Source of the DNA: Psychrobacter cryohalolentis K5
GTDB taxonomy: Bacteria; Pseudomonadota; Gammaproteobacteria; Pseudomonadales; Moraxellaceae
Direction of reading: 5' to 3'
Length of the DNA: 32,000 nt
Assembly: GCF_000013905.1 (NCBI RefSeq)
Contig: NC_007969.1
Coordinates: forward strand, 2,250,001 to 2,282,000
Position numbers and translations under genes: made by a program. The notes beneath the pieces were generated by a model. The model had not been told where the DNA came from and ran no database searches. It saw nothing but the letters and a program-made list of their open reading frames with translations. Positions 1-32,000 of this stretch are shown piece after piece (positions within the stretch are counted from its first letter, which is position 1; every line of letters begins with the position of its first letter).

Positions 1-1
1 T

Positions 2-865
2 GGTACACTGCATGGGCAAATCAAAGTGACCGAACAAGGCGAAGTCCTTTATGCCAAATATGCCAACACTGATACCGCTGTATTTGAGCTGACCATGGGC
101 ATCACTGGCACGCTTAAAGCTTGCTCCTCAAGATTCGTGGTGCAACCGCCTGAACTGCCACATTATGAAGCGCTCTTTGCGCGTTTAGCAGATGCAGGTG
201 AGCAGCGTTATCGCAAGCTAACGGATCATACCGAAGGGTTTTATCAGTTCTACTCTCAAGCGACGCCAGTGGCAGAAATCTCTTTATTAAATATTGGCTC
301 ACGCCCAGCACATCGTAATAAAGGCTTACCAAGCAAAACAACCTTGCGCGCAATTCCTTGGGTATTTGGCTGGTCATTAGCGCGCTTTACACTGCCCGCT
401 TGGTATGGTGTCGGCAGTGCGTTGCATAGCGTCATCGATGATGAAGCACTGATGAAAGAAATGATTGACTGCTGGCCATTTTTTAACGTGTTTATTAGCA
501 ATATTGAAATGGCGTTTACCAAGTCTGATATGAGTATTGCTCATGCTTATAGCCAATTATGTGACGATGAGAGGTTACGTGAACAGATTATGACAGCGGT
601 GACGGATGAGCACGAGCTTACCCATTCAGGTTTAAACTCTTTGCTTAACCAAGAGTCGTTATTGGAGCATCAGCAGAATCTTGCCGCTTCTCTTGAATGG
701 CGTAATGCGTATTTAGATCCAACCAACTATATCCAAATTGAGCTATTGAAGCGTGCCAGACAAAAAGACGCTACAAGCGATACCAATCATGGTGACCTCG
801 ACGTTGAAGATCCATTAATCCGTAGTATTAATGCCTTGGCAGCAGGTCTACGCAATACAGGGTAA
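2..865 (+). CDS. ppc: Phosphoenolpyruvate carboxylase, C-terminal ~287 aa (5' end lies upstream of the window)
   Basis: Frame 2 is open from nt 2 (GTLHGQIKVTEQGEV...), so the GTG at 26 is only an internal codon. The product has the VTEQGE motif and ends ...AAGLRNTG*, matching the conserved PEPC C-terminus (E. coli Ppc ends ...MRNTG). Confidence 0.9.
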   Translation, partial: GTLHGQIKVTEQGEVLYAKYANTDTAVFELTMGITGTLKACSSRFVVQPPELPHYEALFARLADAGEQRYRKLTDHTEGFYQFYSQATPVAEISLLNIGSRPAHRNKGLPSKTTLRAIPWVFGWSLARFTLPAWYGVGSALHSVIDDEALMKEMIDCWPFFNVFISNIEMAFTKSDMSIAHAYSQLCDDERLREQIMTAVTDEHELTHSGLNSLLNQESLLEHQQNLAASLEWRNAYLDPTNYIQIELLKRARQKDATSDTNHGDLDVEDPLIRSINALAAGLRNTG

Positions 866-890
866 TGGATAACACAGAAAAATATATGCA

Positions 891-934
891 AAAAAGACAG
901 TACTTTTAGTATTTCCTAAAGGTACTGTCTTTTA
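891..934. terminator. Bidirectional rho-independent terminator between convergent ppc and the GntR gene
   Basis: aaaagacagtac (892-903) pairs with gtactgtctttt (923-934). The 12-bp perfect stem is flanked by an A-run on one side and a T-run on the other. Confidence 0.6.
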
Positions 935-986
935 ATGTGTTTATCTCAAACGGTTACTTAATTATCAATATAGGTTTAATAAACGC

Positions 987-1766
987 CTAAATAATATTAA
1001 TCTCATAGCTGAACTTCTCTGCCAGCCCATAGGACTCTCTATATTCGATAGGATCACCTTCTAGATTCTTCGCAATGCGGCATACCTTAACTAAGTTTTC
1101 TTGCTTAGTATTGCCCAAATAATCGTCGCTGTGATCGGTTATAAAATACAGCGTCTCTACAGCAGACGACACAAATTGACCACACTTGGTATAGTAAAAA
1201 GGATAGAGAAGATTCTCGAAATCTTCAGGATTTAAGGTTGCAAAAGCTTGGAAGCGACTCTTAGGTAACCAAATTTTTTCACTTAACAAGACTCTGTCTT
1301 CAACCATACGCGTACGCTCTATATAAATGAGCGCTTTGTTTTTACCTATATTTAGTTTTTTATTAATGTCATCAATACCGTCTATAACTATGATTTTTTT
1401 AATTATGCCCGTCGGCGTGACATAGCGAGCATCTTTATCACGAAACTTAAAAAACCTTAATAGTGAGCTTGCAAAATCTGGACGTTTTAAGAAGGTGCCT
1501 TTGCCTTGCTGCTTTATTAACACCCCATCTTCTACCAATTTTTCGACCGCTTTACGGACGGTTCCTACAGATACTTCATACTTATCTGCAAACTCCTGCT
1601 CCGTCGGTAAGGGCGTGTTTTCATCCCACTTACTCTCTGTCAGTAACGTCTGTATATGCCATCGCACTTGCTCATAACGTGGCATCTTAAATTCTTTGAA
1701 ATTATTTAGCATTTTTTTCACCACAGTGGAAAGGTTTTTATTAACTGTTTCAATCTCGTCAAGCAC
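987..1766 (-). CDS. GntR-family transcriptional regulator, HutC/FarR-like (wHTH plus UTRA-type effector domain)
   Basis: N-terminal LPTEQEFADKYEVSVGTVRKAVEKLVEDGVLIKQQGKGTFL is a typical GntR winged helix-turn-helix, and the ~240 aa size fits the HutC subfamily. The longest ORF starts with GTG at 1766. ATG at 1685 (MPRYEQV...) fits the family N-terminus better, and no clear SD precedes either start. Confidence 0.85.
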   Translation of the reverse strand: MLDEIETVNKNLSTVVKKMLNNFKEFKMPRYEQVRWHIQTLLTESKWDENTPLPTEQEFADKYEVSVGTVRKAVEKLVEDGVLIKQQGKGTFLKRPDFASSLLRFFKFRDKDARYVTPTGIIKKIIVIDGIDDINKKLNIGKNKALIYIERTRMVEDRVLLSEKIWLPKSRFQAFATLNPEDFENLLYPFYYTKCGQFVSSAVETLYFITDHSDDYLGNTKQENLVKVCRIAKNLEGDPIEYRESYGLAEKFSYEINII

Positions 1767-2053
1767 TGCTATTGCTGTAAAACTACGTTATCCCTGATCA
1801 ACTTCTCTTAAGCTTTCAGCGCATTCGATCGGTATCACATTAATATTAAAGCATTATTATATTTTTATGATGAATCTTTCCTAATTAACGCCAACTTTTT
1901 TGCTATCATTCTATTCAAACAAATGCACTTTGAAGATTTATAAGCTCTTCTAGTCCAGAAAACCCTGTGTCAATATTAGCGTAATACTCTTTACTCTGTA
2001 AAAACTGCTATGGTTTTTTATAGAATTCATACAGTTAAGGTCAAGGAGTAGTC

Positions 2054-3343
2054 GTGACTCTTTATATTCTAGCCGCCATCGTGATATGTATCATTTTGGG
2101 CTATACCACTAAGATTAATATTGGCCTATTTGCTATTGCATTTTCATATCTAATCGGTTGTTTCGGTATGGGGATGAAGGCACATGAAATTGTTGAGCTA
2201 TGGCCTCTCAAAATTTTCTTTGTTATTTTTGCGGTGACTCTTTTCTATAACTTTCCCCTAGCTAACGGTGCTTTAGAAAAGCTATCCAATCATTTAATCT
2301 ATAAGTGCCGTCACTTTCCCGCATTCCTACCTTTAGTCATTTTCCTTGTGGCCACGATTATTGCAGGCTTAGGGGCTGGTTATTATACGGTCTTAGCAAC
2401 GATGGCACCGATGATCCTGCTATTGTCTAAACGCACTAACTTGAATCTTGTCATTGCTACTTTATCAGTGAACTATGGTGCCTTAGCGGGTGCTAACTTT
2501 ATCACCTCACAAAGCGGTGTTATTTTTAGAGAGCTGATGCGCGGCGCAGGCGTCGCAAATGATAATACTTTTACTTATGTGTTAGGGATATTCGCTGTCA
2601 CTTTTATAATGCCTATGATTGTATTGGGTGCTTATAGCTTTATCAATGCCAAAAACAGCAAAATCGCGATTCAGACGACCATACCAGAACCCTTTGATAG
2701 TAAACAAAAACAGTCTCTTATACTGATTTTTATTATGATGGCTATTGTACTTATCGTGCCCATTTTAAATCTACTCATGCCACAAGTATCAGCGATTCAG
2801 TTTTTGAACGCTCGGATTGACATTGGTTTTATCGCTATATTTTTTGCTTTAGTGAGCTTATTTTTAAAATTAGGCGATGAAAAAGCAGTGATTGCTTTAA
2901 TACCTTGGAATACCCTCATTATGATTTGTGGTGTTGGTATGTTAATCAGCCTCGGAGTAGAAATAGGTGTTATTTACGAGCTGACAGAATGGCTAAGTAC
3001 CAATGTACCCATCTGGATGATACCGATTTTAGTCTTTGTGATTAGCGCCATTATGTCGATATTTGCTAGTACGCTCGGGGTAGTCGCCCCTACCTTATTC
3101 CCTATGGTCCTTCCCCTAGCCGTTGCCTCTGGACTAAGCCCTTTATTACTATTTACCTGTATTGTTGTGGGGGCGCAAAGCTCATCACTCTCGCCTTTCT
3201 CATCAGGAGGTAGTCTGATGTTAGGCGCTTCTCAAGTCGTTATAAACAAAGACAAGCTTTTTAATGCGCTACTATTCAAGGCAGTGCCCTTAGATATTGG
3301 TATTGGAATACTCGCAATTTTACTTATCCAGCTGATATTTTAA
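2054..3343 (+). CDS. Polytopic inner-membrane permease, probably an ion-transporter-superfamily anion/carboxylate carrier (MatC/CitMHS-like)
   Basis: 429 aa and almost entirely hydrophobic, with roughly 12 predicted membrane segments. Two Ser/Gly-rich hairpin-like motifs are present (NYGALAGANFITSQSG and GAQSSSLSPFSSGGS). GTG start at 2054 sits 5 nt after AAGGAG (2043-2048). The family name is from memory only. Confidence 0.65.
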   Translation: MTLYILAAIVICIILGYTTKINIGLFAIAFSYLIGCFGMGMKAHEIVELWPLKIFFVIFAVTLFYNFPLANGALEKLSNHLIYKCRHFPAFLPLVIFLVATIIAGLGAGYYTVLATMAPMILLLSKRTNLNLVIATLSVNYGALAGANFITSQSGVIFRELMRGAGVANDNTFTYVLGIFAVTFIMPMIVLGAYSFINAKNSKIAIQTTIPEPFDSKQKQSLILIFIMMAIVLIVPILNLLMPQVSAIQFLNARIDIGFIAIFFALVSLFLKLGDEKAVIALIPWNTLIMICGVGMLISLGVEIGVIYELTEWLSTNVPIWMIPILVFVISAIMSIFASTLGVVAPTLFPMVLPLAVASGLSPLLLFTCIVVGAQSSSLSPFSSGGSLMLGASQVVINKDKLFNALLFKAVPLDIGIGILAILLIQLIF

Positions 3344-3848
3344 CTTCTCATAGGTAAAATATACCGTGATTTTTTAAAAATTTTACACCTGCTTGCTATA
3401 TTTTTGCTCCCAAAATATCTATTTTTCTCACTAAATTCATAACTGCTTAAATTGTTGTTTTAGCCTCGTAATGGTACTGATATCAACGTGGTTTTTGATA
3501 CATCTAAATAATTCTCATTATCATCCAATCATACCAACTACTTGTTTTTATTTGACTTTAATACCTTACCTTAGAGGCATTAGGGTCTTTTACTTGTCCT
3601 TCATATCCCTATCGCAGAAGATTCTATATCGCCTTCAATTTAATATATTACTATAAAATTCATATATACATACATATGTTTCTTGTTATTTTTAAAATAT
3701 TCTGTTACTTTTGGCAAGTGATAAATCTCTACTGTTACGAAGTTTAGTCATCTCGTTAATCGAGTCTTCACTTTACCTGTAATAACTTTATATTTTGGCC
3801 AAAATTCTATTGAATTTTTATTGTAAAAATACACACAAGGAGTGTCGT

Positions 3849-4889
3849 GTGAAAAAACTATCCTATCTGGCTCTTGGCCTGTCTATCCTATCTTTGACCG
3901 CTTGTAACAATGCAAACGAAACTGCCAGTACAGATGCGACTGCCGTAGATGGCGCAACTGAGCTCACTGCCCCTTCACGTCCAGAATGTATTGCGCCTGC
4001 CAAACCAGGTGGCGGTTTTGACTTGACTTGTAAGCTTGCTCAAGCTGGCTTAAGAGATACTGGTATCTTAAAAGATCCTATGCGCGTCACCTATATGCCA
4101 GGCGGCGTCGGCGCTGTTGCTTATAACAAAATCGTTGCTAATGACCGTGACAATGGCGATGCCATTATTGCCTTCTCTACCGGCTCTATTCTTAATTTAT
4201 CGCAAGGTAAATTTGGTAAATTCACTGAAAAAGACGTGAAATGGCTAGCTGGTGTTGGTACTGATTATGGTGCTATTGCAGTCAATGCAGACTCTCCTAT
4301 TAAAGATCTAGCTGGGTTAGTTGCTGAGCTCAAAAAAGATCCAAAAGCTATCAGCTTTGGTGCTGGCGGTAGTGTTGGCGGTCAAGATTGGATGCAAACC
4401 GCTATTTTAGCTAAAGCCGTTGGGGTTAAGCCTAGTGACATGACTTATGTTGCCATGGAAGGCGGCGGTGAAGCGATCACAGCGGTGATGGGCAATCATA
4501 TTACTGTTGTTAGTGCCGGTATTGCTGAGATTATGCCGCAAGCCAATGCAGGTAAATTACGTGTATTAGCAGTATTTGCAGATGAAAGATTGGGCGGCAC
4601 GATGACCGATATTCCTACTGCGAAAGAGCAAGGTTATGATGTGACGTGGCCAGTCGTTCGTGGTTACTACATGGGTCCAGACGTAAGCCCTAGTGCTTAT
4701 AACTGGTGGAAAGAGGCTTTCGATAAGATGCTTGTTGATCCGAAATTCGCTGAAATACGTGAGCAACAAGAATTGCTACCTTTCTCTATGACTGGCGATG
4801 AGCTACAAGCCTACGTTTATAAACGTACGGGCGAACTACGCGAGTTATCTGCTGAATATGGTCTTGTTGAAGCAGCACCAACCAAATAG
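3849..4889 (+). CDS. tctC: Tripartite tricarboxylate transporter (TTT) periplasmic substrate-binding protein, Bug/TctC family, lipoprotein
   Basis: GTG at 3849 is preceded by AAGGAG (3837-3842). The N-terminus VKKLSYLALGLSILSLTAC carries a lipobox. The ~346 aa size fits the family, and the gene lies directly upstream of tctB-like and tctA-like genes. The track ORF start at 3795 (TTG) adds 18 unlikely residues. Confidence 0.85.
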   Translation: MKKLSYLALGLSILSLTACNNANETASTDATAVDGATELTAPSRPECIAPAKPGGGFDLTCKLAQAGLRDTGILKDPMRVTYMPGGVGAVAYNKIVANDRDNGDAIIAFSTGSILNLSQGKFGKFTEKDVKWLAGVGTDYGAIAVNADSPIKDLAGLVAELKKDPKAISFGAGGSVGGQDWMQTAILAKAVGVKPSDMTYVAMEGGGEAITAVMGNHITVVSAGIAEIMPQANAGKLRVLAVFADERLGGTMTDIPTAKEQGYDVTWPVVRGYYMGPDVSPSAYNWWKEAFDKMLVDPKFAEIREQQELLPFSMTGDELQAYVYKRTGELRELSAEYGLVEAAPTK

Positions 4890-5008
4890 TTACGTTAAGA
4901 TTTAATAACCTTTAGCAATTGAATATCAAATGTTTTGGTATTTCTCAAAGGGCTGGCAGGATGTCTATCTGTCAGCCTTTTGCCCCCAAAATTCAAGGAA
5001 TGCTCCTT

Positions 5009-5464
5009 ATGACAATGGAACGTTTGTTTTCCGGGCTGATGGCACTGGTCAGTATATTCTTAATATACTTAGCCATTGGTTATGTTGCCCCTATTGCTTA
5101 TGACCCAATTGGTCCTCGTCCTTACCCTATTTTAATCTTTTCACTGCTTGCCTTTGGCTGCTTAGTCGTTGCTTTTCGTCCCGCCAGTTTTACTAAAGCG
5201 ATTGAATTGGGTTTAAACAAAACGATCATCCGTAATCTTATTTTATGTGCGCTTGCCTTATTGGTCTATGGTCTCATTTTTGAAGTATTGGGCTTTATTC
5301 TTGCCACTATTCTGATGTCTTTCGCCGTAGGTTTACTTTTTGCCGGTAATCCTCTAAAGAGTTTTATCTTTTCAGTGTTAATCAGTATTGGTTTATATGT
5401 CTTATTTGACCTATTTTTAGATGTCAAATTACCACTCGGATTGTTGTCAGGGATAATAGGATAG
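5009..5464 (+). CDS. tctB: TTT small membrane subunit (TctB family)
   Basis: ~151 aa with 4 hydrophobic segments, located between the tctC-like and tctA-like genes. ATG at 5009 lies 9 nt after AAGGA (4995-4999). The track start at 4919 adds a non-hydrophobic extension. Confidence 0.75.
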   Translation: MTMERLFSGLMALVSIFLIYLAIGYVAPIAYDPIGPRPYPILIFSLLAFGCLVVAFRPASFTKAIELGLNKTIIRNLILCALALLVYGLIFEVLGFILATILMSFAVGLLFAGNPLKSFIFSVLISIGLYVLFDLFLDVKLPLGLLSGIIG

Positions 5465-5469
5465 CCAAT

Positions 5470-6972
5470 ATGGATACTTTTGATTTTTTGATGCATGGCT
5501 TTGCTGTTGCATCTACCCCAAAAAACTTACTGCTTGCACTGATCGGCGCTTTTTTAGGTACGATTGTTGGCATGTTGCCGGGTCTGGGCCCGATTAATGG
5601 TGTAGCGATATTACTGCCTTTTGCTTTTGCACTTGGTTTGCCGCCTGAAAGTGCGCTCATTCTGCTTGCAGCCGTGTATCTTGGCTGTGAATATGGTGGT
5701 CGTATTTCTGCCATTCTCATTAATGTACCCGGTGATGCCGGCGCTATTATGACGACTTTGGATGGCTATCCATTGGCAAAACAAGGCAAAGCTGGTATTG
5801 CACTGTCTTTATCTGCTGTCAGCTCTTTCGTTGGTGCCACTATCGCGACAATCGGCGTGGTGCTATTTGCGCCGTTATTAGCCAAATGGGCAATCTCATT
5901 TGGACCTGCTGAATATTTTGTATTGATGGTGTTTGCTATCACATGCTTAAGTGGTCTAGTAGGTGATCAACCAGTTAAGACGGGTATTGCCGCATTAATT
6001 GGTCTTGGTCTAGCAACCGTTGGTGTCGATGCAGTTACGGGTATTTATCGCTTTACCTTTGATTCGGTCAACCTGTCTGATGGTATTCAATTTACTACCA
6101 TTGTTATTGGTTTCTTTAGTGTGAGTGAAATTCTAATCTTGCTCGAAAAAACCACGACAGGTCATAAGGTTATTGAACAAGGTAAGCGCAGTCTCTTAAA
6201 CTTCAAAGAGTTTACTTTTGCTTTTGGAGCCATGCTACGTAGTGGTCTCATGGGCTTTGTCGTTGGTATCTTACCAGGTGCAGGCGCAACGATTGCCAGT
6301 GCTATGACTTATGCCAGTGAACGTAAAATCGCTGGTGATACCGGTACTTTTGGTGACGGGGATCTTCGCGGTGTTGCCTCACCAGAAGCAGCAAATAATG
6401 CCTCAGCTTGTGGCTCATTTGTGCCAATGTTGACGCTAGGTGTGCCGGGTTCTGGTACGACAGCAGTCATGATGGGTGCATTGACGTTATATAACATCAC
6501 ACCGGGTCCGCAGTTATTTACTGAGCAGCCAGATATCGTATGGGGTCTGATTGCCTCACTATTTATCTGTAACGTGATTTTGCTAATCATGAACATCCCT
6601 TTGGTGGGTTTGTTCGCCAAACTGCTTGACGTGCCGAACTATATCTTGATACCAGCCATTGCTGCGGTCAGTTTCGTTGGCGTATATTCTATCCATAGCA
6701 CGACCTTTGACTTGGTCTTTATGGTGGCACTTGGTGTATTTGGTTACTTCTTACGTAAACTAAACTTCCCTTTATCAGCGCTTATTTTGGGCTATGTATT
6801 GGGTGAGCTCATGGAGTCTAACTTAAGACGTGCCCTGTCTATCTCTCAAGGCGAGCTTAGTATTTTATGGAGCAGCCCTATCACAGTAGTGCTATGGTTG
6901 TTGGCTATTTTGATGATATTCATGCCTGTCATACGTAGTATCTACCGTAGAAAATTTAAGCCTGCTATTTAA
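5470..6972 (+). CDS. tctA: TTT large membrane subunit (TctA family)
   Basis: 500 aa polytopic protein. The N-terminus ...LLLALIGAFLGTIVGMLPGLGPINGVAILLP and an internal GILPGAGATIAS repeat are typical of TctA. It starts 6 nt after the tctB stop. Confidence 0.9.
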   Translation: MDTFDFLMHGFAVASTPKNLLLALIGAFLGTIVGMLPGLGPINGVAILLPFAFALGLPPESALILLAAVYLGCEYGGRISAILINVPGDAGAIMTTLDGYPLAKQGKAGIALSLSAVSSFVGATIATIGVVLFAPLLAKWAISFGPAEYFVLMVFAITCLSGLVGDQPVKTGIAALIGLGLATVGVDAVTGIYRFTFDSVNLSDGIQFTTIVIGFFSVSEILILLEKTTTGHKVIEQGKRSLLNFKEFTFAFGAMLRSGLMGFVVGILPGAGATIASAMTYASERKIAGDTGTFGDGDLRGVASPEAANNASACGSFVPMLTLGVPGSGTTAVMMGALTLYNITPGPQLFTEQPDIVWGLIASLFICNVILLIMNIPLVGLFAKLLDVPNYILIPAIAAVSFVGVYSIHSTTFDLVFMVALGVFGYFLRKLNFPLSALILGYVLGELMESNLRRALSISQGELSILWSSPITVVLWLLAILMIFMPVIRSIYRRKFKPAI

Positions 6973-7005
6973 GTTTTAGTTACTCTATTCTCAAAATACT
7001 TCTCC

Positions 7006-7043
7006 GGTGGTGGTTATACTCTATGTATGACCACCATTTTTTT
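7006..7043 (+). terminator. Rho-independent terminator after tctA
   Basis: tggtggt (7008-7014) pairs with accacca (7030-7036) and is followed by T7 (7037-7043). Confidence 0.6.
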
Positions 7044-7242
7044 AGGTTGAATCACTGAAATACCCCAAAATTTTCCAAAGTAGGTTTTATACCAATATAA
7101 AAGTAAATAGCAGTAGCTCGCCAAGACTGAGTCATTCGCATTTATAGCTTATAATTATAGGAAATCCGTATGACTCCAATCGTTATTATGGTCGGATATT
7201 ATTCCAAAGTATCTGTAACTTGCCCTATCTCAGAGAGGATGA

Positions 7243-8268
7243 ATGATGCAAAATAAATCTATACCAAGCCTGCCGAGTATGAATCGGCAACCTTTAGGGT
7301 TTTTCCCAACGCCGTTGATTGAGCTGACCAGATTAAGCAAAGCACTCGATGGTCCTAAAATTTATATGAAACGCGATGACAATACGGGACTGGCATTAGG
7401 CGGTAATAAAACCAGAAAGCTTGAATTTATCATTGGGGACGCTCTTGCTCAAGGTGCGGATACAATCGTGACAGCAGGTGCCGCGCAGTCAAACCATTGT
7501 CGCCAGACCGCAGCTGCCGCAGCCAGTTTGGGACTTGAATGCCATTTAGTTTTGGGTGGACAAGAACCAGAACAGTTGCAAGGCAATCTCTTACTGGATA
7601 AGATTTTTGGCTGTCATATCCACTGGGCAGGCAGCAACCGTAAAGGGGAAGACATACCTGATATCGTAGAACAACTCAAAAAAGAAGGTAAGAAACCTTA
7701 CATTGTTCCTTATGGCGGCTCAAGCGAGCTCGGTGCTTTTGCCTTTGTTGAAGCGTTTAAAGAGCTTGAATTACAACGTCAAGAGATGGATATCTCATTC
7801 ACGCATATCGTTTTTGCCTCCAGCTCCGGCGGGACACAAGCGGGCTTGATGCTGGGCAATAAAATCTTTAACTCGCCTTATCAGGTAGTGGGCATCAATA
7901 TTGATAAAAGTGAAACCGATAAAGTGCCGTTTGATCAGTATATCATCTCCCTCACCAATAGCACGGCGGCATTGATTGGGGCAGATTACACCTTCTCAGA
8001 GGCAGATTTAGTGCTTAACTCTGATTATGTGGGAGACGGTTATGGAGTGATTGGTGCACTAGAAAATGAAGCCATTGCCATGACCGCGCAAATGGAAGGG
8101 ATATTATTAGATCCTGTTTATACAGGTCGTGCGATGGGCGGACTACTCGATATGATTCGTACCGGTAAAATCAAAAAAACGGACAGTGTGTTGTTTTGGC
8201 ATACTGGCGGCGCGCCCGCTTTATTTGCTTATGCTAGTGATTTAGCAGTATCTCAAAGCGATAGTTAA
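7243..8268 (+). CDS. dcyD: PLP-dependent D-cysteine desulfhydrase / ACC-deaminase-family enzyme (DcyD/CuyA type, not a true ACC deaminase)
   Basis: It has the PLP-lysine motif GGNKTRKLEF, and DPVYTGRAM and WHTGGAPALFAY closely match E. coli DcyD motifs. SD GAGAGGA lies at 7232-7238. Confidence 0.85.
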   Translation: MMQNKSIPSLPSMNRQPLGFFPTPLIELTRLSKALDGPKIYMKRDDNTGLALGGNKTRKLEFIIGDALAQGADTIVTAGAAQSNHCRQTAAAAASLGLECHLVLGGQEPEQLQGNLLLDKIFGCHIHWAGSNRKGEDIPDIVEQLKKEGKKPYIVPYGGSSELGAFAFVEAFKELELQRQEMDISFTHIVFASSSGGTQAGLMLGNKIFNSPYQVVGINIDKSETDKVPFDQYIISLTNSTAALIGADYTFSEADLVLNSDYVGDGYGVIGALENEAIAMTAQMEGILLDPVYTGRAMGGLLDMIRTGKIKKTDSVLFWHTGGAPALFAYASDLAVSQSDS

Positions 8269-8285
8269 TCTGTCTAGCGCTATCA

Positions 8286-8320
8286 AAAAGATCGGCTAAT
8301 TAAGGCTAGCCGATCTTTTT
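8286..8320 (+). terminator. Rho-independent terminator after the dcyD-like gene
   Basis: aaaagatcggcta (8286-8298) pairs with tagccgatctttt (8307-8319). The 13-bp stem is followed by a T-run. Confidence 0.7.
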
Positions 8321-8856
8321 AACAAGCTTTCCATCACTATAAAATCTAAACTTTTATTTCTAGATATCATTGCATTCTATTCGCTAAAGAATAGCTATCG
8401 CCAAGCATAAACCTTGTCAAAAACAACGGACATATTTCACTCATCTTCACTGCAAGCAAGATATTACCTTTCTAACGCCCCAAGCATCCAATTTCCGCTA
8501 TACATCAGCGACTTAGAGCTGGATATTAAAAAAATATCAAGCTTTATGACTGCCTTCTATGACCCAAGTTTAACCAACTAACCATCACACACTAAATGTG
8601 ATTTTTAAGCACTATTCGAGTGTACAGTTGCACACATATATGTTACAATATATATACAAATACTTGAATATATATTTAGTTTATATAATAAATGTATATA
8701 TATTGTTATTATCAGGTAATTGTACTGTGTGGATAGGTTCCAAATTATTAAAAGATCTGATTTTAGATCTTACTACGGTAAATTTTAGTATTCAGTTGAA
8801 TCCTAAATTTTATATTTTTGAAAACGCTAAAAAACCTAATCCTTTGGAAATTGACT

Positions 8857-9375
8857 ATGTTATTTAAAAAATCGGTTATGACCGCGGCCGTATTTGCCGT
8901 TGGTAGTTTTGCTGTAATGTCTGCGAATGCTGCTGAATCTGGAACTTTTGATGTCAATATGACTGTTACAAAAACCTGTAATGTAGTAGCAGGTTCTACT
9001 GTTGGGTTAGGTAATACTGTCGCTGGTACTAGTGATCAGTCAAACCTTACTTCTACTCCTGTTAAGGTTAATTGCTCTAATACAACGCCTTATAAACTTG
9101 GGCTAACAACAAATACAGGTATAGCTGGTGCAGGGGTTATGCTAGGAGGAGTTGGTGGTACAGAACAAATATCCTATGAGATGTTTAGCAATGCAGGTCA
9201 TACAGCTCTTTGGGGTAACAATGCTGTTGCTGAAAGTGAGAACAGAGTTCCTGGCACAGGCGATGGTATGGCGACTACTGCTAAAGAACATATAGTCTAT
9301 ATAAAAGCAGGTAGTACTAGTAATGTCTCGCCAAGCTTATATAAAGATACTATTACTGTTAATGTATCTTATTAA
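8857..9375 (+). CDS. Spore-coat-protein-U (SCPU) domain pilin, major subunit of an archaic Csu-type chaperone-usher pilus
   Basis: ATG at 8857 follows GGAAA (8846-8850). The signal peptide is MLFKKSVMTAAVFAVGSFAVMSANA. The mature protein is Gly/Thr/Asn-rich with a Cys pair (TKTCNV...VNCSN) and a ...TITVNVSY C-terminus typical of SCPU/CsuA-B-like subunits. It is followed by chaperone and usher genes. Confidence 0.8.
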   Translation: MLFKKSVMTAAVFAVGSFAVMSANAAESGTFDVNMTVTKTCNVVAGSTVGLGNTVAGTSDQSNLTSTPVKVNCSNTTPYKLGLTTNTGIAGAGVMLGGVGGTEQISYEMFSNAGHTALWGNNAVAESENRVPGTGDGMATTAKEHIVYIKAGSTSNVSPSLYKDTITVNVSY

Positions 9376-9380
9376 TAATC

Positions 9381-10145
9381 ATGCTAAGTCCTCAGTTACA
9401 ACGCATGCTAAGACCTACTCTTCTTATCTCCACCTTGCTATTGTCCTCTAGTGTGGCAGTGGCAGCGGGTTTACAGGTATCGCCCATCTCGCTAAGCTTA
9501 CAGGCACGCGAGACAGCGAGTGGTCTGACACTCAGCAACACCAGTAACACTGTGGTGCAGGCGCAGGTACGCGTACAGAAGTGGACTCAGGATGGCACAG
9601 GTGACCAGCTTATCCCATCGCGAGGACTGCTCGCCAGTCCGCCGATGATTGAGCTACAGCCCGGTGAGCGGCAGCTGGTACGCATTATCCGCGCCAAAGC
9701 ACCGCCGCAAGGTGCAGGCGCTATAGAGGACGCGTACCGATTGTTGGTCAATGAGGTGCCAGTTAATTTACCCGAGAATACCAGCGGGCTACAGTTTGCG
9801 CTCAGCTACTCGCTACCGGTCTTTATACAGCCTGTTGGCGTGACTAAAACCAGTGCGCAGTTGCAGTGGAGTACTCATCTGCAATCGGATAGCAAGGCGG
9901 TCAAGCTGCGCGTGAGTAATCGCGGTAATGGGCATGCGCAATTGGCGGGGCTAAGCTTTAGTGATGCGGCAGGTACGAGTACGGAGCTCTATCCCGGTTT
10001 GCTTGGTTATGTGTTACCCGGTGCGACTATGAACTGGACACTGAAAATACCACCCTCCGTGCTAACTTCAGGGGGTAAATTCAAGGTTATGCTAAATGGT
10101 ACACAGACGACACCTGACGTCACACTGGACACAAACACTCGCTAA
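9381..10145 (+). CDS. Periplasmic pilus chaperone (PapD fold, CsuC-like)
   Basis: The signal peptide ends ...SSSVAVAA, followed by GLQVSPISL...LTLSNTSNTVVQAQVRV..W, a typical chaperone N-domain. The 254 aa size fits, and the gene sits between pilin and usher. Confidence 0.85.
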   Translation: MLSPQLQRMLRPTLLISTLLLSSSVAVAAGLQVSPISLSLQARETASGLTLSNTSNTVVQAQVRVQKWTQDGTGDQLIPSRGLLASPPMIELQPGERQLVRIIRAKAPPQGAGAIEDAYRLLVNEVPVNLPENTSGLQFALSYSLPVFIQPVGVTKTSAQLQWSTHLQSDSKAVKLRVSNRGNGHAQLAGLSFSDAAGTSTELYPGLLGYVLPGATMNWTLKIPPSVLTSGGKFKVMLNGTQTTPDVTLDTNTR

Positions 10146-12660
10146 AGTCGTTTTTTTGCAAGGTGTGGCAGTATCTATTAGCCACGCCGCGGCACTGAGT
10201 GAAGATATCTCTACGAGCAGCGTTGATACCAACGCTGCTTTTTTGCGTGTTGCGAAAGCTATGGAGCCTACAATTCAGGCTCAAACGGATACCATTGCTC
10301 AGGCTAATATAGATGCGGATTTGGCTCAGCTTGATTTGGACCGTTATAGTGATGATGACGATGCAGGGCTGGATTTATATCTGGACGTCACGCTGAATGG
10401 TGCCAGTAAGGGTCTAGTACACTTCGACTACCGTGATGAGCGCCTTTGGGCAACAGCAGCTATCTTGCAACAGCTGAGCTTTGTGTTGCCTCCATCGCTA
10501 CAGGCAAGCCGTGACCCTATCGCCCTTGACAGCCTACCTAAGCTGAATATTGACTACGATGCACGCCAGCAAACACTCACCCTTATTGCTCCACTCGATA
10601 TGCTCAAGCTAGATACGACTACCCATAGTACGCGCACCAATAAGCGCCCAAAAGCGAGCGCCTCGCCCGGTCTGTTATTAAACTATGACCTGTATGGCAG
10701 TCAAACTCAGAATAGCACTAAAAGTCTGAGCGCCTATACGGAGCTGCGCGCCTTTAATGCGCTTGGCGTGGTCAGCTCTACCGCCTTAACGACTGCAAAT
10801 ACGGCTGCTAATGACAGTCGCCACAGTCAGTGGAAGGGTCAAACCGTGCGCCTTGATACTAGCTGGAGTCAATCCTTCCCTGATAAGCTGCTGACGGTTC
10901 GGGCAGGCGATATTCTGACCGGTGCATTATCGTGGACGCGGTCGACACGTTTGGGCGGTCTACAAATCGGCACCAACTTTAATCTGCAGCCTTATCGCTC
11001 GACCACACCGTTGCCATCGTTTTTTGGCTCAGCAACTCTACCCTCAAAGGTAGAGCTGTTTGTTGATGGTCTTAAACACTATAGCGGTGAGGTGCCCGCC
11101 GGTCCCTTTGAGCTGGACACCGCGCCTAGTATCAGTGGCGCAGGAACGGCGCAACTGGTGGTCACCGATGCCTTGGGTCAAAGCAAGACGCTAAACTTTT
11201 CCTTATATGACACCCATCGACTGCTCCAGCCCGGACTGTCTGATTGGTCAGTTGAGATGGGCGCAGTGCGTGAAAATTATGGGACGGAATCTTTTGATTA
11301 TGGGGATGCGCTTGCCGCCAGTGGAACTTGGCGCCATGGGGTGTCCAACCGTTTTACCGCTGAAACCCATGCCGAAGTGACGCACGGTCTCTCCAATGCA
11401 GGTGTCGGTGGGACTTGGCTATTGGGGCGCGCTGGTGGTATTTTGTTTGCCTCGCTAGCCGCAAGCCATAGTCAGGGACAAAGCGGCATGCAGTACAGCA
11501 CCAATTATTCATGGAATAATCGTCGCTTTAACATTGGTTTTAATGCGCTGGGAACTTCTGGTGTATATCGCGATGTAGGCTCCCAATATGGCAATGCCCC
11601 TGTACATCGAAGTGAGCAAATATCTACTGGTTATAGCATACCGACGCTCGGTAATTTTGGGCTAAGTTACCATCAGGTTGCCCAAGCTGAAAAAGAGGAC
11701 ACGCAATTTGCCCGTGTCTCTTGGTCCAAATCCTTTGGCAGACGAGTAAGTATGAACCTCAATTATAACCATGACTTTGACCAATCAGCAAAAAGTAGCC
11801 TGTCGATAGGCGCATCGCTATCACTAGATCGCAATATGTCAATGCGAAATAGCTTGCAACACACCGCAGCGCAAGACATCATCACAGCAGATATCTCAAA
11901 ATCAGCGCCAAGCGCAGGTGGCATTGATTGGCGCGCGCAGGTACGCCACAGCGCGGCTAGCCAATCAGACGACAGCTTAAATAGTAATACTAAAGACAGT
12001 ACAGGCGCGTTGGCTGAGCTGAGCTACCTTGGACGCTACGGACGGGTTCAGGCTGGTATCAGTAGTAATGATGACAGCTATGCCACTTACGCCAGTGGCA
12101 CAGGGTCACTTGTGATGATGGGCGGCGGCATGTTTCCTGCGCGCCAAATTAATAGCGGATTTGCGGTGGTATCGACTGGCGGTATCGCTGATGTGCCCGT
12201 CCTATTGCAAAACAATCCTATTGGCACGACCAACCACCGCGGGCTGCTGCTAGTGACACCGCTCAATGCCTATCAAGAGAATAAGATTGCTATCGACCCC
12301 ATGCAGTTGCCTGCTGACTTACGTATTAATAAAGTCAGTCTGGACGCAACCCCAACCGACCGTGCCGGAGTTATGGTCGCTTTTGATATTACCCCTGTGC
12401 GCTCAGCAACCATTGTATTAATCGATAGCGATGAGCAACCGATTGCACTTGGTAGTCAAGTCACCTTGATCTCCAACGAAGATACGCCAACCACTGTAGT
12501 GGGTTTTGATGGTGAGGTATATTTGGATACATTGGATGCCCACAATACACTGGAGGTCACTACCCCTGCTGATGGCATTTGTACTGTGCGCTTTAAGTAC
12601 ACCAAGCAAGGCGATGAGATTCCGCTCCTCGGTCCTTTTATCTGTAAAAAGGTACAATAA
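10096..12660 (+). CDS. Outer-membrane fimbrial usher (CsuD-like)
   Basis: 854 aa. It has the LYLDVTLNG... plug/N-domain style motif and a long beta-rich, Gly/Ser/Tyr-rich barrel region. ATG at 10096 gives a plausible signal peptide (HRRH...VVFLQGVAVSISHAAA|L) but overlaps the chaperone gene by 50 nt, so the start is not certain. Confidence 0.88.
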   Translation: MVHRRHLTSHWTQTLAKVVFLQGVAVSISHAAALSEDISTSSVDTNAAFLRVAKAMEPTIQAQTDTIAQANIDADLAQLDLDRYSDDDDAGLDLYLDVTLNGASKGLVHFDYRDERLWATAAILQQLSFVLPPSLQASRDPIALDSLPKLNIDYDARQQTLTLIAPLDMLKLDTTTHSTRTNKRPKASASPGLLLNYDLYGSQTQNSTKSLSAYTELRAFNALGVVSSTALTTANTAANDSRHSQWKGQTVRLDTSWSQSFPDKLLTVRAGDILTGALSWTRSTRLGGLQIGTNFNLQPYRSTTPLPSFFGSATLPSKVELFVDGLKHYSGEVPAGPFELDTAPSISGAGTAQLVVTDALGQSKTLNFSLYDTHRLLQPGLSDWSVEMGAVRENYGTESFDYGDALAASGTWRHGVSNRFTAETHAEVTHGLSNAGVGGTWLLGRAGGILFASLAASHSQGQSGMQYSTNYSWNNRRFNIGFNALGTSGVYRDVGSQYGNAPVHRSEQISTGYSIPTLGNFGLSYHQVAQAEKEDTQFARVSWSKSFGRRVSMNLNYNHDFDQSAKSSLSIGASLSLDRNMSMRNSLQHTAAQDIITADISKSAPSAGGIDWRAQVRHSAASQSDDSLNSNTKDSTGALAELSYLGRYGRVQAGISSNDDSYATYASGTGSLVMMGGGMFPARQINSGFAVVSTGGIADVPVLLQNNPIGTTNHRGLLLVTPLNAYQENKIAIDPMQLPADLRINKVSLDATPTDRAGVMVAFDITPVRSATIVLIDSDEQPIALGSQVTLISNEDTPTTVVGFDGEVYLDTLDAHNTLEVTTPADGICTVRFKYTKQGDEIPLLGPFICKKVQ

Positions 12661-13637
12661 TGTTACGACTTCAAAGCTATCATCTATTGATCATACTAGT
12701 AGTGGGTTTATTCTTAGCCAACCCTATAACCGCAAATGCCGCTATTAGCTGTACTCAAGCGAGTAACACCATCAGTAATTTAAACTTCGGTCCTGTCAAT
12801 CCCTTCTCAAGTACAACCTCAACCTCAGCGACCATTAACTATGAATGCAGAGGCAGTGAGGGACGCGCGTCAACTGCTAGAATTTGCTATACCTTTGGTC
12901 CTTTGAACACCGATGACCACAAGCTACTTGGACCGAACAATACAACATTGGCTTTTGATTTATTTTCAAGTTCAAGCCATGGTGCGCCTATTAGTAAAGC
13001 CAATCCGCTACAACTGACACTTAGTAGTGATGGGAGTAGCACACTTATCAAAGGCAATATTACAGTATATGCGCAAACACTCGCTGGGCAGACGCAGCTG
13101 GTTTCAGGAGATTACACACTTAATAATCAGATATATATGACTGTGAACTCAGTGGATAGCAGTAGTGCGCCTAATGATTGTCTGGCGGTTACTGATACCT
13201 CAACCTACGCATTTACATATACCAGTCAGGCATCTGTTGACGCTCACTGCGCAGTTACTACGGCAGGTGTATTGGATCTTGGACGCGTTTCGGCATCAAC
13301 TGTGCCCACGATAGGTTCAGCAAGCAACCTTATCAATGTCACCTGTACCAATACGACTTTTTATAATATTGGCTTAGCGCCTTCGAATAAGGATATAAAT
13401 GGTCAGGGCGTTATGACAGGAACCAATGCCGAGCCTACCTTACCTTATCAACTACAATCTGATGCAAGCGGTACAGAATGGGGCAATAACGGAAATACTT
13501 ATGCCGCCCTCACCAATGGTGTAACAGGTACAGGAGATGGTGCGGCGAAAGCCCATACAGTGTACGTTACTGTACCGAACACTGATGTCACCCCTAATAC
13601 CTATTCTGATAGGGTGACTGTGACCGTGTATTATTAA
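12660..13637 (+). CDS. Two-domain SCPU-family pilus subunit, probable tip adhesin (CsuE-like)
   Basis: The start overlaps the usher stop (TAATG at 12658-12662). The signal peptide ends ...ITANA. At 325 aa it is about twice pilin size, with two SCPU-like halves each carrying Cys pairs, and the C-terminus ...RVTVTVYY resembles the pilin C-terminus. Confidence 0.7.
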   Translation: MLRLQSYHLLIILVVGLFLANPITANAAISCTQASNTISNLNFGPVNPFSSTTSTSATINYECRGSEGRASTARICYTFGPLNTDDHKLLGPNNTTLAFDLFSSSSHGAPISKANPLQLTLSSDGSSTLIKGNITVYAQTLAGQTQLVSGDYTLNNQIYMTVNSVDSSSAPNDCLAVTDTSTYAFTYTSQASVDAHCAVTTAGVLDLGRVSASTVPTIGSASNLINVTCTNTTFYNIGLAPSNKDINGQGVMTGTNAEPTLPYQLQSDASGTEWGNNGNTYAALTNGVTGTGDGAAKAHTVYVTVPNTDVTPNTYSDRVTVTVYY

Positions 13638-13795
13638 TAACCTTATAAAAGAAAACAGCAAGAGTGAAGATAAGTCTTTTCACAAAACCGATCTACCTTT
13701 GCTTAGATCTAATACGTTCATCAGTAGATTCTCGACACTCAAATCTTAATAGATATGAAACTCTTGATGATTATTCACACTGAGGCATACATTTA

Positions 13796-14341
13796 TCAAT
13801 GCACAACAGGCGTACCCTCCGTGCTAAAAGCAAAGCCTTTATTGCTAAAATTACCAATCATGACTGCCTCAATGACAGGCGTAACGGTGTCGTCCACCCC
13901 TTCTACTTCAATGATAAAGTTGGCACCAGAACCCCCTTTATCCTCTTCTTTTTCGACAATATAATTGAGAGTTGCCATCGCTGGCAGCTCAATAGGAGCT
14001 CTTAAGTAGGACTTTACTAAGGCACCATCAGTATCATAATAATCAATTTTATTGATATATAATGATTTTTTTAACGTAGTATTACGTACGCTGAGTGTCG
14101 CAGAAAGCAATACTTTGCGATTGTCTCGATCGGTATAAATGTCCGAATATATGGGCACATAAAACGTTTGTTTGTAGCCAAACTGGCTGTGATCCGTTTC
14201 TTTTGACGTTTTTTCCAGCTCTTGAATTGGGTCCTTATGCTTCTCTGAAAACATCACATTTGGATCTTGTATAGACTGATCACAGCCTGAAAACAATATC
14301 AGGGCAGTCAGACATAGCATAGATACTCGATATTTTCTCAT
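13796..14341 (-). CDS. Lipoprotein of unknown function (possibly DUF3124-like; unverified)
   Basis: The signal peptide with lipobox is MRKYRVSMLCLTALILFSGC. The mature part is about 160 aa and beta-rich. It starts 15 nt downstream of the trkA-like stop, so it is probably co-transcribed. Confidence 0.6.
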   Translation of the reverse strand: MRKYRVSMLCLTALILFSGCDQSIQDPNVMFSEKHKDPIQELEKTSKETDHSQFGYKQTFYVPIYSDIYTDRDNRKVLLSATLSVRNTTLKKSLYINKIDYYDTDGALVKSYLRAPIELPAMATLNYIVEKEEDKGGSGANFIIEVEGVDDTVTPVIEAVMIGNFSNKGFAFSTEGTPVVH

Positions 14342-14356
14342 GGCCTCTTTCCTTAT

Positions 14357-15058
14357 TTAACGGGCTTTAACCCCAACACTACGTAAAAACTTATTAATAT
14401 GTTCATTAGCACCATAAATGACCAGCACATCATTATCTTGTAGTACTTGTTCAGGTGCTGCCAAGCCTTGTATATTTGGTTTGGTTTGCATACGACCGAA
14501 GCTGTCTTCATAGTGCTCATAACGCATGGTGCTGAGCAATTTGATACTAAATCGGTGTTCAAGCTGTAGCTCGCCGATGGTTCTACCAATCAAATCAGTA
14601 GGAATACTAATCTCGACAATACTAAAGTTGTCACTTAACTCGAACGAGTCTACAAAATAACGCAAGGACAGCCGTTTTGCCCAGCGCATTGCCGCCTCTT
14701 TCTCAGGATGAAAAATATCATCAACCCCAATCGCTTGTAGGACTTTTTCGTGTAGTGGATTGATACTACGACTGATCAAACGCCGTGCTTTTAACGTTTT
14801 AAATAGCGCGGTCGCCATGACATTGGCACCTTGGTCTTCACCAATAGCTACCACGACAATATCAGTATCTTTAATCGGTAAACCATTGACCGTATATTCA
14901 TCGGTCGCATCCATACAGATGGTATGAGTAATCACTTCTTTATAGGTTTCAACCTTTTGCATACTGCTATCGATAGCAATGACCTCATGACCTTGACTGG
15001 TCAACGCCATACCAAGCGAAGAGCCAAAACTGCCCAAACCTGCGATAATGAATTTCAT
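14357..15058 (-). CDS. trkA: TrkA/KtrA-type K+ transporter regulatory subunit (RCK_N plus RCK_C)
   Basis: MKFIIAGLGSFGSSLGMAL is the Rossmann GxGxxG of RCK_N. ATG at 15058 is preceded by AAAAGGAGTA (SD). The track start at 15073 adds 5 residues upstream of the SD. Confidence 0.85.
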   Translation of the reverse strand: MKFIIAGLGSFGSSLGMALTSQGHEVIAIDSSMQKVETYKEVITHTICMDATDEYTVNGLPIKDTDIVVVAIGEDQGANVMATALFKTLKARRLISRSINPLHEKVLQAIGVDDIFHPEKEAAMRWAKRLSLRYFVDSFELSDNFSIVEISIPTDLIGRTIGELQLEHRFSIKLLSTMRYEHYEDSFGRMQTKPNIQGLAAPEQVLQDNDVLVIYGANEHINKFLRSVGVKAR

Positions 15059-15108
15059 AATACTCCTTTTCACTCACCTCTATACTATAGTGGTAGTGAT
15101 GGGACGGG

Positions 15109-16869
15109 TTAGTTAATAGTAATCTCTTCCGTTGGATAACGGTAGTTACGCTCATGTCTATTTTTGAGTAAGGCAATAAAAATCGTCAGCATACTGACAC
15201 GCCCAACAAACATAATGAATGACACCACAAGCTTGCTAAAAGTAGACAGCTCCGTGGTCAGGTTCAAGCTTAAGCCCACCGTGCTATAAGCTGAAAAACA
15301 CTCAAATATCACTTTAATCAAATCAAGCTCAGGCTGATCATAACTGATCAAAGTCACGCCCAGCCCAATGACCAATAAGGACAACCACATAACAGAAAAC
15401 GCACGGCGAATTGAGTTATCTGCAATTTCGCGTTTGAACACTTCAACTTTGGTCTGTCCACGTGCCAAACTCAACGTATTTAGGAAAGCAATGGCAAAGG
15501 TGCTGGTTTTAATACCACCACCAGTAGAGTTTGGAGATGCCCCAATCCACATCAAAAAAATGGTCAGCATGATGGTTGGAAAAGCCAAGGCATTCATATC
15601 GATATTGTTAAAGCCTGCGGTTCGCGGTGTCGCAGCAGTAAAAAGCCCCGCTACCAGCTTGCCATACCAGCTGCTGTGCTCAGCCAACACACCATGATAT
15701 TCAAACATCATCACCCCAATCAGCCCTACTAACAGCAAAGCGCCAGAGGTGATTAAAGTGATCCGACTATTGATACTCAACAGCCACGGCTGGTAGGCAT
15801 AGCGCTGTCCATCACGACACAGCGCTCTTTGCATACGGTGACGCAGATAGCGGAGCAAGTTAACGACAATCAAAAAGCCCATACCGCCAAATAAAAAGGT
15901 AATACTGATAATCAGCTGTAAAGGATAATTAAAGCGCAGTGATTCATCGTATAACCCTGCACTAAAAGTAGAGAATCCAGCATTGCAGAATGCCGAAACG
16001 GCATGAAATACAGAGAAGAATAAACGCTCAAATATGCTCATGCCTGCCAAATCATAAACACTTATATAAATCAGTATTGCTGCCAGTGCCTCAATACCAA
16101 AGGTGACATATAAAATAGACTTTAAGGTTGTCACCATATCGCCCATACGTGGCGAATATGTCATCTCACTGATACTAAGCTGGGTCTCGTAACTGATACC
16201 ACCCTTAAAGAAGTAACTAAAATAAGTCACAAACGTTAGGATGCCAAGACCGCCAATTTGGATAAGACCTAGGATAATCACTTGCCCAAAGGTAGTGAAA
16301 TGGGTTGCGGTATCGACAACAATCAATCCAGTTACACAGACGGCACTGGTCGCGGTAAATAAGGCGTCTATAAAGGAGATGGGTTGATTTGTAGCATTTG
16401 GCATCATTAGCAATAATGATCCGACTAGTATCACTGATAAAAAACTTAAGATAAAAAATTGACCGGGGTTTAAAAAGGCTCGGTTAAGACTAAAATTATT
16501 ATCTGATATTTCACGGATGAAAGTGACTAGTACGGCAATCTTGATGGCAATAAAACCATCAGCGGGCGTAGACAACCCCGATTGAAACAATTCAGTAAAA
16601 TGTAGGACGAGCAAGATTAAAATGGCAATGCTGGTCAGCAAATCAAAGACAGCTACTTTATTGACCGTCAGGCGTATTTTTGGACGTATATAACGTCTTA
16701 GCGTAGTGACAAAACTGAGTAAAATTATACTCAGATAAAACAGGTGAAACACTTGTTGTAACCATGCGGACAATGTAAAACCACTGTCAATTAAGGCAAC
16801 ACCGACACCAATAAGGCTTATTACAACGATAAATTTATTTAATAACCGATACGGTATGCCCACATACAT
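15109..16869 (-). CDS. trkH: TrkH/KtrB-family K+ transporter membrane subunit with an extended N-terminus
   Basis: 586 aa polytopic protein with repeated selectivity-filter-like segments (TAVCVTGL, FCNAGFS, RTAGFN, STGGGIKT, STVGLS) characteristic of the Trk/Ktr/HKT superfamily. It lies directly upstream of the trkA-like gene. Confidence 0.85.
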   Translation of the reverse strand: MYVGIPYRLLNKFIVVISLIGVGVALIDSGFTLSAWLQQVFHLFYLSIILLSFVTTLRRYIRPKIRLTVNKVAVFDLLTSIAILILLVLHFTELFQSGLSTPADGFIAIKIAVLVTFIREISDNNFSLNRAFLNPGQFFILSFLSVILVGSLLLMMPNATNQPISFIDALFTATSAVCVTGLIVVDTATHFTTFGQVIILGLIQIGGLGILTFVTYFSYFFKGGISYETQLSISEMTYSPRMGDMVTTLKSILYVTFGIEALAAILIYISVYDLAGMSIFERLFFSVFHAVSAFCNAGFSTFSAGLYDESLRFNYPLQLIISITFLFGGMGFLIVVNLLRYLRHRMQRALCRDGQRYAYQPWLLSINSRITLITSGALLLVGLIGVMMFEYHGVLAEHSSWYGKLVAGLFTAATPRTAGFNNIDMNALAFPTIMLTIFLMWIGASPNSTGGGIKTSTFAIAFLNTLSLARGQTKVEVFKREIADNSIRRAFSVMWLSLLVIGLGVTLISYDQPELDLIKVIFECFSAYSTVGLSLNLTTELSTFSKLVVSFIMFVGRVSMLTIFIALLKNRHERNYRYPTEEITIN

Positions 16870-17160
16870 AGCTTAGGTCCAGAAAAGGAATAACCAGAAT
16901 ACTTATACTCCTTTTTTCTGTCATATACTAAGCGTGGTTTTAGATAATCGTAACCAGTTATGTGCTCTAACATCAGCCACTACAATATTCGTCATAGTTA
17001 CTTATCTAACGATTACTTTAACAAAATTATCTCCACCGTTTTATCAGCAGAGAACTTATGTTAACGAGCACTATTTATTATAATGTATTAACAATAAAAC
17101 CACTGATTGCGGTAGCGATTATTGCCAGACTGAATAAACGATCAAGGACAAGGATTTGTT

Positions 17161-17313
17161 ATGAAAATGATTTCTAAAGATAGCGTACACTCATTGATAC
17201 CGACCATCCACTATAGTACTGGCTGTACCTGCCCAAAGTGCGGCTGTAGCGCGGCATCAACTTGTGATAAATGTGATCGCTGTTCAAAATGCTGTGAGTG
17301 TGGTGAAAAGTAG
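17161..17313 (+). CDS. Small cysteine-rich protein (50 aa), candidate metallothionein; below the size cut-off of the ORF track
   Basis: My translation: MKMISKDSVHSLIPTIHYSTGCTCPKCGCSAASTCDKCDRCSKCCECGEK*. It has 10 Cys in the last 29 residues. AAGGA (17150-17154) lies 6 nt before the ATG, and a strong terminator follows 36 nt after the stop. No homology search was possible. Confidence 0.5.
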   Translation: MKMISKDSVHSLIPTIHYSTGCTCPKCGCSAASTCDKCDRCSKCCECGEK

Positions 17314-17348
17314 TCATTCTTACCATAGCCTTTTGAGCTACTCATATT

Positions 17349-17378
17349 AAAAAAGCAGCCTCTAGAGGCTGCTTTTTT
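17349..17378. terminator. Bidirectional rho-independent terminator between the Cys-rich ORF (+) and the DUF305 gene (-)
   Basis: aaaaaagcagcctct/agaggctgctttttt is a perfect 15-bp palindrome with a GC-rich core, flanked by an A-run and a T-run. Confidence 0.8.
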
Positions 17379-17464
17379 ATACTTCGAATTGCAAAATACT
17401 TAGTAAATATAGGGTCTACATTTCATTATAGTAAGGTTTAAGTATTAAAGTTTAGGTGTTAAAT

Positions 17465-18205
17465 TTAACTTTTATTTGCTGCAATCCAGCTTTGCATCTG
17501 CTCAATTTCAGGCTGCTGGGCGTCGATGATCTCTTGCGCCAGCTTACGCATCTCAGGATTTTTACCATATTTAAGCTGCGTTTCTGCCATATCGACTGCC
17601 CCAGTATGATGAAGTAACATGCCACGAGCAAATGCCATATCTGGTACTGGGTCAGCAATACCTTTCATCATGTCACCATGCATCGCATCCATACCCTTAG
17701 CATAAGCTTGCTGCATGGCTTTGGTATCCGCTGTTGGCATTTTGCTATCAGGATTGTTGGCAAGCCATGTTTTCATCTGCTCAATCTCAGACTGCTGGGC
17801 GTCGATGATTTCTTGTGCAAGCTTACGCATCTCTGTATCGGTGCCATATTTTAGCTCAATCTCTGCCATATCTACCGCGCCAATATGATGAGCAAGCATG
17901 CCCTGAGCAAATGCTGCATCTGGATCGTTATAATCCATACCAATCATATCTTCATTCATTTTGGTCATTGAGTCAGTGTATTCTTTGAGCATAGCCGTCA
18001 TTGGTGTGCCGTCAGCGACCATAGCGCCTGCACTCATATCATGAACTGCATGCGGGTCCGCTGCAGCAGTATTTTCTTGTACAGCCTTTTGCGATGCAGC
18101 ATCTTCTGTGGCAGTCACGTCAACCTTCTCATTGGCTGGTTGACAGGCACTTACTGCCAATAAGGCACTGGTAGCGAGAGCAAAGGTGCTTAATTTATTA
18201 TTCAT
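17465..18205 (-). CDS. Periplasmic lipoprotein with two tandem DUF305 (CopM-like, His/Met-rich four-helix) modules
   Basis: The lipobox is ...LLAVSAC. The segment FAxGML.HH.GAVDMAE..LKYG...EMRKLAQEIIDAQQ.EIEQM..W occurs twice. The protein is rich in Met, His and Asp. Confidence 0.8.
   Translation of the reverse strand: MNNKLSTFALATSALLAVSACQPANEKVDVTATEDAASQKAVQENTAAADPHAVHDMSAGAMVADGTPMTAMLKEYTDSMTKMNEDMIGMDYNDPDAAFAQGMLAHHIGAVDMAEIELKYGTDTEMRKLAQEIIDAQQSEIEQMKTWLANNPDSKMPTADTKAMQQAYAKGMDAMHGDMMKGIADPVPDMAFARGMLLHHTGAVDMAETQLKYGKNPEMRKLAQEIIDAQQPEIEQMQSWIAANKS
17484..17923 (-). repeat. Intragenic tandem duplication of the DUF305 module (two units of about 160 bp, offset 279 bp)
   Basis: 17484-17644 and 17763-17923 align without gaps. 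For example, catctgctcaat starts at 17495 and at 17774, and gctgggcgtcgatgat and cttacgcatctc are shared. The 279-nt offset equals 93 codons. Identity is roughly 80% by eye. Confidence 0.8.
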
Positions 18206-18264
18206 GGTACCGCCTTGGCTAATAACGATTTAATTTAGGTATTACAAAGCAAAAAAGCGCTAGC

Positions 18265-18909
18265 TTATAGCTGTTGCTCGGTTGAGACAATATCAGCATA
18301 GACCTCAGTAGTACCATCTTTATTAAGCTGCATAATCTGATAAGGGGCAAATTTATTTTGATACTCCATACCTGGACTACCAACTGGCATACCAGGTACC
18401 GCAAGACCTAGGGCTTGTACTGGTGGGTTTTCTAAAAACTGCGCCACATATTTGGCTGGTACATGACCTTCAAAGACGTAACCGTCGGTTGTGACAGCAG
18501 TATGGCAAGAGCGCATCTCAGTTGGTACGCCGTAGCGCTCTTTAAATACTGCCAAATCCGTAACATCGTGCGCAGTGGCGCTCAGACCATTGTCTTCTGC
18601 ATGACTAATCCAGTCTTTACAGCAGCCGCAATTGGCATCTTTGTAGACCGTTGCTGAGACGTTTTTTAATAAATCTGGATTGCTGGCTGGCGTTGTTATT
18701 GCCGATTCCGTTTGAGCGTTTGATTCAGCAACATTTGCGGTGACTGCTGCGCCATCGTCATTTTGTAAGGAGCTTGCATTGGACGCGCTACTGTCAGGTT
18801 GGCTACAGGCAAATAAGGCGGATGCAGCAACTAACCACACTGTACTTTGCAAGAGTTTATAAGAATGACGTTTGAAGGTAGGGCTAGAATCGGATGTAAA
18901 GGCGTTCAT
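18265..18909 (-). CDS. DUF411 / CopG-like periplasmic metal-binding lipoprotein (CxCC motif)
   Basis: The lipobox is ...ASALFAC, followed by a low-complexity linker. The C-terminal domain has VYKDANCGCCKDWISH (the CxCC motif of the copper-resistance CopG family), ...CHTAV..GYVFEGHVPA and GMPVGSPGME. Confidence 0.8.
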   Translation of the reverse strand: MNAFTSDSSPTFKRHSYKLLQSTVWLVAASALFACSQPDSSASNASSLQNDDGAAVTANVAESNAQTESAITTPASNPDLLKNVSATVYKDANCGCCKDWISHAEDNGLSATAHDVTDLAVFKERYGVPTEMRSCHTAVTTDGYVFEGHVPAKYVAQFLENPPVQALGLAVPGMPVGSPGMEYQNKFAPYQIMQLNKDGTTEVYADIVSTEQQL

Positions 18910-18933
18910 AATGCAATCTCATGTATTTTTTGC

Positions 18934-18964
18934 ATTATACCAAATAACCCTTAGGCTCAATCAA
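18934..18964 (-). promoter_or_regulatory. Candidate promoter of the DUF411-DUF305 operon
   Basis: The minus strand reads cTTGATTgagcctaagggttatttgGTATAATgca. The -10 is TATAAT with an upstream TG (extended -10), and the -35 TTGATT sits 19 nt upstream. It lies about 25 nt before the ATG at 18909. Confidence 0.35.
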
Positions 18965-19037
18965 GACAGTCAGGCGTTTAACATAGTGACTTTAACAAAA
19001 CATGACATTCAGATAACAATGCTGGCAGGTTGGCATA

Positions 19038-19988
19038 TCATTCACTTACTGACCCTTTCTCTGCTCTCATCATCTTTACGCCACCATAAGTGACCAATAT
19101 TACCCCCAGCACGATTAATGAAGCGCCTAGGATTAGCCCTTCTGGTGGGCTTTCATTTTGTAAAAAAATAGCAATTGGTACACCGACTACCGCCCCTACT
19201 GCCCCTAATAAGCTCAGCAGCACAGGACCGCCCGTTTTTTGCAGTAAAAACAACAGTAAAAACTGCGCAGCAAATACAAATGCTTGTAGCACAATTACAC
19301 CAAGCGGTAAAAGCCCTGTCATCGGAACCGCTAAAGAGTAATGAGGAACAATACTGACCAGAGCTAGCAATCCTGATGCAGCAATCAGCATACCAGGCGC
19401 AAGCGCACTAGCAGAGAGATTGGCTGGCCAATATAGCGTCCGATAAATATTACCAATGGCGAGCAGAACAGGACCACAAAGCGTCAAGACGATCCAAAAT
19501 ACACTGGCATCTGGCGCAGAAAACTTACGTGCTGCCAATATGCCCGCGCCCGCAAGTGCCGCGATCACGCCAAGTGCACGAAGCTTAGTAAATGGCTCTA
19601 TACGCAACACGATTGCAGCAAGGTAAGTAAGCAGCGGCGGCAAGGAGATAATCAAGGCGACAAAACTTGCGCCAACATGGGGAATTGCTGAGAAAAATAT
19701 TAAATTGGAACCTGCAACACTGACCAATGCTGCAACAAAATAATAGCTGAGGATAGGTTTGTTTAAAGGCGGTAGCTCACGACGCCACAGTGCATAAATA
19801 AACAAAATAACTGCGGCACCTGTAATAGACCAAAACAGAAATGCCAGTGGCGTCAGACCAATCTCGCCTGCATATTTTGCCAAATTGGTAGAAATACCGA
19901 TTAAAGCGCCGCCAGCGAGCAGACAAAGCAGAGGAAGGAGCCAGGTTTGCTTATGGCCTAAAGTCCCTTGTTGCGCTGACGACACCAT
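19038..19988 (-). CDS. DMT-superfamily (EamA-like) permease
   Basis: 316 aa with about 10 hydrophobic segments in two similar halves and a Gly/Ala/Leu-rich composition, as expected for the EamA duplication architecture. Confidence 0.8.
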   Translation of the reverse strand: MVSSAQQGTLGHKQTWLLPLLCLLAGGALIGISTNLAKYAGEIGLTPLAFLFWSITGAAVILFIYALWRRELPPLNKPILSYYFVAALVSVAGSNLIFFSAIPHVGASFVALIISLPPLLTYLAAIVLRIEPFTKLRALGVIAALAGAGILAARKFSAPDASVFWIVLTLCGPVLLAIGNIYRTLYWPANLSASALAPGMLIAASGLLALVSIVPHYSLAVPMTGLLPLGVIVLQAFVFAAQFLLLFLLQKTGGPVLLSLLGAVGAVVGVPIAIFLQNESPPEGLILGASLIVLGVILVTYGGVKMMRAEKGSVSE

Positions 19989-20031
19989 AGCCTATCCTAT
20001 TCATCCACCTTATTATGCCAACCACGATAGA

Positions 20032-20520
20032 TCAGCATTCGCGCCATTGCAACCACAAACGCGTATCCAGCTCCAACTGATGATAATCAGGCTCCATATG
20101 ACAGCACAGCTGATAGAACGCTTTGTTATGCTCCTGCTCCTTAAAGTGCGCCAACTCATGAACAACAATCATCCGCAAAAACTCAGGCGGCGCCTCTTTG
20201 AATAAGCTTGCGACCGTAATGCTATTGTGCGCTTTAAGCTTACTGCCTTGCACGCGAGACTGGTAAGTATGAATACCCAGCGCATGTTTGAGTACGGTGA
20301 GCTTACTGTTATAAGTCACTTGAGACAATGGATTGCTTTTGCGCATATACTGATTTTTTATGTCATTAATATAGTGATATAACGCTTTGTCGTTTTGGAT
20401 TTGGTGTCTCTCGGGATAGTTTTTATCCAAATAATCGCCCAACTTGCCACTACTAATCAACATGGCAGCTTGATTTTGGATATCCTCAGAATAATGAGCA
20501 ATATATTTTAAGGTGGTCAC
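20032..20520 (-). CDS. YgjP-like / M48-family zinc metallopeptidase (DUF45)
   Basis: 162 aa with the HExxH motif in ...RMIVVHELAHFKEQEHNKAFY..., typical of short YgjP/DUF45 proteins. Confidence 0.75.
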   Translation of the reverse strand: MTTLKYIAHYSEDIQNQAAMLISSGKLGDYLDKNYPERHQIQNDKALYHYINDIKNQYMRKSNPLSQVTYNSKLTVLKHALGIHTYQSRVQGSKLKAHNSITVASLFKEAPPEFLRMIVVHELAHFKEQEHNKAFYQLCCHMEPDYHQLELDTRLWLQWREC

Positions 20521-20726
20521 TGCTTTTGTCCTTTATCTTGATGCGCGATATTTATCTATATCAATTATACGGTAAGGATATTTTTTTGCTTTAATAGTTT
20601 GCTCAAATAGATAATGGCTGTTCTATTATTGAGTCATCAATATGTTATTAAAGTAGATAAAATAATGGTGTTATGGTCGATATTTAGACAATTATGATTA
20701 GATTTATAATTAATCTCATAATAAGG

Positions 20727-20755
20727 TTGACAGCTCATGACTACTTGGCTAAAAT
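20727..20755 (+). promoter_or_regulatory. Sigma70-type promoter upstream of tRNA-Asn
   Basis: TTGACA (20727-20732), a 17-nt spacer and TAAAAT (20750-20755). It lies about 78 nt upstream of the mature tRNA 5' end. Confidence 0.5.
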
Positions 20756-20833
20756 GTGCCCCACATAACGCAAACAAGATAAGCAATTGGGCATATTAAA
20801 GCCTTTGTAAAACTTGATGTTATTACCAATTAT

Positions 20834-20909
20834 TCTCCAATAGCTCAGTTGGTAGAGCAACGGACTGTTAATCCGTGTGTCCCTGGTTCGAGCCCAGGTT
20901 GGAGAGCCA
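20834..20909 (+). tRNA. tRNA-Asn (anticodon GTT)
   Basis: The 76-nt cloverleaf has acceptor TCTCCAA/TTGGAGA, a D-arm AGCTCAGTTGGTAGAGC, an anticodon arm ACGGA-CTGTTAA-TCCGT, a T-arm CTGGTTCGAGCCCAG and an encoded CCA. It closely resembles E. coli tRNA-Asn. Confidence 0.95.
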
Positions 20910-20915
20910 TATACG

Positions 20916-20955
20916 AAAAGACCTTCATCACTTATTTGATGGAGGTCTTTTTTTG
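20916..20955 (+). terminator. Rho-independent terminator after tRNA-Asn
   Basis: aaaagaccttcatc (20916-20929) pairs with gatggaggtctttt (20938-20951) with one G-T wobble, followed by a T-run. Confidence 0.7.
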
Positions 20956-21103
20956 GCTTGTATTTATTAGTCCTTTATTAATATGGCTATTAATGCAGCT
21001 TCGGTGTTCTTTTGGGGACTTTTGTTGTATGGTAAGAGTACATATGACTAAGTCAGTTTTGCCTGAGTGCTTTATTCCTACTCACTAATAGTAATGGTTT
21101 ATT

Positions 21104-21433
21104 ATGATACCTGCACGTATAAAAAATAAGTTTTCTGATCATCCGCAAAAAATCATGCGCCCTATCAGTATTCGCCTCTCTGAAGAGATGATTGAGCTTT
21201 TAACGGCGACCGCATCAGAGCTTGGATTTAAGCGTATTCAAGGCTTGATTCGCCTATATATCCGTCAAGGTCTTGATCGTGACCATCAAGACTATACGCT
21301 TGCCCATGATGAAGTTTTTATTGAGACATTACGCAAAAAAGGCGTGAGCCAGCGTATTATTGATGAGGCGATTGTGGTGACTCACAATAACAATATCACC
21401 CATTCATTGTCTGATCTGCAAGAAAATAAATAG
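21104..21433 (+). CDS. Small ribbon-helix-helix (CopG/Arc/MetJ-like) protein, antitoxin-like architecture, no partner toxin gene
   Basis: RPISIRLSEEMIELLTATASELGFKRIQGLIRLYIRQGL has the beta-strand/helix/helix pattern of RHH DNA-binding domains. A C-terminal tail of about 50 aa follows. The family call rests on pattern only. Confidence 0.5.
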   Translation: MIPARIKNKFSDHPQKIMRPISIRLSEEMIELLTATASELGFKRIQGLIRLYIRQGLDRDHQDYTLAHDEVFIETLRKKGVSQRIIDEAIVVTHNNNITHSLSDLQENK

Positions 21434-21486
21434 CAGTAGCATTTGAGTATTTAACCGCTTGAGTAGCTAATATTCGAAGCCTTAAT

Positions 21487-21524
21487 AAAGACTAAGTTAA
21501 CCTAACGGTGCTTGGTCTTTTTTT
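21487..21524 (+). terminator. Rho-independent terminator after the RHH gene
   Basis: aaagactaag (21487-21496) pairs with cttggtcttt (21511-21520) with one wobble, followed by a T-run to 21524. Confidence 0.6.
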
Positions 21525-21636
21525 GCGATTGATAATACTGCACTCATCTTTATTTAGCGATAAATAAACATACACAACTGTGAGATACAATACATTAAGA
21601 TAACAACTATCACGGCTCATATGGAGGTATCAGATA

Positions 21637-22368
21637 ATGGGTTTATACAAACGTTTAAACAAAGTTGTGTTATTGACTGTGAGCTTGGGGCTGTTTCCTG
21701 CCCTGTACGGTTGCTCGCAGCCGCAAGTAGATCCTAGCCAGCAAACCATACCGACCAACTCTGATCAGTGGCAAAAAACACTGGGCGATACCTTTGAGCG
21801 TCTACCTGAAGCAGATAGAAAGCTGCTAAGTCGTTATATGCTACGTATGAAGCTTAGTAGCGCCTATGAATCAGGCGCGATGCCGCGTATTACTATTAAA
21901 CAAGCTTTGATCCAACAGCGCGAATATGAGCGCCTACATCCAAACAACCCAACGGGTAAGAAAAGTCCCATTGTAACCAGTCAAAAGCTCGAAACTGCCA
22001 ATCACCTCAATTATCCTGTTGCCCTATTACCAGTCAAAACCAGCGATAGTGACAGCTTAAACCAAGTCAAGCTACAGTTTATGCTGTCAAATCATGGCAA
22101 ATTAGCTATCGAAAGTTTTCAAGGTACTCTCACGATGAAAGAGAAACGTTTGACCAAGAATAAACGCTTCAACGTGCCATTAACCCAGTTTGAGCCGCCT
22201 ATCGCTCCAGAACAATCTGGCAAGATAATCATTGAGAGCAGTATCGAAGACATCAATGTTATGCGTGCTATTAAAAATAACACAGGAGTAAGCATTGAAA
22301 TCACTGAGGGTAAAATGATATTAGCGGATGGGCAGGAAATCGAATTTGACGAGTTACTAGCCAAATAA
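21637..22368 (+). CDS. Lipoprotein of unknown function
   Basis: GGAGG (21622-21626) precedes the ATG. The signal peptide with lipobox is ...LGLFPALYGC. I recognise no motif in the 243 aa. Confidence 0.6.
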   Translation: MGLYKRLNKVVLLTVSLGLFPALYGCSQPQVDPSQQTIPTNSDQWQKTLGDTFERLPEADRKLLSRYMLRMKLSSAYESGAMPRITIKQALIQQREYERLHPNNPTGKKSPIVTSQKLETANHLNYPVALLPVKTSDSDSLNQVKLQFMLSNHGKLAIESFQGTLTMKEKRLTKNKRFNVPLTQFEPPIAPEQSGKIIIESSIEDINVMRAIKNNTGVSIEITEGKMILADGQEIEFDELLAK

Positions 22369-22410
22369 GACGAAGGTTTTAAAATCTATAGCAATATAAA
22401 ACAGAAACAT

Positions 22411-22446
22411 AAAAAAATCCCCAATCATTGCTGATTGGGGATTTTC
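22411..22446. terminator. Hairpin terminator between the lipoprotein gene (+) and tRNA-Ser (-)
   Basis: atccccaatca (22417-22427) pairs with tgattggggat (22432-22442), with an A-run upstream and TTTT downstream. Confidence 0.7.
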
Positions 22447-22451
22447 GAATT

Positions 22452-22542
22452 TGGCGGAGACGGAGAGATTCGAACTCTCGAAGGGCTATTAACCCTTGTC
22501 GGTTTTCAAGACCGGTGCATTCAACCGCTCTGCCACGTCTCC
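22452..22542 (-). tRNA. tRNA-Ser (anticodon TGA), class II with long variable arm
   Basis: The reverse complement is GGAGACGTGGCAGAGCGGTTGAATGCACCGGTCTTGAAAACCGACAAGGGTTAATAGCCCTTCGAGAGTTCGAATCTCTCCGTCTCCGCCA, 91 nt. The anticodon loop is CTTGAAA. It resembles E. coli tRNA-Ser(UGA). Confidence 0.95.
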
Positions 22543-22553
22543 ATTTGTGCATC

Positions 22554-22581
22554 ATTATAGCGATCTGAAATGAGAATGCAA
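22554..22581 (-). promoter_or_regulatory. Candidate sigma70 promoter for tRNA-Ser
   Basis: The minus strand has TTGCAT (22576-22581), a 16-nt spacer and TATAAT (22554-22559), about 12 nt before the tRNA 5' end. An A/T-rich UP-like tract lies further upstream. Confidence 0.45.
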
Positions 22582-22634
22582 GCAGTTATGTCAAAAAAAT
22601 TAAATTATTTTTTAAACGGCTTGTAATCATAAAT

Positions 22635-23810
22635 CTAAAGCTTGTTTGAAGCAAGATGCAAGCACATATCAAGCATGCGATTGGCATAGCCCCATTCATT
22701 GTCGTACCAAGCAAAAACCTTGTATTGATTGCCGACTTGCATCAGTTGTTGCCCATCTATAATCAATGATTCAGTCTGGTGGATAAAGTCACTTGAGACC
22801 AGCGGCTCCTCCGTATAGTCCATGATCGTCGCTAAATGCGCCTGACTCGCTGATTTTAAAACGTCACGTATCGCTTCAATACTGACATTTGGCGTCTCAA
22901 ATACAAACGTCACATCAATCGCAGCAACATCAATCGTTGGCACACGAATAGAATGACCATTTATCTTACCCACCATATTTGGTAGCACGCGTTCCGTAGC
23001 AGCGATACTGCTTGAAGTCGTCGGAATAATGTTATAACCAGAGGCGCGCGCACGCCTTAGGTCACGGTGCGCTTGGTCAAGTACGGTTTGATCAGCCGTC
23101 ACTGCATGAATCTCAGTCATCATAGCTGACTCTACACCAAACGCCTTGTCAAGGGTATCGATGAGCGGTACGAGCGCCTGAGTGGTACAAGAGACGCTAG
23201 AGATAATAGGCAGATCACGCGTCAAAGCATCGCTATTGACGCCCATCACGATACAAGCATCGACATGGTCAAAGGGTGCGGCACCGATAATCACTTGTTT
23301 GGCACCCGCCTCTATGTGCAAGCTTGCCTGCTCATATGAGCGATAATGTCCGGTGCACTCAAGCACCACATCGACCTGCAACTCTTTCCATGGCAGTGTC
23401 TCTGGGTTTTCTCTTGATAATAAACGAATGCAGTAAGTAAGATTATTTTTGGTCAAGCACAGCTGAATATCGTTTTTTGCTGTCGCACAGGGCTTTTGCT
23501 TATGATCGGTGAAGCCATCTTGTACGATATCCGCTGTCACGCCAAGCTGGCTCAAACGCCCATGTGTGCTATCGAACCTCAGTAAATGTAATAAGGTTTC
23601 GGCAGGCGCTAAATCATTAATCGCGACCACATGAATAGCACGTCCTAGCACCTCAAAGCGCTCTAATAACGCACGCAATACATTGCGACCAATACGACCA
23701 AAACCATTGATAGCCACTCGCAAAGGCTGAGTCTGGTCACTGGTCGTATGAAACCCTGATGTAGCAGGATTAGACGTCAAACGGTAGGTAGCACTAGAAA
23801 AATCAGGCAT
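22635..23810 (-). CDS. Glyceraldehyde-3-phosphate dehydrogenase-family enzyme (Gap/Epd-like), divergent
   Basis: It has INGFGRIGRNVLRAL (NAD-binding), the catalytic SCTT motif, ...HAVTADQ... and WYDNEWGYANRMLD (C-terminal GAPDH signature). The longest ORF adds about 30 residues before the Rossmann strand. An in-frame TTG giving MRVAINGFGRIGR is an alternative start. Confidence 0.8.
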   Translation of the reverse strand: MPDFSSATYRLTSNPATSGFHTTSDQTQPLRVAINGFGRIGRNVLRALLERFEVLGRAIHVVAINDLAPAETLLHLLRFDSTHGRLSQLGVTADIVQDGFTDHKQKPCATAKNDIQLCLTKNNLTYCIRLLSRENPETLPWKELQVDVVLECTGHYRSYEQASLHIEAGAKQVIIGAAPFDHVDACIVMGVNSDALTRDLPIISSVSCTTQALVPLIDTLDKAFGVESAMMTEIHAVTADQTVLDQAHRDLRRARASGYNIIPTTSSSIAATERVLPNMVGKINGHSIRVPTIDVAAIDVTFVFETPNVSIEAIRDVLKSASQAHLATIMDYTEEPLVSSDFIHQTESLIIDGQQLMQVGNQYKVFAWYDNEWGYANRMLDMCLHLASNKL

Positions 23811-23891
23811 AACAAGTTATCGCTGTAATAGAAATAAAAAATGAAGGCTAAAATTGAATGCCATCGGCTGATCAAAAAAGCGCCACGCAAA

Positions 23892-24056
23892 ATATAGTCG
23901 TTCGCGAATAAAAGAAATACAAATGTTATAAGGTACTACTGGGGTTAATTTTTCTTGCTTGCTGTGCCTACGCAGACAGAGGCTGCGAATAATTAACCCC
24001 AGTAGCTCTGCACCCTTTTATAAGTGAATTAACTATATAGGCAGTCGCGAATAAAA
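23892..24056. repeat. Composite intergenic repeat: 22-bp direct repeats flanking a 14-bp perfect inverted repeat
   Basis: The direct repeat ATATAG-N4-TCGCGAATAAAA occurs at 23892-23913 and 24035-24056 (18/22 identical). The inverted repeat is TACTGGGGTTAATT (23937-23950) and AATTAACCCCAGTA (23991-24004), with a 40-nt loop. A third GCGAATAA lies at 23985-23992. Confidence 0.6.
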
Positions 24057-24111
24057 CAGTTGCAGATAAAAGAGTCATCTTTTAAAAAATTCACTTATGA
24101 CTTCAGAATGA

Positions 24112-26052
24112 CTACGGAGTAATAAATATCAATGCCAAACGAATGGTATTGTAATCAGCGCTTTGTTTTAAATGCTCAAATATCGGACGCAGCTTAATAC
24201 TACCATCATCATTAAAATCATTTGGGTTATTAGCAACTTTAATCGCCACATAGGCATTACCCACTGCCGTCATAACCTCATCTTCTGGCCGCAGATGATC
24301 ACAAGCGAGGCTCGGGTCTTGAGATTTCAGCTCAGCAATATGGCGCATAATGGTAGACTGTGACAGCTGCCGTGCTTGCGATATTTCCGCGATAGATAAA
24401 CTTTCTTCAAGAAGTATTCGTGTGGCAAGTAAGGTACTGTCTGACTTATCAGACACTTGATTGCCAAGTTTCTGTTTTTTTCCTATTTGCGCTTGCTGCT
24501 GTTCACGGCGCTTTGTTTGTAGAGTGGCATAAGCATCAATCACTGACTTGCTTAATGTACCGCCGGACTTTAGAATAAACTTCTCATGTGCCTGTGTCAT
24601 GCTTTCTTCATCAAGCATTGCATAATTGGCATCCGCTTCATCAGACAGCACTAAAAAACGCTTATCTGCACCGCGTGCCAGTGGGTCAAGCTGCAAGCTC
24701 ATTTCATTCATACCGAGCAACTGCAGACCTGCCAGCGATTTTAACCGTGATAACGCCACATATCCTTGACCAAGCTCAAAGGTACGTGACAGGTCAATCT
24801 CAGCAGCTTCAAGCGTCATACCTTGCGACTTATGAATGGTAATCGCCCAAGCTAGACATAATGGCACTTGCTCATAGCTTGCGAGCACATCGCCCGTCTC
24901 GTCCTCGATAATCCATTCTTCCGGTTCAGCGATAACCTCACGCCCAGTATTTAACCTAACCACTGGCATTTTTTGTGTCGTTGGCTTTTTAACTTTTGCT
25001 TTATCTTTTTTGGCTTTTTCTTTTGCGCTTTTGGCAGCCTGCTTATCGTTACCAACATCACTGTCTTTATCGCTACCAATATCATCGTCTTCGATTAAAT
25101 CGTCACTACTTTCTTTGCTATCATCAATTTTGACAGCAGCAAAGCCAATCAGCTCACCCATCGTACCGTTAGACACGCCAAGCTCGGTATTGTTTTTGAT
25201 AAACATCACCTTTGAGCCAACTTTTAATACCAAGTCATCTTGAGTACGAACCGTCTTCTTTAGCGTCTCAACCAGTTTACTATCGCCAACAGATGTGGCT
25301 TCAAAGCGCATCATCTCGCCAGACAAATCAGCCAACTCTTTGTCATTGATTTTATTAACGTTTAGATTGTGCGTATAAAGACGCGTACGCTTGATATCGA
25401 CGTTTTGATCAAAAGTAGCTTCTAAGGCGGCAATCGCCTCAAAGGTGACTTCTTGACGACGGATTTGATTGAGAATATCGTCTAAATCAAGCCCACCATT
25501 TGCCGCGTCGCTGACCTGCCGATGTTGCTCAGACAGATAGCAGATGTGAAACTTAGCATCAAGCCACGCCTCACTCATAAAGGCAAACTTCTCACGATTG
25601 CTCTCGCCCTTGCTACCAATCGGTGGTAACTGAAAAAAGTCGCCTGCAACAACGACTTGGATACCACCGAAAGCTTTGTCATTTTTGCGTACATGCTTAA
25701 GCACTTGGCTGACCAAATTAATCTGCTTGGCATGCAGCATCGATATCTCATCGATGATAAGTACCGCGGTGTCTTTTAATCTATCTGCCAAAAACTGCTT
25801 ACGTGATAAATTGGTTAAATCGCGATCCGTTAGCTCATCCTTAATACCAATGCCCGACCAACTATGAATGGTCGTGCCATTCATATGAGTGGCGGCAATG
25901 CCTGTACTCGCGGTCACAGCAACCGGTACCCGACGCGCGCGTAGATAATCGATATATTGGTTAAGTGTATAAGTCTTACCTGAACCTGCTGAGCCCGTCA
26001 AAAAGACGTTTTGACCTGTTTTTAAAATATCAAGAGCAGAAGATTGACGCAT
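24112..26052 (-). CDS. SF1B Pif1/RecD-like ATP-dependent DNA helicase with a C-terminal HTH-like domain
   Basis: Walker A is TGSAGSGKTYTL, Walker B is LIIDEISM, and it has QLPPIG and ...AITIHKSQG... (SF1 motifs). The C-terminus ...IAEISQARQLSQSTIMRHI... looks like an HTH. Confidence 0.85.
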   Translation of the reverse strand: MRQSSALDILKTGQNVFLTGSAGSGKTYTLNQYIDYLRARRVPVAVTASTGIAATHMNGTTIHSWSGIGIKDELTDRDLTNLSRKQFLADRLKDTAVLIIDEISMLHAKQINLVSQVLKHVRKNDKAFGGIQVVVAGDFFQLPPIGSKGESNREKFAFMSEAWLDAKFHICYLSEQHRQVSDAANGGLDLDDILNQIRRQEVTFEAIAALEATFDQNVDIKRTRLYTHNLNVNKINDKELADLSGEMMRFEATSVGDSKLVETLKKTVRTQDDLVLKVGSKVMFIKNNTELGVSNGTMGELIGFAAVKIDDSKESSDDLIEDDDIGSDKDSDVGNDKQAAKSAKEKAKKDKAKVKKPTTQKMPVVRLNTGREVIAEPEEWIIEDETGDVLASYEQVPLCLAWAITIHKSQGMTLEAAEIDLSRTFELGQGYVALSRLKSLAGLQLLGMNEMSLQLDPLARGADKRFLVLSDEADANYAMLDEESMTQAHEKFILKSGGTLSKSVIDAYATLQTKRREQQQAQIGKKQKLGNQVSDKSDSTLLATRILLEESLSIAEISQARQLSQSTIMRHIAELKSQDPSLACDHLRPEDEVMTAVGNAYVAIKVANNPNDFNDDGSIKLRPIFEHLKQSADYNTIRLALIFITP

Positions 26053-26186
26053 ATATCCAAACCAACCAAGAGTATAAGAAAGAAAGCTGACAGGATTAAA
26101 TTCATAACCATGACGAGCTAAAAGTATTTAACCTCAATTATAACAGCTACATCCATTTTGCGAACCACTTTAACCGTCCTACCTCG

Positions 26187-26203
26187 CATAACTTTAAGTT
26201 ATG
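26187..26203. promoter_or_regulatory. 17-bp perfect palindrome in the helicase/aldB divergent spacer (candidate operator)
   Basis: CATAACTT-T-AAGTTATG has 8-bp arms and lies about 130 nt upstream of the aldB ATG. Confidence 0.3.
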
Positions 26204-26331
26204 TGATACAAAGCATATCATTATAAAAAGTCATTATCGCTTGGAGCCAAAGCTCAGTACGATAGAGTCATAGCTTGGTCAGGATGGTCAAGTAAGGCTA
26301 CATAACTATATTACACAACAAGGAATCGTTC

Positions 26332-27858
26332 ATGTTATACGCTTATCCCAATACTGAAAACAGTCCCGTCCAATTCCGCGAAAAATATGGTAACTTTATC
26401 AATGGTGAGTGGGTCGCGCCAATCGATGGCGAGTACTTTGACAACTCAAGTCCAATCGACGGTAAAATCTTCTGCCAAATCGCACGCTCAAAAGAAGCAG
26501 ATGTCGAAGCTGCCCTAGATGCCGCTCATGCCGCCAAAGATGCATGGGGCAAAACCAGCGTTACTGAACGCTCTAATATGTTGCTCAAACTTGCCGATGG
26601 TATCGAAGCCAATTTAGAGGCCATCGCTATTGCCGAAAGCTATGAAAACGGCAAACCCGTACGTGAAACCCTAGCCGCAGATATTCCAATCGCCATTGAC
26701 CACTTGCGTTACTTCGCTGGTGTGATTCGCGCGCAAGAAGGCGGTATCAGCCAAATTGATGAAGATACGGTCGCTTATCATTTTCATGAGCCACTTGGCG
26801 TCGTCGGTCAAATCATCCCTTGGAACTTCCCTATTCTAATGGCGATCTGGAAAATTGCACCTGCTCTTGCAGCGGGTAACTGTGTCGTCCTCAAGCCTGC
26901 CGAGCAAACCCCTGCTTCTGTCTTATTTATGCTGGACTTAATAGGCGCGGCGGACATTCTGCCTAAAGGCGTACTGAACGTCGTTAATGGCTTCGGTGTT
27001 GAAGCCGGTAAACCAATCGCTTCCAACCCACGTATCGACAAAGTGTCCTTTACTGGTGAGACCACCACTGGTCGCCTCATCATGCAATACGCTAGTGAAA
27101 ATATCATTCCTGTAACGCTAGAGCTAGGCGGTAAAAGTCCAAACATCTTCTTTGCCGATATCATGGATGAAGACGATGACTTCTTAGACAAAGCCGTCGA
27201 AGGTCTGGTCATGTTTGCGCTAAACCAAGGCGAGGTTTGTACTTGCCCATCACGTGCACTCGTACACGAAAGCATCTATGATGAATTTATGAAACGCTGT
27301 ATCGCCCGCGTTAAAGCCATCAAAATGGGCAACCCGCTTGATACCGATACTATGATTGGCGCGCAAGCCAGCTCAGATCAGCTAGAAAAAATCCTCTCTT
27401 ACCTCGATATCGGTAAAAAAGAAGGTGCCAAAGTCTTAGTCGGTGGCGAACTTGCCAAACATGATGGCGACATGGCAAACGGTTATTATGTGCAGCCAAC
27501 CATCTTTGAAGGCACGAATGACATGCGCGTGTTCCAAGAAGAGATCTTTGGTCCTGTGCTTGCTGTGACGACCTTTAAAGATGATGAAGAAGCAATGGCG
27601 CTCGCCAATGATACCTTATACGGTCTTGGTGCTGGTGTATGGACGCGTAATGGTACTCGCGCTTATCGTTTCGGTCGTGGCATTAAAGCTGGTCGCGTTT
27701 GGACGAATTGCTATCACCTTTATCCTGCGCATTCAGCATTTGGTGGTTATAAGCAGTCTGGTATTGGTCGTGAAAACCATCTAATGATGCTCGATCATTA
27801 TCAGCAGACCAAAAACATGCTGGTTTCATACAGTCCTAAAGCGATGGGCTTCTTTTAA
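26332..27858 (+). CDS. aldB: NAD(P)+-dependent aldehyde dehydrogenase, AldB/AcoD (acetaldehyde dehydrogenase II) type
   Basis: Long stretches are nearly identical to E. coli AldB as I recall it: [62 protein letters not shown] and [25 protein letters not shown]. Confidence 0.9.
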
Positions 27859-27888
27859 TCTAAAAACATGTACTGATTTTAGATAAAT

Positions 27889-27923
27889 AAATGCAATCTA
27901 TCGTAAGGTAGATTGCATTTTTG
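27889..27923 (+). terminator. Hairpin with T-run between aldB and the DUF779 gene (terminator or attenuator)
   Basis: aatgcaatcta (27890-27900) pairs with tagattgcatt (27909-27919), followed by ttttg. Confidence 0.5.
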
Positions 27924-27977
27924 CTTTAATAAGGCATCAATAAGAATGAGCTATCCATAAATGATAAGGAAATTATT

Positions 27978-28304
27978 ATGAACGTCACGGCGACAGAATC
28001 CTGTAAAGAGCTAATCGAACTATTAAGATCCAAGCATGGCGAATTGATGTTTCATCTATCAGGAGGCTGCTGCGATGGCAGCTCGCCGATGTGTTATCCA
28101 TTAGGTGAGTTTAAGGTCGGTGGGCAAGATGTGCTGGTCGGTGAGCTCAGCGGCTGTCCGTTTTACATGGGCAAACCTCAATACAAATTGTGGCAGCATA
28201 CCGATCTGACCATTGATGTGGTAGATGGACGTGGTGCCAGTTTTTCACTTGAGATACCCGAAGGCAAGCGATTCATTGTGCGTTCAGAAGTCTGTGCGGT
28301 CTAA
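27978..28304 (+). CDS. DUF779-family protein (conserved aldehyde-dehydrogenase neighbour, function unknown)
   Basis: It has the LMFHLSGGCCDGSSPMCYP and IDVVDGRGASFSLE motifs typical of DUF779. The 108 aa gene lies directly downstream of aldB, as in many proteobacteria. Confidence 0.85.
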   Translation: MNVTATESCKELIELLRSKHGELMFHLSGGCCDGSSPMCYPLGEFKVGGQDVLVGELSGCPFYMGKPQYKLWQHTDLTIDVVDGRGASFSLEIPEGKRFIVRSEVCAV

Positions 28305-28509
28305 CATTTAATAACAGACAATAAGATATCAGACTTACTACGCCACCCTTTTTATTACCTAAACAATTGATATATATGAAAATTTATAACAACCTTATAC
28401 CTTGTAGTCATTTTTACTTCATTATTGCAGCAAAATAATAGATACTCTAAAGCGTAAGCTATTTCAATAAATACGTTTTAATGAGCATGGATGCTACAGG
28501 GAATATAAA

Positions 28510-30153
28510 ATGGAACTTGATGGAAACTTTGATTACGTCATCGTTGGTGGCGGTTCAGCTGGCTGTGTGCTTGCCAGCCGATTAACAGAAAACCCAGACA
28601 TCAGTGTCTGCTTGTTAGAATATGGTGGTGAGGGCAAAGACTTGGCAGTTCGCGTACCTGCTGGACTGATTTTGATGGTGCCGGGCAAGCCACTAAAATT
28701 AAACAATTGGTGCTTTCACACTACTCCGCAAATCCATCTTAATAACCGACGCGGCTTTCAACCGCGCGGTCAATGTTTGGGTGGCTCCTCCGCTATCAAT
28801 GCCATGATTTATACGCGTGGCAGTGCGCTTGATTATGAACGCTGGGTTGAGCAAGGTTGCACAGGCTGGGGTTTTGATGATGTACTGCCTTACTTTATCA
28901 AATCAGAAAACAATATCCACGGCGCGGACGAGCTGCATGGTGATAGTGGACCACTGCATGTCAGTGATTTACTAAGTCCACGCGATATCTCAAAAGCTTT
29001 TGTAGAAGCTGCTATTGCCAATGGTTTAGATCAAAATGATGACTTTAACGGCAAAAAACAAGACGGTGCAGGATTATATCAAGTCACCCATTTTCATGGG
29101 GAAAAACAAGGTCAACGCTGTTCTGCCGCTGCTGCTTATCTACATCCAGTACAAAGCCGACCCAATCTAACCGTCATCACCCACGCACAAGCTGACCGCG
29201 TCATCTTTGAAGACAAACAAGCGACTGGCGTGATCTATGAAAAGGATGGTGTCGAGCATACGGTTATGGCTCGCCATGAAGTGATATTATCAGGCGGCAC
29301 TTTTGGCTCACCCAAAGTTTTGATGCTATCAGGCATTGGTCCTGCTGAACATTTGCAGTCTCATGGCATCGAGGTATTGGTAGATGCGCCCGACGTTGGC
29401 GGTAACTTACAAGATCATTTGGACGTCGTTTTTGATTATGAAGTTAATACTACTGATGTCATCGGTATTGGTATAGCAACTATTTCAACCTTGACCAAAA
29501 GTATTCGGCAATGGCGAAAAGATGGCACAGGTCTGTTATCTACCAATTATGCAGAAGCTGGCGCGTTCTTTAGCGTCGGTGACGACCCACAAGAATGGCC
29601 AAATACCCAGCTGCATTTTGTGATATCTCGCGTGATTGAACACGGACGTGATCTTAGAAGGGGATTTGCCGTTTCTTGTCATACCTGCTATTTACGCCCT
29701 GAAAGCCGTGGTACGGTCAGACTCGATTCTGCCAATCCCTCTGACGCCGTGTTAATTGATCCAAACTATCTTTCGCATCCGAAAGATGTAGAGTATATGG
29801 TCGCTGGTGCAGAGCGTACGCGCGCCATTATGCAAGAGTCGCCAATGGCTGAATACATCACTGAGGACTACCCTGCCCCCTATATCGAAAAAGACGGTAT
29901 GCTTGGCTATATCCGTAATAAATCAGACACTATCTACCACCCTGTAGGCACTTGCCGTATGGGCTCAGACAGCGATTCAGTCGTTGATTTAGAATTAAAA
30001 GTACGCGGCGTAAATGGACTAAGGGTCATCGATGCTTCAGTGATGCCAACCTTAATCAGTGCCAATACCAACGCACCGACGATTATGATTGCTGAAAAAA
30101 TAGCAGACCTTATCAAGGCCAATCACGTGCATGCTGAGTCAGTCCCTGCTTAA
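28510..30153 (+). CDS. GMC-family FAD oxidoreductase (choline/alcohol dehydrogenase, AlkJ/BetA-like)
   Basis: The N-terminal FAD motif is DYVIVGGGSAGCVLASRLTE. It also has GGSSAINAM, and the C-terminal active-site region is IYHPVGTCRMG...LRVIDASVMP. Confidence 0.9.
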   Translation: MELDGNFDYVIVGGGSAGCVLASRLTENPDISVCLLEYGGEGKDLAVRVPAGLILMVPGKPLKLNNWCFHTTPQIHLNNRRGFQPRGQCLGGSSAINAMIYTRGSALDYERWVEQGCTGWGFDDVLPYFIKSENNIHGADELHGDSGPLHVSDLLSPRDISKAFVEAAIANGLDQNDDFNGKKQDGAGLYQVTHFHGEKQGQRCSAAAAYLHPVQSRPNLTVITHAQADRVIFEDKQATGVIYEKDGVEHTVMARHEVILSGGTFGSPKVLMLSGIGPAEHLQSHGIEVLVDAPDVGGNLQDHLDVVFDYEVNTTDVIGIGIATISTLTKSIRQWRKDGTGLLSTNYAEAGAFFSVGDDPQEWPNTQLHFVISRVIEHGRDLRRGFAVSCHTCYLRPESRGTVRLDSANPSDAVLIDPNYLSHPKDVEYMVAGAERTRAIMQESPMAEYITEDYPAPYIEKDGMLGYIRNKSDTIYHPVGTCRMGSDSDSVVDLELKVRGVNGLRVIDASVMPTLISANTNAPTIMIAEKIADLIKANHVHAESVPA

Positions 30154-30174
30154 CATAGTTTAAGATGATTAATC

Positions 30175-30203
30175 GAGCCCAAAATCAAGTTTCATTTGGG
30201 CTC
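30175..30203. terminator. Bidirectional hairpin between the convergent GMC oxidoreductase and NERD genes
   Basis: gagcccaaa (30175-30183) pairs with tttgggctc (30195-30203). It overlaps the NERD stop codon by 2 nt. Confidence 0.65.
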
Positions 30204-31218
30204 AATTTGTATTGACTACTCCGCGACATTTTGGAAATTGGCTACAACCAAAAAAGGTCTGCCCAAGATGGGCGCCTTTTTTTGCAACGCGTTTGACCAT
30301 CTCACTATTACATCTCGGGCAAGTTGGTGCTTGGATGAAATTAGCTATATTGTCTATCGCCACAAGTGTCGCAGGGTAATGCACTTGTGGCTCAGTCTCT
30401 ATAACCTCAAAGGGTGTGAGAAAAACTTTATCAGTAATATCATGCGGCGAACTTATCTGCTGAGTACTCAAACTATCAATTGGTAAATCGCTAGACTCAA
30501 TCTCAGTTTGACCAGACCATCGATGCACTGCTCTACTTTTCAGCCTGGCTCGTTTAGCGGTTTCTTTTACTATCGGCTCAGATGTAGACTTAGCAGTAGT
30601 TGTAGCAACTGACTTACCATTAGAGTTATTGCTAGACGACTTGCTTGGATTGCTATGCTTATCCTTTAGATAAGCTTTGTGCTCTCTATTAGTGCGCCAC
30701 GACTTACTAAATCTATTGCTGTTAATCTGCTCAACGATGGATGTGACCTCGTCTTCAGTAAGTATCTCATCCTGCTTTCTTTTAATATAAGACACCATCC
30801 CACTCGTCAATACGTGCTCCGGCAACTCATCGCGAGTTTTTAGCTCACACTCTCCAATGAACGCAATCATCGAATGAAAGTAGCTCATCTCTAATGCTAA
30901 TAAATCCGCCAGCGTTTTGATATGCAAATAATTCTGGCGTAATGGGTTTTGGAACTTATACTTGCGACCCATAATGACTTGCGTCCACTGTCTTTGCGCC
31001 TCATTACCAAATATCCAGCCTTTATAGTTTTTGGTTTCGATGACAAAGATGCCATATTTAGAGACAATGACATGGTCGATTTGGGTACTACCACCATTGG
31101 CTAATGGTAAAGTGATATTATTTAAACGGTGATAAAGGTCTTTTTCTAGCTTTAACCACATGGCAACATTAATGACTGTTTCGCCTAAGACACCTTTGAA
31201 GCTGGACATGAGGGACAT
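30202..31218 (-). CDS. NERD-domain (nuclease-related) protein with a C-terminal topoisomerase-type C4 zinc finger
   Basis: The N-terminal region ...GETVINVAM...QIDHVIVSKYGIFVIETKNYKGWIFG fits the NERD pattern (D...E.K). A Ser/Asn-rich linker follows. The C-terminus CPRCNSEMV...FFGCSQFPKCRG is a zf-C4_Topoisom-like motif. ATG at 31218 is preferred over the track start at 31293. Confidence 0.75.
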   Translation of the reverse strand: MSLMSSFKGVLGETVINVAMWLKLEKDLYHRLNNITLPLANGGSTQIDHVIVSKYGIFVIETKNYKGWIFGNEAQRQWTQVIMGRKYKFQNPLRQNYLHIKTLADLLALEMSYFHSMIAFIGECELKTRDELPEHVLTSGMVSYIKRKQDEILTEDEVTSIVEQINSNRFSKSWRTNREHKAYLKDKHSNPSKSSSNNSNGKSVATTTAKSTSEPIVKETAKRARLKSRAVHRWSGQTEIESSDLPIDSLSTQQISSPHDITDKVFLTPFEVIETEPQVHYPATLVAIDNIANFIQAPTCPRCNSEMVKRVAKKGAHLGQTFFGCSQFPKCRGVVNTN

Positions 31219-31471
31219 AATCGTCTTCCAATAAAAAAGATAAAAACACTTATAATTAAAATAGTATGCTGTCTTAAACCATTTACCTAACACGCCTCAA
31301 GTGCTTATAACTTTAATAGTACATTGAAATCGCTTAATTGTAGTAGGATATCGCCTTACTATAGTCGATTGATTTTAAAAAGAATAGAGCACGGATTAAT
31401 TACTATAGAACCACTTGAATTAAATTATTTTAACTACTGATATACCTCCTATTTCTCTTTGGATCAGACAT

Positions 31472-32000
31472 ATGACCACACCTGTCACCTCTTTGCTGAA
31501 AATCACACTCAGCAGCTGCCTACTATTATCATTACCAGTCATAGGATTGGCGGCGACCGTTCCGCAAAAATGGAAACTGGACGTCCCAAAGACCAATGTC
31601 GAGTTCGAGGTCAATTATTTGGGTAAAGCCATGACTGACGGCAGGTTCAATAAGGTCAATGGCGCCATCAATTATGACGTCAATAAACCTGCAAGCACGA
31701 CCATTAATTTTACCGTTTTTACCAATAGTATCGATACTGATCGCAGCTTGAGAGATTCATTTTTGCGCCGAAAGGAGCTTTTGAATACGAAACAATATCC
31801 GACGATGACTTTTGTTTCTAAAAAAGTCAGCATGATAAATACTAAAGAAGCCAATGTGACCGGTGACTTTACAGTGTTGGGTCAAACCAAACCTTTGACG
31901 GTGAGAGTAACGTTATCAGATGTAGAGAATGATCCTGTCACCTCTAGACCTACCTTAAAATTTCGCGCGACGGGCTTGGTAGATCGTTACAACTACGGGG
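31472..32000 (+). CDS. YceI-family periplasmic polyisoprenoid/lipid-binding protein, N-terminal ~176 codons (continues beyond the window)
   Basis: Not in the ORF track because there is no stop in the window. My translation: MTTPVTSLLKITLSSCLLLSLPVIGLAATVPQKWKLDVPKTNVEFEVNYLGKAMTDGRFNKVNGAINYDVNKPASTTINFTVFTNSIDTD...QYPTMTFVSKKV...GDFTVLGQTKPLTV... This is a signal peptide plus the YceI-like pattern. The frame is open to nt 32000. Confidence 0.75.
   Translation, partial: MTTPVTSLLKITLSSCLLLSLPVIGLAATVPQKWKLDVPKTNVEFEVNYLGKAMTDGRFNKVNGAINYDVNKPASTTINFTVFTNSIDTDRSLRDSFLRRKELLNTKQYPTMTFVSKKVSMINTKEANVTGDFTVLGQTKPLTVRVTLSDVENDPVTSRPTLKFRATGLVDRYNYG

Follow-up and report, generated by a model that had tools for sequence, protein, structure and literature searches.

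A cysteine-rich 50-codon gene of Psychrobacter encodes a candidate metallothionein-type peptide and is often linked to copper islands

The window analysed here, a 32,000-nucleotide stretch of DNA from Psychrobacter cryohalolentis K5, carries a 50-codon, cysteine-rich open reading frame (ORF) that is a genuine protein-coding gene under purifying selection on its Cys residues. The most probable reading of its product, to which we assign a probability of roughly 0.6, is that it is a cytoplasmic metallothionein-type thiolate-cluster peptide, probably one that buffers Cu(I). Metal binding, the preference for copper, the stoichiometry and the induction by metal are properties that we infer for this peptide. 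As judged by sequence comparison, the peptide belongs to no described family and stands alone, and with its relatives it makes up a new, metallothionein-like gene family.

Results

The peptide and its composition

Translation of the ORF yields a peptide of 50 amino acids, MKMISKDSVHSLIPTIHYSTGCTCPKCGCSAASTCDKCDRCSKCCECGEK. Its 10 Cys are located at residues 22, 24, 27, 29, 35, 38, 41, 44, 45 and 47, and thus all fall in the C-terminal 29 residues, of which they make up 34% and among which there is no Phe, Trp, Tyr or His. The Cys-rich half is built from CxC, CxxC and CC motifs with Lys, Ser, Thr, Gly, Asp and Glu as filler. The consensus of this 29-residue segment can be written as C-x-C-x2-C-x-C-x(C)x3-C-x2-C-x2-C-x2-C-C-x-C, and the 21 residues that precede it are Cys-free. 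Two histidines, His10 and His17, lie N-terminal to the Cys array; of the two, His17 alone is kept in the relatives, together with Tyr18. The peptide, the Cys count, the aromatic-free Cys part and the two upstream His that were given in the original prediction are identical to those in our translation.

The 50-aa peptide has neither a signal peptide nor a hydrophobic core. In terms of the features by which metallothioneins are recognized, the 50-aa, 10-Cys peptide has a size below 10 kDa, the Cys motifs and few aromatic residues. The metallothionein-like, cytoplasmic character that had been proposed for it is consistent with the missing signal peptide and with the metallothionein-like composition and motifs. 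The AF2 model of the peptide, for which the input alignment held four sequences only, had a pLDDT of 59, a value too low for a fold search. Low model confidence of this kind is as expected of an apo-metallothionein.

Table 1. Features of the Cys-rich gene and its copper-gene neighbours, in positions of the window
Feature	Position	Strand	Basis
Conserved 5' region, presumed promoter and 5' UTR	17054..17160	+	Moves together with the gene
Block A, TTAACAATAAAA, candidate -35 element	17088..17099	+	About 73 nt 5' of the ATG; TTGACA in relatives
Block B, TTGCCAGACTGAAT, candidate second-promoter -35 hexamer or factor-binding site	17122..17135	+	Conserved pattern
Shine-Dalgarno sequence AAGGA	17150..17154	+	ATG 6 nt downstream
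Cys-rich 50-codon gene, candidate metallothionein	17161..17313	+	Translation, selection and frame analysis
Bidirectional intrinsic terminator	17349..17378	.	Perfect 15+15 bp palindrome, AAAAAAGCAGCCTCT/AGAGGCTGCTTTTTT
copM (DUF305), predicted lipoprotein of a periplasmic copper-binding family	17465..18205	-	Pfam DUF305 1e-37; NCBIfam CopM 6e-64
DUF411 (CopG-like) gene with a CGCC motif	18265..18909	-	Pfam DUF411 4e-23

Selection on the reading frame and on the Cys residues

Loci were fetched around CopM homologues and were then scanned in six frames for Cys-dense ORFs. The same 50-codon ORF, placed convergently right after copM, was found in eight other Psychrobacter genomes (L001-L008). When 17 Psychrobacter loci (about 147 kb) were scanned in six frames, a density of 10 or more Cys per 30 residues was reached only by members of this family and by one hexanucleotide microsatellite.

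The ten Cys of the window's peptide are invariant in every apparently intact copy, and most relatives carry an 11th, which is found at position 31 in L003-L008. At nine of the ten invariant Cys columns the codon flips between TGT and TGC, and the amino acid is never altered. Pairwise dN/dS values (Nei-Gojobori) ranged from 0.03 to 0.35, with dS near saturation in the distant pairs, and the summed pN/pS was 0.17 in the Cys-rich half compared to 0.53 in the N-terminal half. The coding frame was the sole frame that is open in all 13 of the copies examined, with stops present in all other frames of every copy. In the family alignment, the invariant columns are M1, K6, H17, the ten Cys, K26, T34, D39 and K43, and the near-invariant columns are P14, Y18, G28, S33, K37, S42 and E49. 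A chance ORF is ruled out by dN/dS values well below 1 and by the conservation of non-Cys residues. At the syntenic site in relatives, which the original prediction had proposed to check, both the ORF and its Cys positions are kept, and substitution is biased towards synonymous change.

Decaying copies

Several copies have lost parts of the array or of the reading frame. L070 carries C41W and H17R and L079 carries C29Y, while five Cys have been changed to Tyr or Trp in P0002. L080 has an internal deletion and a stop, P0010 is truncated after residue 41, and in P0009 the stop has been lost and five residues have been added. A natural 41-aa form is encoded by L073, in which most of the N-terminus is gone and the P-IHY segment and 11 Cys are kept. 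The presence of truncated or Cys-mutated copies in some strains indicates that the gene is dispensable, accessory and turning over. It also shows that the Cys codons erode fast under relaxed selection, which strengthens the case for a functional need in the main lineage. These natural variants (Cys-to-Tyr/Trp changes, truncations, 10-Cys and 11-Cys forms) constitute a ready-made mutational series.

The copper neighbourhood

In the window, copM is preceded on its own strand by the DUF411 gene, and copM alone is convergent with the ORF; trkH (15109-16869) and trkA are located divergently upstream of the ORF. The resulting order, trkA-trkH and the ORF on one side facing copM-DUF411-eamA-ygjP on the other, is shared by the window, L001-L002 and L066-L069. 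Altogether, the family gene is convergent with copM in the window and in 12 other loci (L001-L008 and L066-L069). The junction with copM is constant while the gene on the far side varies between trkH, DUF6847, FecCD and MntP, the far side in L003-L008 being occupied by DUF6847, FecCD, MntP or an unknown gene.

In L003-L008, copM is the terminal gene of a full copper island. The island of L004 and L008 consists of DUF411, a multicopper oxidase, CopB, a short DUF305 protein and CopM, and that of L005 and L003 consists of a P1B ATPase, DUF411, an optional short DUF305 protein and CopM. The island P1B ATPase has the motifs CPC, YNxxxxP and MxxSS; an ATPase with CPC, YN and MxxSS is one that we take, by the established P1B-1 classification, to be a Cu(I)/Ag(I) exporter. 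In terms of independent contexts, the family gene stands beside copM and Cu(I) islands in 5 of about 10, and the remainder have no metal genes nearby. Nothing similar follows copM in more distant Psychrobacter (L009-L017), whose CopM proteins are 61-73% identical to that of the window.

With regard to the neighbours named in the original prediction, the DUF305/CopM and DUF411 identities were both correct, and the convergent orientation applies to copM and not to the DUF411 gene. The link to copper that had been drawn from them becomes stronger in relatives, where full Cu(I) islands are present, and is weakened by the roughly half of the independent contexts that have no copper gene.

A mobile unit that also occurs in copper-free contexts

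Between copies that reside in unrelated contexts, homology begins some 74-140 nt 5' of the ATG, and where the whole unit was compared it spans from about 85-140 nt ahead of the ATG to about 250 nt past it. The gene is a self-contained monocistronic unit of approximately 350-400 bp that comprises the conserved 5' region, the ORF and the terminator, and this unit has moved between chromosomal sites and plasmids. Copper genes are missing around it in four further chromosomal contexts and on three plasmids of Psychrobacter. The interval between an amidohydrolase gene and ygjP holds the gene in L063, L064, L071 and L072, the interval between a LysR regulator and a PPIase holds it in L070 (second copy on the contig of L067), and in L073 the copy follows a Sel1-repeat gene; in none of these is there a copper gene nearby, and the same is true of the L065 copy. 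The neighbours of the plasmid copies contained no informative Pfam domains. The copper-free contexts mean that the case for copper specificity draws on part of the family, and this specificity is uncertain.

One paralog was observed near a gene of the OsmC-like peroxiredoxin family.

Ribosome-binding site, 5' region and terminator

The well-spaced AAGGA that had been predicted was found 6 nt 5' of the ATG, and an additional AAGGA is present at 17144-17148. The AGGA core (columns A312-A315) and the ATG are invariant in alignment A1. The Shine-Dalgarno sequence is kept in every context except that of the decayed L070 paralog, which has GAAGA.

Two blocks stand out in the 5' region that travels with the gene. 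Block A, whose role as a -35 element remains that of a candidate, has the pattern TT[A/G]ACAATAA[A/G]A, which matches the window site with 0 mismatches and is kept in the chromosomal copies and not in the plasmid copies. For block B, the sequence TGCCASAMTRWRT was present in 15 of the 77 fetched loci, each time 38 nt before the ATG of the family gene and nowhere else in those loci. Across contexts and plasmids, the block B hexamer follows the pattern [T/C][T/A]G[C/A]CA, with TTGACA, TAGACA or CTGCCA in the relatives. In most lineages, TAAATA, TGAATA or TAAACA follows 17 nt after the hexamer and directly abuts the AGGA; the clade of the window carries AGGACA there instead.

Manual inspection yielded two promoter candidates, one formed by block A and a spacer of roughly 19 nt and the other by block B followed by 17 nt and TAAATA; neither suits all clades. 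If block B and TAAATA serve as the promoter, the resulting mRNA would be nearly leaderless. A sigma-70 consensus scan upstream of the ORF gave no promoter on the + strand. An inverted-repeat search of the upstream region revealed no conserved operator or palindrome and no recognizable metal-sensor operator, and there was no metal-sensor gene beside the family gene in any context examined. The Rfam scan of 16800-17500 gave sub-threshold matches on the terminator hairpin only, and no RNA element.

The perfect palindrome that had been recognized 3' of the ORF was recovered; it starts 35 nt past the stop and not 36 nt as originally given. Folding of the hairpin gave -23.2 kcal/mol with z = -4.75. 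With an A-run at one end and a T-run at the opposite end, the palindrome can serve as a terminator for the ORF as well as for the convergent copM. The hairpin is retained in relatives and on plasmids with a different stem sequence.

Family size, range and annotation

About 20 homologous loci were collected, and every named source organism is a Psychrobacter. The sources whose origin is evident from the name or record are polar (among them Lake Vida brine, King George Island and Antarctic plasmid hosts), and the named hosts include cold-adapted species; P. glacincola CCUG 34874, P. frigidicola ACAM 304 and P. urativorans are among the carriers. A word-indexed search of 5.8 billion clusters yielded three clusters when an 11-sequence profile was used and one when the query was the single sequence. 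phmmer, applied exhaustively to 1.84 billion representatives, retrieved four genuine members plus P0004 and P0005, two spurious repeat proteins. The metagenome scan contributed L066-L074, and tblastn against PLSDB located the copies on the three Psychrobacter plasmids. Phage GenBank records contained no matching copy of the family, and within the window there was no second copy of the gene. Among the matches that were rejected, the single one from IMG/VR is a ParB-like protein that has a CxxC motif at its C-terminus, and the metagenome matches L075-L077 are larger proteins; none of these is related to the family.

Neither the Pfam nor the NCBIfam scan of the peptide produced a match at E <= 1, and a PDB profile search gave 0 matches at E <= 10. 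The search with the Pfam prokaryotic metallothionein model that the original prediction had proposed came back empty at the same threshold (PF02069, E <= 1). The suggestion that the type might be undescribed is supported by the lack of a match in Pfam, NCBIfam and the PDB profile search and by the phmmer search, in which the members that were found are of the Psychrobacter type only. Literature searches on Psychrobacter metallothionein, on metallothionein together with DUF305, and on new bacterial metallothionein families turned up no account of the peptide.

The family gene is annotated in a few RefSeq genomes, as 'hypothetical protein' (WP_201532219.1, WP_187289115.1, WP_372843056.1, WP_188018903.1 and WP_333954276.1). 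Eight of the ten exact variants extracted from genomes were absent from a collection of 15 billion proteins, which indicates that the gene is usually not called. The remark that genes of this kind are routinely missed by annotation thus holds for this family, for which the called members have been given no name beyond 'hypothetical protein'.

Discussion

Proposed function

Given how often copper-resistance clusters end with the gene, the likeliest job of the peptide is the buffering of excess cytoplasmic Cu(I). In its apo form the peptide is probably disordered, and it would fold around a metal-thiolate cluster by way of its 10-11 thiolates, with His17 possibly capping the cluster as an extra ligand. 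Single-domain metallothioneins with 9-11 Cys hold 3-4 divalent ions or about 6 Cu(I). By analogy with such 9-11-Cys domains and with MymT, the load per peptide may be roughly 4-7 Cu(I), or 3-4 Zn/Cd. The buffered Cu(I) would then be exported by the P1B-1 ATPase, and copper on the outside would be handled by periplasmic CopM, DUF411, the multicopper oxidase and CopB.

A more far-reaching interpretation, for which we see somewhat less than an even chance, is that this is a third, homology-independent bacterial metallothionein family after SmtA/BmtA and MymT. Its members would then be Cu(I)-thioneins that are restricted to polar and cold-adapted Psychrobacter and encoded on a cassette of about 350-400 bp that has moved between copper islands, other chromosomal sites and mobilizable plasmids, and that has been gained, duplicated and lost on short timescales.

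Alternative explanations

The recurrence of the gene in contexts without metal genes, which make up half of the total, can also be accommodated by a structural zinc-binding micro-protein that has one or two Zn(Cys)4 sites and whose task would be to regulate another protein or to act as its adaptor, and not to sequester metal. Small prokaryotic proteins with multiple CxxC motifs and regulatory roles exist, and the conserved His17-Tyr18, K26, T34, D39 and K43 could form an interaction surface. However, the CxxCxxCxxCCxC segment and the CxC pairs, in a peptide that lacks a hydrophobic core, are typical of thiolate clusters and would be unusual for a zinc ribbon or knuckle, and the zinc-ribbon and zinc-finger Pfam models gave no match. 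No partner gene is conserved across the contexts, the sole recurring neighbour being the copper cluster, and we regard a zinc micro-protein as unlikely. An assignment that has been discarded altogether is a ferredoxin-like Fe-S protein, on the basis that there is no Fer4 match, no CP motif and no hydrophobic core.

A role as a sacrificial thiol or redox buffer, which would scavenge reactive oxygen species or electrophiles in cold, oxygen-rich habitats and for which metal binding would be incidental, is quite improbable. A simple thiol pool has no need of the exactly invariant Cys spacing, and such a role leaves the recurrent linkage to copper islands unexplained, even though the sources of evident origin are polar, the named hosts include cold-adapted species, and a gene of the OsmC-like peroxiredoxin family lies close to one paralog. 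It would also agree with the fact that metallothioneins counter oxidative stress as well (PMC7558416). The arrangement of a Cys-free N-terminal segment followed by a Cys/Ser/Thr-rich core is reminiscent of a RiPP precursor (a lanthipeptide, ranthipeptide or metallophore) whose modifying enzymes are encoded elsewhere in the genome. Precursors that are scattered and modified in trans are known, as in the case of the prochlorosins. Nevertheless, neither a maturase nor a protease or exporter adjoins the gene in the approximately 10 contexts, and there was no match to an NCBIfam precursor model. Moreover, the conservation is reversed with respect to a precursor, the 'leader' being variable and the 'core' constrained (pN/pS of 0.53 and 0.17, respectively), and L073 lacks most of the 'leader' yet keeps the IHY and the Cys array; a RiPP precursor is accordingly very improbable. 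A secreted bacteriocin was rejected for want of a transporter and of a signal or double-glycine leader. Finally, the short length, the ten Cys codons and the 3' terminator are what would be seen in an attenuator leader ORF that responds to the supply of cysteine or Cys-tRNA, or in a chance ORF. The conserved non-Cys residues and the low dN/dS speak against both, and a leader ORF would have nothing to attenuate, since in most contexts, the window among them, the gene that lies past the terminator is convergent with the ORF. A leader peptide is ruled out by this orientation, and the combined possibility of a leader or a chance ORF is scarcely credible. Our data are best described by the metallothionein-type peptide.

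Significance

Few bacterial metallothioneins are known, and the cytoplasmic buffering of Cu(I) before its export is still poorly defined in Gram-negative bacteria. Its genetic link with Cu(I) islands makes the peptide a candidate cytoplasmic copper buffer that can be tested directly. Very small and easily synthesised, it would also be a new cluster-forming scaffold (10-11 Cys and one His within 50 residues) for bioremediation and for metal-binding chemistry, and the family provides a concrete case of functional small genes that escape annotation pipelines.

Comparison with known metallothioneins and copper stores

Reviews name SmtA-type proteins and MymT as the sole bacterial metallothioneins (PMC7558416), and according to a 2020 paper SmtA and MymT were the only two whose biological function had been studied (PMC7387436). 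Homology of the Psychrobacter peptide to any proven metallothionein was not detected by Pfam, phmmer, the PDB profile search or BLASTP.

In common with SmtA/BmtA/PmtA (PF02069), the peptide is a small bacterial Cys-rich protein in which CxCxxCxC opens the Cys array and which has a His. The original prediction had pointed to this spacing, and the CxCxxCxC motif is indeed shared; a relationship is not supported, as there was no PF02069 or PDB match and the BLASTP alignment with SmtA had an E value of 1.6 over 10 residues that are confined to the motif. The PDB result was obtained although SmtA (1JJD) is present in that database. The Cys region of the Psychrobacter peptide lacks the aromatic residues of the zinc-finger fold, and its conserved His is outside the Cys array; with a pLDDT of 59, the AF2 model is uninterpretable with respect to the SmtA zinc finger. 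An adjacent ArsR/SmtB-type repressor is typical of smtA, though it is not universal. No repressor of this type was next to the gene in the contexts examined, where the neighbours were TrkH, CopM, DUF6847, FecCD, MntP, amidohydrolase, YgjP, LysR, PPIase, Sel1 and plasmid hypotheticals. From these sequence comparisons the peptide does not appear to be a member of the SmtA/BmtA family, and the resemblance to SmtA is superficial and at the level of the motif.

The Cys-thiolate-lined copper stores Csp1 and Csp3 offer another point of comparison. The Csp3 type is cytosolic, and the Csp1 type has a Tat signal and is exported to the periplasm (PMC7558416). The Csps are pre-folded, tetrameric four-helix bundles (PMC7558416), whereas the 50-aa Psychrobacter peptide has no predicted stable fold. 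A tiny, unannotated Cys-rich ORF within a copper cluster was also found on a Candidatus Paceibacterota contig (L030), where a 27-aa, 9-Cys ORF, MENTKCSCETCKCEKCACSDCGNNCCK, lies directly upstream of csoR-copA in a cluster that includes a DUF305 gene. It was not detected as a homologue, and it is co-directional and probably co-transcribed with csoR-copA, in contrast to a stand-alone convergent unit.

Eukaryotic single-domain Cu/Zn-thioneins (the alpha and beta domains of mammalian MT and the fungal copper MTs) resemble the peptide in having about 35% Cys, a mixture of CxC, CxxC and CC motifs, Lys/Ser/Thr/Gly/Asp filler and 9-11 Cys per cluster domain. The BLASTP match to human MT2 had an E value of 0.064 over 11 residues and is compositional, with no detectable homology, and the peptide differs from the eukaryotic thioneins in being bacterial and in having a 21-residue Cys-free N-terminal segment.

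MymT of Mycobacterium tuberculosis was formerly a non-annotated 4.9 kDa Cys-rich ORF and is needed for copper resistance, and its thiolate core holds up to six Cu(I) (PMC7558416). It shares with the Psychrobacter peptide a length of about 50 aa, a cytoplasmic location, an origin as an unannotated small ORF, a Cys-poor N-terminus and a tie to copper resistance. In terms of sequence there is no similarity (BLASTP E = 0.7), and phmmer with the Psychrobacter peptide gave no mycobacterial match among 1.84 billion representatives. The Cys/His pattern and the phylum are different as well, and no copper-sensing repressor is seen in the contexts of the Psychrobacter gene. By analogy, the peptide would be most like MymT or a single-domain Cu-thionein in its way of working.

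Decaying copies and flanks of the Cys-rich gene

The 50-codon Cys-rich gene, a candidate metallothionein gene, is accessory, duplicated and quickly lost. Its decay was seen in both second copies and plasmid copies, and the lesions carried by these copies are listed in the table. In one TARA contig (L069:729-1883), trkH and the Cys-rich gene are separated by approximately 1.15 kb, compared to approximately 290 bp in the window, which suggests an insertion in this contig. In the related locus L003, a perfect GTTCCT x 15 hexanucleotide microsatellite (L003:5573-5662) lies approximately 540 bp from the gene. A (SC)n "Cys-rich ORF" recovered by six-frame scans was produced by this microsatellite and was rejected as spurious.

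Table. Features of the window and of the compared loci
Feature	Location	Strand	Detail
Promoter-like site	window 18945-18977	-	TTGATT, 19 nt, TATAAT; upstream of the DUF411-copM pair
Chaperone-usher pilus cluster	window 8818-13637	+	usher (PF00577 + PapC_C), then SCPU-domain (spore coat protein U-like) subunit
tRNA-Asn(GTT) gene	window 20834-20909	+	
tRNA-Ser(TGA) gene	window 22452-22542	-	
Decaying copy	L070:2794-2946		same contig as L067; C41W and H17R
Decaying copy	P0002 (protein)		five Cys replaced by Tyr or Trp
Decaying copy	L079:5474-5626 (plasmid)		C29Y
Decaying copy	L080:5295-5420 (plasmid)		internal deletion and stop
Decaying copy	P0010 (protein)		truncation at residue 41
Decaying copy	P0009 (protein)		stop codon lost
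27-aa ORF, 9 Cys	L030:302-385	+	MENTKCSCETCKCEKCACSDCGNNCCK
CsoR-like repressor gene	L030:422-694		37 nt downstream of the 27-aa ORF
CopA-type P1B ATPase gene	L030:699-3017		after the CsoR-like gene
DUF305 gene	L030:3839-4459		after the ATPase gene

The Shine-Dalgarno core is flanked by a 4-bp inverted repeat, A(T/C)AA-GGAT-TT(A/G)T, at window 17146-17157 and at the equivalent positions in L003, L007 and L008. The repeat may form a small hairpin that presents or occludes the RBS, and the T-A to C-G change between lineages is apparently compensatory. However, the repeat may have arisen by chance, because it is disrupted in L001, L002 and L005.

Other features of the window

The chaperone-usher pilus cluster is without relation to the Cys-rich gene finding. 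The two ORFs located between the tRNA genes (window 21104-21433 and 21637-22368) had no Pfam match.

Promoter-like site and copper operon features

No clear CueR dyad was seen at the promoter-like site upstream of the DUF411 gene and copM. A 19-nt spacer, as found at this site, is the typical length in MerR/CueR-activated promoters.

A contig of Candidatus Paceibacterota (L030) carries, in order, a 27-aa Cys-rich ORF, a CsoR-like repressor gene, a CopA-type P1B ATPase gene and a DUF305 gene. The 27-aa ORF appears to be an independent case of a metallothionein-like peptide, without annotation, within a copper operon.
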